Source of the DNA: a virus | Lineage: Duplodnaviria; Caudoviricetes | Reading direction: 5' to 3' (one strand) | Length of the DNA: 39,863 bases | IMG/VR virus record: IMGVR_UViG_3300020045_002020 | Location: 1-39,863 of that record | In this document: one piece after another, positions 1 to 39,863 of the stretch | How positions within the stretch are numbered: position 1 is the stretch's first letter | How the letters are laid out: every line of letters begins with the position of its first letter | The notes under the pieces: generated by a model | Told to the model about the DNA's origin: nothing | Databases searched by the model: none | The model's input: only the letters and a program-made list of their open reading frames with translations | Made by a program: the position numbers and the translations under genes

Positions 1-121
1 AGCCAGCTTTGAAACAGCCGCAGGTAAGATATATGAAGACTACAGCATCGACAATCAAACGAGCTCTACCATTAAGCCGCACGAACTACTCCATTGGTTC
101 CACGATTTCAACTATACACCA
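1..121. repeat. Terminal direct repeat, copy 1 (circular assembly overlap)
   Basis: 1-121 is identical to 39743-39863 and the terminase ORF runs in frame across the junction. Confidence 0.95.
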
Positions 122-673
122 CTTAGCTCTGGGATCGGAGTACGGCGCAATAAGGGCGAGGACTTTTATATTCTAGATGAGGTCATACTTACGTCAGCAG
201 TTGCTAGGCAGTCTGCTCTTGAGTTCTGTGACCGCTACCGTGAGCATAAGAACCGCAAGATCATGTTGTACGGGGATCCTGCCGGCAAAGCTGGTGAGAA
301 GCATGGCCATGCGTCTGACTACACTGAGATTGAGAAGGTGTTGAAGAGTAATGGTTGGGACGTATCGCGACAGGTCAAGGCCGCAGCTCCTGCTATTCGT
401 GACCGCCAGAATGCAGTGAGAGCTAAGATACGTACCGCCTCGGGTGGTGTGTCCTTATTCGTGAACCCAGTCCGTGCTCCTTACTGCCACAAAGGTTTAG
501 CCACTGTACAGACTAAGAAAGGCAGCACGTTCTTGGAAGAAGATAGTGAATATCAGCACGTGACGACAGCCATAGGTTACTGCCTTGACTATATTTGGCC
601 TGTGACTATGGATAGGCCAAAATACGAAAGTGCGATGCCGAATCCAACTAAGCATCACTTCAACAGGAAATAG
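1..673 (+). CDS. terL: Terminase large subunit, C-terminal nuclease part
   Basis: Frame open from base 2 (ASFETAAGKIYEDY...HDFNYTP...YGDPAG), in frame with the 39066 ORF; directly precedes the portal. Confidence 0.9.
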   Translation, partial: ASFETAAGKIYEDYSIDNQTSSTIKPHELLHWFHDFNYTPLSSGIGVRRNKGEDFYILDEVILTSAVARQSALEFCDRYREHKNRKIMLYGDPAGKAGEKHGHASDYTEIEKVLKSNGWDVSRQVKAAAPAIRDRQNAVRAKIRTASGGVSLFVNPVRAPYCHKGLATVQTKKGSTFLEEDSEYQHVTTAIGYCLDYIWPVTMDRPKYESAMPNPTKHHFNRK

Positions 674-675
674 AT

Positions 676-2730
676 ATGGCTCGTGAGACGAAAGCAGAGC
701 GCCACGTACGAGTACACGCCGATGCTATAAAGACATTTGATGAGATCCAAACTGCTCAACGTGATGTCAGACTTCAATGCTTGAAGGATCGCCGCTTCTA
801 CTCCATACCTGGTGCCATGTGGGAAGGTCCTATCGGTGAGCAGTTTGAGAACAAGCCTAAGATCGAGATCAACAAGATCCATCTTGCTGTCATTCGTATA
901 ATCAATGAATACCGCAATAACCGCATCACTGTTGACTATATTAGCAAAGAGGGTGTGGAAGATGATGACTTAGCTGATGTATGTGATGGCTTGTACCGCG
1001 CCACTGAGCAGGACTCCGACGCAGAAGAAGCGTATGACAATGCCTTTGAGGAAGCAGTTGCTGGTGGCTTCGGTGCCTGGCGTCTACGCACTGAGTATGA
1101 AGATGAAGAAGACCCAGATGATGATAAACAGAAGATAATCATTGAGCCCATTTTCGATGCTGATAGCTCCGTGTTCTTCGATCTACAAGCCAAAAAGCAG
1201 AGCAAGGCAGATGCCACCAAGTGCTTCGTGCTAACCAGCATGACACGTGATGTTTATGAAGCTGAATGGGGTCACAGTGCTTCCTCATTGGAGAAGGTTA
1301 TACACCAACACGAGTTTGATTGGCTCACCCCCGACGTAGTGTTTATTGCCGAGTACTACGTAGTTGAGGAGAAGAGAGAGACCATCTACATCTGGGAGAA
1401 GCTAAACGGTGAAGAAGTCCGCCTCACAAAAGAAGAGCTCGAAGATCAGGAAGAAGAGCTTGAAGCAACGGGAGCGCAGGAAGTCCGCACTAAAACGCTT
1501 AAGAAAAAGAAGGTTCACAAGTACATCATTGACGGAGCTCGGATCCTCGAAGATTGCGGCTACATTGCTGGCAATTGTATTCCTATCATCCCAGTATATG
1601 GCAAGCGTTGGTATGTTGATAACGTAGAGCGGTGCATGGGTCATGTTAGGTTGAGCAAAGATCCTTCCATGGTCAAGAACATGCAAATCAGTAAGCTTGC
1701 TGAGATTGCAGCTTTAAGCACAGTGTCCAAGCCTATACTTTCTCCTGAGCAAGTTGCTGGGCACAGGTCAATGTGGGAAGAAGACAACATCAAGAACTTT
1801 CCGTTCCTTCTCATCAACCCGATTAAAGATCTCAACGGTCAAGAGATGTTGTCTCCACCAGTAGCGTACACTAAGCCACCTGAGATACCTCCTGCCATGG
1901 GAGCTCTGCTTCAAGTGACGGAGGACGATCTTCAAGACATCCTTGGCAACCAACAGAACGGTGAATCAGTCGATGGTAATGCATCTACTGATACCATGAT
2001 GTTCGTACAAAATCGCTTGGACATGCAAACCTATATCTACATGTCTAACATGGCTAAAGCTATTAAGCGTTGCGGCCACGTCTGGTTGAGTATAGCTCGC
2101 GACGTCTACGTAGAAGAAGGTCGAATCATGAAGTCAATAGGTTCTCAAGGAGAACTTAACAAGGTCGAACTGCTCCGCCCTGTTACTAATAAGGATGGAA
2201 GTGTTGGTAGACAGAATGATATGTCCAATGCTAAGTTCGATCTAACTGTTGAAGTTGGCCCATCTAGTTCCACGAAGCGGGCGGCAACGGTCAGAGCTCT
2301 GACTAACATGGCGGCCTCGACCGACGACCCTGAGACTAAGCAGGTGCTTGGTGCCATGGCTATGATGAACATGGAAGGCGAGGGTATATCCGACGTTCGC
2401 AGGTATTTCCGTGATAAACTTATCAAGATGGGAGTAGTTGAACCAACCGAGCAAGAAGCTCAGGAGCTCGCTGAAGAACAGAAGAATACACCACCATCGC
2501 CCCAAGATCAATACTTTGAAGCATCAGCAAGTGCAGAGCGTGCTCGCGGTGAGAAAGCCCAGGCTGATACATTGAAGAGCCAAGCTCAGACTGACCAGAT
2601 CAGAGTTGATACAGCAGCTACCACCCAAGAGATCGATGCTAAACAACAGGCACAAGCCCTTGAGATCATCGATCGCTTAGGGCCAAGAGTTACACCAACG
2701 GGCATCCCAGGACCGGGTGGCCAGGAGTAG
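676..2730 (+). CDS. P22-like portal protein
   Basis: 684 aa after TerL; P22 gp1-like motifs (INKI...NR, AFEEAVAGGFGAWR, IPIIPVYG) and a C-terminal coiled coil. Confidence 0.92.
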   Translation: MARETKAERHVRVHADAIKTFDEIQTAQRDVRLQCLKDRRFYSIPGAMWEGPIGEQFENKPKIEINKIHLAVIRIINEYRNNRITVDYISKEGVEDDDLADVCDGLYRATEQDSDAEEAYDNAFEEAVAGGFGAWRLRTEYEDEEDPDDDKQKIIIEPIFDADSSVFFDLQAKKQSKADATKCFVLTSMTRDVYEAEWGHSASSLEKVIHQHEFDWLTPDVVFIAEYYVVEEKRETIYIWEKLNGEEVRLTKEELEDQEEELEATGAQEVRTKTLKKKKVHKYIIDGARILEDCGYIAGNCIPIIPVYGKRWYVDNVERCMGHVRLSKDPSMVKNMQISKLAEIAALSTVSKPILSPEQVAGHRSMWEEDNIKNFPFLLINPIKDLNGQEMLSPPVAYTKPPEIPPAMGALLQVTEDDLQDILGNQQNGESVDGNASTDTMMFVQNRLDMQTYIYMSNMAKAIKRCGHVWLSIARDVYVEEGRIMKSIGSQGELNKVELLRPVTNKDGSVGRQNDMSNAKFDLTVEVGPSSSTKRAATVRALTNMAASTDDPETKQVLGAMAMMNMEGEGISDVRRYFRDKLIKMGVVEPTEQEAQELAEEQKNTPPSPQDQYFEASASAERARGEKAQADTLKSQAQTDQIRVDTAATTQEIDAKQQAQALEIIDRLGPRVTPTGIPGPGGQE

Positions 2731-2769
2731 AATTTGATCGGTGTTGAGCCCAAATCCACCACCATCAAG

Positions 2770-2800
2770 CGGCATACCATCTAGCCGATTTAAATAGATG
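2770..2800 (+). promoter_or_regulatory. Putative H-type RNA pseudoknot upstream of the scaffold RBS
   Basis: CGGC(2770-73)/GCCG(2784-87) interleaved with CATCTA(2778-83)/TAGATG(2795-2800), with an A-rich loop. Confidence 0.4.
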
Positions 2801-2822
2801 AGTTAGTTTACGGAGATTGATA

Positions 2823-3716
2823 ATGGTTGTTAAAGCAAATAAGATACACGACGACGATGGTCTGACTATCGAGGGCGAAGTTGTTCACCTGAACGCGGAT
2901 GATGAACTCGGGAAGACTGCACCCAAGGAGAACGATGATGAACCCAAGTTAGAAGATGACGACGAGGTTGTGCTCACACTAGGTGACGAAGAGCCACCTA
3001 AAGATGACGAGGATGAGGAACATGCTTCTGCACCCGAATGGGTAAAGGAGTTACGTAAATCGCACCGCGAAATCCAAAGAGAGAACAGAGAGCTTAAGAA
3101 ACAAATTAAGACTATCAACACTCCTGAGACCAAACCAGAAGTGAAGATAAGTCCTAAGCCTAAGCTTGATGAGTTCGATTACGACACTGATGAATACGAC
3201 GCAGCGTTGGAGAAGTGGTACGATGATAAGGCTAAGGTCGCTGCCGCTAATAAAGCAGCGCAAGATGCCCAAAAGGCTGCAAGCCAAGCTTGGCAAGCTC
3301 GCCTAGATGGGTATTCTAAAGCTAAGTCTGAACTGAAGATTAAGGACTTTGATGATCTTGAGAACATTGTGTCTGATGCACTTGATAAGACACAACTTGG
3401 AATCATCGTACAAGGTGCTGACAACTCAGCTCAGGTGGTCGCAGTCCTCGGCAAGAATGAAGCCCGCTTGAAAGAGCTGGTTACCATTAAAGATCCCGTA
3501 AAGTTTGCCTTTGCGGTTGCAAAACTAGAAAAGGATATCAAAGTGACGAACCGTAAGAAAGTACCACCTACCCCTGAACGGGTAATATCAGGAGCTGGAC
3601 CTACTTCGGGTGCAGTGGACTCAACACTTGCTAAACTCAGAGAAGATGCTGCGCGCACCGGTGACTATACTAAAGTCACTGCGTACAAGCGGAAACTTCG
3701 AGATTTGAAACAGTAA
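2823..3716 (+). CDS. Capsid scaffolding protein
   Basis: Acidic N-terminus, coiled coil, basic C-terminal tail; lies between portal and coat; GGAG RBS at 2812 favours the ATG at 2823. Confidence 0.82.
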   Translation: MVVKANKIHDDDGLTIEGEVVHLNADDELGKTAPKENDDEPKLEDDDEVVLTLGDEEPPKDDEDEEHASAPEWVKELRKSHREIQRENRELKKQIKTINTPETKPEVKISPKPKLDEFDYDTDEYDAALEKWYDDKAKVAAANKAAQDAQKAASQAWQARLDGYSKAKSELKIKDFDDLENIVSDALDKTQLGIIVQGADNSAQVVAVLGKNEARLKELVTIKDPVKFAFAVAKLEKDIKVTNRKKVPPTPERVISGAGPTSGAVDSTLAKLREDAARTGDYTKVTAYKRKLRDLKQ

Positions 3717-3729
3717 TTAGGAGGCAATT

Positions 3730-4995
3730 ATGCCTAACGCATTTAGTAAAGAGGAACGCGTCGCGTTCGAGGATATTTTGGAAGGTTTCCACGATTACCT
3801 TGTTCTGTCGCGTAATGTGGCCAAGTATCAAACCGGTGATTCTGAGATGGAACGGTCTGGAGACGTCATCTGGCGCCCACAGCCTTACATCGCACAGTCT
3901 TTCGACGGTATGGATCAAACGGCTAACTTTAACCCAAGCGCCCAGTTGTCTGTGCCAGCGACTTTAGGCTTTAGCAAGTCTAGTCCTTGGATCATGGATG
4001 CCAAAGAGTTGCGTGATGCCCTTCAAGAGAAACGCCTTGGTGAAGCCGCTAAGCAGAAGCTTGCGTCTGACATCAACATCGCCATTATGGCCACTGCTGC
4101 CAATCAGGGAACCTTGGTTGTTAAGCGCACAGCTGCTGCAACTGGTTTTGATGATCTTGCCCAGTGTGATTCGATCATGAATGAGCAAGGTGTTGCAATG
4201 CATGAACGCTTTGCAGCTCTGAGTTCTCGTGATTACAACAACATGGCAAGTAACCTCGCAGGTCGTGGTACCATGCAGGGTAAACCTGTTACAGCCTACG
4301 AGAAAGCGTACGTCGGTGAAGTATCAGGCTTTTCAACTTACAAGCTTGATTACGCCAATCGATTGCCTGCGGCTGCGGGTGGTGGCGCTCTGACCATGAA
4401 CACCTTGGTTGCTGGTGCTAATTTCTACACTCCTGTCTCAACCCGTGTTGCATCAACTGGAGAGCGTAGCAATGTTGACAACCGCTACCAATCGGTAACT
4501 GTCTCCGCGACTACTAACGTAGTTGCTGGCGATTGCTTTACGGTTGCTGGTGTTAACGCTGTGCATCACATCACCAAGGCCGATACTGGTCAGCTGAAAA
4601 CCTTCCGAGTTATCTCGGTAGATTCCGGCACCACCATGACTATCAGTCCTCCGCTGATCTCGAACCAAGGCGGCACTGATGCTGAAGCCCAGTACCAGAA
4701 CGTTGAGGTCACTGGATCAGCGGCTGCGGCCATCGTGTTCTTAAACACTGTTGCGGCTAATATCAACCCATTCTGGCAGCGCGACGCTATGGAGATCCTC
4801 CCTGGCCGTTACGCAGTGCCTTCTGATGCTGGTGCAGCTATAATGCGCGGCACCACTGAGAATGGTATCGAACTGGTATGGCAGAAGCAGTATGATATTA
4901 ATACCATGAAGACTAAGTATCGTCTCGATACTTTGTTCGGTGTTGTCAACAAACAACCTGAGATGAGCGGCATCATGCTGTTCAGCCAAACCTAA
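3730..4995 (+). CDS. Major capsid protein (P22 coat-like)
   Basis: 421 aa, GGAGG RBS, P22 gp5-like sequence (AAKQKLASDIN, GDCFTVAGV, RLDTLFGV...PEMSG). Confidence 0.93.
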   Translation: MPNAFSKEERVAFEDILEGFHDYLVLSRNVAKYQTGDSEMERSGDVIWRPQPYIAQSFDGMDQTANFNPSAQLSVPATLGFSKSSPWIMDAKELRDALQEKRLGEAAKQKLASDINIAIMATAANQGTLVVKRTAAATGFDDLAQCDSIMNEQGVAMHERFAALSSRDYNNMASNLAGRGTMQGKPVTAYEKAYVGEVSGFSTYKLDYANRLPAAAGGGALTMNTLVAGANFYTPVSTRVASTGERSNVDNRYQSVTVSATTNVVAGDCFTVAGVNAVHHITKADTGQLKTFRVISVDSGTTMTISPPLISNQGGTDAEAQYQNVEVTGSAAAAIVFLNTVAANINPFWQRDAMEILPGRYAVPSDAGAAIMRGTTENGIELVWQKQYDINTMKTKYRLDTLFGVVNKQPEMSGIMLFSQT

Positions 4996-5008
4996 CAGGG
5001 GAATTATT

Positions 5009-6133
5009 ATGTCTACAAAAGTTTATCCCAACGGTTCGTCAGGAGAGATTGCCGTTCCCGCAAACGAGAAAATCGCGGTCTTCAGCAATTCAGAGTTTAA
5101 TGTATACCAAAAAGTCGGGTATCCTAACCTTCCTGGCACATGGAACTTGATTAATGCTGGCGCCGCCGGTGATACCTATACTTCAGCCGCCTTCAGTTCA
5201 GCAGCGGTTGTTCGTGTGGATGCCGGTCCGTCTGAGGCATTCTATGAGGTAGGTTCTGCACCAGTTGTTGCGGAGCCTATGGCAGACCAAGTATTTGCTG
5301 ATTCCGCCGGCGTTATTTCTGGTCTATCCTCGGCTCAAGGTGGGTCATCTCAAATCAAAGGAGGCACTTCATCAACTTCTTCTAATGCAGGAGGAGCGGC
5401 ATTGCTGACCGGTGGACAACCTGGTGCCACTGGTGTAGGTGGTGCTGCTACTGTTTCTGGTGGTGCTGGTGGTTCATCCTCCGGCGCGGGCGGAGTTGCT
5501 TCTATTACCGGCGGTGCCGGTACGGCAGGCAATTCCGCTGGCGGAGTCAGCAAGACTGTGGGTGGAGCTGGACAAGGAACCGGTGCAGGAGGTGAGGCTC
5601 AAGTAACTGGCGGCACATCTGGTTCTGGAGCGACTGGAAACGGAGGTGGTGCATCTATCACTGGCGGATCTGCGTCTTCTACCAACGGTAATGGAGGTTC
5701 AGTAGTATTAACCGGTGGAGCTAAGGCTGGGTCAGGCGTTGCAGGCATGGTTATTGAACGTGGTGTTAAACTGGTAGCCCAAGGTACTCCGACGGCTAAG
5801 ACAGTTAGTGCCACGCTCACCGCCGCTGAAGTGATGGCAGGAATTATTACCGTTAATCAGGGTGCCGCAGGCGCATCCGCTCTAACTATGCCTCTAGCTA
5901 CGGCGATGGACACAGCCATGCCAGATGCTGCGGCTGGAGATGCGTTCGACTTCTCCTTGATTAACATCTCCACCACTGACGCCGAGGACGCTACACTAAT
6001 TACTAACACTGGATGGACACTGGTCGGAAACATGGAAGTCCAAGCTGCAAGCGCGCTGACTCTTAATACTTCAGGGCGTTTCCGAGCACGAAAGACTGGT
6101 ACTGGAGCTTGGTCTCTGTACCGGGTATCTTAA
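5009..6133 (+). CDS. Gly-rich virion protein, probable head decoration/fibre
   Basis: Immediately after the coat gene; central GG-x-GG repeats. Confidence 0.6.
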   Translation: MSTKVYPNGSSGEIAVPANEKIAVFSNSEFNVYQKVGYPNLPGTWNLINAGAAGDTYTSAAFSSAAVVRVDAGPSEAFYEVGSAPVVAEPMADQVFADSAGVISGLSSAQGGSSQIKGGTSSTSSNAGGAALLTGGQPGATGVGGAATVSGGAGGSSSGAGGVASITGGAGTAGNSAGGVSKTVGGAGQGTGAGGEAQVTGGTSGSGATGNGGGASITGGSASSTNGNGGSVVLTGGAKAGSGVAGMVIERGVKLVAQGTPTAKTVSATLTAAEVMAGIITVNQGAAGASALTMPLATAMDTAMPDAAAGDAFDFSLINISTTDAEDATLITNTGWTLVGNMEVQAASALTLNTSGRFRARKTGTGAWSLYRVS

Positions 6134-6141
6134 TCAGATGA

Positions 6142-6171
6142 TATACAGGCTGGTTAATTCCAGCCTGTATA
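6142..6171 (+). terminator. 12-bp stem-loop after the capsid genes (terminator or processing site)
   Basis: TATACAGGCTGG / CCAGCCTGTATA perfect inverted repeat; no clear U-tract. Confidence 0.55.
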
Positions 6172-6186
6172 CACTAAAGGAGAATT

Positions 6187-6540
6187 ATGATGTTTCCAAC
6201 ATTAGTTTACATCTGCCCCGGTATTCACCAATGCCCAGGTGGGACGTTCAACTACAAAGCGGTCACGTGCCTGGAAGAGGTGAAAGAAGCCGCAGAGTCT
6301 GGGTACTACCCAACTCTACCCCTTGCCCAAGAAAAGCCTGACAATTTTGATTGGAAAGAATATCTTGATTCTGTCTACGAAGAAGTTGAAGAGACTTCTA
6401 AGGATGAGGATCCTGATCGTGGGCCTACTCGTGAAGAGCTCGAAGAAAAGGCCAAAGAACTTCAAATTGGGTTCAATAAGAACACCAAAAACGAAACTCT
6501 GTTGCAGAAGATCAACGATGCTTTAGCGGAGCAGGAGTAA
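6187..6540 (+). CDS. Hypothetical protein with a C-terminal HeH/LEM-like helical motif
   Basis: AAGGAG RBS; PTREELEEKAKELQIGF...LLQKI. Confidence 0.7.
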   Translation: MMFPTLVYICPGIHQCPGGTFNYKAVTCLEEVKEAAESGYYPTLPLAQEKPDNFDWKEYLDSVYEEVEETSKDEDPDRGPTREELEEKAKELQIGFNKNTKNETLLQKINDALAEQE

Positions 6541-6543
6541 ACC

Positions 6544-7029
6544 ATGAGTTGGACTAAGCGACAATTTGTCAGTGCTGCGTTCGAGGAGATTGGTTACGCC
6601 GAATATGCCTTTGACCTTCAACCAGAGCAGTTGCAATCGGCCCTGCGCCGCTTAGACGCCATGATGGCAACGTGGAACGGGTTAGATATAAAGCTTGGGT
6701 ACCCACTTCCTGATTCTCCTGAGAATAGTTCTCTAGATGATGAGACGTATGTTCCGGATAAAGCCAACCAAGCCGTCTTTCAAAACCTCGCGTTGGTGAT
6801 TGCACCGATCGTTGGTAAGGTGGTGAGCCAAGAAACTAAGGGCAGCGCGCGTGCTGCTTATATGCAGCTTCTTAACCACGCAACCAAGCCGAAAGAAATG
6901 CAGTTCCCAACAACACTTCCAGCCGGTGCTGGAAATAAACCTTGGCGTTGGTATGACAGCCCATTCGTTCGAAAGACAGACGATGGTCAAGTTACACCGC
7001 CTTCAGACGAAGTGGAGTTCAGATCATGA
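6544..7029 (+). CDS. Head-tail adaptor (P22 gp4-like)
   Basis: Size, position and the motifs ALRRLDAMMATW and PAGAGNK. Confidence 0.82.
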   Translation: MSWTKRQFVSAAFEEIGYAEYAFDLQPEQLQSALRRLDAMMATWNGLDIKLGYPLPDSPENSSLDDETYVPDKANQAVFQNLALVIAPIVGKVVSQETKGSARAAYMQLLNHATKPKEMQFPTTLPAGAGNKPWRWYDSPFVRKTDDGQVTPPSDEVEFRS

Positions 7030-7490
7030 GCCAACAATTAACAAAGACAGATGCTATTGCGTCTGGAGACTTGGTCGTATTGTGGAAGACGAGCCAAGGA
7101 GATTACAGAGGACTATCAGCAGCTGACTTGCTGACCTACCTCAATGGTGCATTAACGTTCCCCACGCAAGACTATGTAACGCAGTACTCCGCACCATCAG
7201 CAACCGGTTTTAGCGTTACTATTACAGATGGTGGTGATGGTGATGAGAATGTTCATTTGATCCTAACACCTGTCGCCGGGTACGCAGCTGGTACGATTGT
7301 GCTACCTCCTGTTGCTGGGTTAGTTGACAAACAAGAAGTCTTGGTGAATTGCACGCAAGCAGTTACCACCTTGACAGTGAACGGCAATGGAGCTACTGCT
7401 GTGACAGGTGAACCTTCGGGGCTTTCTGCCAATGATTTCTTCAAACTTAAATACGACCTAGTTACTAAAACTTGGTACCGTGTAGGATAA
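7026..7490 (+). CDS. Putative virion structural protein
   Basis: ATGA overlap, beta-rich sequence, within the tail module. Confidence 0.65.
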   Translation: MSQQLTKTDAIASGDLVVLWKTSQGDYRGLSAADLLTYLNGALTFPTQDYVTQYSAPSATGFSVTITDGGDGDENVHLILTPVAGYAAGTIVLPPVAGLVDKQEVLVNCTQAVTTLTVNGNGATAVTGEPSGLSANDFFKLKYDLVTKTWYRVG

Positions 7491-7502
7491 CAGGAGAACA
7501 AC

Positions 7503-7805
7503 ATGCTTAATCGTCCGTTTAACCCAGGTCGTGGTGCCAATCAACAAGTGACGGCTGCAGTAGCTTCAGCCGAAGTTGCTATAAAAGGCATAGCTAAATC
7601 AGTACGCGTCTGCAACTCTGGAACTGTTCTTGCCCATGTGCGGCTAAGTAAAGGAGGCGAAGCTGCGACAACTGCAGATACTCCAGTGCTTCCAGGTACC
7701 TGCGTAATATTATTCAAAGGAGAAGAGATTGACGCCATCTCCTATATCCGTAACGGAGCTGGAGACACTACTCTACAAATCCAAACTGGCGAGGACGGCA
7801 TCTAA
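7503..7805 (+). CDS. Hypothetical virion-module protein
   Basis: AGGAG RBS; TAATG coupling to the next gene. Confidence 0.7.
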   Translation: MLNRPFNPGRGANQQVTAAVASAEVAIKGIAKSVRVCNSGTVLAHVRLSKGGEAATTADTPVLPGTCVILFKGEEIDAISYIRNGAGDTTLQIQTGEDGI

Positions 7806-9208
7806 TGCAAATCCCAATACTCAACGGGATTTTTACAGACGAGGACTCGGAGTTTCGCACTTCATATCCTCGTAACCTGATTCCAGTCCCTAGCCCACAA
7901 GGTATTAGTAGCGGGTACCTAAGGCCGGCTGACGGTATTATAGATTCTGGTGTTACAACTCCAGGCATCTCACGTGGTGGCATTAACTGGGATGATCTTT
8001 GCTACCGTGTTCTTGGTACTAAACTTGTCTCAGTTGATATTAACGGTGTTGTATCAACCATAGGAGATGTAGGATCTGGTGGTCAGGTATCATTAGATTA
8101 TTCGTTTGGTAACTTAGGCGTCGTATCAGGTGGTAGCTTCTACCTTTGGGATAAGACTACCTTCCAACAGGTCACAGATCCAGACCTTGGTACCGTCATA
8201 GACCACATCTTCATTGATGGGTATTTCATGTTGACAGATGGTGAGTTCATCATTGTGACAGAACTTACAGACCCGACGTCAATTGATCCTTTAAAGTATG
8301 GGTCTTCTGAAGTAGATCCAGATCCTATAAAAGCTCTACTTAAGGTGCGTAATGAAGCTCACGCATTGAACAGGTACACCATAGAGGTATTTGACAACAT
8401 TGGTGGAAACGGGTTTCCGTTCAGCCGTATTGATGGTGCTCAGATCCAACGAGGTGTTATAGGTACCCACGCCTGTTGTGTATTCCTTGAGAACATAGCT
8501 TTTGTTGGTGGTGGTCGCAATGAATCTCCAGCTGTATGGCTTGGTTACAACGGGAGTTCAGCTAAGATCTCATCTAGAGAGATCGAAATTATATTGCAAA
8601 ACTACACTGAAGACCAACTAAGTTCAGTAGTCTTAGAACCTCGTGCTGATAAAGGTCATCAGTTTCTTTATCTACATCTTCCAGATCAAACCTGGGTGTA
8701 CGACGGTGTTGCGACGACCAAGGTTAGTGAACCGGTCTGGTTTGAATTAGGTAGCACTCTACTAGGATCAGGCCAGTATCTAGCCAAGGACTTTGTTTGG
8801 TGCTACAACAAATGGCTAGTAGGACATCCTACAGAGTCTAAGATAGGTCATTTTAACATGACCATCTCTTCCCATTGGGGAGATGAGATTGGGTGGGACT
8901 TCGGAACAGTTATTATCTATAATGAAGGCAAAGGAGCTTTGGTTCATGAATTAGAATTGGTGTCACTACCAGGTCGAGCAATTTTAGGAGATGACCCCAC
9001 TATATCAACCAGGTATTCCACCGACGGCGAGACCTGGAGTCAGTGGAAGTTCATAAAAGCAGGTAAGCAAGGTCAACGTAACAACCGATTAGTCTGGTTG
9101 CAACAAGGTCCTATAGATCATTGGCGCATTCAAGAGTTTCATGGGACCAGCAAATCACATTTATCCATGGCAAGGTTGGAAGCCGAACTAGAGTCATTGA
9201 TGGTATAA
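7805..9208 (+). CDS. Tail hub / packaged-DNA stabilisation protein (P22 gp10-like)
   Basis: 467 aa beta-propeller-like; motifs FIDGYF, EVDPDPI, STDGETWS. Confidence 0.85.
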   Translation: MQIPILNGIFTDEDSEFRTSYPRNLIPVPSPQGISSGYLRPADGIIDSGVTTPGISRGGINWDDLCYRVLGTKLVSVDINGVVSTIGDVGSGGQVSLDYSFGNLGVVSGGSFYLWDKTTFQQVTDPDLGTVIDHIFIDGYFMLTDGEFIIVTELTDPTSIDPLKYGSSEVDPDPIKALLKVRNEAHALNRYTIEVFDNIGGNGFPFSRIDGAQIQRGVIGTHACCVFLENIAFVGGGRNESPAVWLGYNGSSAKISSREIEIILQNYTEDQLSSVVLEPRADKGHQFLYLHLPDQTWVYDGVATTKVSEPVWFELGSTLLGSGQYLAKDFVWCYNKWLVGHPTESKIGHFNMTISSHWGDEIGWDFGTVIIYNEGKGALVHELELVSLPGRAILGDDPTISTRYSTDGETWSQWKFIKAGKQGQRNNRLVWLQQGPIDHWRIQEFHGTSKSHLSMARLEAELESLMV

Positions 9209-9210
9209 AT

Positions 9211-9654
9211 ATGTCCCACGTAGATCCTAAAAGGCCAACTCGACAAGAACTAGCGGAGTTCTTACCCACTCAGCGCGCCGTCAAAGCTTTTGAAAAGCTA
9301 TTTGATATGGTACCATCTGAATTCAATAGTTTGGAAGACAGAATAGGGCTATTAGAAAACCCTTTAGTCATAGAGGTTAGTGGAGACTACCAAGCTATCG
9401 ATGGCAACTACAACATCATCCAGACGGTTGATAACTCTACTATTACCTTACCAGAAGCAACGGCCGAAAGGGTAGGACGTATTTGGTGGGTGACAATGGA
9501 CTTTGTTGTTGTTATCGGAGGATTCATAGAAACAACGGTTGGTGACACGTTCCCAGCAGTATCTTCTCCTGTTGAAACGCGAGCTAAAATAATCACAAGA
9601 GGTAGCACTGTAGGATTCAGATGCGCCTCGCTAAACAAATGGGTATTTGCATGA
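9211..9654 (+). CDS. Probable tail needle/plug-type protein (gp26 position)
   Basis: Follows the gp10-like gene; short helical N-terminus plus beta-rich C-terminus; start reassigned to the ATG at 9211. Confidence 0.5.
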   Translation: MSHVDPKRPTRQELAEFLPTQRAVKAFEKLFDMVPSEFNSLEDRIGLLENPLVIEVSGDYQAIDGNYNIIQTVDNSTITLPEATAERVGRIWWVTMDFVVVIGGFIETTVGDTFPAVSSPVETRAKIITRGSTVGFRCASLNKWVFA

Positions 9655-10877
9655 CACAAGTTCTACCACTGACTGGTGAAGTCTCATCTACAAACAGCAC
9701 GAACATACCGCTTGGAGCCGCTGGTGTCTTCACAGGATCATCTTGGGAAAGGACCTTAAACGCCGGTGTCGTATCCATTGCTGTACTAGCCGATCAAGCA
9801 AGCGCAACAGATGGTCTACTTATAGAATGGTCTAATGACGGATCAACTATTATCAGTACAGATACGTTCACCATACCAGTTAATACTGGTAAGACATTTA
9901 CATTCGGGCCTGCTGGGTCGTACGTCAGGGTGACCTACACCAACGGAGCCGTTGCTCAAACATCATTCGCTCTTGAGGTTGTATTCAGACCTTTCTTCGT
10001 TAAGCCTAGTTCTCACAGAGTGTCTGATTCGGTCGTAGGAGAGGACGACGCTGAGCTTGTCAAGGCTGTTATAACAGGCCAGAACCCGTCGTCAGTCTTC
10101 AAAAACGTTAGGGTTAATAACGAGGACGCGTTATCAACGACTGACTTTTTGTTCGAGGCTGCAAGGGGTAGTGTTCAAGGCGTTAAAATGTACTCATTAC
10201 CCGGGCGTAAGAACGCGATCAGCAGTACGGTGTTAGATGATCTTACCCAAATCCCAGGAACCACAGTGGTTCCAGAGCCTGGTGGGATACAACTACAACT
10301 TGTATCAAGTTCAGCATCAGATACCGCAGCAGGAACAGGTATTAGGACAGTTGACCTACACTATTTAGATTCTAATGGTTTAGAACAGGTAGAAGAGATA
10401 ACACTTAATGGAGTTGCTCCAGTTAACACAGTGGCCACCGATATAGATTATGTCCAGTGGGTTCATGCAAAGACTGTAGGAACTGGTGGAGTAGCTGCCG
10501 GAAATATCTCTGTCCAAAGTGTAGGAGGAGCAACTACCTATGAGTACGTAACGGCTGGTGGTAATCAATCACTATCTGCCAAGTACAAGGTACCTAGTGA
10601 TAAAACAGGGTTTATTGTCGGTTGGCAAGCGTCTGGAATAACGAAGAACATAGACCTGAGGCTTAGGGCAACTGTGGAACGGTTTGACCGATCTCTGGTT
10701 CCTGGAGTGTTCCTGTTCCAAGACATTTTAGTGCTGAATGATGCTACCAGTGGGTGGATTCCATTCATGGTTCCTCTCAAGATGCCAGCTGGTGCTGTAG
10801 TTAAGATCTCTGCCATATCATCAGCAGCTGGTGGAGATGCAGCTGGTCAATTTGACATAGTATTGATAGATAATTGA
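9651..10877 (+). CDS. Putative tail-associated structural protein
   Basis: ATGA overlap at 9651; beta-rich, T/S/G/V-rich, apparently two domains. Confidence 0.6.
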   Translation: MTQVLPLTGEVSSTNSTNIPLGAAGVFTGSSWERTLNAGVVSIAVLADQASATDGLLIEWSNDGSTIISTDTFTIPVNTGKTFTFGPAGSYVRVTYTNGAVAQTSFALEVVFRPFFVKPSSHRVSDSVVGEDDAELVKAVITGQNPSSVFKNVRVNNEDALSTTDFLFEAARGSVQGVKMYSLPGRKNAISSTVLDDLTQIPGTTVVPEPGGIQLQLVSSSASDTAAGTGIRTVDLHYLDSNGLEQVEEITLNGVAPVNTVATDIDYVQWVHAKTVGTGGVAAGNISVQSVGGATTYEYVTAGGNQSLSAKYKVPSDKTGFIVGWQASGITKNIDLRLRATVERFDRSLVPGVFLFQDILVLNDATSGWIPFMVPLKMPAGAVVKISAISSAAGGDAAGQFDIVLIDN

Positions 10878-10913
10878 TGTATAAAGACCACAAACAAGGC
10901 GCATACAAGAGGG

Positions 10914-10942
10914 TTTACATCTGTTGGCCAACGTGTTAGGAT
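10914..10942 (+). promoter_or_regulatory. Sigma70-like promoter for the cupin/ejection-protein genes
   Basis: TTTACA-N17-TAGGAT with extended -10 TG; same motif family as the leftward promoters. Confidence 0.7.
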
Positions 10943-11021
10943 CCTATTAATTGTGGTCTAGACCACGATAGCTGAGTCAATAAAGCAGCCAGCAGCTTAA
11001 ACCTACCTTCCGGAGGAAGAG

Positions 11022-11471
11022 ATGCTGGTTCAAAAGAACACCGCAGAACCCACAAAACTCCCTACTCGAGAAGACATCCAGAGCCTTCAGGAAGCCATGC
11101 TTGACTTTCGGTGTGATATGCCGGAAGCAGAACACTTCTTCGCGCCTGGCATGTACGGTCGACGCCTCACTATACCCGCAGGCATGCTTGTCGTGGGTAA
11201 GATACATAAACACTCCCACTTAATGATGGTCCTTAAAGGACGCGCCAAGGTTATCACTGAATTTGGCTTCGATATTGTGGAAGCTGGTCATGTATCTGTC
11301 AGCCAGCCCGGTGCTAAGCGCGTTGTGGAGACTATCGAAGAGACAACCTTCGTCACTGTGCACCACAACCCTGAAGACGTTGAAGATTTGGAAGTCATTG
11401 AAAGGGAACACATCGAAAATGAAGATTTTAAGTTGGAATATCATAAAGATATCCGGAGGTTGACGGTATGA
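11022..11471 (+). CDS. Cupin-fold protein
   Basis: HFFAPGMYGRRLTIPAG...GKIHKHSH...LKG cupin motif. Confidence 0.75.
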   Translation: MLVQKNTAEPTKLPTREDIQSLQEAMLDFRCDMPEAEHFFAPGMYGRRLTIPAGMLVVGKIHKHSHLMMVLKGRAKVITEFGFDIVEAGHVSVSQPGAKRVVETIEETTFVTVHHNPEDVEDLEVIEREHIENEDFKLEYHKDIRRLTV

Positions 11472-12157
11472 CATGGGGAAATGTTGCAGTTGCAGGTGCT
11501 ACTATAGTCTCTGGGTACATGGGTTCGAAAGCCCAATCAAAAGCAGTTAAACAATCAGGCCAAGGTACTGATTCCGCTATAGCAGAACAGCGACGCCAGT
11601 TTGATGCGTTGCAAGAACTTCTGGCTCCATACGCAGAAGGTGGCGAAGAGGCTCTACTAGCACAGCGTAACTTGATAGGTTTGGGTGGTACTGAGAAACA
11701 ACAGACTGCCATAGATCAACTCGAGCAATCTCCTTTCTTCCAATCTCAGTTGGAACAGGGAGAAGAAGCTATACTTGCGAACGCCTCAGCGACAGGAGGT
11801 CTTCGTGGAGGTAACATACAAGGAGCACTCGCTAGGTTCAGGCCAAGTCTACTTGCAGAAGCTATTCAACAACAGTTCGCCAATCTTGGTGGGTTAACTA
11901 CTCTAGGTCAGAACGCAGCCGCAGGTACCGGAGCTGCTGGTATGGCGATGGCGGCCAACGTTGGAAATCTGCAGACTCAAGCTGCGAACACCAGAGCTGC
12001 TGGAACCCTAGGTAGACAACAGACCATCACCGACACTCTAGGAACTTTAGCCGGTATTGCTTCGGCACCAGCTGGAGGCGGAGGCGGAGGCGGAGGCGGA
12101 GGCGGAGGCGGGAAATCAGGTGGTGGGTTACTAGGTAAGATGGGAGGTTTATTCTAA
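11468..12157 (+). CDS. DNA ejection protein (P22 gp7-like)
   Basis: ANASATGGLRGGN motif, Gly/Ala/Gln-rich, position. Confidence 0.8.
   Translation: MTWGNVAVAGATIVSGYMGSKAQSKAVKQSGQGTDSAIAEQRRQFDALQELLAPYAEGGEEALLAQRNLIGLGGTEKQQTAIDQLEQSPFFQSQLEQGEEAILANASATGGLRGGNIQGALARFRPSLLAEAIQQQFANLGGLTTLGQNAAAGTGAAGMAMAANVGNLQTQAANTRAAGTLGRQQTITDTLGTLAGIASAPAGGGGGGGGGGGGGKSGGGLLGKMGGLF
12074..12109 (+). repeat. (GGAGGC)6 tandem repeat encoding poly-Gly
   Basis: Six perfect hexamers in frame in the gp7-like gene. Confidence 0.9.
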
Positions 12158-13410
12158 TGGCTATTGACTTTAATCTTCGAAGCCCAGCAGATGCAATTAC
12201 GCAAGGGTTGTTACTCGGCACTGTCATTCGAAGCGCAGAGCAGCAGGTAGCTACCCAACAGGCAGATAAACAACGTCAGCTTCAGATGCAGGATGATATT
12301 ACCACAGTGACGTCTAAAGAATCTCCTACAGCTAGTGACTACGCTAAGCTTACAACTAAGTACCCAGAATTCAATGAAGCCTTTAGTAAGGCTTGGGGTA
12401 TGCTGGACAAAGACCAACAGAACAACAGAATCACGCAGGTGTCAAATGTCTACGCCGCCCTTGAAGCTGGTAAGCCAGACGTAGCTAAGCAACAATTAGA
12501 ACTGCAAGCTCGTGCCGCTGAGAATTCAGGAGACCAATCTTCTGCTAAGGCGGCACGTGTCATGATTGGGCTTATCGATAGCAGCCCAACCACAGCCAAG
12601 ACGTCAGTTGCCCTGCGACTATCCTCTATGATGGGTCCAGAAGAATTCACCAACACATTCACCAAGCTTCAGTCTGAGCGCCGTGAAGCAGCTCTTGATC
12701 CGAGTAAACTAACTGAAGCCCAGGCCAAAGCGAAGAAAGCTGCTGTCGAAGCTGATTTTGCAGAATCACAAGGTGCTTTAGATCTTCAGAAGAAGGGTTG
12801 GGACATCTTCAAGATTCAAGAAGACGTTAAGATCTCCAAGGAGAATAGTAAAATAGCTGCCCTTAACGCCAACCTTACTCGTGAGAGTAATGCCATCAAG
12901 CGCGATGAGATGAAGGTAAAGCTTGAAGAATTGGAGAGAGGACGCGACGAAGCAGTCCGTGCTAAGGTGGCTGACGTAGAATCTGCTAACTCCAACATAG
13001 ACAACATGTTGACCACAGCTGATAGACTTTTAAAGGTTCCAGTTAATGTCATGGAATCTGCGATGGGACCTGTTGCTTCTAGACTTCCAACTGTGAGCCA
13101 AGCAGTTGCCGACTTCGAAGTTCTTATTGAGAATCTAGATGCTCAATCGTTCCTTGCACAGATACCTAACATGAAAGGTCTTGGTGCTTTGTCCGATGCT
13201 GAAGGTAAGAAACTTGGTTCAGCGTTACAAAACTTTGGCCTCAAACAATCACCAACCCAGTTGATAAAGAACATTCAAGAGGCTCAGCGATTACTTCTTA
13301 AAGCCAGGTCTAATATTTCTGCTCGCCACGGTGTTCCTGAAACCATTCCAGACACGCCGGAAGCCGACACGAGCAGCGTCGATGACTTAATCTCCAAGTA
13401 TGGAGGCTAG
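12157..13410 (+). CDS. DNA ejection protein (gp20-like position)
   Basis: Helical/coiled coil; MKGLGALSDAEGKKL motif typical of podovirus ejection proteins. Confidence 0.72.
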   Translation: MAIDFNLRSPADAITQGLLLGTVIRSAEQQVATQQADKQRQLQMQDDITTVTSKESPTASDYAKLTTKYPEFNEAFSKAWGMLDKDQQNNRITQVSNVYAALEAGKPDVAKQQLELQARAAENSGDQSSAKAARVMIGLIDSSPTTAKTSVALRLSSMMGPEEFTNTFTKLQSERREAALDPSKLTEAQAKAKKAAVEADFAESQGALDLQKKGWDIFKIQEDVKISKENSKIAALNANLTRESNAIKRDEMKVKLEELERGRDEAVRAKVADVESANSNIDNMLTTADRLLKVPVNVMESAMGPVASRLPTVSQAVADFEVLIENLDAQSFLAQIPNMKGLGALSDAEGKKLGSALQNFGLKQSPTQLIKNIQEAQRLLLKARSNISARHGVPETIPDTPEADTSSVDDLISKYGG

Positions 13411-13414
13411 TTAC

Positions 13415-15385
13415 ATGGCAACCCTTCAAGAAATGGAGAGAGCCTTAATTGGTGCTGACAAGGCTGGTGACACAGATGCCGCTCGCCGATTAGCTGCAGC
13501 CATCACCCAAGAGCGTGGCCGTATGGAAGCAGATCCAACATCTGCTCTGGACGTGATCCCAGGTGTTGGCGGTGAGATGCAGATACCTGAACTCAGACAA
13601 CAACAACAACAACCTGAAGAACAGGGATTTGGTGATCAAATTATCGGCGCAGGTGAAGCTGCTTTGACTACAGCAACAGGAGCTACATCTGGCACAGTCG
13701 GGATGATTGGTAACACCCTAAAGCAACTAGCTGATGAGATGCTTAAAGGCGAATTCGGTTCAGCTGAGTCTGCCCAACGAGTCCAACGAGCATCTCAGGA
13801 AGGTATGGAAGCACTAACCTACGCCCCACGAACTGAAGCTGGCCAAGACATAGTTCAAACCATCGGTGAAGTAACTGCACCACTTGCTGGAGCAATACCA
13901 CTCGCCTCTGAGATGCAGGCAGCCGGGGCTGGGGCCAGAGCAGTTGCGCCAATCGCCAGAACTACCGCCCAGCGAGTTTCAGCTCCTGCAGTTTCCGCTG
14001 CTATGAAAGTTAGAGAGCGCATCAGTGAAGCAACCCCAAGTAAGAAGTCAACTGCTGGCACTGCTCCGTCTGCTGGTGCTGCAGGTGTTGATGTCTCCAC
14101 TCTGCGCCAAGCTCAGGCGGATGAACTACCAATACCGGTCAAACTAACTAAGGGCCAGAAGACTCGGAAGTTTGAAGATGTTCGCTTTGAAAGAGAGACC
14201 GCTAAAGATCCTGAGAAAGGTGTTGAGATCCGCCAACGGTTTGAAGAGCAAAATGAACAGCTACTGGGTAACCTTGACGCTTTCATTGATGAAACTGGAT
14301 CTCAGATTTCTGATCTTCGTGGTATCGGTGAAATTGTTGATAAGTCTCTGCGCCAAAGAGCTACGAAAGATAAGGTTAGAATTCGTACTCTCTATAAGGA
14401 AGCTGAGAAAGCGGGTGAGATGGAAGAGCCTGTAGAATTAGAAGGATTGATAACTGTGCTCAACGAATCTAGATCTGCTGAATCTACAGCTCCAGTCTTA
14501 GTAGCTGCACGTAAAGAACTCGTAAGGTTGGGCGGTGCTGTTGAAGATGAGGAAGGCAATTTGGTTGTCAAGACTTCATCGACATCTACTAAACCAATCA
14601 CTGAGCCAGTGATTACCGGTAGCGGCATGACACTAAACAACGTTGAGCAACTTCGGAAGTTTGTCAATAAAGTCGCCGGGAACGACCCTACCAACATAAA
14701 ATTCGCAGGCGATATAAAACGAGCTATAGACGCTGCAACAGAAGGCAAAGGTGGAAATCTATACAAACAGGCTCGAGCCGCCAGAGCCAAATACGCCATG
14801 GACTACGAAAACACAGGGCTAGTTAAACGCCTGTTAAATACTAAACGAGGCTCTGAAGACCGCGCCATCGCTCTTGAAGATGTTCTACGTAAGTCTATAC
14901 TTGATCCAGGAACTTCGCTCGATGACGTGAGACAAGTTAGAAGACTCCTCCAAACTAAAGGTGGTCCTGAGGCTTCTGGCAAACAAGCTTGGAAGGAACT
15001 GCAAGGTGGAACACTTCGTCACATCCAAGAGCAAATCACCAAAAACATACAGATAGATCAACGAGGCAATCGTATCCTATCTCCTGCTGCTCTTGATCGT
15101 CAGATCACTCAGCTTGATAAGACTGGGAAGTTAGACTTCGTCTTCGGTAAGAAAGGAGCTGAACAACTCAGGACTATCAATGAAGTGGCTCAGACAGTTC
15201 TGACTTCACCGCCTGGTACCATCAACCATAGTAACACAGCATCGGTTTTGGCAGGACTTATGGACGTTGCCATGACAGGAGTTACAGGCATCCCAGCTCC
15301 AATCGCGACAAGTTTTAGATTACTAACCGGTTCCGTCAAAGACGCAAAACTCAAAGCTAAAATCAAGCAGGCACTAGGAGAGTAG
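13415..15385 (+). CDS. DNA ejection protein (gp16-like position)
   Basis: About 656 aa, helical; GGAGG RBS favours the ATG at 13415. Confidence 0.7.
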   Translation: MATLQEMERALIGADKAGDTDAARRLAAAITQERGRMEADPTSALDVIPGVGGEMQIPELRQQQQQPEEQGFGDQIIGAGEAALTTATGATSGTVGMIGNTLKQLADEMLKGEFGSAESAQRVQRASQEGMEALTYAPRTEAGQDIVQTIGEVTAPLAGAIPLASEMQAAGAGARAVAPIARTTAQRVSAPAVSAAMKVRERISEATPSKKSTAGTAPSAGAAGVDVSTLRQAQADELPIPVKLTKGQKTRKFEDVRFERETAKDPEKGVEIRQRFEEQNEQLLGNLDAFIDETGSQISDLRGIGEIVDKSLRQRATKDKVRIRTLYKEAEKAGEMEEPVELEGLITVLNESRSAESTAPVLVAARKELVRLGGAVEDEEGNLVVKTSSTSTKPITEPVITGSGMTLNNVEQLRKFVNKVAGNDPTNIKFAGDIKRAIDAATEGKGGNLYKQARAARAKYAMDYENTGLVKRLLNTKRGSEDRAIALEDVLRKSILDPGTSLDDVRQVRRLLQTKGGPEASGKQAWKELQGGTLRHIQEQITKNIQIDQRGNRILSPAALDRQITQLDKTGKLDFVFGKKGAEQLRTINEVAQTVLTSPPGTINHSNTASVLAGLMDVAMTGVTGIPAPIATSFRLLTGSVKDAKLKAKIKQALGE

Positions 15386-15387
15386 CT

Positions 15388-17463
15388 ATGTCCGTTGTTC
15401 AAGCGCCGTACTCAGTATTTTTAGACACTTTTGGCAACCCAGTAGAATCTGGATTCCTGTACTTCGGAACCGAGAACAAGAATCCTAAAGTAGAGAGCAA
15501 CCGAATCACCGTCTACTGGGATTCTAGTTTCACTACTCCAGCCGCACAACCAGTTAGGACGTTGTCAGGAGTACCAGTAAGAAACGGGTCTCCTGCCAAT
15601 ATACATGTTAAGGAGACAAAAATCTCCGTTAGTGTCTACGATAAAAATGACGTGTTGTTAAATTCAGAACTGTCATTTCAACTATGTTTGCCGTCATCAA
15701 TTGGATCTAGACAACCATTCCCTACACTAGCCGCTTTTAGAGCTGCAGTTGATCTATATGAAGGAGAAGTAGTACACATATTAGACCGCCCAGCACCATA
15801 TCTAATGCGGGCTGTAACTGCCGCAGCAGATGATGGCGGCAGCGTTATCAAGTCCACTGGCGTACCAGCCCTTGAAGGTGTTGCACAGTTTGTTACTGAT
15901 GTTTATACTTCAAATCAGTGGGGGCTGACAGGTGCTTCAACAGGTGAATCAGTGAAGGCTCAGGCAGCTATTAATTACATCACTTCTGTTGGTGGTGGAA
16001 CCTTCGTTATTACTGGGACTCCCACAGCTACTTATTATCTTAATGTTGTTATTCCCTCGAATGTCCATATATGTGGTGGTCATAGGGGGGTCACTATTAA
16101 GCCAGAAACAAATACAGCAGTGATTAAATTATCACAGACGGATAATTGTGTACGCAGTAAGATCTCAAATCTTATTATTGATGGTACAACAACTAAAGCA
16201 ACATTTACTTCTCAAGACGGTATTTTGTTGCAACCAGCTTCTTCCTATTTTCATGATTCGATAACAATCGAAGATTGTCATGTTAAAGACTGTGGGCGTT
16301 ATGGAATAGCGGCTATTGGTGTAAAACCTACCGCACCATCCCAGTTTGTACAGCACCTGTCAGTTTATAGAACAAAGATCACAGACTGTATTGGAGCTGG
16401 GTTGAAAATTCAAGGGACGGTCCTCGAGACCTATATTGAAGCATGTAATATAAATGACAATGGGGATAAAAATACTTCTAGTAACTCGAACGTCACTATT
16501 CATTTAAATGGATCTGAAGCTCCTTTGAGAGTTAAGGTTTTAAGTGGTGTTATAAACACAACTATTTACGGTGCTTTAGGGTACTCTGTTGCAGTTTTAG
16601 GTGGGAAACATATCTCTTTTGACAGTATTGATTTTGAGAATTTTAACTCTGCATTTTTATTACAAAACGCTTTAAATGAAAACATTGCAGTAAGAAATTG
16701 CAATTTTACCAAAAATGGCTCTGTTTCAAGTGTTGCTGAACTATTAGATGTAAATGGTTTTATTTGGGAGAACAATAACATTGCAGATGCAATTACTGCA
16801 GCAGCTGGAATAACAATAGGGGCTTCTGCTACAAGAGTTAAGAACTATCTAATTAGCCCTGTGAACAGTTGGGGTGGCCTCACAACTCCTCTATCAGCTC
16901 AAGCAGCTGCTACAATTAGCAACGGAGTTGTTTCGCTCACGAAGCATGGAGGTATTCAGAAAGTCTTAGGGCAAGGATCAGTAGCTGACGATTTGTATTC
17001 CCTTTTTGGGAGTGAAGGTGGAATTGCAGAAATTGTAGATGGAACAATCATCTCTTTGCAATCATCTAATAATACTGCCGACGTTACTATAAAAGATTCT
17101 GTTAGCATAACTTCAAGAACTATCACTGGTATTACACAAGCTAGCCCAGCGGTTGTTACCTCAACTGGTCACGGATATCCAAATGGTACTGCCGTCTACA
17201 TTTCTGGTGTTTTGGGGATGACTGAAATAAATAACGGTGTTTATATTGTAGCAAATACTGCTGCAAATACTTATGAATTAACTGGAATCAACTCTACATC
17301 CTACACAGCTTATACTTCTGGGGGTACCTCAGAAACTCCAAAAGGCAAGTTTCATTGTGCTGGAGATTTTACTCTATCACACAAGCAAGATAGGATCGCT
17401 TTTCAGTGGGATCAAACTGAAGCCGCTTGGTGTGAAATAAGTAGATCTGATAATACAGCATAA
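15388..17463 (+). CDS. Tailspike / receptor-binding protein with P22-like head-binding domain and beta-helix
   Basis: N-terminal PYSVFLDTFGNPVESGFLYFG...AAQPVRT; Asn/Ile-rich beta-helix repeats; AT-rich distal part. Confidence 0.85.
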   Translation: MSVVQAPYSVFLDTFGNPVESGFLYFGTENKNPKVESNRITVYWDSSFTTPAAQPVRTLSGVPVRNGSPANIHVKETKISVSVYDKNDVLLNSELSFQLCLPSSIGSRQPFPTLAAFRAAVDLYEGEVVHILDRPAPYLMRAVTAAADDGGSVIKSTGVPALEGVAQFVTDVYTSNQWGLTGASTGESVKAQAAINYITSVGGGTFVITGTPTATYYLNVVIPSNVHICGGHRGVTIKPETNTAVIKLSQTDNCVRSKISNLIIDGTTTKATFTSQDGILLQPASSYFHDSITIEDCHVKDCGRYGIAAIGVKPTAPSQFVQHLSVYRTKITDCIGAGLKIQGTVLETYIEACNINDNGDKNTSSNSNVTIHLNGSEAPLRVKVLSGVINTTIYGALGYSVAVLGGKHISFDSIDFENFNSAFLLQNALNENIAVRNCNFTKNGSVSSVAELLDVNGFIWENNNIADAITAAAGITIGASATRVKNYLISPVNSWGGLTTPLSAQAAATISNGVVSLTKHGGIQKVLGQGSVADDLYSLFGSEGGIAEIVDGTIISLQSSNNTADVTIKDSVSITSRTITGITQASPAVVTSTGHGYPNGTAVYISGVLGMTEINNGVYIVANTAANTYELTGINSTSYTAYTSGGTSETPKGKFHCAGDFTLSHKQDRIAFQWDQTEAAWCEISRSDNTA

Positions 17464-17730
17464 TGATTTGCAAGAGATTAAAATAAATGAGCCACGCAAC
17501 CGTAGATAAAATCCTTCCCGTGCATCCGGGTCTTATATCCCTTTATACAAAGGCAATGAATAATCTTTATGCTTATGTTGGTGCAGCTACTCAATGGACT
17601 GGAATCCGCCAAGATTCGAGAAAATTGGTTATAAAGGGGTTCAACGGTGGGAACGGGCATACTGGATATGATGCTATATTTGCTGCTGGTGCAGAATGTA
17701 TTGTAAATCTTTTTCTGGATATTAACTATT

Positions 17731-17988
17731 ATGGAACCACAGTCTCTAATCAATTGGGTTTTAGGTTTATTTGGCATGATCATAGGTTTCTTGGTGAGGA
17801 CTGTGTGGCAAGCTGTGAAAGATCTGCAAAAAACAGACAAGGAATTGGCTGATAAAGTTAATTCCATAGAAGTACTTGTTGCAGGCCAGTACGTGCGGCA
17901 AGACGATTTTCGCCGGATGTCAGAAGCTATATTCAAGAAATTGGATAGGATAGAAGATAAACTTGACGGCAAGGCGGATAAAGAATGA
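17731..17988 (+). CDS. Holin-like membrane protein
   Basis: One N-terminal transmembrane segment plus coiled coil; first gene of the lysis cassette. Confidence 0.6.
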   Translation: MEPQSLINWVLGLFGMIIGFLVRTVWQAVKDLQKTDKELADKVNSIEVLVAGQYVRQDDFRRMSEAIFKKLDRIEDKLDGKADKE

Positions 17989-18491
17989 GCTTTGACTGGA
18001 AGAAGACGCTCGCCACAGTAGCCCCAACTATAGCTGCTGCCATTGGTGGGCCTGTTGCTGGTGTTGCTGTGAAGATGGCGGCGGATGCACTAGGCGTCGA
18101 GGCGGACGAATCGGCTATCAGCCAAGCATTAGCGTCTGGAGACCCTGATGTTTTACTCAAGCTTAAGGTCGCCGAACAAGACTTCTTGGCAAAGATGGAA
18201 GAACTTGGGATAGAGCGAGAGCGCCTATCGGTTGATAATACTAAGTCTGCCAGGACGATGCAGATAGAAGCGAAGTCTTTAGTGCCTGCCATTTTGTCCA
18301 TTGCCACAATAGGTGGGTTCTTTACGTTACTAATCGGAGCTGCCTTCTTCGGCGTCCAACTGACTGGCGACGACGTGATGATGCTGCTTCTAGGAGTATT
18401 AGCCCGAGAGACTGCGAGTGTTTATAACTTCTGGCTTGGGTCCAGTTATAGCAGTAAACAGAAAACTGATTTATTGGGGAAGGTCAAATGA
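17985..18491 (+). CDS. Holin-like protein (3TM type)
   Basis: Hydrophobic segments; C-terminal NFWLGSS motif. Confidence 0.65.
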   Translation: MSFDWKKTLATVAPTIAAAIGGPVAGVAVKMAADALGVEADESAISQALASGDPDVLLKLKVAEQDFLAKMEELGIERERLSVDNTKSARTMQIEAKSLVPAILSIATIGGFFTLLIGAAFFGVQLTGDDVMMLLLGVLARETASVYNFWLGSSYSSKQKTDLLGKVK

Positions 18492-18895
18492 ATATCAAAA
18501 TAGATTCTTGGAACCAGGATGATTGCACGCTCGGCCGTCTTTCATACGGGCCGTTCCACTGCTTCACATTAGAGCTGCCGTGGCTTGGGAATAGTAGAAG
18601 TGTATCGTGCATCCCGTCAGGAAAGTACAAGGCCACAAAGTACGAGTCCCCAAAGCATGGAACTGTGCTACTTCTCCACAATGTACCTAACCGGTCTTAC
18701 ATCGAGATACACGCTGGGAATTATACCCGCCAGATCGAAGGTTGCATTCTTGTGGGGCAGAGCATTACGTACTTGGATAGAGATGATGTACCAGATGTTA
18801 CGAACTCTAAGACCGCATTAGCAGAGCTATTAGCTATCATTCCTGACGAGGTGGCTGTAGAGATAACCAGAACTGCTAGCAAACTCTTGCAGTAA
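18488..18895 (+). CDS. DUF5675-like protein, candidate endolysin
   Basis: TLGRL...CFTLELPW...SCIPSG.Y...IHAGN...EGCILVG motifs; follows the holins. Confidence 0.72.
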   Translation: MNIKIDSWNQDDCTLGRLSYGPFHCFTLELPWLGNSRSVSCIPSGKYKATKYESPKHGTVLLLHNVPNRSYIEIHAGNYTRQIEGCILVGQSITYLDRDDVPDVTNSKTALAELLAIIPDEVAVEITRTASKLLQ

Positions 18896-18914
18896 CCACG
18901 ATTCTAGATAGTAT

Positions 18915-18956
18915 CTAGCCTAGACTTAGGAAACTACCATCGTAAGTCTAGGCTAG
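18915..18956. terminator. Stem-loop between the convergent arms (likely bidirectional terminator)
   Basis: CTAGCCTAGACTTA / TAAGTCTAGGCTAG 14-bp perfect inverted repeat. Confidence 0.7.
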
Positions 18957-18979
18957 CTTAGAACGCGATCCTGAACGTC

Positions 18980-19471
18980 CTACCCAAGATCAGATTGGTT
19001 ATATTTTAACCAAGACCTACCTGAAGACTCCCACAAAGTCTTAGCATCACCATGTGGATACTCTTCCAAAAAAATGACGCGTTCACACCCAGTATTGAGA
19101 AGCAGCTTAGTACAGGTTACGCATGGACTGGCTGTCGCGTATGCCGTGTGGATCTCGTAGACATCCTTGCACTGGAGCAAAGCATTCTGCTCTGCGTGGA
19201 TCGCCTGGCAAGCATCCAGATTCGTACCACTAGGAGAGTTTGCACCTGGACAAGCATTGGGGTAGTAATGCTCCACATTGTTCATGGTATCTGCTTGAAG
19301 CTTACGCTCATTACAATGCGGAAGCCCAGCAGCGACTCCGTTGAACCCAGTGGCGATCACATGACCTCGCTTATTCAGTAGCGCACACCCAACTTTACGA
19401 CGGCAGCATGTAGACCGTTGAGCAGTCAGAAGTGCCAGGCCAATTGCCCATGCGTGTCTTGAAGGTCTCAT
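18980..19471 (-). CDS. dCMP deaminase
   Basis: RSTC.RRKVG, TGFNG, HAEQNAL and SPCVTC zinc motifs; ATGA overlap places the start at 19471. Confidence 0.92.
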   Translation of the reverse strand: MRPSRHAWAIGLALLTAQRSTCCRRKVGCALLNKRGHVIATGFNGVAAGLPHCNERKLQADTMNNVEHYYPNACPGANSPSGTNLDACQAIHAEQNALLQCKDVYEIHTAYATASPCVTCTKLLLNTGCERVIFLEEYPHGDAKTLWESSGRSWLKYNQSDLG

Positions 19472-20283
19472 ACTTTTTCCTCCCACCAACGAAGAATATT
19501 CCCTGGTTTAGTATACCGAAGTTCGCCTAACAGTGGTATTAGATATTGTGGATTCGTCCAGAGGTCGATTGCAGTTTGGACCTGGTTGAATACCTCACCT
19601 GCGTTATCCTGAACACAATAGATGGCACTCTTCCAATGCTCTTCATACAAGTGGCTAGATGCTGCTGTCAAGTACAAAGTCCCAGGTTTAATCTGTTTGG
19701 TAGCGTCATCTATTCCTATATTAAGAAGCCCACAGATTAAATGTGCGATCATACTGAAGTTGAAGACGTCATAAGGAATACCAAGCCATGCATCTGAAGA
19801 TCTCATAAACGTATGATTATTCAGGTGGCCATCTCTAATATTGAAGAACATGGCGATAGTGCATGGAACATCCTTCGTCTCAGGAGGGTTCTCTCTCCAG
19901 AAAGTCATGCCAGCTTGGCGGGTATCCTTATCTTGGTCGAGTTTGCTGACAACATACCGGATCTGGTCCATGAGCTTAGGTCCGTATGCGCCGAAGAAGG
20001 TTTCACCGTTATCAGAGAAGTCTGCAATTCTCTTGTTCCACGGAGCAATATCTTCTACACGATCACTACCGGACAGGATCCAATGAGCTTCAGCTGCCAT
20101 GAACTGATAACTAAGCTTGCGGTCTGGTACGTCAAGCACTGGAGTCCTCATGTTCACCTTGATCGTGTTCTGAGGAATCTCCCTCGTCAACTTACCGCGA
20201 GGAGAGACTAGAGCACCATCTGCTATGATCTCACAGATCATACTAAGCCACACTGTTGAGAACGACACAGGTACGTAGTTCAT
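19468..20283 (-). CDS. Thymidylate synthase-fold enzyme, probable dCMP (hydroxy)methyltransferase
   Basis: GAYG, DTRQA, catalytic PC, MRSSDAWLGIPYD, HLY; Asp at the E. coli ThyA Asn177-equivalent site. Confidence 0.85.
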   Translation of the reverse strand: MNYVPVSFSTVWLSMICEIIADGALVSPRGKLTREIPQNTIKVNMRTPVLDVPDRKLSYQFMAAEAHWILSGSDRVEDIAPWNKRIADFSDNGETFFGAYGPKLMDQIRYVVSKLDQDKDTRQAGMTFWRENPPETKDVPCTIAMFFNIRDGHLNNHTFMRSSDAWLGIPYDVFNFSMIAHLICGLLNIGIDDATKQIKPGTLYLTAASSHLYEEHWKSAIYCVQDNAGEVFNQVQTAIDLWTNPQYLIPLLGELRYTKPGNILRWWEEKV

Positions 20284-20651
20284 TATCTCCCCTCCGTAGA
20301 TGCGATGTAGAAGCCTGCATAGTTGATAATATCCAGAGCAGTGTCAGAGAGACCTTCGAAATTCTCTTTCTTGCCGTCGATCTGTTTTTGAACGAGTGAA
20401 TTGAACCGCTGAGATTTAGTATGGAGCATCTGAGCATAACTCACGGCGCCGAATGGAAAATAGTTAGAGCGGTCGACATCATGGGGATTCACGTCCTTAC
20501 CGTGGTTGTAGTCCTGGCTCTTCTTAATGCATAAAAGAGCCGCTTGCGCCAGAGCACCAGGATGCCCGCCACGATTGGCGAGCTCCTGAAGCAGTTCTTC
20601 ACTTGACGCTTCCAATATTACTTGGCTTCTGTTAGCTTCACTTAGGCTCAT
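20283..20651 (-). CDS. Nucleotide-modification-associated domain 1 (Nmad1/DUF1599)-like protein
   Basis: KKSQDY...K..R...E.LSDTALDIINY motif; start reassigned to 20651. Confidence 0.65.
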   Translation of the reverse strand: MSLSEANRSQVILEASSEELLQELANRGGHPGALAQAALLCIKKSQDYNHGKDVNPHDVDRSNYFPFGAVSYAQMLHTKSQRFNSLVQKQIDGKKENFEGLSDTALDIINYAGFYIASTEGR

Positions 20652-21030
20652 TGTCTTCACCTTCTGGTATACTTGGACTAGTTTCTGCAGACTTAACGGA
20701 TCCATCGGCAATCCTGCCATTATTTACCTCCCACTTCTTCCTCAGAGCATCTGTCAACTCCATGGGAGTCAATCCGTAAGCCAGTGCAGCGTTGGCCCAG
20801 AACTGAAGGATGTCAGTCATCTCAGTGGCAAGAGCGGCACGATTAACCTCTATCTTCTTGGTTTTCCAAGGCTTGAAGTTGATCTCCTGCATCGCTTCAG
20901 TTGTTTCCACGATGACATGAAGAAGGTTCTCTTTCACACCTTCCTCGCCGGCACCAGTAGGATTGCCCATACGCTTCTGCAACTCAAATTGAGTGGTGAG
21001 CAACTCGTTAAGATCTAAAAAGTCAAACAT
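20638..21030 (-). CDS. All-alpha NTP pyrophosphatase (dimeric dUTPase/dCTPase, MazG-like)
   Basis: ETTEAMQEINFKPWK, EMTDILQF, KWEVNNGR motifs. Confidence 0.8.
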   Translation of the reverse strand: MFDFLDLNELLTTQFELQKRMGNPTGAGEEGVKENLLHVIVETTEAMQEINFKPWKTKKIEVNRAALATEMTDILQFWANAALAYGLTPMELTDALRKKWEVNNGRIADGSVKSAETSPSIPEGEDNEPK

Positions 21031-21803
21031 TATTTCTTCCCCTTAAGAGGTTTGCGACACACCCAGAGATTATTGCGAGAGTGGTCTGGGTACAAAGGAC
21101 CAAAGATGTTGCTGATGGCATCGTTGTCAAAGTACTTATCAAGCTGAGACCTGACCAACTTGATGGCAGCACCGAGTTCTTTGTCGTCATCTGGCGCTAC
21201 CTTACCTATATATTTTATATCCATGAACGTGCCATAGCGCTTTTCAATTTCGAAACCTGCCTTCTCAGTGATCTTCTGAAGCTCAGGAACGGTATACTCA
21301 TGGATGTGGTTAGCCGCGTGGCGCTTCCCATCGTAGCATGGCGTAGACATCAACATCACACCACCAGGTTTCAAGGATTCGAATGCGGCCTTCAGTAACT
21401 TAGTGCCACTGTCTACCTTCATGTGCTCAATGACTTCATAATGAACGACAACATCAAACAGGCCATGCTCTTTGATCAACTTCTTGTAGTTATTGGTGAA
21501 GTCAAACTCTCCATAGAACTCCAACCGTTGACTGTTAGACGGTTTTAGTTTGTTCAGATCAACACCAACGTAGCGGTCGACGTGAGCCGAAGCACCACCT
21601 GTAAGGATCTTGCTCAGTGGTTTTTCTTCACCGCATCCAATTTCAAGTACTGAGTCTTTGGCGCTGATGAAACGACGGGCAAAGCTCCAGCGCCAGAAAT
21701 GGGCAGAATAATCTCTGTGAAGAGTCTTGCCATGACCTGACAGCTTCAACTGGGTTGTATCGAACTCTCGCTCGTCTCGTTTTACTTCTCTTGAAATTGG
21801 CAT
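21030..21803 (-). CDS. Class I SAM-dependent methyltransferase
   Basis: VLEIGCG, YVGVDL, FDVVVHYEVIEH, LKPGG...STP. Confidence 0.88.
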   Translation of the reverse strand: MPISREVKRDEREFDTTQLKLSGHGKTLHRDYSAHFWRWSFARRFISAKDSVLEIGCGEEKPLSKILTGGASAHVDRYVGVDLNKLKPSNSQRLEFYGEFDFTNNYKKLIKEHGLFDVVVHYEVIEHMKVDSGTKLLKAAFESLKPGGVMLMSTPCYDGKRHAANHIHEYTVPELQKITEKAGFEIEKRYGTFMDIKYIGKVAPDDDKELGAAIKLVRSQLDKYFDNDAISNIFGPLYPDHSRNNLWVCRKPLKGKK

Positions 21804-21804
21804 A

Positions 21805-21957
21805 TTACTTCTCCACCTTAAGGATTCCGCAGCCTAGACCTTTGCTGCTTAGTTGAATTTGACGACTCGCTTTCTTCGCCTGGTTGATTGAATCATACTT
21901 TTGAGAACCATCTGGTCCTTTTATCACGTATCTCCTACGAAAATATTCAGTTTTCAT
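21805..21957 (-). CDS. Small basic hypothetical protein (50 aa)
   Basis: MKTEYFRRRY...LKVEK; TAATG coupling upstream; fills the gap; below the ORF-track cutoff. Confidence 0.6.
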   Translation of the reverse strand: MKTEYFRRRYVIKGPDGSQKYDSINQAKKASRQIQLSSKGLGCGILKVEK

Positions 21958-22607
21958 TATTTCGCCTCCGGTGGGTTCTCGCCCTTCTTGATTAAATTGT
22001 TACGGTACCACTTAACGTAACTCCGCTTTTTGTCGTCAAGCCAAAATGCTTCCTGAACCTGACTAAAGATCTCATCATCAGTTAACTTACCACCCATGAT
22101 AAGACCTTGAAACATCTGAGCAGCAGAAGAATACTCGCCGTCCTTAGATTTCACCTTCTTGGCTGGTTTCTTAGCAGGAGGTTCTACAGGATTCTTCTTA
22201 ACAACCAGCTTGGTTGGCTTCTCTGTCTTATCAACAGGTACTTTCTCCGTCTTCTTCTTCTTCTCTGTGTCATCAAACAGAGACTTCTTCTTGGATGTTG
22301 CCATTTCACGATCCTCCTTTGAGATAGTAGTGACCTGAGATAAAAAGTCTAACACTTCGTCACTGGCACCGAGAGCCAATGCGTAATTTAAATACAACTG
22401 ACACCCTTTGTCAACAGGATAGTCAGGCATAACACTGTAACGGTGTTCAAATGAGCCAACTGAGGTTTCAGATACCTCAAACCCGGTATCCACGCACATT
22501 GGGATGTACTTTACCACTCCTTCATTCTTGTATACCATAAGACAGGTACGACCTTGGTGGTCGCGACATACAGCGAAATCACTTCCGCTTTCCTTTCTTT
22601 TTGACAT
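21957..22607 (-). CDS. Hypothetical protein with Lys-rich linker and C-terminal domain paralogous to 24020-24547
   Basis: GAGG RBS at the 22607 start; KKRSYVKWYRNNLIKKGENPP. Confidence 0.75.
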   Translation of the reverse strand: MSKRKESGSDFAVCRDHQGRTCLMVYKNEGVVKYIPMCVDTGFEVSETSVGSFEHRYSVMPDYPVDKGCQLYLNYALALGASDEVLDFLSQVTTISKEDREMATSKKKSLFDDTEKKKKTEKVPVDKTEKPTKLVVKKNPVEPPAKKPAKKVKSKDGEYSSAAQMFQGLIMGGKLTDDEIFSQVQEAFWLDDKKRSYVKWYRNNLIKKGENPPEAK

Positions 22608-22845
22608 GTTTAACCTCATTATCTAGTTCAAGAGCGATCATTGATAATTCTAGAAGTCCTTGGATCCAGACTCTAGATTCTTCGTACTGGAAAGGTCCTG
22701 CAGTTTGCCAGTGAAACCTTGCACCTTTATTGTCGCTAGTTACTAATCCACGACGACAGCCATCAATATAGAGTTGGAATCTCTTCTCATTGTCAACGCT
22801 CTCATCACGAATGTCTATTGTGTCTACATCACTTTGTGCCATCAC
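22579..22845 (-). CDS. Hypothetical protein
   Basis: ORF in a tightly packed operon with AAGG RBS. Confidence 0.6.
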   Translation of the reverse strand: MMAQSDVDTIDIRDESVDNEKRFQLYIDGCRRGLVTSDNKGARFHWQTAGPFQYEESRVWIQGLLELSMIALELDNEVKHVKKKGKRK

Positions 22846-23023
22846 ACCTTCCTTTATATGGAGGCCAGCCTGGGCGATCTTCAGGTGGCAGATGTTTAAA
22901 CTCTTCCCATTTAGCAGTCATCTTACAGTAGAGTTCATAGTCTACCTTGTCTGTAATCTCAGTATCTGAGAATACCCACAGTAGCCCGATGACGCACAGC
23001 GAAACTATTATAGATTTTGTCAT
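22829..23023 (-). CDS. Small membrane-anchored hypothetical protein
   Basis: N-terminal hydrophobic segment; C-terminal YCKM...GWPPYKGRC. Confidence 0.65.
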   Translation of the reverse strand: MTKSIIVSLCVIGLLWVFSDTEITDKVDYELYCKMTAKWEEFKHLPPEDRPGWPPYKGRCDGTK

Positions 23024-23265
23024 GTGTCACGTCTTCCATAAGGAAAGGTCAAATAGTCTGGGTCAAGCTGTGCTAGTCTACGTTCAAAACTCTCATCCAT
23101 TTCTTTGATTCTCTTAATCTACCAGTCTTTGCTGATGCCCATATCTTTCCAAGCCTTTACGCTTTGATCAGTTATTGGTGTTCCTGTGCTTATCACGCTG
23201 CACAAGTGCGTAATATCTTTCTCTTCACGCATAACAAGGCAATCAGCATCATTCGCTTCACTCAT
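23020..23265 (-). pseudogene. 81-codon ORF interrupted by an in-frame TAG at 23119-23121
   Basis: AAAGGAG RBS and ATG inside the attC-like site; the frame continues past the TAG to a TGA that overlaps the next ATG (ATGA). Confidence 0.55.
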
Positions 23266-23306
23266 TCGGAACTCCTTTAAGTCGTCCTGTTATTGCGACG
23301 TTACGA
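23229..23306 (+). mobile_element. attC-like recombination site A1
   Basis: GCATAAC...GCAATcAGCA / TGTTATTGC...GTTACGA; arms pair with one extra C. Confidence 0.75.
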
Positions 23307-23510
23307 GTCGCCATCAAACCACACGGTTGTCATAGAGGCAGGCGGGATAAATACACCAACACCATGAATCACCTCGCACCTGTAATCCGATTTAAAGTCA
23401 CAACTCAAGAATTTCACGCCATTCCATACCCAAGGCACTACGCCTAGAAAAATTACAACCACAACCACAATCATCAACTCAACCAATGTAAAACCTTTTT
23501 GCTTCGTCAT
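23301..23510 (-). CDS. Small prepilin-type (class III signal peptide) protein in a cassette
   Basis: MTKQKG/FTLVELMIVVVVV; GAGG RBS; stop codon inside the attC core. Confidence 0.8.
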   Translation of the reverse strand: MTKQKGFTLVELMIVVVVVIFLGVVPWVWNGVKFLSCDFKSDYRCEVIHGVGVFIPPASMTTVWFDGDS

Positions 23511-23539
23511 AATAATAATATCCTCTTAATTAAAATTAC

Positions 23540-23606
23540 ACGTAACAATGCGCTCATGCAGTTTCACTCGGACGCGCTTCATGAGCCGCATAGCTTTTGG
23601 TTACAA
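23540..23606 (+). mobile_element. attC-like recombination site A2
   Basis: ACGTAAC...GCTcATGC / GCATAGC...GTTACAA. Confidence 0.72.
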
Positions 23607-23798
23607 CTCTTTCTCAAGTTCTTTGATTATTGCTTTTATACAGTTCTTACAGGGAGCAATTGAGCCACCAACAGATAAAGCAACGTGTTGTGCATCTTGG
23701 AATGCCCAAGATGCATTGAATTTTCTACCGCACCAGACTTCAGGAATTCCCAGCTGCTTCCCATCTTTATGCGTATATTTGATAACGTGTCTGCTCAT
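23601..23798 (-). CDS. Cassette-borne hypothetical protein (WCG...CxxC, possible metal binding)
   Basis: 65 aa; stop codon inside the attC core; preceded by a G11 run. Confidence 0.7.
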   Translation of the reverse strand: MSRHVIKYTHKDGKQLGIPEVWCGRKFNASWAFQDAQHVALSVGGSIAPCKNCIKAIIKELEKEL

Positions 23799-23802
23799 TT
23801 AG

Positions 23803-23813
23803 CCCCCCCCCCC
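23803..23813. repeat. C11/G11 homopolymer at the RBS position of 23601-23798
   Basis: 11 consecutive C on the + strand, 4 nt from the ATG. Confidence 0.85.
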
Positions 23814-23820
23814 ATTGAGT

Positions 23821-23850
23821 TACAACAAGTAAATTAAGTCGGACAACCCA
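23821..23850 (+). mobile_element. Truncated attC-like left half A3
   Basis: TACAACAAGTAAATTAAGTCGGAC resembles an attC left arm; flank GAGTTACAAC is 8/10 complementary to GTTACAACTC at 23600. Confidence 0.45.
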
Positions 23851-23941
23851 CCACTACGTCTGAAAACCATTCCTTATTTCCATTTTGCGCTCTGCTGCCT
23901 TTATAACTCTAATCTGCAAATCTGTCATAACTACTACGTCA

Positions 23942-24009
23942 CACTAACAAGGCAAATCACGCGGAACTCATTCGGGCGGCGAAGCCGCCCGCATAGCTTG
24001 GCGTTAATG
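23942..24009 (+). mobile_element. attC-like recombination site A4
   Basis: CACTAACAAGGCAAATCACGCGG...GGGCGGCGAAGCCGCCC...GCATAGCTTGGCGTTAATG. Confidence 0.65.
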
Positions 24010-24019
24010 TGCGTGTCAT

Positions 24020-24547
24020 CTAGTCCTCAAGCACATGAAGAACATTGGGGTCTTGCCGCGCTAGATCAAAGGCCGGAGGGAGTTGACCCTTACGACGTAG
24101 CTCGCAGCGATACCAAGCTGGGTAGCTCTTCTTCTCAGGTCCGAAACGTTCCTCTCCATACTCAGCTTGAAGAGCTGCGAAGATGGTAGGATTGTCTGCG
24201 CCCTCTAAGATCATATCACGACATAGACTGGAGATGGTGACACGCGGAGCTTTCTTAGCAGGCTTCTTCTCAGCTTTAGGTTTCTTCTCAGCTTTAGGCT
24301 TCTTCTCAGTTTTAGGCTTCTTCTCAGCTTTAGGCTTCTTCTCAGTTTTAGGCTTCTTCTCAACTTTAGGCTTCTTAAGATCAAGAAGATAATTCTCTGC
24401 CATTGCAATGTTACATGCGAATCTCCCATCTCCCATCTTATCGATGAAGAGACCGTAATCGCGTGAATTAATGCCCATATTACGAAGCAGCGCAGTGGCG
24501 GAGTCACGACGGGCGTAGAATTTAGTAGCATCATCTTGTTTAGTCAT
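24020..24547 (-). CDS. Basic protein with KKPK(A/T/V)E repeats, putative DNA-binding
   Basis: First gene after a strong promoter; histone H1-like linker. Confidence 0.8.
   Translation of the reverse strand: MTKQDDATKFYARRDSATALLRNMGINSRDYGLFIDKMGDGRFACNIAMAENYLLDLKKPKVEKKPKTEKKPKAEKKPKTEKKPKAEKKPKAEKKPAKKAPRVTISSLCRDMILEGADNPTIFAALQAEYGEERFGPEKKSYPAWYRCELRRKGQLPPAFDLARQDPNVLHVLED
24261..24376. repeat. 18-bp tandem repeat, six units plus a partial unit
   Basis: GGCTTCTTCTCAGCTTTA variants encoding KKPKxE. Confidence 0.9.
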
Positions 24548-24592
24548 GTTTTAACCCTCAGCAAGGTTTTGTTAATTTGTGATCGTATAGAG

Positions 24593-24621
24593 ATTATAGC
24601 GCGAGATCACTGAGTTGTAAA
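24593..24621 (-). promoter_or_regulatory. Sigma70-like promoter
   Basis: TTTACA-N17-TATAAT on the - strand. Confidence 0.8.
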
Positions 24622-24635
24622 CACCTAATTACACT

Positions 24636-26099
24636 TTATTTTATCTTTTTAAGTGCTTCAAACAGAGCATTCTGGCCCTTACGCTTCACCTTCAGAGCTG
24701 CCAGAACGACCTCATCTATGGTACCTTCAGCTATTATATGGTGTAAGAACACGCGCTTCCTAGTGTTACCCTGCCTAAGGACTCGGCGGTTGAACTGGTC
24801 ATATAGTTCATAATCCCACGTTAGTGAGTGCCACGCCACGTGGTTGCAAGCACCTTGGAGGTTCAAACCGTGACCAGCAGACTGAGGATGGGCTAGTAAT
24901 AAGGGAAGCTCACCGTTATTCCATCTGATTTCGATCTCTTTTGATCGTTTAACAGACACTCCGCCACCTATGTACGGAACATCCTTACCAAACCGCTTCT
25001 GAAGCCTGCCTAGATCATGCTTGAAGTCGTAGGCCACTAGAAGTGGAGAACCTTGCAGCTCTTCTAGTAGATCATCCAACACGTCTATCTTCGCCTCGTG
25101 GAGATCTACCCAGTCTCTATTGGTCGTAGGCAGCTTAATCAGTGCCTGGACCTCAGGATCAATATAGATTCCACCGTTCGCCACCTGTCTACATTTCATA
25201 CTAGCCGTGGCCGCAGTCTTGGCTGTTACTACACCTTCGTCTAGTTTCGCTACCAAGTCTTCTTCCAACTCATTGTAGATCTTCATGACCTTATCAGGCA
25301 GTCTGACACTGATATTGTTCTCCACCACCTCTGGCATATCCAACAGATCATCTCCCATCCGCAAGGCGAGTGGGGCAAGGCGCTCATAAATCTCCTGGTC
25401 AGCACCTTCACGGATCGTCCAGCTGAACCCGTCGTAGCCTTGGTCGAAGTACTTCATTCTGTAATGGCTGATGTAAGGTCCTAACGTCCTGCCTTGATCA
25501 AGCATGTAACACTGGCCAAACAGATCCAGCAGACCATTAGAGGCAGGAGATCCTGTCAACCCCCAACGCCTGGAGAACGAGTTCAGAACCAACTTCATAG
25601 CCTTGAAGCGATTCGTCTGAGGATGTTTGAACTTAGATAGTTCATCGATGACTAGTGTATCAAAACCAAACTTATTCCATCGGCGCATATCTACTGTCAC
25701 CTTGGTCTTACCAGACTTGGTCTTAGCCTTCTGAACGTCGAGAAGCCAGTCCAAACCCTCAGGGTTAATCACGTAGATGTCTGCCTCTTCCTCAAGCAGT
25801 TCGTTCTTCTTTGGTCCATGGAGCACGACTGTTTTCAAGCCTTTGAAGTCTATCCACTTCTCAATCTCTGCTGGCCATACAGAATGGCAAACACGTAGAG
25901 GAGCCACCAATAAAACCTTAGATAGAATCTTCTTCGCCTTCAGGAGTTTAATAGCGGCAAGAGTTATTGATGTTTTACCCAGCCCGGGATCTAAGAACAG
26001 TGCAGCGGCGCCGTGCTGCAGCAAGAATTTTACGGCTTTCTTTTGGTAGGCGTGTGGCTTCCAAGGCTTCGATGACTGCTTGAAAAGCGTCGATTGCAT
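24636..26099 (-). CDS. SNF2-family helicase
   Basis: DPGLGKT, IDELS, GLTGSP, HPQSAGHGLNLQ, QFNRRVLRQG. Confidence 0.92.
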   Translation of the reverse strand: MQSTLFKQSSKPWKPHAYQKKAVKFLLQHGAAALFLDPGLGKTSITLAAIKLLKAKKILSKVLLVAPLRVCHSVWPAEIEKWIDFKGLKTVVLHGPKKNELLEEEADIYVINPEGLDWLLDVQKAKTKSGKTKVTVDMRRWNKFGFDTLVIDELSKFKHPQTNRFKAMKLVLNSFSRRWGLTGSPASNGLLDLFGQCYMLDQGRTLGPYISHYRMKYFDQGYDGFSWTIREGADQEIYERLAPLALRMGDDLLDMPEVVENNISVRLPDKVMKIYNELEEDLVAKLDEGVVTAKTAATASMKCRQVANGGIYIDPEVQALIKLPTTNRDWVDLHEAKIDVLDDLLEELQGSPLLVAYDFKHDLGRLQKRFGKDVPYIGGGVSVKRSKEIEIRWNNGELPLLLAHPQSAGHGLNLQGACNHVAWHSLTWDYELYDQFNRRVLRQGNTRKRVFLHHIIAEGTIDEVVLAALKVKRKGQNALFEALKKIK

Positions 26100-26343
26100 T
26101 GTCGTGTACCTCTACTTGGTATCCAAGATCTCGTAGTTGTTGGTGGATTTTATCTTGTTTAGGTCTAGGATCTTCTCCAGGACGTTTAAATTCTATAAGG
26201 AGAGGACGACCTCCAGGCATCCAGAATATTCGATCTGGATACCCTGTGTCTCCTAGTATTTTGAGCTTAGATCCCTCTATACCTAGGTTCTTCCAAACCA
26301 GGTTGCAGGCATCTAGCTCAATATCATTTTCAAGTTTGTTCAC
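25975..26343 (-). CDS. VRR-NUC domain nuclease
   Basis: GYPDRIF...IEFKRPG..PRPKQ motif, upstream of the helicase. Confidence 0.85.
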   Translation of the reverse strand: MNKLENDIELDACNLVWKNLGIEGSKLKILGDTGYPDRIFWMPGGRPLLIEFKRPGEDPRPKQDKIHQQLRDLGYQVEVHDNAIDAFQAVIEALEATRLPKESRKILAAARRRCTVLRSRAG

Positions 26344-26966
26344 TTAAGTAGTTGCATCGCATGGAGAGCTTGAGATTTAGCATCGTCCAACGCATTGTGA
26401 TAAGTACCTTCGCGTTTGAGGGACGGACCTTCGATCAAATTCTTCAGTGTGCGGTAGCAACGACCATTCCACGGAGACCATGGTACTTTACGACCAAGTG
26501 CATTATAGCAACACGCGAGAATCGCATTGTCGAAATCTGCACCATTACCCCAGATTTTTACCTGCTTCAATCCAACCTGATATAGGTAGTCGTTGAACTC
26601 GTTCAAAGATCTGGCCAATGGGATGGACTTATCTTTATCACCAGCCTCAATTAATACTTGGCGAGCTTCTTCAGATTGTTTCTCCCACCAATCCATGGTA
26701 TCCTCGTTTATATGAAGTCCTTGGCTTATACAATCATCAGTATTGACAACGATATAGAACTCAGGTCCAAGCTCTCCGGTCTGTGCGTTGAACGCCACGG
26801 CGCCAATGGAGAGAACCACACATCCAGGAACGGTACCCAGAGTTTCTAGATCTACCATAACATCTGTGAAGATGGTTTGTTGCGTACGTTGAGGTTTCAT
26901 TACAATTTTCCTTTTGGTGATTAAATAGATGAGTAAGAAGCAGAAGGCTAACCCTAACCACTCCAT
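26340..26966 (-). CDS. DEDDh 3'-5' exonuclease (start may be 26900)
   Basis: VMVDLETLG, WGNGADFD, HNALDDA. Confidence 0.85.
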   Translation of the reverse strand: MEWLGLAFCFLLIYLITKRKIVMKPQRTQQTIFTDVMVDLETLGTVPGCVVLSIGAVAFNAQTGELGPEFYIVVNTDDCISQGLHINEDTMDWWEKQSEEARQVLIEAGDKDKSIPLARSLNEFNDYLYQVGLKQVKIWGNGADFDNAILACCYNALGRKVPWSPWNGRCYRTLKNLIEGPSLKREGTYHNALDDAKSQALHAMQLLK

Positions 26967-27712
26967 CAGAATTTACACTGGCCACCGCCAGCCATCTTGT
27001 TAGATTTCCTGAAGAAACACCAATGGCACTTGTTATTAGGGCGAGGTGCAAATGACTTATCCTTCATCATGGGCTGCACTCTCTTGTTCCAAAGCTTCTT
27101 GAGCTTAGGAATATCCTTTCGATTGAAGGTCAACTCTTTCTCATCGTCGGAACCTTCTTCTGGGTAGATAACACCGTGGTCCAGATAGACAAGGCGAGGC
27201 TTCACTACCTCAATGTGTTCATGAAGCAGCAGTGCCGCCAGAGCATAGAGTCCAAGTTGCTCGATGTACTCCTCATTCATCTCAGGACGGAACTTACCAG
27301 TCTTCCAGTCATTGACTATGAGGACGTCATCTGTACCTTCCTCATGCTCAGCGCAGTCCAACTTGATACGAACCCAACAACCAATCCAGTCGTTCCAAGA
27401 GGTTTCATCCCAATCCTTGGTGAAGGCCCATGTGTCTTCCACGACCATACCGTTGATCGCCTTCTTGTATTGCTTACGTAGCCGTTGAAATAGAGCTTTA
27501 AACTCCTTGAGTTCATTAGGTAGGCTCGTAATAGTTCCCTTGATATAAGCTTCCGCCTTATCATGGATCTTAGCACCACGATCCATTGCTGGATTAGGTG
27601 GCTCCTTGATTTTATCAATGAATTGAAGTTTCGCCTTCAGTGGGCATTGCTTATAACAGCTATACCGGCTGAAGGACCAAGCGGTTATTTGTTGGGGTTT
27701 TGATTTACTCAC
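26966..27712 (-). CDS. PD-(D/E)XK exonuclease, Cas4/RecB-like
   Basis: SFSR...QCP, RG..IH, KLD, DWKTGK, QL.LY, C-terminal CxxC...C. Confidence 0.85.
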   Translation of the reverse strand: MSKSKPQQITAWSFSRYSCYKQCPLKAKLQFIDKIKEPPNPAMDRGAKIHDKAEAYIKGTITSLPNELKEFKALFQRLRKQYKKAINGMVVEDTWAFTKDWDETSWNDWIGCWVRIKLDCAEHEEGTDDVLIVNDWKTGKFRPEMNEEYIEQLGLYALAALLLHEHIEVVKPRLVYLDHGVIYPEEGSDDEKELTFNRKDIPKLKKLWNKRVQPMMKDKSFAPRPNNKCHWCFFRKSNKMAGGGQCKF

Positions 27713-29634
27713 AATACTTCTCCTTTCTTGTCGTAGTCGATTAATTCATCCCAGTTAGTATCTGAGATAGCACCTTCTGAGAGCATTGGAACGTCAAACT
27801 CAATTGACTCCAACGCGTTTCTCATCACCTCCATCTCAGACTTTAAAATCTTCTTCGGGATGGAGGCCGTAACCTGATCGTGCACGTTCAGTACGATCTT
27901 CGAGTCAGGGTGCTTTGCTGCGTGGTACCTGATAATGGCTTCCTTAGTACAATCAGCGGCAGAACCTTGTATTAATACATTCACCATCTTGTAGTCAAAA
28001 GTTCTTAGTCTACCCTTAACTATCTCCGGTTCTTCACAGTAGTATTCGCGACCTCCCCATGTTCTAATGGGGATATTATTAACAGCCCTCATCTTCATGT
28101 CCTTGTACATATCCTTCAAACCAGGATACAGAGCTAGGATCGCTTTCTTCAGAGCTTCTGTCTCTTCAACTGACATGCCGTTCCGCTCTGCTAATGCGCC
28201 GACACCCATTCCGTAGATGATACCGAGATTGGTGTTCTTCACTGGTTTACGCTCGTAGTACTTGCCCATCTTAGCGAGCTCATCCTTGGCGTAGTCATGG
28301 AAGTCAATCCAAGGATCTTCAAGGTACTTATCAAGCAAGCTACCACCGTCGAAGTGTCCTAGTATCCTAGGCTCCTGCTGGGAGTAATCTCGATCGATGA
28401 AGATCTCACCTTTAAATGGAACTACGTACCCACGCACCTTGGGTAGGGCAGGTAGATCTTTGAACGGGCATGTTGGCAGGCCAGCTTTCAGTTTTCTGTC
28501 AGTCGTATCGTGCTTGAAGCACGGCTTGAACTCGTTAGGAATATTCTGGAAATTGGGGGTGGACGACAGACGACCAGTACGAGTTCCTGCATTGTCTGCT
28601 CCCTTAGGAGCTCTAACCTGATTCCAAGTGGTGAATATCAGCCCATTAGACTGCTCTGCAACCTTGAGCCATGGCACCATGAATGTACTGAGACAGGTTT
28701 TCAACTGAGATCTGTATTTAAGCACCGCGAGCAACTGCTTATCAGTAATAGCCACGAGCAAAGCATCTTTGTTTGTTTGATATTTACCAGTAGGAGTGAG
28801 TGGTGCTAGTTCTTCATCAACAAGCCCAGCCTCAAGCATCGCGTTGAATAGTTGCTGCCCACTGTTCAGGTTGATGTCAGCTGAGCACTTGAGCTTCTTG
28901 ATGACCCAATCATCTAGCTTATCCTGCCACTCACTGTACATCTTAACATCTGAGCGGAGTCTATCCAAATCGACTGGTAAACCCTGACGCTCCATCTCAA
29001 GGAGGATCGGCATAAGGCGGCGCTCGCGGTCATAGGCAACGAGCATATCACGGTCTTTGGTCTTCTTCCAAAGCATATTAAACAGCGCATGAGTTCTGTC
29101 AGTATCACCGTTGCCATACTTAGCGGCAAGCTTCCCAGGAGCAAATGCAAGGTAGCGGCCGAAGTAGTGTTCAGACGACTTAGACTTACTGATCTTAACG
29201 CCAGGGATAGGTTGATTCTCTATGAGCCATTCACCGATCATGTCCTGCTCTTCTGCTTCCCACCCAAGCAACCGCTCTGATGATGGTTTCAGACTGAGTT
29301 CTTTCTGGTGTGGATCGTCTAAGAAAAGCAAAAACATGGTGTCATGTATTTTATCCCAGGATGGGACTTCTAAACCAAAGTGAGCTTCAGCAACGTCTAC
29401 ATCGAACTTGCCATTCTGAAACAGAATACCATCTTTACACTGATAAGCTTTCTCTAAGGCAGTAGCCGCTTCGGACCAGCAGCAGTTGTTCTCAGTAGGA
29501 TGACCGAACGCGTAGTACTTAGACTTCTTCTCTCCGTACTTGATAGAGACACCAACAGGTAGCGGCGGATATTTAGGTCGTCCCTCTATTCCGAAGGTTT
29601 CGAAATCGACCGTGACTGGATTAGGTTGTTTCAT
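27709..29634 (-). CDS. polA: DNA polymerase, family A
   Basis: DFET exonuclease motif, TGRLSS.PNFQNIP, DYSQQEPR, K..NLGIIYG, IQGSAAD, VHDQ. Confidence 0.95.
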   Translation of the reverse strand: MKQPNPVTVDFETFGIEGRPKYPPLPVGVSIKYGEKKSKYYAFGHPTENNCCWSEAATALEKAYQCKDGILFQNGKFDVDVAEAHFGLEVPSWDKIHDTMFLLFLDDPHQKELSLKPSSERLLGWEAEEQDMIGEWLIENQPIPGVKISKSKSSEHYFGRYLAFAPGKLAAKYGNGDTDRTHALFNMLWKKTKDRDMLVAYDRERRLMPILLEMERQGLPVDLDRLRSDVKMYSEWQDKLDDWVIKKLKCSADINLNSGQQLFNAMLEAGLVDEELAPLTPTGKYQTNKDALLVAITDKQLLAVLKYRSQLKTCLSTFMVPWLKVAEQSNGLIFTTWNQVRAPKGADNAGTRTGRLSSTPNFQNIPNEFKPCFKHDTTDRKLKAGLPTCPFKDLPALPKVRGYVVPFKGEIFIDRDYSQQEPRILGHFDGGSLLDKYLEDPWIDFHDYAKDELAKMGKYYERKPVKNTNLGIIYGMGVGALAERNGMSVEETEALKKAILALYPGLKDMYKDMKMRAVNNIPIRTWGGREYYCEEPEIVKGRLRTFDYKMVNVLIQGSAADCTKEAIIRYHAAKHPDSKIVLNVHDQVTASIPKKILKSEMEVMRNALESIEFDVPMLSEGAISDTNWDELIDYDKKGEVL

Positions 29635-29812
29635 TAGTAAATTCCGGCATTAGTATTGGCAATTCGTCTTCTTCCACTTCGATCTTCTTACGACACCTTT
29701 GGCAGATTGCGTAATACCCAAGATGCAGTAACCCTAGGCTGGCGCGTTGAACGCAGTCGTATTGCGAGTGTGTTAAGATGTGACCTTTGAAGAAGCAGAC
29801 TAGGCGCTTCAT
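29621..29812 (-). CDS. Hypothetical protein (C...GH / CxRC)
   Basis: Small ORF in the operon. Confidence 0.6.
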   Translation of the reverse strand: MKRLVCFFKGHILTHSQYDCVQRASLGLLHLGYYAICQRCRKKIEVEEDELPILMPEFTNETT

Positions 29813-29827
29813 ACATCCGAGTCCTGA

Positions 29828-30040
29828 TCAGTGACTGCATCTTCCTAACTCCCTACGTTCTCGGTCGGCACGTGCTTTGTTCAGGCGGCTGTGAATCCGC
29901 TTCATAAACTGCTGGCGTCTACGGTTGCTTCGTTCTTCGTCTAGCAACTTGTGACAGGTGGCTTCATCGGCATCTCGTATGAAGTCATTCAACTTGATCC
30001 AAGTTTCAAGGGCTGGGTGATTAACTTCTTTTTTAAACAT
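29828..30040 (-). CDS. Hypothetical protein
   Basis: GAGGT RBS before the ATG at 30040. Confidence 0.7.
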   Translation of the reverse strand: MFKKEVNHPALETWIKLNDFIRDADEATCHKLLDEERSNRRRQQFMKRIHSRLNKARADRERRELGRCSH

Positions 30041-30117
30041 ATTTACCTCGTATATTAGGCTGGTAATACTCGCGCCATTTAACACCTACCGTTGCGACTG
30101 GTGCACATAAATCTTAG

Positions 30118-30270
30118 TTAGGCATCATGTGATTGCCTTTCGTGATCCTCGATTGATTTGGCTATGTACTCGCCAAGCCCAGTTGCTGCAAACAATGCTT
30201 CTAGCAATTCTTGCTTCGCCATTCGCTGCGCTTCTTTCTGCAAGATTTGCCATTTTTCATCGTCGTTCAT
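30118..30270 (-). CDS. Cassette-borne hypothetical protein (50 aa)
   Basis: GGAGG RBS; stop codon inside the GTTAGGC core at 30117-30123. Confidence 0.65.
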   Translation of the reverse strand: MNDDEKWQILQKEAQRMAKQELLEALFAATGLGEYIAKSIEDHERQSHDA

Positions 30271-30282
30271 TTCATCCTCCGT

Positions 30283-30337
30283 GCCTAACATTTGCGTCAA
30301 CGCGGACGCTCCGCTTTGCTACGCGCCGGTGTTATGC
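30283..30337 (+). mobile_element. attC-like site B1 (right arm partly deleted)
   Basis: GCCTAACATTTGCGTCAACGCGGACGC...GCGCCGGT-GTTATGC; GCCTAAC is the exact complement of GTTAGGC at 30117. Confidence 0.72.
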
Positions 30338-30519
30338 CCCGTAGAGTCAGCTGCCACGGTACGGTACATCGGCATATAGTTGTCGCACTCGACGCCGCGT
30401 ACTGAAATCGTGTAATCGAACATTGCCACGCTTTGCCAGTCGCTTGCTTTTGCCTGCACTCGATAGCAGTGCCCTGCGTTCGGGCAAAGTGTCTGGGAAC
30501 ACATTGTAATGTCAGCCAT
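30319..30519 (-). CDS. Cassette-borne Cys-rich hypothetical protein
   Basis: MADITMC....CP....CYR; AAGGA RBS. Confidence 0.7.
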   Translation of the reverse strand: MADITMCSQTLCPNAGHCYRVQAKASDWQSVAMFDYTISVRGVECDNYMPMYRTVAADSTGHNTGA

Positions 30520-30534
30520 ATCAATCCTTCCGTT

Positions 30535-30590
30535 GCATAACTGTGCCTTCAACTCGGACGCCTTAGGCGTCGGTTAAGGCGGCGTTAGCC
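30535..30590 (+). mobile_element. attC-like site B2 (56 bp, canonical looking)
   Basis: GCATAAC TGT GCCTTcAACtCGgACGCC TTA GGCGTCGGTTAAGGC GGC GTTAGCC. Confidence 0.85.
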
Positions 30591-30904
30591 GTCACAAGTC
30601 GGTAGTCGTAGTCATCAACGTACCCTGTTTCGTAGTCATGGCTTTCGTTGCACACCACCACTTCGTAAATTCCGTCTTCGACCTCGCTTAAATTCAAGAT
30701 GCGCAGCAAAACCTCTTCCGCACCTATCGCGTTGGCGTCTTCGGAAAGGATGTTGAATCCTTCGCACTGGCGGCGCAAGAACGTCAGGCTTTTCTTCGTG
30801 TACAGCCCACGCTTGTCTGCCCATACCGTCGTCTTCACCCGCACCGTGCAACGGCTAACATTTACGCCAACCGGACCTTGCGCCATGAGCGTTTCGAGGT
30901 TCAT
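30563..30904 (-). CDS. Cassette-borne hypothetical protein
   Basis: GGAGG RBS and ATG in the loop of attC B3; stop codon in the loop of attC B2. Confidence 0.75.
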   Translation of the reverse strand: MNLETLMAQGPVGVNVSRCTVRVKTTVWADKRGLYTKKSLTFLRRQCEGFNILSEDANAIGAEEVLLRILNLSEVEDGIYEVVVCNESHDYETGYVDDYDYRLVTANAALTDA

Positions 30905-30949
30905 TGTTCCTCCTGTGCTGGCGCAAGGCCGGTTACGTTATCATTAGTA
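30853..30949 (+). mobile_element. attC-like site B3
   Basis: GGCTAAC...ACGCcAACCGGaCCTTGCGCCA / TGGCGCAAGGCCGGTTACGT...ATTAGTA; two extra bases (C, A); right core degenerate (ATT for GTT). Confidence 0.8.
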
Positions 30950-31780
30950 CTTACGGCCCTTACGATCCGGGGTTTTCTTCGCTGCTGGTTTATTGGCGGC
31001 GCGACTCTTCTTCGGAGCAGGTTCTTCCTCACCTAACTGATATGGGAAGTCGATAGTGCTCTGAGCTTCAGCGCGGCGATCCATGATGGCAGCCATGATC
31101 TCATCAGGCACCTTCTGAATCGGTTCAAATGTTACCTTGAACTGAGTCTTGGCATCCGGCACTACAGATACGCGCGTGATGATACCAAACGGAGGACGCT
31201 TGAGAGCACCAGCAACCTGCTTGACAAAGTTCGCGTAACCCTTAACAGAGGTCACAGGAAGTTTCATGAAACCCATAGTGGTAGATGAGTAGTGATCAAG
31301 CTCTCCGAAGAGTTCAAGATTACCATTACGGTCGAAGTTACCGGCAGGAATCATGGCGAGGCGGCGGGTGTTGCGACAAGCCTTACCCTTACCAGTATTG
31401 GCAGAACCCCACTCGTTATTCTCACAGTTCTTGCACAGGTCTTCAATCTGATTCTGACCGACTTCGCGCACAATGATATGAGGTTCAAGATCTGCTTCTT
31501 CAGAAGCGAGCGCGAAACACGTAGGACTTTGAGGTACGTCTGGGTCATAACGACCTTCATAGAAGACATTCTCAAAGATCGTATCTAAGATGATGACCGC
31601 CATCTCGTTGTTCGGTACGGGTGAATCCTGCCAGCTGAGCACTCCGCCCTTAACGGAGAAGAACTGACCTCCTCCAGTAGAGGATTCAGCTACAGCCGCT
31701 TGTTCAGCTGCTTTTGCTAGTTCTTCATCCCAAGTTGCAACTGCTTTAGACTTGGAAGTTGTTGCTTTATTTGTAGCCAT
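30944..31780 (-). CDS. Putative ssDNA-binding/annealing protein
   Basis: CKNC..N.WGS...GKGKACRN.RRL motif; position in the replication module; GGAG RBS at the 31780 start. Confidence 0.6.
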   Translation of the reverse strand: MATNKATTSKSKAVATWDEELAKAAEQAAVAESSTGGGQFFSVKGGVLSWQDSPVPNNEMAVIILDTIFENVFYEGRYDPDVPQSPTCFALASEEADLEPHIIVREVGQNQIEDLCKNCENNEWGSANTGKGKACRNTRRLAMIPAGNFDRNGNLELFGELDHYSSTTMGFMKLPVTSVKGYANFVKQVAGALKRPPFGIITRVSVVPDAKTQFKVTFEPIQKVPDEIMAAIMDRRAEAQSTIDFPYQLGEEEPAPKKSRAANKPAAKKTPDRKGRKY

Positions 31781-31902
31781 GGTAATAATCTCCGGAAGAT
31801 TATAGTTACTAGTCACTAGTTAATGCCCTGCAGGATTGGCGTCACCCACGCTCGGAGCCAAGCGATCAATCTCAGACGGAGTCTGCTTCTCCTCGATTAG
31901 TG

Positions 31903-32304
31903 TTAAACCTTATTCATTGAGATAGAAACAACGGTGAACTTCTCGATGCCAGGAATCTCTTTTCCAGACTCCCACATCTCAGTGATGGCCGCAACTGTAG
32001 GACGAAGCTTGTTCGCTAGATCAAACCGCTTAGTGCGATTAATGTACTTGCGGAATGCCTCTTCATCCTTCACCTGAGGCACGTCCTTTTTCACGACAGT
32101 GACTCGTGCCACTTTGCCGGCAACACCAGACGCTTCTGACTTGGGAAGCGTGTCTATGATGTGAGCCTTCAGTGCAGACTCCTCAGCAGCGATCTCATCC
32201 ACGTCTTTCTGCAATGCTAGCCGCGCTTGCCGTAGTTCGTAGAGCTTATCGGCACAAACACCGATAGATTTAGGGAATTTAAAAGTATTCTTTGAAGTTT
32301 CCAT
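31903..32304 (-). CDS. Hypothetical coiled-coil protein of the replication module
   Basis: First gene after a promoter; C-terminal GKEIPGIE motif. Confidence 0.75.
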   Translation of the reverse strand: METSKNTFKFPKSIGVCADKLYELRQARLALQKDVDEIAAEESALKAHIIDTLPKSEASGVAGKVARVTVVKKDVPQVKDEEAFRKYINRTKRFDLANKLRPTVAAITEMWESGKEIPGIEKFTVVSISMNKV

Positions 32305-32339
32305 AACGGTATCCTTAGCAAGTTGATTAATGTAGGGTC

Positions 32340-32368
32340 ATTCTAACACGTCTAAACCTGGTTGTAAA
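32340..32368 (-). promoter_or_regulatory. Sigma70-like promoter
   Basis: TTTACA-N17-TAGAAT with extended -10 TG. Confidence 0.8.
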
Positions 32369-32377
32369 CACTTAGTT

Positions 32378-32587
32378 TTAGTTTAACGTAGCTCCTTGGG
32401 TCTGTATGTCGAGGACGGCAGAATCTATAACATGGCGAAGGTCTTCTCCCATCATAATCTTAGCAGCTCCGTCTACCCAGTATTGGCAAACCCATGTCCG
32501 TTCCCAACCGTCTGTGTTCAAGGAATCATAGGTCGCAATGCAAAGCCCGTAGTTTCCCAAGGCGTTCAACCGCTCGGAGTCAGTCAT
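32378..32587 (-). CDS. Hypothetical protein
   Basis: MTDSERLNAL...LRHVID. Confidence 0.7.
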   Translation of the reverse strand: MTDSERLNALGNYGLCIATYDSLNTDGWERTWVCQYWVDGAAKIMMGEDLRHVIDSAVLDIQTQGATLN

Positions 32588-32700
32588 AAAAGGACCTTTA
32601 GTACGTAATCAGTCAAGACTTGGATTACAGTTGAGAGATGTAGTATTAGGCGGAAGGAGACCACTGCTCCAACAAGTAGTACTACCTCTGACCACTTCAT
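32584..32700 (-). CDS. 38-aa hydrophobic peptide
   Basis: MKWSEVVLLVGAVVSFRLILHLSTVIQVLTDYVLKVLL; ATGA overlaps at both ends. Confidence 0.6.
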   Translation of the reverse strand: MKWSEVVLLVGAVVSFRLILHLSTVIQVLTDYVLKVLL

Positions 32701-32981
32701 ACTGGATCACCAGGCATCGTGTTGTAACCAAGTTCATTCATAAAACACTGCTCTGTTATTCTAGCTAGGGCGACGCATTGGCTCATGCGCATACCGGCTT
32801 GGTACCAGGTGATGTTATACTCATCATCGTTGTCATCTAAGCAAATGACGAGTATCTTACTTCCCTTTTCCAAAGCGCCGACCTTTCCAATATCTTTTAA
32901 TGCTCGGTTTAGACATTGCTCAGGAGATTGATGCCTAGCATCTTTAGTCTTATCAGACAAGCTGATTACGTTCTTCATCAC
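32697..32981 (-). CDS. Hypothetical protein
   Basis: ATGA-coupled to the ligase gene. Confidence 0.7.
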   Translation of the reverse strand: MMKNVISLSDKTKDARHQSPEQCLNRALKDIGKVGALEKGSKILVICLDDNDDEYNITWYQAGMRMSQCVALARITEQCFMNELGYNTMPGDPV

Positions 32982-33856
32982 ATGTCTCTCCAGTCACGTA
33001 GCCCCAGGAACACAGGGAAGCGTGGCTTGTCTTTCACACCTGTGGGCTGGAACTTATACTTCACTGTCAAGCCAACGTACACGCTACGATTTATCCACAT
33101 GTTCTTGCGCTGTTCGTGTGTAAACCCTGAACCAATGCTGAACTCAACACCTGTCTTCAGGTCTCTAACCTGTAAAGCACCAAGCAACTCCTTAGCAACC
33201 TTGCCCTCTTTCTTCGAGCTGCGTTCTGACTGACCAAGTTCGTTCTTCTCTGGATTGTTTGTGTTGTGCATGAACTGGTCAAACCCAATGATTGTAGCTT
33301 CTGAGTCCTCAAACCGTTTCAACTTCAGAAGGTAGCCTTGGTTCACAGTGCTTCGGCCATATTTGTATGGCTTCTGAGAATGTCGGATCATCACACCCTC
33401 GAACCCATCGTTTAAGCACTTATGTTCAAATGCGAGTAGTTCACCTTCGTTCTGAATAACTCGCTGCTCTACAAGCACAACATTAACCTTATTAGCCAGT
33501 GCCACAATCTGGTTGGCAATCTGAAACCGTTTAGCGTACGGCAGACTAGGTTTATCGAAGTAATCAAACACTAGGAAGACAAAACCTGGTTCACCTTCAT
33601 GGCTCATGATAGCAGACGTCGTTTTCTGGAATACATCAGGATTGGTTGGCTTACCCACGATCAGCTCACCATCCAAGCCACTGAGTTTCTTAAGCCCAAG
33701 CTCTTTCTGTACGTGCTCATTTGGTATTAGCTTAAGGCTGCGACTCACGACTCGACCATCACAAATTAGACACCGCACACCATCAAGTTTTGGGCTGGCA
33801 AGAATCGGGTATGTTAACTTGCTCAGATCGGCCGCTACAGCTAGCATAGGTTTCAT
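32978..33856 (-). CDS. lig: ATP-dependent DNA ligase
   Basis: SPKLDGVR, LDGEL, EGVMIR, LLKLK, IGSGF, PRFPVF. Confidence 0.95.
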   Translation of the reverse strand: MKPMLAVAADLSKLTYPILASPKLDGVRCLICDGRVVSRSLKLIPNEHVQKELGLKKLSGLDGELIVGKPTNPDVFQKTTSAIMSHEGEPGFVFLVFDYFDKPSLPYAKRFQIANQIVALANKVNVVLVEQRVIQNEGELLAFEHKCLNDGFEGVMIRHSQKPYKYGRSTVNQGYLLKLKRFEDSEATIIGFDQFMHNTNNPEKNELGQSERSSKKEGKVAKELLGALQVRDLKTGVEFSIGSGFTHEQRKNMWINRSVYVGLTVKYKFQPTGVKDKPRFPVFLGLRDWRDM

Positions 33857-34131
33857 TTGTTTTGTCCTCTACCATTACACGCTTCGCATCGCATTTTTAC
33901 AGTATTGAACCCATGCCCTCGGGCCACAGATCCAGATCCGTTACAATTCCCGCACTTTTTAGGCTTCTTGGAATACTCCAAAGCTTCCATGTACGCAGTG
34001 CGGAGCTCGTTAAACTTATCAGCATCTCCTCCCTTATCAGGATGGTTAAGATTAGCTAGTTCTCTCCAACGAATCTTCACCTCCTCAGGAGATGCCGTGG
34101 GCAGCAAGCCCAACAAGGTGAACGCCTTCAT
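33853..34131 (-). CDS. Mini J-domain protein with DnaJ-type zinc finger
   Basis: HPDKGG motif; CGNCNGSG and CEACNGRG. Confidence 0.85.
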   Translation of the reverse strand: MKAFTLLGLLPTASPEEVKIRWRELANLNHPDKGGDADKFNELRTAYMEALEYSKKPKKCGNCNGSGSVARGHGFNTVKMRCEACNGRGQNK

Positions 34132-34811
34132 CCAAGCACCTCCTTCAGTGAAGGGTAGTGTTCAAGCAGAAGATCTCGGCAATCTTCAGCAATTTCGCGA
34201 TGCTCTTTCTGAGTACCGCTACCCGTACGCAACTGAATGTAGTGAATCCAACTACGAACCGTGCCGCTCATATACAGACGAGACTCGGTCAAGCCTTCAG
34301 GAAGGACAGATCGAGCAACCTCCTTGGCGATACCCGCGTTCAAGGCTTGGTTGTACTGGTCGTGAGCATAGGTAGCCACTGACTGTTGAGCAGACGACCA
34401 CCAAAGAGTTAGTTCGTCATCATCTATCTCAATACTACTTTGCCTGTTCTTTACATCTTGGAGTCGTGCTTCACGAATCACCGGAGCCGCTTGCACCTCA
34501 GCATACCGCTGGCTGAACTCTTGGAAGCTGAACGAGCGGTGGCGTAGGATTTGGCGGGCAATATCACGAGTCGTTACGATCTCGATCACAGCATGAGCCA
34601 TCTCGAACGGAGACCAGTGTTGATTCTCCACCATGTACTCAAGCAGCTTATCAGACGTGCCGTGGTTCAGCTGATTTCTCGGATTAGAGACTCGTGCACA
34701 GTAAGCAATGAGTGCTTGAGCTGGGTTCCAGACATCTCCGCCTTCAGGACCATCAACAACGCCGACACCTAGCAACGGTTGTGTCAATGCAATTAAACGG
34801 ACAGCCATCAT
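34128..34811 (-). CDS. thyX: FAD-dependent thymidylate synthase
   Basis: HWSPFE, RQILRHRSFSFQEFSQRY, EVARSVLP, TQKEHR. Confidence 0.95.
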   Translation of the reverse strand: MMAVRLIALTQPLLGVGVVDGPEGGDVWNPAQALIAYCARVSNPRNQLNHGTSDKLLEYMVENQHWSPFEMAHAVIEIVTTRDIARQILRHRSFSFQEFSQRYAEVQAAPVIREARLQDVKNRQSSIEIDDDELTLWWSSAQQSVATYAHDQYNQALNAGIAKEVARSVLPEGLTESRLYMSGTVRSWIHYIQLRTGSGTQKEHREIAEDCRDLLLEHYPSLKEVLG

Positions 34812-35248
34812 ACGTACCTCTTGAGTGAGTGAACGATCTGGCGGAAGATGAAGTCCTTGGCTTGCTGCTCCTTAGGCAGGTCATTAAACGGAACAATGCA
34901 AGGGTGGGTCTTCTGACCAGGATCTTTAACCTCTCCATATACCCACCCTTCATCAATCTTCTGCTTCATCCATGAGGCGTGGGAGATTTCAGGCCCATAA
35001 TCTGCTGAGAAGTGTAACCTGACACCAAGCCTTGCGGAATCCTTCTGCCAATCTGGAGCGTCTCCCCACGATGGTTGAGATAAATCTCCAAGTGATTCAC
35101 AATACGCTTTATTCACTTCATGGCAGACTCTGGCTATGAAGTCTACAGTCACATGGGACTTTTCGTTGCTGATTTCGCTCGTCACCTCCCTACGAACTTT
35201 CCTAAAGAATTGGTATTCAGGAAGTTCTACTTTCGCTTGGTCGTTCAT
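34808..35248 (-). CDS. RyR-domain protein
   Basis: H.SWM..K..EGW.YG..KD...KTHPCIVPF..LP..QQ.KD. Confidence 0.8.
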   Translation of the reverse strand: MNDQAKVELPEYQFFRKVRREVTSEISNEKSHVTVDFIARVCHEVNKAYCESLGDLSQPSWGDAPDWQKDSARLGVRLHFSADYGPEISHASWMKQKIDEGWVYGEVKDPGQKTHPCIVPFNDLPKEQQAKDFIFRQIVHSLKRYV

Positions 35249-35250
35249 GG

Positions 35251-35601
35251 TTAAACTCCTACAATTTCTTCAAGATCGTTAATAAGGTTGCGGATGTCAC
35301 AGATCAGAGAACGACGAGACTCTTCAGATCTACCATACCGCTCGAGGATCCCGCTGGGTTTGTTCTCGACGTTTCCCCGATCTTCAATTGGGAAGGGCCC
35401 GACGAATTTCTCTTTAAGATTCACTAAGCGCATCTGTAAATCGTGCAACTCACAATTGTGCTGCTCAGATTGTTGCACAAAGGATTCAAGCGGAGCCATT
35501 ACACAGCCGCGCACAGAGATAGCTGGTTCATTTGGGGGATCATACCGTTGAGAAGGTGCATTTACGTTATTCAGCCTGGATGTTCCTTTTATCCCGCCCA
35601 T
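35251..35601 (-). CDS. Hypothetical protein
   Basis: GGAG RBS. Confidence 0.7.
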   Translation of the reverse strand: MGGIKGTSRLNNVNAPSQRYDPPNEPAISVRGCVMAPLESFVQQSEQHNCELHDLQMRLVNLKEKFVGPFPIEDRGNVENKPSGILERYGRSEESRRSLICDIRNLINDLEEIVGV

Positions 35602-35629
35602 AATGTAACTCCACAGTTTTATTAAGGTT

Positions 35630-35665
35630 AAAAGAAAGCCCTCAGAGCTTCCACAGTGAGGGCTT
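35630..35665 (-). terminator. Rho-independent terminator
   Basis: AAGCCCTCA / TGAGGGCTT stem followed by TCTTTT on the - strand. Confidence 0.7.
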
Positions 35666-35670
35666 GAGGA

Positions 35671-35880
35671 TTAAGCAGCTTTGATCGCTGCTTTCAGATC
35701 CTTAAGGCAACCGGCAACGGCTTTCTTGCTGGTCTTGCACTTGTTTTCTTTGTTATCGGCAGCGATTTCGTCGATCAGTAAGCGGACACGCTTGGTCTCG
35801 GCTTTAGTGGCATTAGACTCAGCTTTCTCAACCAAGGCTGCTACCTTCGGATCTTCCAATAATTTCTTGCTCATGTTCAT
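35671..35880 (-). CDS. Small basic helical hypothetical protein
   Basis: GGAG RBS; has its own promoter and terminator. Confidence 0.72.
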   Translation of the reverse strand: MNMSKKLLEDPKVAALVEKAESNATKAETKRVRLLIDEIAADNKENKCKTSKKAVAGCLKDLKAAIKAA

Positions 35881-35932
35881 ATCTCCACAGTTCAAAGTTA
35901 ACTAGCCTCGGAATATCCCTCAGCTATATAAG

Positions 35933-35961
35933 ATCCTAAACCGTTAGAAGGCAGTTGTAAA
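35933..35961 (-). promoter_or_regulatory. Sigma70-like promoter
   Basis: TTTACA-N17-TAGGAT. Confidence 0.75.
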
Positions 35962-36011
35962 CATGTGGTTTTAACTTATTTTTACCTACGTTTGTATAAA
36001 ATCATCTCTCC

Positions 36012-38096
36012 TCAATACTTCTTCTGTTTCTGGTTGCCCAGCTGCTTCTGGTAGGCTTCCAAGTAATCTATTACCTGCTTCCCAGTTCGATCCATCCAAG
36101 TCTCGTGGTTCCTGATCGCGTAGTACCTGCCCTGAGATCCATCATTCAGACGAACTGGCTTCCCGTCGCAGACCTGCCTTATACCGGCACGAGAGAGCTC
36201 TCTTCCTAGTCCGTTCGCCGTAGTCTTCGTCTTACCTTCTGGGTCGTAGAAATCCATCAGCTCCTTGCTCGTCATCAGATCCTTATCTACCACCATCTTC
36301 CCAACCCTGAGCACTTGATCCGGAGTGGCCATGAGCTGACGTACCCATGATGCAAGGTCTGACCTGCCAACGTTTATCATCCGCTCTTTAGCAGTGGTAC
36401 GGTAGGCCGGAGCTGCTGGATTGAAGGAACCAAGGTCTAAGTTCTGTAGATGGTAGAAGATCGCCTCGGCTCCTCCTGTATCCAGCCACAACTTATACTC
36501 CATGTAGAACTCTTCTTCGAGTGGGCCTACAATAACTTCATGGATGAAATTCCGCCGGTCATCATCCTCTAAGAAAAAGGAATCTGGGTGGTTGGCAGTG
36601 AAGTAATAGTTGATACAGTCTGGTACCACATAACTTCTGATGTGCTTCGGATTCAGGCGCAACTCCATCTGAGTGATCATCTTCTTTAAGAAGTCAGCAT
36701 CCTGCCTCTTGTTGCTACCCGTTATATCATCTCCCATAACGAACTGCTTATTCTCAGCCCACTCATTGAACTTATTATGCAAGTCCATCTGGCTGAGCTC
36801 GGTAAAGTTCTGCCCGTAGATCTCTTTCATTGTGTAACCGATCAGTGACTTTCCAGTGCCATGCCTTATCCCATGGATCACCGCGCAGCTGAACATCTTT
36901 ACACCTGGATATTGTAATGGGTATGCAAGCCACCTCATAAACCACTGAACCGCGTCTTTCTCAGCACCGGTGAAGATGTGATCTATCAATTTAAGGAACG
37001 GTTTCACATCTCCTTTCTTAGGCTCACACCCCCAGCCTGACCAAGTGTTATACATCTCATTGCGATAGGTGGGATCTCCTGGGCTGTATGTTACCTTCCT
37101 TGCCTCAAAGCGCAAAGGCCACTTCAACCACGCAGCCGATGCTGCGACCGGCTTATATGAAATACTGCCGTCGGCTTTAACTTGCCGTTCTTGATACTGG
37201 GCTGTAGATTCAAGGTGGTCTTTAAAAGCCCCCGGGCTGACTTTGTTCTCGACATCCCGCTGATCAATGATAAACCCTGGGTTTCTGACATAACAATACT
37301 TGTCATTATAATTCCAGAGGATCTGACTAAGTCCGAGAGGCTCTGCATTGGCGAGTAGGACTCTGAACATCTCGTTGGCTGACGGGCCAGCATGGACGAG
37401 AAAGTCATCAAGTCCAATTTTATCCAACCCCGGAAGAGATGGTAAGGTGACGAGAAAGGTAAACGCTCCGCGTCTCTGTAATTCATCGGCAAAATTCTTG
37501 AGAGCGGAACATACCATTGGATTCGTTTGATAATCGGAATCAAAACACAGATAGACGTTTCTTTTTCTCCACTCAATGGGATCTAATGATGGAAGCCACT
37601 CTATACCTAGGCGAGCACTTCGCCAATTGTAAACTCCGCCCAACCCTAAGGTGGGAAATCCTTCTTTACAAGCCTTCGCTGCTTTAAGTTCACCTTCTGT
37701 TATAATGAGCGGCTGCTCCACGTCATCACACAACTCTTCCCAACCATCGAAGTTCTTGGGGTAGTACGCACATGGGACAGTTTGAGGTTCTTGCACATAT
37801 CTAACCGGCTTCTTGCTTGTCATAGCTTCAAAGCCTGACGGAGACTCTAAATACCTAAGCCGGTAGAATGGTTTTGATTTTGGCCAATCACAAAGAGAAG
37901 AGCCTTGGTGGTCGAAGTACTCTATTTTTAAAGAACATAGTTGTTTAAAAGAAGGGTGAAGATTTGACGTCTGAGCCGCAGAGAGCATAGACATGCCAAG
38001 TGACTTGGCATCGTTGAGATCTAATCCCGATGATTTAAGTTTCGCTTCACCAAGACCCTTCGCTTTGTGGTCGGTTGTCTTAACTTTCGTCGCCAT
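36012..38096 (-). CDS. Primase-helicase (Toprim/DUF3854-like plus SF3/D5-like helicase)
   Basis: ITEGELKA, CFDSD, GLDD; Walker A GIRHGTGKS, FNEW, TANH, DDRR. Confidence 0.9.
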   Translation of the reverse strand: MATKVKTTDHKAKGLGEAKLKSSGLDLNDAKSLGMSMLSAAQTSNLHPSFKQLCSLKIEYFDHQGSSLCDWPKSKPFYRLRYLESPSGFEAMTSKKPVRYVQEPQTVPCAYYPKNFDGWEELCDDVEQPLIITEGELKAAKACKEGFPTLGLGGVYNWRSARLGIEWLPSLDPIEWRKRNVYLCFDSDYQTNPMVCSALKNFADELQRRGAFTFLVTLPSLPGLDKIGLDDFLVHAGPSANEMFRVLLANAEPLGLSQILWNYNDKYCYVRNPGFIIDQRDVENKVSPGAFKDHLESTAQYQERQVKADGSISYKPVAASAAWLKWPLRFEARKVTYSPGDPTYRNEMYNTWSGWGCEPKKGDVKPFLKLIDHIFTGAEKDAVQWFMRWLAYPLQYPGVKMFSCAVIHGIRHGTGKSLIGYTMKEIYGQNFTELSQMDLHNKFNEWAENKQFVMGDDITGSNKRQDADFLKKMITQMELRLNPKHIRSYVVPDCINYYFTANHPDSFFLEDDDRRNFIHEVIVGPLEEEFYMEYKLWLDTGGAEAIFYHLQNLDLGSFNPAAPAYRTTAKERMINVGRSDLASWVRQLMATPDQVLRVGKMVVDKDLMTSKELMDFYDPEGKTKTTANGLGRELSRAGIRQVCDGKPVRLNDGSQGRYYAIRNHETWMDRTGKQVIDYLEAYQKQLGNQKQKKY

Positions 38097-38169
38097 GCGT
38101 ATCTTCTATTTAAACCACACCATATCCCGCCCTCAGCAGCCGGGTACCTTCTCTTTATAGCCCCAGCCA

Positions 38170-38260
38170 AATAAAGAAGCAGCCTCGGGTGCGCCAACTT
38201 GCTGAGGGATGGTGGCATGGCGATATGCGACGAACGTCATGACAGACCCGAGGCTGCTAC
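38170..38260 (-). ncRNA. Putative structured leader / antisense sRNA
   Basis: 13-bp closing stem AGCAGCCTCGGGT/ACCCGAGGCTGCT starting at the predicted TSS, internal hairpins, U-rich tail. Confidence 0.55.
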
Positions 38261-38265
38261 GAAGT

Positions 38266-38294
38266 ATAGTACTCTACTCTAAGGCACTTGTATA
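38266..38294 (-). promoter_or_regulatory. Sigma70-like promoter for the sRNA/primase
   Basis: TATACA-N17-TACTAT. Confidence 0.6.
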
Positions 38295-38327
38295 TTTGGT
38301 ACGCGCAAATAGGTTAAATGCATTTAT

Positions 38328-38570
38328 AATCAAGCACTTAGGCAAGATCTGATGCTTGCTACTCAGCTACATAATTACTACTGCTACTCAAATCCCTTAT
38401 ATCCTTCTCTCTCTCTTCTTCTTCTTCTTCTTCTTCTTCTTCTCTAATAGAAAAAGAGTAGTTATGTAGTATTGTAGCAGAATAACGTACAAACTATATG
38501 CAAATCAATAACTTACGTACGTCCACACGCGCTACACAATGCCACTTTGCTCTGTAGTTATGTGTAGTTT
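38328..38570. other. Candidate replication origin / control region
   Basis: Two WATCAANNNNTTR (IHF consensus) matches at 38328 and 38503, CTAC/GTAG inverted repeats, and a 44-nt pyrimidine tract with (CTT)9. Confidence 0.5.
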
Positions 38571-38602
38571 AATGAATACTCCTCCACAAGGATGTACAGT
38601 GG

Positions 38603-38631
38603 TTTACTTTTATGTTACTGCACGGCATAAT
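38603..38631 (+). promoter_or_regulatory. Sigma70-like promoter for the packaging/virion arm
   Basis: TTTACT-N17-CATAAT. Confidence 0.6.
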
Positions 38632-38679
38632 GTACCCTGTAACCATTTACCACTTCCTATCGTGGAGACAACAGAGCGC

Positions 38680-39069
38680 ATGGCGACACGAGGCCCAAAG
38701 AAAGAGTCGGAAAAGACCGAGCAGGAAAAGGCTGAGCGCAAGTTACGTTCACAAGTCCGCCAAGCAGCAGCCGAATCAGGTATGTTGCCACACGAGATAC
38801 TACTCCAAGCAGCTCGTGGAGAGGTATTCAGGATCAAACAACTGAAAATCGTATACTACGGGTCAGGTCCAAACAAAGGAGAGGAGAAATCTCGCGAGTG
38901 GGTTGACGTAGACTACCACCCAAGCTACCAGGAACGTATTGACGCTGCCAAATCAGCTGCCCCATACTTCGCACCACGCCTCGCAACTCAGATAATGCAA
39001 ATCGGCGACAAAACACCTGAAGCATTGGCTGAAGTGTTTAAACAACTTGCTGAGAAACTGCCGTCGTGA
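38680..39069 (+). CDS. terS: Terminase small subunit (probable)
   Basis: Directly upstream of and coupled to TerL; RIDAAKSAAPYFAPRL motif; start reassigned to the ATG at 38680. Confidence 0.72.
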   Translation: MATRGPKKESEKTEQEKAERKLRSQVRQAAAESGMLPHEILLQAARGEVFRIKQLKIVYYGSGPNKGEEKSREWVDVDYHPSYQERIDAAKSAAPYFAPRLATQIMQIGDKTPEALAEVFKQLAEKLPS

Positions 39070-39863
39070 ACGCCATCAATTCGCTGTACCAACGAGATCT
39101 CGATCGGTGGTACCCACTTATTGACCACCCTGTTCAGTATGACTTAATCAATGACAATGTTCGCTTCAAGGTAGTTCCAGCAGGAAGACGATCCGGCAAG
39201 ACTGAACGCGCTAAGCGCCATGTAGCTAAGGTTGCTATGTCTACTAGTGCGCAGCCTTATTTCATCGCTGCTCCCACTCGGAACCAAGTCAAGCAGATCT
39301 ACTGGAGTGATATGAAGCGGTTGTGCTTCACCTCAGTGCTTGGTGATAAGGCGATCAGTGAATCAGATTTGATGATCAAACTACCCAATGGTAGTACCAT
39401 CACGCTCATCGGACTCGACCAACCACAACGCATCGAAGGTATTATCTGGGCAGGAGGTGTGATCGATGAAATCGCCGACATTAAAGAGAACGCTTGGGCA
39501 GAGAACATCTCGCCGGCTCTTGATACCTTTAATCCTCTTAATCCTGATTACCGTGCGTGGTGTTGGCTTATTGGTGTGCCAGATGGTCTCAACCATTATT
39601 ATGAGATGGCCGAGTACGCTAGGACCTCAAATGATCCTGACTGGAAGCTTTATACGTGGCATTCTTCTGACATACTTCCTCCTGACGTTATTGCTGCTGC
39701 TAAGCGCCGTATGTCCAACAGACAATACAAGCAAGAGTATGAAGCCAGCTTTGAAACAGCCGCAGGTAAGATATATGAAGACTACAGCATCGACAATCAA
39801 ACGAGCTCTACCATTAAGCCGCACGAACTACTCCATTGGTTCCACGATTTCAACTATACACCA
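39066..39863 (+). CDS. terL: Terminase large subunit, N-terminal ATPase part (continues at window start; about 449 aa in total)
   Basis: GTG start overlaps the TerS stop (GTGA); Walker A-like VPAGRRSGKT, APT motif and Walker B GVIDE; open to the window end; absent from the ORF track. Confidence 0.93.
   Translation, partial: MNAINSLYQRDLDRWYPLIDHPVQYDLINDNVRFKVVPAGRRSGKTERAKRHVAKVAMSTSAQPYFIAAPTRNQVKQIYWSDMKRLCFTSVLGDKAISESDLMIKLPNGSTITLIGLDQPQRIEGIIWAGGVIDEIADIKENAWAENISPALDTFNPLNPDYRAWCWLIGVPDGLNHYYEMAEYARTSNDPDWKLYTWHSSDILPPDVIAAAKRRMSNRQYKQEYEASFETAAGKIYEDYSIDNQTSSTIKPHELLHWFHDFNYTP
39743..39863. repeat. Terminal direct repeat, copy 2 (circular assembly overlap)
   Basis: Identical to 1-121. 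Confidence 0.95.

Follow-up and report, generated by a model that had tools for sequence, protein, structure and literature searches.

A decaying array of inverted integron-type attC cassettes in a complete podophage genome

The window, which is the whole stretch of 39,863 nucleotides that was analysed (virus record IMGVR_UViG_3300020045_002020), is an entire phage genome (39.7 kb, with a terminal repeat of 121 bases), and the record is rated 100% complete. A PHROG scan indicates a podophage with P22-like head and tail genes on the plus strand and replication and nucleotide genes on the minus strand. No tyrosine recombinase was found in the complete genome, either in the PHROG scan of 55 ORFs or in a search for PF00589 over six frames (0 candidates). 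The nearest cultured polymerases are 64-66% identical to that of the window. DNA searches of cultured phages and an Rfam search of the window returned no match. A dCMP deaminase, two thymidylate-synthase-like genes, a pyrophosphohydrolase and a methyltransferase are encoded at 18980-21803 and 34128-34811 and form a possible modified-base pathway.

Between two conserved minus-strand genes lies array A, a block of 984 bases (23020-24003) that consists of four decaying integron-type attC cassettes. Upstream of it is gene 24020 (24020..24547, minus), which encodes 175 aa with a lysine-rich repeat linker, and downstream is gene 22829 (22829..23023, minus), a small phage gene of 64 aa as it stands. 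A sigma70-type promoter-like site (24593..24621, minus, 11/12 match) precedes gene 24020; at a looser threshold one such site was found where 3.2 were expected, so that the site is not significant by count alone. A sequence-only reading of this DNA had described a second, eroding attC array with a single gene between it and a strong promoter, and this description holds, the promoter being the sigma70-type one. A 30-base repeat at 24613, 32360 and 35953 marks three minus-strand promoter-like sites; downstream of two of these sites lie array A, after one gene, and a second array, array B, after two genes.

The yardstick for the sites was what we take to be the attC anatomy, checked on a Cycloclasticus integron (L081) and on TJE1: R'' and R' boxes, 5-base spacers, and an L'' box of 8 with an extra base that pairs with an L' box of 7. 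Two sites have this anatomy, both with their top strand on plus: attC A1 (23229..23306; 6 of 7 L-box pairs, crossover G23300) and attC A2 (23540..23606; 7 of 7 pairs, crossover G23600), the latter being the best kept in the array. The other two depart from it. AttC A3 (23820..23853, plus) is a left half only, with an altered R'' box, a spacer and an L''-like box, its right arm being absent. AttC A4 (23942..24009, plus; right crossover G24003) keeps both R boxes, but none of its seven L-box positions forms a Watson-Crick pair and its arms do not pair; it is likely a chimera of two sites, the left and right L boxes differing in type. The coordinates first proposed for A1, A2 and A4 were right, as was the left half reported near 23821, which begins at 23820.

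A strict scan for the order R''-L''-L'-R', with thresholds chosen after the sequence had been seen, finds two sites in array A, a number reached by 2 of 2000 dinucleotide shuffles (mean 0.006). Over the whole window the same scan finds four sites and none of 60 whole-window shuffles reaches three; one of the four, on the minus strand at 19004, is probably due to chance. A home-built covariance model was trained on 16 outside sites (13 from bacterial-type loci and 3 from TJE1). Its five matches in the window, plus strand only, are headed by A1 (20.2 bits), A2 (19.4 bits) and B2 of array B (19.2 bits), and it has no match to A3 or A4. The rough E values of 0.02-0.03 for A1 and A2 come from a model whose training set was picked in part with the A2 pattern; because 3 of the 16 training sites were found in this way, the A2 score leans high. 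Both scores are at the bottom of the range for other viral sites (21-47 bits). Folding energy does not separate A1 (z +0.71), A2 (z -1.20) or the A3 stretch (z +1.07) from shuffles, and the fold that gives A4 its z of -2.76 is an inner hairpin and does not involve pairing of the R and L boxes; the array B sites gave -1.7, -3.3 and -5.2, and four control sites gave -2.3 to -7.7. The outcome that would have told against the sequence-only reading, sites scoring no better than shuffled hairpins, was thus seen for folding energy and not for strict anatomy or the model. No terminator-like site was found at any of the array A sites. The array A sites are real but worn attC sites.

Parts of these sites recur in bacteria. 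The 15-base right arm common to A2 and A4 also closes attC sites in two bacterial loci (L068 and L071), so the sharing already remarked on is correct and the arm is not special to array A. The possibility that the A4 arm was copied from A2 was rejected, the identical arm being present in bacteria. The A2 L boxes are identical to those in the Cycloclasticus integron. The exact A2-type and A4-left patterns have no viral match; the A2 pattern has four genome matches, which means that the motif is widespread and nothing more. Two pattern scans over 401 genomes from a single class, with 1 match in one scan and 0 in the other, name no donor or host. With A1 and A2 311 bases apart in a genome without a tyrosine recombinase, array A falls within the definition of a CALIN. 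It falls outside that of a complete integron, which has intI and attI, since there is no integrase and the left end of the array is inside a coding gene.

Each cassette carries a small frame. The A0 gene (23020..23232, minus; 70 codons with an in-frame TAG at 23119-23121) has its start codon within the A1 R'' box and its stop at the left core of the array. It is a broken member of a small unnamed family, with 16 similar-sized proteins among 23 matches, that occurs in nine viral loci, five of them distinct, with an attC site in one (L113) and none in four. In L113, an unrelated phage, the A0 homologue is in an inverted cassette whose ends are matched at 7/7 (sites of 31.4 and 20.7 bits). The N-terminal extensions of the homologues P0006, P0008, P0010 and P0016 resemble, by eye and at the protein level only, translated attC bottom strands.

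The A1 gene (23301..23510, minus; 69 aa) has its stop codon within the A1 R' box (TTA). Its product, a small phage protein of membrane type, has the Pfam prepilin N-methylation motif PF07963 (29.4 bits, above the cut-off). Phage-like operons that lack whole attC sites encode homologues of it, some having the motif and some not. Comparison with L066, L091 and L092 shows the prepilin leader in only some members of the family, namely the window and P0002, and in degenerate form in L093. Of 22 metagenome loci with matches to the A1 gene, 19 aligned only to the N-terminal leader part and were set aside; a protein atlas had no usable match for this pilin-like gene, a plasmid search gave only a 55-base match to the pilin leader, and no literature on the function of pilin-like phage genes was found. 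The A2 gene (23601..23798, minus; 65 aa) likewise has its stop codon within its R' box (TTA) and belongs to phrog_4090, a family with no assigned function that is common in phages (39 cultured phage records). A run of 11 C at 23803-23813, the sole homopolymer of at least 8 in the genome, occupies the expected ribosome site of this gene and could vary by slippage.

The A3 remnant (23854..23928, minus) is a 24-codon frame that runs into the A3 half site; it is likely a truncated gene, and no homologues of it were found. None of the array A cassettes was found elsewhere with the same attC, and the model had no match at homologues of the A1 and A2 genes in seven loci (L063, L064, L066, L067 and L091-L093). 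In L091 the last bases of two genes are TAAC, and the short hairpin-like stretches that come next (1026-1075 and 1345-1390) have no model match and may be attC remnants. The cargo of array A is phage-type, and the same gene families are found with and without cassette packaging.

All four frames of array A are on the attC bottom strand: the top strand of the sites is plus and the genes are on minus. The usual cassette arrangement, in which the gene is on the top strand and ends at its attC (a rule that is not strict), is therefore absent. Polarity was assigned by the rule that the top strand is the one whose left arm has the extra base, and under this rule both the intI-linked Cycloclasticus array and TJE1 come out canonical. 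The bottom strand of TJE1 that was cloned is given in the supplement of PMC9892861. In viral contigs a generalised pattern recovered six loci, five of them distinct, of which four are inverted at a matched site and one is canonical; one cassette of L090 has ORFs on both strands. Among 11 bacterial cassettes (L068, L081 and L083) nine are forward, one is inverted and one is without an ORF of 55 codons. Both polarity samples are small, and the count omits L069 and a solo site in L071, which have no assignable cassette gene, and L065, which was dropped as a weak partial match. The Cycloclasticus integron has an inverted cassette (L081, 4887-5208) that ends in an attC with A2-type L boxes, and its gene has no PHROG match.

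The cassette ends are also those of an integron array. The near-complementary ends noticed at the outset were confirmed: cassette A1 matches at 8/9 and cassette A2 at 8/10, where the second string begins at 23817 and not at 23818, and the end of the A3 half site matches the A2 core at 8/12. When the six cassettes of arrays A and B are pooled, the best match for each cassette core is its own R'' end, with 34 of 54 positions beyond GTT matched, a value reached by 1 of 720 pairings. As the left end of A0 was picked by eye, the figure without A0 is also given: 28 of 45 positions and 1 of 120 pairings. The left crossover point would be at 23019..23025 (plus), where G23019 is followed by TCATGT, while TTATGC would match the A1 R'' box; this end matches the complement of the A1 R'' end at 8/12. 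A second candidate left end, at 23171, has an equal match of 8/12, and rejoining from there is in frame too, with the A0 gene. The two best homologues of the A0 gene align from residue 4-5, upstream of 23171, and share a stretch that starts in the R'' box, which favours 23019. Many other A0 homologues start near residue 20, that is, near 23171, which counts for the second candidate, so that this candidate, though disfavoured, keeps some plausibility. The left core reads GTC and not GWT, so that a later change must be assumed.

The relatives of the phage show what the junction looks like when it is empty. A helicase search gave 62 relatives, of which 25 have gene 24020 and a downstream flanking match. 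In all 13 relatives with both flanking genes the junction is empty and the gene 22829 homologue directly follows gene 24020, its ATG being 2 bases after the gene 24020 stop; the script reported a gap of 2 in eight of them, and in the other five, where it had taken an earlier in-frame start, the same junction is present in the printed sequence. In the remaining 12 the next conserved gene follows after 85-142 bases (10 relatives) or after 1164 bases (2 relatives). The latter two (L020 and L021; 12600-13763 in L020) have at the same junction an unrelated 1164-base insert with three ORFs and no attC. At mostly 70-79% for the helicase, the relatives are distant, and many of them nearly duplicate one another; no closer ones were confirmed when gene 24020 was used as the query. 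The region between genes 24020 and 22829, whose synteny had been suggested as a check, is accordingly not invariant across relatives.

In the window an ATG directly after the gene 24020 stop begins what would be the stranded 5' end of gene 22829 (24004..24019, minus): it has five codons to the A4 crossover and the same ribosome site as the start of the L001 homologue. When 23020-24003 is removed in silico, one open frame of 68 codons results, its start aligned with the starts of the relatives, and an L-x-K motif of 10 of the 13 relatives spans the rejoined joint. The rejoined frame gains 0.9 bit on the profile of the relatives (55.2 against 54.3), and a deletion of in-frame length is expected by chance one time in three. 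From this comparison it is likely that array A split the start of gene 22829. G23019 and the TT at 24004-24005 together give GTT, a candidate attG-type target, at a junction that is empty in relatives too distant to provide an empty allele at base level. The third base of the left core differs from the expected one, and this difference creates the present ATG of gene 22829 (23021-23023), which is in the A0 core and overlaps the A0 stop, and keeps that stop. We infer that the change may have rescued gene 22829 after the insertion. The sequence-only reading had missed the inversion of the cassettes, the presence of A0, the precise ends of the array and the likely split in gene 22829.

Array B (30118..30943) has its top strand on plus, the same polarity as array A, as had been stated. 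It holds three cassettes, again inverted, and lies at the gene 30944 stop codon. Its junction is short in 36 of 40 relative rows, and two of the four long ones are script artefacts. The best reading is that it is a second insertion of the same type. Array B is eroded too: B3 has an A for the crossover G, which would lock that end, and B1 is without a paired L box. Nothing dates either array, and the suggestion that array A is the older one is therefore not sustained; GC content was rejected as a clock (A 0.43, B 0.53, core 0.46-0.47). In attC B3 (30853-30949) the loop holds the ribosome site and ATG of gene 30904, and the R' box is the stop codon of the core gene 30944. A 75-codon frame (30297-30524) reads through B1 (site 30283-30337). 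The left end of array B (30105-30123) reads TAAA, five bases and GTTAGGC, and presumably resembles an attI simple site. Recurrent capture, which had been put forward for this lineage, stands in the sense that cassettes were captured at least twice in this genome, at separate junctions that are both empty in relatives. It does not stand as a lineage-wide hotspot, since the attC model had no match, under default filters, in the 62 related loci. Such a pattern, two landings here against none among the relatives sampled, points to the recent past of this branch and not to a clade-wide hotspot.

We consider it probable that an IntI acting in trans put phage-type inverted cassettes at a secondary GTT (attG-like) site in gene 22829 and that decay followed. 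The phage genome encodes no IntI, and the enzyme would have come from the host or from a co-infecting or other element. The last attC of a cassette circle would have been joined to the GTT within the first codons of gene 22829 (attC x attG). The cassettes being inverted, their genes have the direction of the phage operon, and they are predicted to be transcribed from the promoter at 24621. The one-base change at the left core would then have given gene 22829 its new ATG, kept the A0 stop and locked that end, and later deletions would have removed the right arm of A3 and fused two sites into A4, with the stop in A0 also acquired. After such changes only cassette A1 (23301-23600), the one cassette with two whole sites, would be left excisable, as a predicted circle of 300 bases. 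Array A itself is probably mostly immobile by now, so that it documents the process but is not a working system. The attC anatomy, the polarity, the matched ends, the lack of an integrase, the empty junction, the in-frame rejoining and the phage-type cargo are observations; the identity of the enzyme and its attC x attG reaction, the left-core change and the later deletions are our reconstruction.

An unlikely alternative route is that array A was copied as a block from the cassette array of another phage or of a bacterium, by homologous or illegitimate recombination and with no integrase at the site. Such block transfer is suggested for phage CALINs in PMC9892861, the array A site has neither attI nor intI, its left core is not a clean GTT, and the 1164-base insert of L020 and L021 means that this junction takes foreign DNA by other routes. 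However, both ends of array A and both ends of array B are on cassette crossover points, without donor flank, and block transfer gives no reason for such ends twice. We find it improbable, more so than block transfer, that the sites are a phage-native repeat family that is merely attC-like and was moved by another recombinase. The polarity and cargo are unlike those of bacterial cassettes, the cargo consists of ordinary phage genes elsewhere and the model scores are low; against this, sites in bacterial genomes share the A2 L boxes and the A4 right arm exactly, one of them in an intI-linked array and with its cassette inverted too, and the genome of the phage is without a recombinase. That chance, or terminators in a variable intergenic region, would account for the hairpins, as the folding of A1, A2 and A3 would allow, is hardly credible given the shuffle, model and end-matching tests and the lack of a terminator-like site at any of them.

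Qi et al. (2023, PMC9892861) describe phage CALINs, that is, attC clusters without intI, in phages that include virulent ones, and report that IntI1 recombined five of six tested phage attC sites. Array A is like these in being clustered attC sites without intI in a phage; it differs in that its genes are all inverted and a candidate insertion point is placed for it; TJE1 from that work was canonical on recheck. A term search of the main text of PMC9892861 found no bottom-strand genes described and no empty site. IntI insertion at GWT outside integrons, gene disruption and attC loss by slippage are covered by Loot et al. (bioRxiv 10.1101/2022.09.11.507474), and array A resembles the attC x attG SALINs and small CALINs of that work in its short GWT landing outside an integron, in a gene that can be disrupted. 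Their cases are bacterial chromosomes with canonical cassettes, whereas array A is a natural phage case with four cassettes, inverted, and a likely gene rescue. Bacterial integron arrays such as L081 have the same attC boxes and spacing, matched ends and one promoterless gene per cassette, but they have intI and attI and 9 of the 11 cassettes counted forward, where array A has neither and all are inverted. No published account of systematically inverted phage cassettes was found in a search that covered few subscription journals and, for preprints, the main text. The genesis of cassettes is touched on only briefly in a passage of bioRxiv 10.1101/2024.07.02.601686. Phage CALINs and attG insertion are thus already published, and the inverted layout of array A is a variant for which no account was located.

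A broader proposal, which we advance tentatively and rate a little short of an even chance, is that phages keep their own pool of mirror-polarity cassettes made from ordinary phage genes, which host integrases drop into any GTT of unrelated phages. If this is true, the inverted polarity would put the recombining strand on the coding strand, and the genome would record two landings, one of which was rescued when a new start codon arose within the crossover site. By what route integron cassettes first arise is, to our knowledge, an open question. Here the same small phage gene families are found both as plain genes and in attC cassettes with the opposite polarity, and a landing site can be proposed to the base. 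With array A it can therefore be tested directly if integrases of the host modify phage genomes and if genes of phages supply the cassette pool.

Follow-up and report, generated by a model that had tools for sequence, protein, structure and literature searches.

The window, a 39,863-nucleotide stretch of DNA that holds a complete 39.7-kb podovirus genome, carries two arrays that we consider quite likely to be integron-type cassettes with their genes on the bottom strand of attC, probably inserted by an integron integrase (IntI) acting in trans and probably drawn from a cassette pool of temperate phages. The genome lacks a tyrosine recombinase: the complete record yielded no match to PF00589 at E ≤ 1, the PHROG scan revealed no intI, and neither attI nor Pc was found in the window. 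Array 1 (23020–24003) and array 2 (30118–30937) are bounded by G|TT cores and are missing from relatives, in which the gap is 21–221 nt at the array-1 site in 33 of 35 rows and at most 219 nt at the array-2 site in 49 of 53 (both row sets include duplicate contigs); the longer gaps at the two sites are attC-free. With two attC clusters and no integrase, the window falls within the definition of a CALIN (at least two neighbouring attC sites without an integrase), and both rebuilt insertion targets are G|TT sites outside attI, as in attG-type insertion (GWT core).

All six ORFs in the two arrays lie on the − strand, which corresponds to the bottom strand of attC, and each is preceded by a purine-rich RBS-like motif. 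None of the six shows the canonical arrangement of a top-strand ORF lying upstream of its attC; on the + strand of the cassette bodies, the longest ORFs starting there encode 35–82 aa and none has an RBS. Candidate sigma-70-like promoters, assigned by consensus match, are located on the − strand upstream of the array-1 operon (24593..24621, 11/12) and the array-2 operon (32340..32368, 10/12 with an extended −10).

The sites were recognized by R'' (RYYYAAC), R' (GTTRRRY), spacers of 5–6 nt and paired L boxes. Extrahelical bases on the R''-L'' arm, with a G first on the bottom strand, define the top strand of attC (PMC5027507). Arm alignments place them on the + strand, in the left (R''-L'') arm, at 23229–23306, 23540–23606, 30535–30590 and 30853–30943, with an extra C in L'' at these four aligned sites, and those at 30283–30337 were assigned by match to intact phage copies. 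By this rule, the + strand is therefore the attC top strand, as the original prediction had proposed. In bacterial arrays that adjoin genuine IntI genes, the same motif is on the top strand. Another stretch (L329) contains an aadA7-like attC of the same orientation with an inverted ORF. Folding energy was uninformative as a strand test. The prediction had expected to fail if folding pointed to the opposite strand as recombinogenic, but the energies of the two strands differ by at most 1.1 kcal/mol and thus select neither.

As judged from the sequence, array 1 is inserted at codon 6 of a small membrane-type resident gene (22829..23023, −), in an out-of-frame TAAC. Removal of 23020–24003 in silico yields an open 68-codon ORF from an ATG at 24019 with its own RBS restored, and homologues of the gene sit directly after the 24020 gene in relatives. 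At the left junction (23019..23025, +; G23019|TCATGT), the core TTA is changed to TCA, which creates both a TGA stop on the − strand and a new ATG at 23023, from which the resident gene now starts, overlapping the TGA of cassette 1. A G|TTATTG near 23172 was dropped as the left junction, since 23019 restores the resident ORF. The cassette 1 ORF (23020..23265, −) has its RBS (AAAGGAG) and ATG within attC 1, as predicted; it contains an in-frame TAG at 23119, probably a nonsense change, its frame runs on to the TGA at the junction, and its protein has no homologue besides itself. attC 1 (23229..23306, +) has a decayed inner stem and retains part of the defining features, including the extra C in L'' seen in the arm alignment. 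Cassette 2 (23301..23510, −; 69 aa) stops on the core, carries a prepilin-type N-terminal methylation motif (PF07963 above cut-off) and has an attC-free homologue (L505). Its site, attC 2 (23540..23606, +), passes the strict structural scan and possesses the cores, spacers and paired L boxes. Cassette 3 (23601..23798, −; 65 aa, PHROG 4090) also stops on the core and has homologues at 65% without attC (L286 and L287). Next in coordinate order come what we read from the sequence as a degenerate attC 3 (23820..23910, +), with a recognizable left arm and a lost right arm, and a putative remnant cassette body of about 30 nt. A chimeric attC 4 (23942..24009, +) contains the right junction at G24003|TT.

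The left junction of array 2 (30117..30123, +; G|TTAGGC) is by profile a secondary site rather than an attI-like one, scoring −1.6 on the phage attI-like profile (training sites 8–39; rank 11 of 1465). The stretch 30077–30122 was rejected as an attC or attI by the structure scan and the attI-like profile. As predicted, the TAA at 30118 lies on a core, but 30117 is the left junction of the array and not the end of an attC hairpin. Cassette A (30118..30270, −; 50 aa) has an RBS just inside R'' and a stop on the core, and its protein has no homologue but itself. attC A (30283..30337, +) has lost 9 nt of L' and spacer compared with intact copies in L031, L089 and L130, and is predicted to be inactive. 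Cassette B (30319..30519, −; 66 aa) reads through the core as Asn (AAC) to a stop at 30319 in the next hairpin; among its 85 homologues, 54 have xN at the junction, with 52 different tails, and the cassette is also present in another context (L329). attC B (30535..30590, +) is intact, with all the defining features and the extra bases C, T and G on the left arm; it passes the strict scan, and its left arm is common to 60 metagenome stretches with diverse cargo. Cassette C (30563..30904, −; 113 aa) carries its RBS (AGGAGG) and ATG at 30904 in the loop of its own attC, again as predicted, and reads through the core as Asn to a stop at 30563 in the attC B loop. An independent copy in L323 (84% identity over 113 aa) retains this start and the arm-coded N-terminal peptide, and attC-free homologues (40–62%) occur in L277–L280.

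attC C (30853..30943, +) contains the right junction of array 2 at G30937|TT, which lies behind the stop of the 30944–31816 gene. Because comparison with the intact L323 attC reveals a 6-nt spacer deletion in the window, the crossover is most likely at G30937 and the stop at 30944 most likely sits 6 nt outside the core; a crossover at 30943 would take four substitutions in six bases instead of one deletion. The TAA at 30938–30940 is the third in-frame stop. The 30944–31816 gene had been called SSB-like, a label left unconfirmed by its PHROG matches of unknown function and the absence of a Pfam match. Of the TAA stops originally placed on right cores, those at 23301, 23601 and 30118 coincide with the TTA of a G|TT core, and that at 30944 probably does not. 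Four of the six cassette ORFs stop on the core, and the two starting at 30519 and 30904 continue as in-frame AAC. Insertion at TAAC stop codons describes array 2, which lies just behind a stop, but not array 1.

In array 2, R'' is the exact complement of the start core of its own cassette (7/7 in 3/3 cassettes), for which the chance probability is about 0.001 given the viral core pool; the matches in array 1 are 5, 6 and 5 of 7. The strict structure-only scan passes only two window sites (23540 and 30535), plus two or three probable false positives elsewhere, and shuffled windows average 0.23–0.77 hits. The remaining sites are decayed, with the right arm deleted at 30283–30337 and 30853–30943, and their assignment rests on homology. 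Rfam gave one chance match in the window and none on the sites, and the sites are absent from the top families of the repeat finder.

A survey with one attC motif, taken from the window and covering one attC family, found 31 inverted and 2 canonical among 68 viral contigs, compared with 3 inverted and 17 canonical among 53 bacterial contigs, the rest being unclassified (Fisher p = 5e-9); counted by site, about half of the survey was unclassified. ORF orientation at phage attC sites is thus not random. Strand calls by the longest ORF were too noisy in GC-rich DNA (27 viral sites top, 17 bottom, 22 ambiguous) and were replaced by core-bounded ORF fits checked with PHROGs, which matched 20 of 42 bottom-strand and none of 23 top-strand candidate ORFs. 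On the bottom strand, 34 of 71 viral sites have an RBS and start immediately within R'', against 1 of 92 bacterial ones; inside attC, the counts are 7 of 65 and 0 of 92. The predicted phage-specific inverted grammar holds as a phage-biased inverted layout whose translation signals lie within or next to attC. Read-throughs are in the Asn frame in three separate counts (19/19, 15/15 and 33/34). As far as the sequences tell, what stays constant on the mRNA-like strand is an AA|C crossover that serves as a stop (TAA|C) or as Asn. A continuous polyprotein through all attC sites was unsupported, 13 of 65 viral attC being stop-free in the Asn frame. Identical attC sequences recur across phages with different cargo. 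None of 32 viral records picked from the survey, many of them fragments, has an IntI over the cut-off.

One viral record (G038, locus L096) encodes a full-length IntI (TIGR02249, 465.7 bits over positions 1–315; cut-off 265); HMM scoring was applied to this locus, and the other viral IntIs were identified by tblastn. Standard geometry relative to intI is seen for 115 of the 120 upstream attC sites in 55 viral IntI loci, yet by gene polarity 68 attC sites are inverted, 1 canonical, 2 both and 44 unclassified (28 loci to 1). The 21 bacterial IntI loci have 24 canonical sites, 2 inverted and 48 unclassified (12 loci to 1); a first bacterial control with the structure scanner had given only 6 sites and was repeated with wider spacers. 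When the RBS requirement was dropped, 9 sites in the viral IntI arrays were scored as canonical and 20 as both. The cassette genes face intI (68 to 1), and Pc therefore could not express them. All 17 viral loci sampled have phage genes downstream, 12 have a second integrase, and an attI-like junction motif is conserved in 28 of 30 phage IntI loci examined; many temperate-phage contigs carry a full IntI and an attI-like site. On one branch (support 100/99) are 38 viral IntIs, holding 26 of the 28 inverted loci, in a tree with only 21 bacterial IntIs, from a search seeded with one phage IntI and with the branch chosen after the first tree. One Propionivibrio metagenome-assembled genome combines a canonical integron with inverted arrays in two prophage-like regions. 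None of the six window cassettes was found in 80 viral IntI loci; the left arms of two of the eight window sites matched one viral IntI locus each (at most 3 mismatches).

We suggest that IntI supplied in trans, from a source that we infer, inserts cassettes into recombinase-less phages, and that the cassettes come from a phage-specific pool kept by temperate phages with their own IntI and attI-like site. In those phages, intI would sit near the end of an early operon with attC sites in their standard orientation, and transcription would enter the array at its distal end and run towards intI rather than start at Pc, so that only bottom-strand genes would be expressed. Each attC would precede its own gene and could carry its RBS and start. 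The AA|C crossover at the 3' end of a gene would provide either a stop or Asn plus a tail borrowed from the neighbour, so that exchanges would seldom damage a gene. The window insertions would reflect IntI action on secondary G|TT sites, of which one follows a stop codon and the other lies in codon 6 of a resident gene; the TAA-to-TGA change would then have restarted that gene, and later right-arm deletions in most attC sites probably froze the cassettes. New cassettes probably arise when a reused attC becomes attached to an ordinary phage gene whose end is an AAC; such creation in phages is suggested because three of the window cargo genes have attC-free phage homologues. A wider reading, which we believe about as readily as we doubt it, is that temperate phages have domesticated their own IntI branch and operate an integron in mirror image. 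Through it, phages would trade genes with one another under a stop-or-Asn junction rule that leaves the genes intact; new cassettes would be made by grafting a few reused attC sites onto ordinary phage genes, and lytic phages would be supplied as well. As part of the same reading, the cargo would be accessory and counter-defence genes (DNA methyltransferases and Mom-like, Lar-like and PAPS-reductase-like genes), and cassette genesis, unsolved for integrons, would become observable and testable.

It is unlikely that a host IntI simply drops bacterial cassettes at random GWT sites, with selection keeping the inverted or harmless ones and no phage pool. Insertion at attG is published (10.1101/2022.09.11.507474), IntI occurs in 87 of the 201 genomes sampled from the candidate host order, attC motifs are common to phages and bacterial integrons, and the window lacks IntI. 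However, a canonical cassette at a sense-strand GTT would be equally expressed, and this scenario therefore predicts no bias; nor does it fit the phage-like cargo with attC-free phage homologues, the sharing of identical attC by phages with different cargo, or phages that encode IntI beside inverted arrays. Block transfer of genuine inverted cassettes from a temperate phage by homologous or illegitimate recombination, with no IntI action here, appears improbable. It would suit the missing IntI, the multi-cassette blocks, the decayed sites and phage mosaicism, and such routes are suggested in PMC9892861; against it, each array begins and ends at a core position, excision of array 1 at its cores restores the resident ORF in frame, and neither side has a donor flank.

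We give very little credence to mis-assigned polarity, under which either − would be the top strand of canonical cassettes with atypical bulges, or top-strand recombination would have produced the arrangement. Bacterial IntI arrays have ORFs co-oriented with this attC motif, and in phage loci attC keeps its standard orientation to intI while the ORFs are flipped; top-strand recombination would flip gene and attC together, leaving their relative polarity unchanged (as deduced from PMC5027507). A role for the hairpins as terminators or regulatory stems, or their origin as chance repeats, is also highly improbable. Most window sites are indeed decayed and the strict scan yields false positives, but R'' is complementary to the start cores, cassettes B and C show mobility bounded exactly at the junctions, none of the terminator-like matches coincides with an attC site, and Rfam does not recognize the sites.

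Integrons are regarded as bacterial devices, and lately also as stores of anti-phage genes. A reversed integron run by phages would let them shuffle accessory genes in a site-specific manner and would help to explain mosaic early regions. One attC is here linked to numerous phage genes with attC-free counterparts, giving concrete before-and-after pairs. The frame rule predicts many phage proteins with attC-coded ends, which bears on annotation and on attC-based gene fusion tools.

Chromosomal integrons of Vibrio contain a minority of inverted, self-promoted cassettes (toxin–antitoxin type), with the ORF antisense to attC and its own promoter. In the phage arrays, inversion is instead the rule, and the genes are operon-embedded with translation signals tied to attC. 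The PeSL (promoter early stem-loop) cassettes of T4-type phages reportedly shuffle small early genes between hairpins by a route not based on attC or IntI.

Integrons comprise IntI, attI, Pc and attC cassettes, in class 1 mobile and sedentary chromosomal forms (PMC5027507, PMC5371416, PMC8946536). The window arrays share their attC anatomy, G|TT crossover, complementary R''/R' cores and one gene per cassette, and the related phages their full-length IntI and standard attC-to-intI geometry. They differ in the bottom-strand genes, in an attC that precedes its own gene and can supply RBS and start, in the stop or Asn at the crossover, and in expression predicted from a phage promoter towards intI and not from Pc, the window itself having no intI, attI or Pc. 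Like attC × attG events and SALINs, the arrays involve GWT insertion and hairpin decay that can domesticate cassettes; those were described in bacterial chromosomes without strand bias, whereas here the target is a phage and the polarity is biased (10.1101/2022.09.11.507474).

Among the closest published cases are the phage CALINs of Qi et al. (2023), which share with the present system integrase-free attC clusters in virulent phages and methyltransferase cargo; IntI1 recombined five of six tested phage sites, the bottom strand better (PMC9892861). The supposition of an undescribed system was thus overtaken as regards phage attC clusters recombined by IntI1, but appears to hold as regards polarity. 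The text of Qi et al. appears to give no tabulation of ORF polarity against attC, and the complete phage integrons described there were captured from hosts or are of class 1 and do not represent a phage IntI branch (PMC9892861). Integron cassettes and phage attC clusters are established; reversed ORF polarity and the phage IntI branch appear to be new, no paper on inverted phage cassettes or such a branch having been found in the literature searched, outside which lay subscription journals, figures and part of the PMC9892861 supplement. On re-checking published phages, we found the TJE1 array to be canonical, and an attC in MW202573 and attC1 of P12002L to be inverted relative to the annotated genes.

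The original prediction that every cassette ORF is antisense to its attC holds throughout the window, where all six (6/6) lie on the - strand. In arm alignments, the left L box on the + strand has an extra C at 23229-23306, 23540-23606, 30535-30590 (attC B), and 30853-30943. Extrahelical bases near L'' are main determinants of bottom-strand choice, according to PMC5027507, and because the extra bases sit by L'', + is assigned as the attC top strand and the mRNA-like - strand as the recombining bottom strand. Four ORFs terminate on the core (TGA at 23020; TAA at 23301, 23601, and 30118), and two read across it as in-frame Asn, stopping within the next hairpin (30319 and 30563). The three TAA codons had been correctly placed on the core, but the stop at 30944, assigned likewise, most likely lies 6 nt away from array 2. 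As proposed, RBS and start are within attC for the genes at 23265 and 30904; the N-terminus of the latter is conserved in the retrieved locus L323, and the N-termini of attC-free homologues are unrelated. Cassette 1, whose frame is interrupted by a TAG at 23119, is possibly a pseudogene. The 69-aa product of cassette 2 (23301-23510, -) has an N-terminal methylation motif of the prepilin type and, at a guess, might interfere with type IV pili of the host. About eleven consecutive C (poly-G on -) occupy the RBS position of cassette 3 (23805-23814), possibly as a slippage switch or an assembly artefact.

A strict structure-only scan, which also returned 2-3 likely false matches (shuffled windows give 0.23-0.77 each), passed only 23540 and 30535 among the window attC sites. 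The remaining sites show decay. Three other phages have 9 nt that are missing from 30283-30337, and L323 has 6 nt missing from 30853-30943; as read from the sequence, 23942-24009 seems to be a chimera, and the right arm of 23820-23910 is gone. In array 2, R'' is exactly complementary to its own cassette-start core in 3/3 cases, a mark of units that once existed as circles; in array 1 it matches at 5, 6, and 5 of 7 positions.

Relatives, retrieved via three genes, have neither array, and their gaps are short in 33/35 and 49/53 rows (counts that include duplicates); an attC scan of 76 loci gave one doubtful attC. Excising array 1 (23020-24003) leaves an open 68-codon ORF, whose ATG directly follows the stop of the 24020 gene and which aligns end to end with the same-position gene in three relatives. 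Array 1 therefore split a resident gene at codon 6. The TGA on its left junction overlaps a new ATG, from which, we infer, the split gene would restart. Array 2 (30118-30937) was placed 6 nt beyond the 30944 stop, in a TAAC that the retrieved locus L013 has at this position too. Insertion at TAAC stop codons thus fits array 2, just behind a stop, but not array 1, in codon 6. Both targets agree with the GWT rule that off-site IntI insertion follows, as given in 10.1101/2022.09.11.507474.

A survey with one motif, the left arm of the window attC, covered 126 loci in viral contigs (21/64 parts) and 135 in prokaryote genomes (3/64 parts). The 113 viral sites comprised 34 inverted, 3 canonical, 8 both, 28 neither, and 40 without a right arm found, and the 161 bacterial sites 3, 41, 5, 44, and 68, respectively. 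By contig, inverted:canonical was 31:2 in viruses versus 3:17 in bacteria (p=5e-9), so ORF orientation around phage attC sites is not random. As an independent check, PHROG families matched 20/42 bottom-strand versus 0/23 top-strand ORFs. Reference arrays with the same motif beside an IntI over the TIGR02249 cut-off (G001 and G002) are canonical. Core read-through used the Asn frame in 19/19. Sixty metagenome stretches share the left arm of attC B, next to 40 distinct bodies; a bottom-strand ORF was found in 34/40, by a script that did not score canonical fits symmetrically with inverted ones, and 5 of the other 6 bodies were too short. These 34 ORFs show 15 Asn read-throughs, 12 stops on the core, 4 before it, and 3 with no core found. 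Among 85 homologues of the cassette B protein, 54 have xN where the junction falls, and the six residues after it form 52 different tails.

None of 32 viral records drawn from the motif survey encodes an IntI over the cut-off. Outside that set, L096 (G038:C1:6654-7601) does, with intI flanked by a RusA-like gene and an inverted array and co-oriented with both. L096, L374, and L377-L455 are temperate-phage contigs that combine a full-length IntI gene and inverted arrays with an attI-like junction, which is conserved. A profile search (best 80 of 316 stretches) left 58 loci with enough upstream DNA, 55 of them distinct. There, 115/120 attC sites upstream of viral intI have the standard orientation relative to intI, and the ORFs are inverted:canonical 68:1 with an RBS required and 62:9 without; 21 bacterial IntI loci gave canonical:inverted 24:2 and 46:3. 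A conserved motif, putatively attI-like by position, separates the first cassette from intI in 28/30 loci examined. Phage genes lie downstream of intI in 17/17 loci sampled, including a phage integrase in 12. PHROG matches were obtained for 25/67 cassette ORFs, including 5 DNA methyltransferases, 4 PAPS-reductase-like, 2 Mom-like, and 1 Lar-like. In a 76-row IntI tree, which is seed-biased, grouped post hoc, and midpoint-rooted with a small bacterial sample, 38 viral IntIs fall on one side of a branch (100/99) that holds 26/28 inverted loci. A separate second branch contains 13 viral IntI-like proteins with no cassettes upstream that could be classified (L408, L416, L419, L424, L427, L429, L430, L432-L436, and L443).

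Inverted arrays of MTase, Mom-like, PAPS-reductase-like, and HNH genes occupy two prophage-like regions of a Propionivibrio MAG (G037; L364, L365, and L366) that also has a canonical integron. One of these regions has an attC differing by two bases from attC B. The MAG points to betaproteobacterial hosts.

The inverted phage layout is a real, general, and novel integron variant. In the mechanism we propose, an early operon would end with intI, attI/attC geometry would be normal, and transcription would enter the array from the end far from intI, so that only bottom-strand genes would be expressed. Each attC would precede its own gene and could supply its RBS, and the AA|C crossover would fall at the gene end, read as a stop or Asn. 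If its host has any IntI, a lytic phage could acquire such cassettes at antisense-strand G|TT sites. The window phage is likely such a recipient, with most of its cassettes frozen.

PMC9892861 describes 17 phage CALINs, with 5/6 sites recombined by IntI1. On re-checking three of those phages, TJE1 was canonical, and MW202573 (L290:2281-2340) and P12002L attC1 (L291, near 30005-30075) were inverted with respect to the annotated genes; inversion is therefore common but not universal. Phage attC clusters are thus already published, and the idea of an undescribed system survives for the polarity: our literature search found nothing on inverted phage cassettes or on a branch of phage IntIs.

Cassettes 2, 3, and C have attC-free phage homologues (L505; L286 and L287; L277-L280), and identical attC inner sequences with different bodies occur in unrelated viral contigs. 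In L329:600-1650, which is phage-like and holds an inverted array with some seven attC sites, one site, which differs little from the class 1 attC aadA7 and so suggests attC exchange between phages and mobile integrons, carries an inverted ORF. Grafting of reused attC onto phage genes, in that putative order, would leave traces of all these kinds.

The window spans a complete viral record, which ends in direct repeats and encodes no tyrosine recombinase. The + strand encodes P22-like head and portal genes, and the - strand primase, ligase, PolA, exonucleases, helicase, and nucleotide genes. Both inserts sit separately in this - strand replication region, around an ordinary helicase-to-PolA block. 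Two thymidylate-synthase-like genes, dCMP deaminase, pyrophosphohydrolase, and methyltransferase (19468-21803 and 34128-34811, -) suggest modified bases in the phage DNA. The 24020-24547 and 21957-22619 proteins have a C-terminal domain in common, and in the former an 18-nt tandem repeat (24242-24403) codes for a linker rich in Lys and Pro. An intergenic motif of about 30 nt precedes - strand operons three times (24613-24642, 32360-32389, and 35953-35982), and sigma-70-like promoter matches overlap 2/3 copies. Where the late and early gene blocks converge, a long perfect hairpin (18890-19004) lies between them and is likely a bidirectional terminator.

What the first reader, a model, noticed from the sequence alone, without database searches (positions are those of the whole stretch)
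30117..30949. Integron-type gene-cassette array in an apparently lytic phage with no integrase (array B)
Seen: three consecutive units, each starting with a GTT core and ending in its exact complement: GTTAGGCA 30117 / TGCCTAAC 30282, GTTATGC 30331 / GCATAAC 30535, and GTTAGCCGT 30584 / ACGGCTAAC 30851. Each complement opens an imperfect hairpin with extra bases; site B3 has an extra C and A, which are extrahelical G and T on the bottom strand. The region also looks more GC-rich than its flanks by eye. Established: this end-to-end core complementarity and these extrahelical bases are hallmarks of IntI-mobilised attC cassettes. No tyrosine recombinase was recognised in the genome. Inference: the phage gains and shuffles accessory genes as cassettes using a host integron integrase in trans.
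Basis: partly seen in the sequence, partly recalled or inferred. Interest (0 to 1): 0.9.

Follow-up and report, generated by a model that had tools for sequence, protein, structure and literature searches.

The report
Backward integron cassettes in integrase-less phage
A phage with no detectable recombinase of its own carries three small genes in integron-type cassettes that face the opposite way from bacterial ones, likely taken from a pool that phages trade using an integron enzyme supplied by another phage or the host; two of the three recombination sites are damaged, so the array is probably mostly fixed now.

Summary
Three attC-type cassettes (30118-30943) sit directly behind a stop codon in an operon; none of 22 related loci has them. 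A model built only from bacterial integron attC sites scores B2 (25.9 bits) and B3 (20.5), but not B1. (1) All three genes lie on the attC bottom strand, opposite to bacterial cassettes, and c3 starts inside its own attC. (2) B1 has lost 9 nt and B3 has a mutated crossover base, so only B2 is canonical. (3) Many viral contigs, some clearly temperate phages, encode an IntI with a conserved attI-like site and the same reversed cassettes, so the enzyme need not be the host's. Mobility is supported: c2 recurs in another phage contig with homology ending at both cores, and c3 homologues carry 59 different tails after the junction codon. No recombination was tested. CALINs in lytic phages are published (Qi 2023); I found no paper on the reversed type. 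This scan noted that type before on other genomes.

The parts
30117..30118 (+). Left junction, predicted G|TT crossover; the c1 stop codon overlaps it on the - strand
   Evidence: sequence; junctions printed
30118..30331 (+). Cassette c1 (214 bp): core, gene on - strand, own attC B1
30118..30270 (-). ORF c1, 50 aa from ATG, no homologue found
30283..30337 (+). attC B1 (top strand +), damaged: 9 nt missing against the intact site seen in 8 of 8 viral loci (5 distinct contexts, 5 different genes)
   Evidence: model score 7-8 bits, not significant
30332..30584 (+). Cassette c2 (253 bp)
30319..30519 (-). ORF c2, 66 aa, small Cys-rich phage protein; its stop lies inside B1
   Evidence: 53 viral loci with a relative
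30535..30590 (+). attC B2, canonical R''-L''-loop-L'-R'; bottom strand is the - strand
   Evidence: 25.9 bits, E 3e-4; similar site next to a viral intI in L472, 85% over 60 nt
30585..30943 (+). Cassette c3 (359 bp)
30563..30904 (-). ORF c3, 113 aa; ribosome-binding site and ATG lie in the loop of B3, stop lies inside B2
   Evidence: 128 hits including itself; no Pfam or PHROG family
30853..30949 (+). attC B3, member of a widespread viral attC family; crossover triplet mutated (AAT for AAC on the bottom strand)
   Evidence: 20.5 bits, E 0.006; 38 of 43 distinct family sites have AAC
30943..30944 (+). Right junction, directly behind the TAA stop of the upstream 278-aa gene
30944..31780 (-). Upstream native gene, 278 aa (PHROG families of unknown function; my working label 'ssb' is a guess from position, from no call)
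29828..30040 (-). Downstream native 70-aa gene, 7-143 nt behind the 278-aa gene in 19 of 22 related loci
32340..32368 (-). Sigma-70-like promoter candidate (10 of 12 matches) that would drive the operon through the array
   Evidence: consensus match only; 2 found against 3.3 expected in shuffles; three similar copies upstream of - strand operons
30075..30117 (+). Left flank with weak, inconclusive likeness to the phage attI-like motif
   Evidence: 6th of 1,464 AAC positions, score 5.7 against 21 or more for 30 of 32 training sites; no nhmmer hit there

Best explanation
The three units are attC-bounded cassettes whose genes lie on the attC bottom strand, and they were likely inserted behind a native stop codon by an integron integrase acting in trans, most likely one encoded by a temperate phage in the same host cell. 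Shown: attC anatomy and polarity, reversed genes, no recombinase in this genome, absence from relatives, junction-exact sharing of c2 and c3 with other sequences, and viral integrons of the same reversed design. Inferred: IntI cuts the folded bottom strand at AA|C and joins a circular cassette to a TAA|C target on the coding strand (a G|TT secondary site, as for attG), so each cassette lands after a stop codon, facing the same way as the operon. Each cassette brings its own hairpin upstream of the gene, with the ribosome-binding site and, for c3, the start codon; no Pc promoter is needed. Inferred: the 9-nt loss in B1 and the crossover mutation in B3 have since largely fixed the array, with B2 the only site predicted to be fully active.
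For: Covariance model from 48 bacterial integron attC sites hits B2 and B3 on the - strand. Three cassettes, three sites, one polarity, no canonical site at the left end, and the c3 start inside B3, all fit bottom-strand recombination. 0 of 22 related loci with both flanking genes carry an attC or c1-c3; removing 826 nt leaves a 77-nt gap, against 7-143 nt in 19 of them. c2: 87% identity in L021, ending at both cores. c3: 55 of 119 homologues keep the B3-encoded N-terminus, and 70 of 105 end in the junction codon followed by 59 different tails. Nine homologous cassette pairs keep the upstream attC (0.64-0.86) and differ downstream (0.28-0.44). Orientation: 37 bottom, 1 top, 6 unclear of 44 viral cassettes; 9 top, 2 bottom, 13 unclear of 24 bacterial ones. 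Viral IntI: 80 loci; 50 of 50 tested pass the TIGR02249 cut-off; six catalytic residues and the IntI insertion in 70 of 70; 66 of 70 in two virus-only clades; genes 32 bottom, 3 top, 20 unclear of 55; three of four loci scanned have a second, ordinary phage integrase next to intI. B2- and B3-like sites occur in those arrays and in none of 23 bacterial integron loci.
Against: No recombination was tested. No close relative with the exact empty site was found; the nearest are 52-75% identical in protein and their intergenic DNA does not align cleanly. c1-c3 were not found in the 80 intI-bearing loci, and only 3 of 105 cassette bodies were. In the one pair not selected through B3, c2 carries a different attC in L021 (identity 0.12), and 23 of 119 c3 homologues have another attC-like head, so gene and attC can be re-paired by a route I cannot name. 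0 of 50 records (47 with B3-type sites) encode an IntI. A bacterial isolate contig mixes both cassette types, which favours host IntI as well. The cruder longest-ORF test is much weaker (46 opposite, 28 same of 76). The tree is the quick one, with 22 bacterial rows from one order. The host is unknown.
Confidence: 0.5

Rival explanations
1. Same cassettes and same chemistry, but the host's chromosomal IntI did the insertion.
For: 102 of 251 sampled genomes of the order of Sulfuriferula have an IntI. The sites score with a model from those integrons. In Sulfuriferula multivorans contig L227, reversed cassettes sit in one array with top-strand cassettes, one of them 100% identical to the first cassette next to the chromosomal intI. 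IntI1 recombined five of six phage attC sites in PMC9892861.
Against: The full B3-type site is in 52 of 78 viral loci but only 6 of 120 bacterial-genome loci, found with different patterns. c3 was not found in 401 genomes of that order (no positive control). Reversed genes would be silent from a host Pc (established integron logic).
Confidence: 0.3
2. The three-cassette block was assembled in another phage and came here in one piece by homologous or illegitimate recombination; no integrase ever acted on this genome.
For: Two of three sites are damaged. The left flank differs from relatives and faintly resembles the phage attI-like motif. No exact empty allele was found.
Against: Both ends fall on predicted crossover points, the right one directly behind the native stop codon, and the leftover gap is of normal length.
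Confidence: 0.17
3. The hairpins are terminators or chance palindromes, with no link to integrons.
For: B1 is not significant with the model; scores of B2 and B3 are lower than those of most other viral sites.
Against: Core complementarity at about 2e-5; no terminator-like site in the region; same site families joined to different genes in other phages; junction-exact sharing.
Confidence: 0.03

Closest known systems
CALINs in virulent phages (Qi et al. 2023, PMC9892861; read: main text parts 1-4 of 7, a term search, supplement part 1 of 2; figures not visible)
   Same: Two or more attC sites, no integrase, lytic phage; five of six sites recombined with IntI1.
   Different: Their typical example TJE1 has genes on the top strand. 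The text has no statement on genes opposite to attC polarity, although their MW202573 array is of the reversed type by my test. It describes no phage-specific IntI clade or attI.
Bacterial integrons: IntI, attI, Pc, attC cassettes (anatomy from Nivina et al. 2016, PMC5027507, passages; Cury et al., 10.1101/030866, passages)
   Same: R and L boxes, extrahelical G16, AAC/GTT cores, end-to-end core complementarity, bottom-strand polarity.
   Different: No intI, no clear attI, no Pc; genes on the bottom strand; start codon inside the attC loop; reading frames run through the sites. The published 'inverted integrase integron' turns intI round, not the genes.
Cassette insertion at attG sites and SALINs (Loot et al., 10.1101/2022.09.11.507474; read: part 1 of 6 and passages)
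   Same: IntI inserts cassettes at bare GWT sites outside integrons; attC hairpins can later be lost by slippage, as in B1.
   Different: Shown for bacterial chromosomes with normally oriented cassettes, not for phage DNA or reversed cassettes.

Membership tests
attC site | R''-spacer-L''-loop-L'-spacer-R' geometry with conserved AAC/GTT | tested here: inconclusive
   Met by B2; B3 has the geometry but a mutated triplet; B1 lacks most of L' and its spacer
attC site | Extrahelical bases on one arm (G16 plus one or two more) | tested here: met
   Read from the sequence for all three; positions compared with PMC5027507
attC site | Significant score with an attC covariance model | tested here: met
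   B2 25.9 and B3 20.5 bits with my own model R1; B1 not. IntegronFinder and HattCI were not available
attC site | Recombined by IntI at AA|C of the bottom strand | not testable with these tools
   needs a recombination assay
Integron gene cassette | Complementary cores at both ends | tested here: met
   8, 7 and 9 nt exact
Integron gene cassette | Moves as a unit with ends at the cores | tested here: met
   c2 in L021; c3 tails. No evidence for c1, which has no homologue
Integron gene cassette (bacterial type) | Gene on the attC top strand, ending before its own attC | tested here: not met
   All three genes are on the bottom strand, behind their own attC
CALIN | Cluster of at least two attC sites, no intI nearby | tested here: met
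   B2 and B3 pass; no integrase in the genome
Complete integron | intI gene | tested here: not met
Complete integron | attI site next to the first cassette | tested here: inconclusive
   weak likeness to the phage attI-like motif only

The most novel reading that the evidence does not exclude
Phages run an integron network of their own. Temperate phages carry a phage-specific IntI and attI, and a shared pool of reversed cassettes is built for phage operons: the attC supplies the ribosome-binding site and often the first codons, and TAA|C stop codons serve as landing sites. Phages without any integrase, like this one, draw on that pool during co-infection or infection of a lysogen, then fix useful genes by losing the hairpins. 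Much of the small-gene mosaicism of these phages would then be site-specific.
Probability: 0.5. Interest if true: 0.82.

Novelty: new variant of a known kind. Interest (0 to 1): 0.62.

Why it matters
How phages gain and swap small accessory genes is usually put down to homologous or illegitimate recombination. A site-specific, integron-based route with phage-adapted polarity would explain part of that mosaicism, link lytic phages, temperate phages and host integrons in one gene pool, and is directly testable with the standard attC assays. Shared attC heads on unrelated genes also bear on the open question of how cassettes are made. This locus itself is a small, partly decayed example with genes of unknown function.

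Tried and rejected
Rfam: no match in the window. BLAST of the array against phage and plasmid records: none; B3 alone gave one 20-nt chance hit. Sequencing runs: none was listed, so no junction reads could be sought. c1: no relative. No significant Pfam or PHROG family for c1-c3. My geometric scorer was weak on the window: B2 scored 12 against up to 11 in six shuffles, so I rely on the covariance model. The longest-ORF orientation test was noisy and was replaced by a test that needs a ribosome-binding site. My first reading put the right crossover at 30937; the family spacing moved it to 30943|30944. An attI at the left flank is not shown (the training regex was written after I noticed the likeness). 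The careful tree did not finish. The left-arm pattern in bacterial genomes gave mostly chance hits, 114 of 120. Eight literature searches found no paper on reversed phage cassettes or a phage IntI clade; subscription journals, figures, the Dryad annotation file of Qi et al. and bioRxiv supplements were not visible and could hold it. PMC13323075 (passages) did not bear on it.

Full report
Setting. The window is a complete 39.9-kb phage record with direct terminal repeats. It has portal, head, DNA polymerase, helicase, primase and ligase genes and no tyrosine recombinase, serine recombinase or integron integrase match. A lytic lifestyle is inferred from that. The host is unknown.

Observation. 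The six cores are exact and in place. The three hairpins lead a genome-wide scan, and three consecutive complementary core pairs have a chance of about 2e-5. The insert is GC-rich, 52.5% against 46.8%; third-position GC is 0.64 and 0.68 for c2 and c3 but 0.48 for c1, against 0.48-0.54 for six native genes.

Are they attC sites? I took 20 regions around chromosomal intI genes, extracted sites with a geometric finder, and built a covariance model from the bottom strands of 48 sites of 75 nt or less (49 found, one dropped as doubtful). It scores B2 at 25.9 bits and B3 at 20.5, both on the - strand; B1 reaches 7-8 bits. E-values of this model are rough. So the - strand is the bottom strand, and each cassette owns the hairpin to its right on the + strand.

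State of the sites. B2 is canonical. The B1 type is intact in 8 of 8 viral loci, in front of five different genes; the window copy lacks 9 nt between two short repeats, removing most of L' and its spacer. B3 belongs to a family seen in 52 of 78 viral loci. By the family spacing its crossover is at 30943|30944, where the window has AAT and 38 of 43 distinct family sites have AAC. Two of three sites are therefore predicted to work poorly.

Reversed genes. All three ORFs are on the - strand, the attC bottom strand, in line with the flanking operon and a promoter candidate at 32340-32368. The c3 ribosome-binding site and start codon lie in the loop of B3; the same frame starts in the loop in nearly all family members examined. 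Among clean single cassettes, ORFs led by a ribosome-binding site were on the bottom strand in 37 and on the top in 1 of 44 viral cases, against 2 and 9 of 24 bacterial cases. The viral set was gathered through the B3 pattern, and a cruder test gave a weaker split.

Insertion. Of 26 related loci, 22 hold both flanking genes (17 distinct gaps). None has an attC or c1-c3; 19 have gaps of 7-143 nt and three copies of one sequence have an unrelated 1,329-nt insert. Removing 30118-30943 leaves 77 nt and a GTT on the + strand, which fits the GWT target of attG insertion. No exact empty allele was found.

Mobility. c2 recurs in L021 at 87% identity, and the alignment ends at both cores; there it has another attC. 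L022 has a c2 homologue with its terminal AAC but no hairpin. For c3, 55 of 119 homologues keep the B3-encoded N-terminus and 23 have another attC-like head; 70 of the 105 with a scorable C-terminus end in the junction codon and continue with 59 different tails. Nine B3-selected cassette pairs keep the upstream attC and differ downstream. This is what bottom-strand recombination predicts; the re-paired cases are unexplained.

Which integrase? None of 50 viral records tested, 47 of them with B3-type sites, encodes an IntI (0 of 13 near-complete ones). All 50 tested pass the integron-integrase cut-off, and 70 of 70 distinct proteins keep the catalytic residues and the IntI insertion. 66 of 70 fall in two virus-only clades in a quick tree with 22 bacterial rows. 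141 of 147 attC hits have their bottom strand on the intI strand, genes are on the bottom strand in 32, on the top in 3 and unclear in 20 of 55 cassettes, and a conserved attI-like motif precedes intI in about 30. Three of four loci scanned have a second, ordinary integrase next to intI, one with lysis genes. A B2-type site is in L472 and B3-like sites in L491, L508 and L515, none in 23 bacterial integron loci. c1-c3 themselves were not found there. On the host side, 102 of 251 genomes have IntI, and contig L227 of Sulfuriferula multivorans mixes reversed and normal cassettes, one identical to the first cassette of its chromosomal integron. Both sources are open; I favour the phage one moderately.

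Comparison with print. Qi et al. 2023 report 17 CALINs in phages and IntI1 activity on five of six sites. TJE1 is of normal polarity and MW202573 is reversed by my model, which their text does not mention. Eight searches found no description of reversed phage cassettes or a phage IntI clade. This scan's earlier notes report the same class on other genomes; they are leads, and the counts above are my own.

Verdict. Real; a CALIN by definition; a new variant of integron cassette by polarity; mostly fixed at this locus by inference. Interest 0.62.

Noticed in passing
   Followed up: partly
window 23301-23510 (-): A 69-aa ORF in array A with a type IV pilin N-terminal methylation motif (PF07963, E 5e-7); could be a pilin mimic.
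   Followed up: no
L227 (Sulfuriferula multivorans NODE_54) and L272: One array holds reversed phage-type cassettes (including a methyltransferase-like gene) and normal cassettes; one is 100% identical to the first cassette next to the chromosomal intI.
   Followed up: partly
L526 (MW202573) 2069-3738: A CALIN in the Qi et al. data set has five attC hits with the bottom strand on the gene strand, so it is of the reversed type.
   Followed up: yes
L445-L524, upstream of intI: Conserved attI-like motif and two virus-only IntI clades; intI often sits next to the ordinary phage integrase.
   Followed up: partly
L022 3001-3195: c2 homologue that keeps its terminal AAC but has no hairpin, directly before a polymerase-like gene; may be a domesticated cassette.
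   Followed up: no
L004, L005, L304, behind the 278-aa gene: A different 1,329-nt insert of three small genes separated by other hairpins at the same intergenic spot, with no attC by my finder.
   Followed up: no
window 19468-21803 and 34128-34811 (-): Two thymidylate-synthase-like genes plus a hydrolase, a nucleotide pyrophosphohydrolase and a methyltransferase; may make a modified base.
   Followed up: no
window 24621, 32368, 35961 (-): Three copies of a TTTACA-17-TAnnAT promoter-like repeat upstream of - strand operons.
   Followed up: partly
window 24020-24547 (-): 175-aa ORF with a Lys/Pro/Glu-rich 18-nt tandem repeat.
   Followed up: no
window ends (39299-39863 and 1-673): No large terminase was recognised among 52 ORFs scanned; it may span the join of the record.
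   Followed up: no
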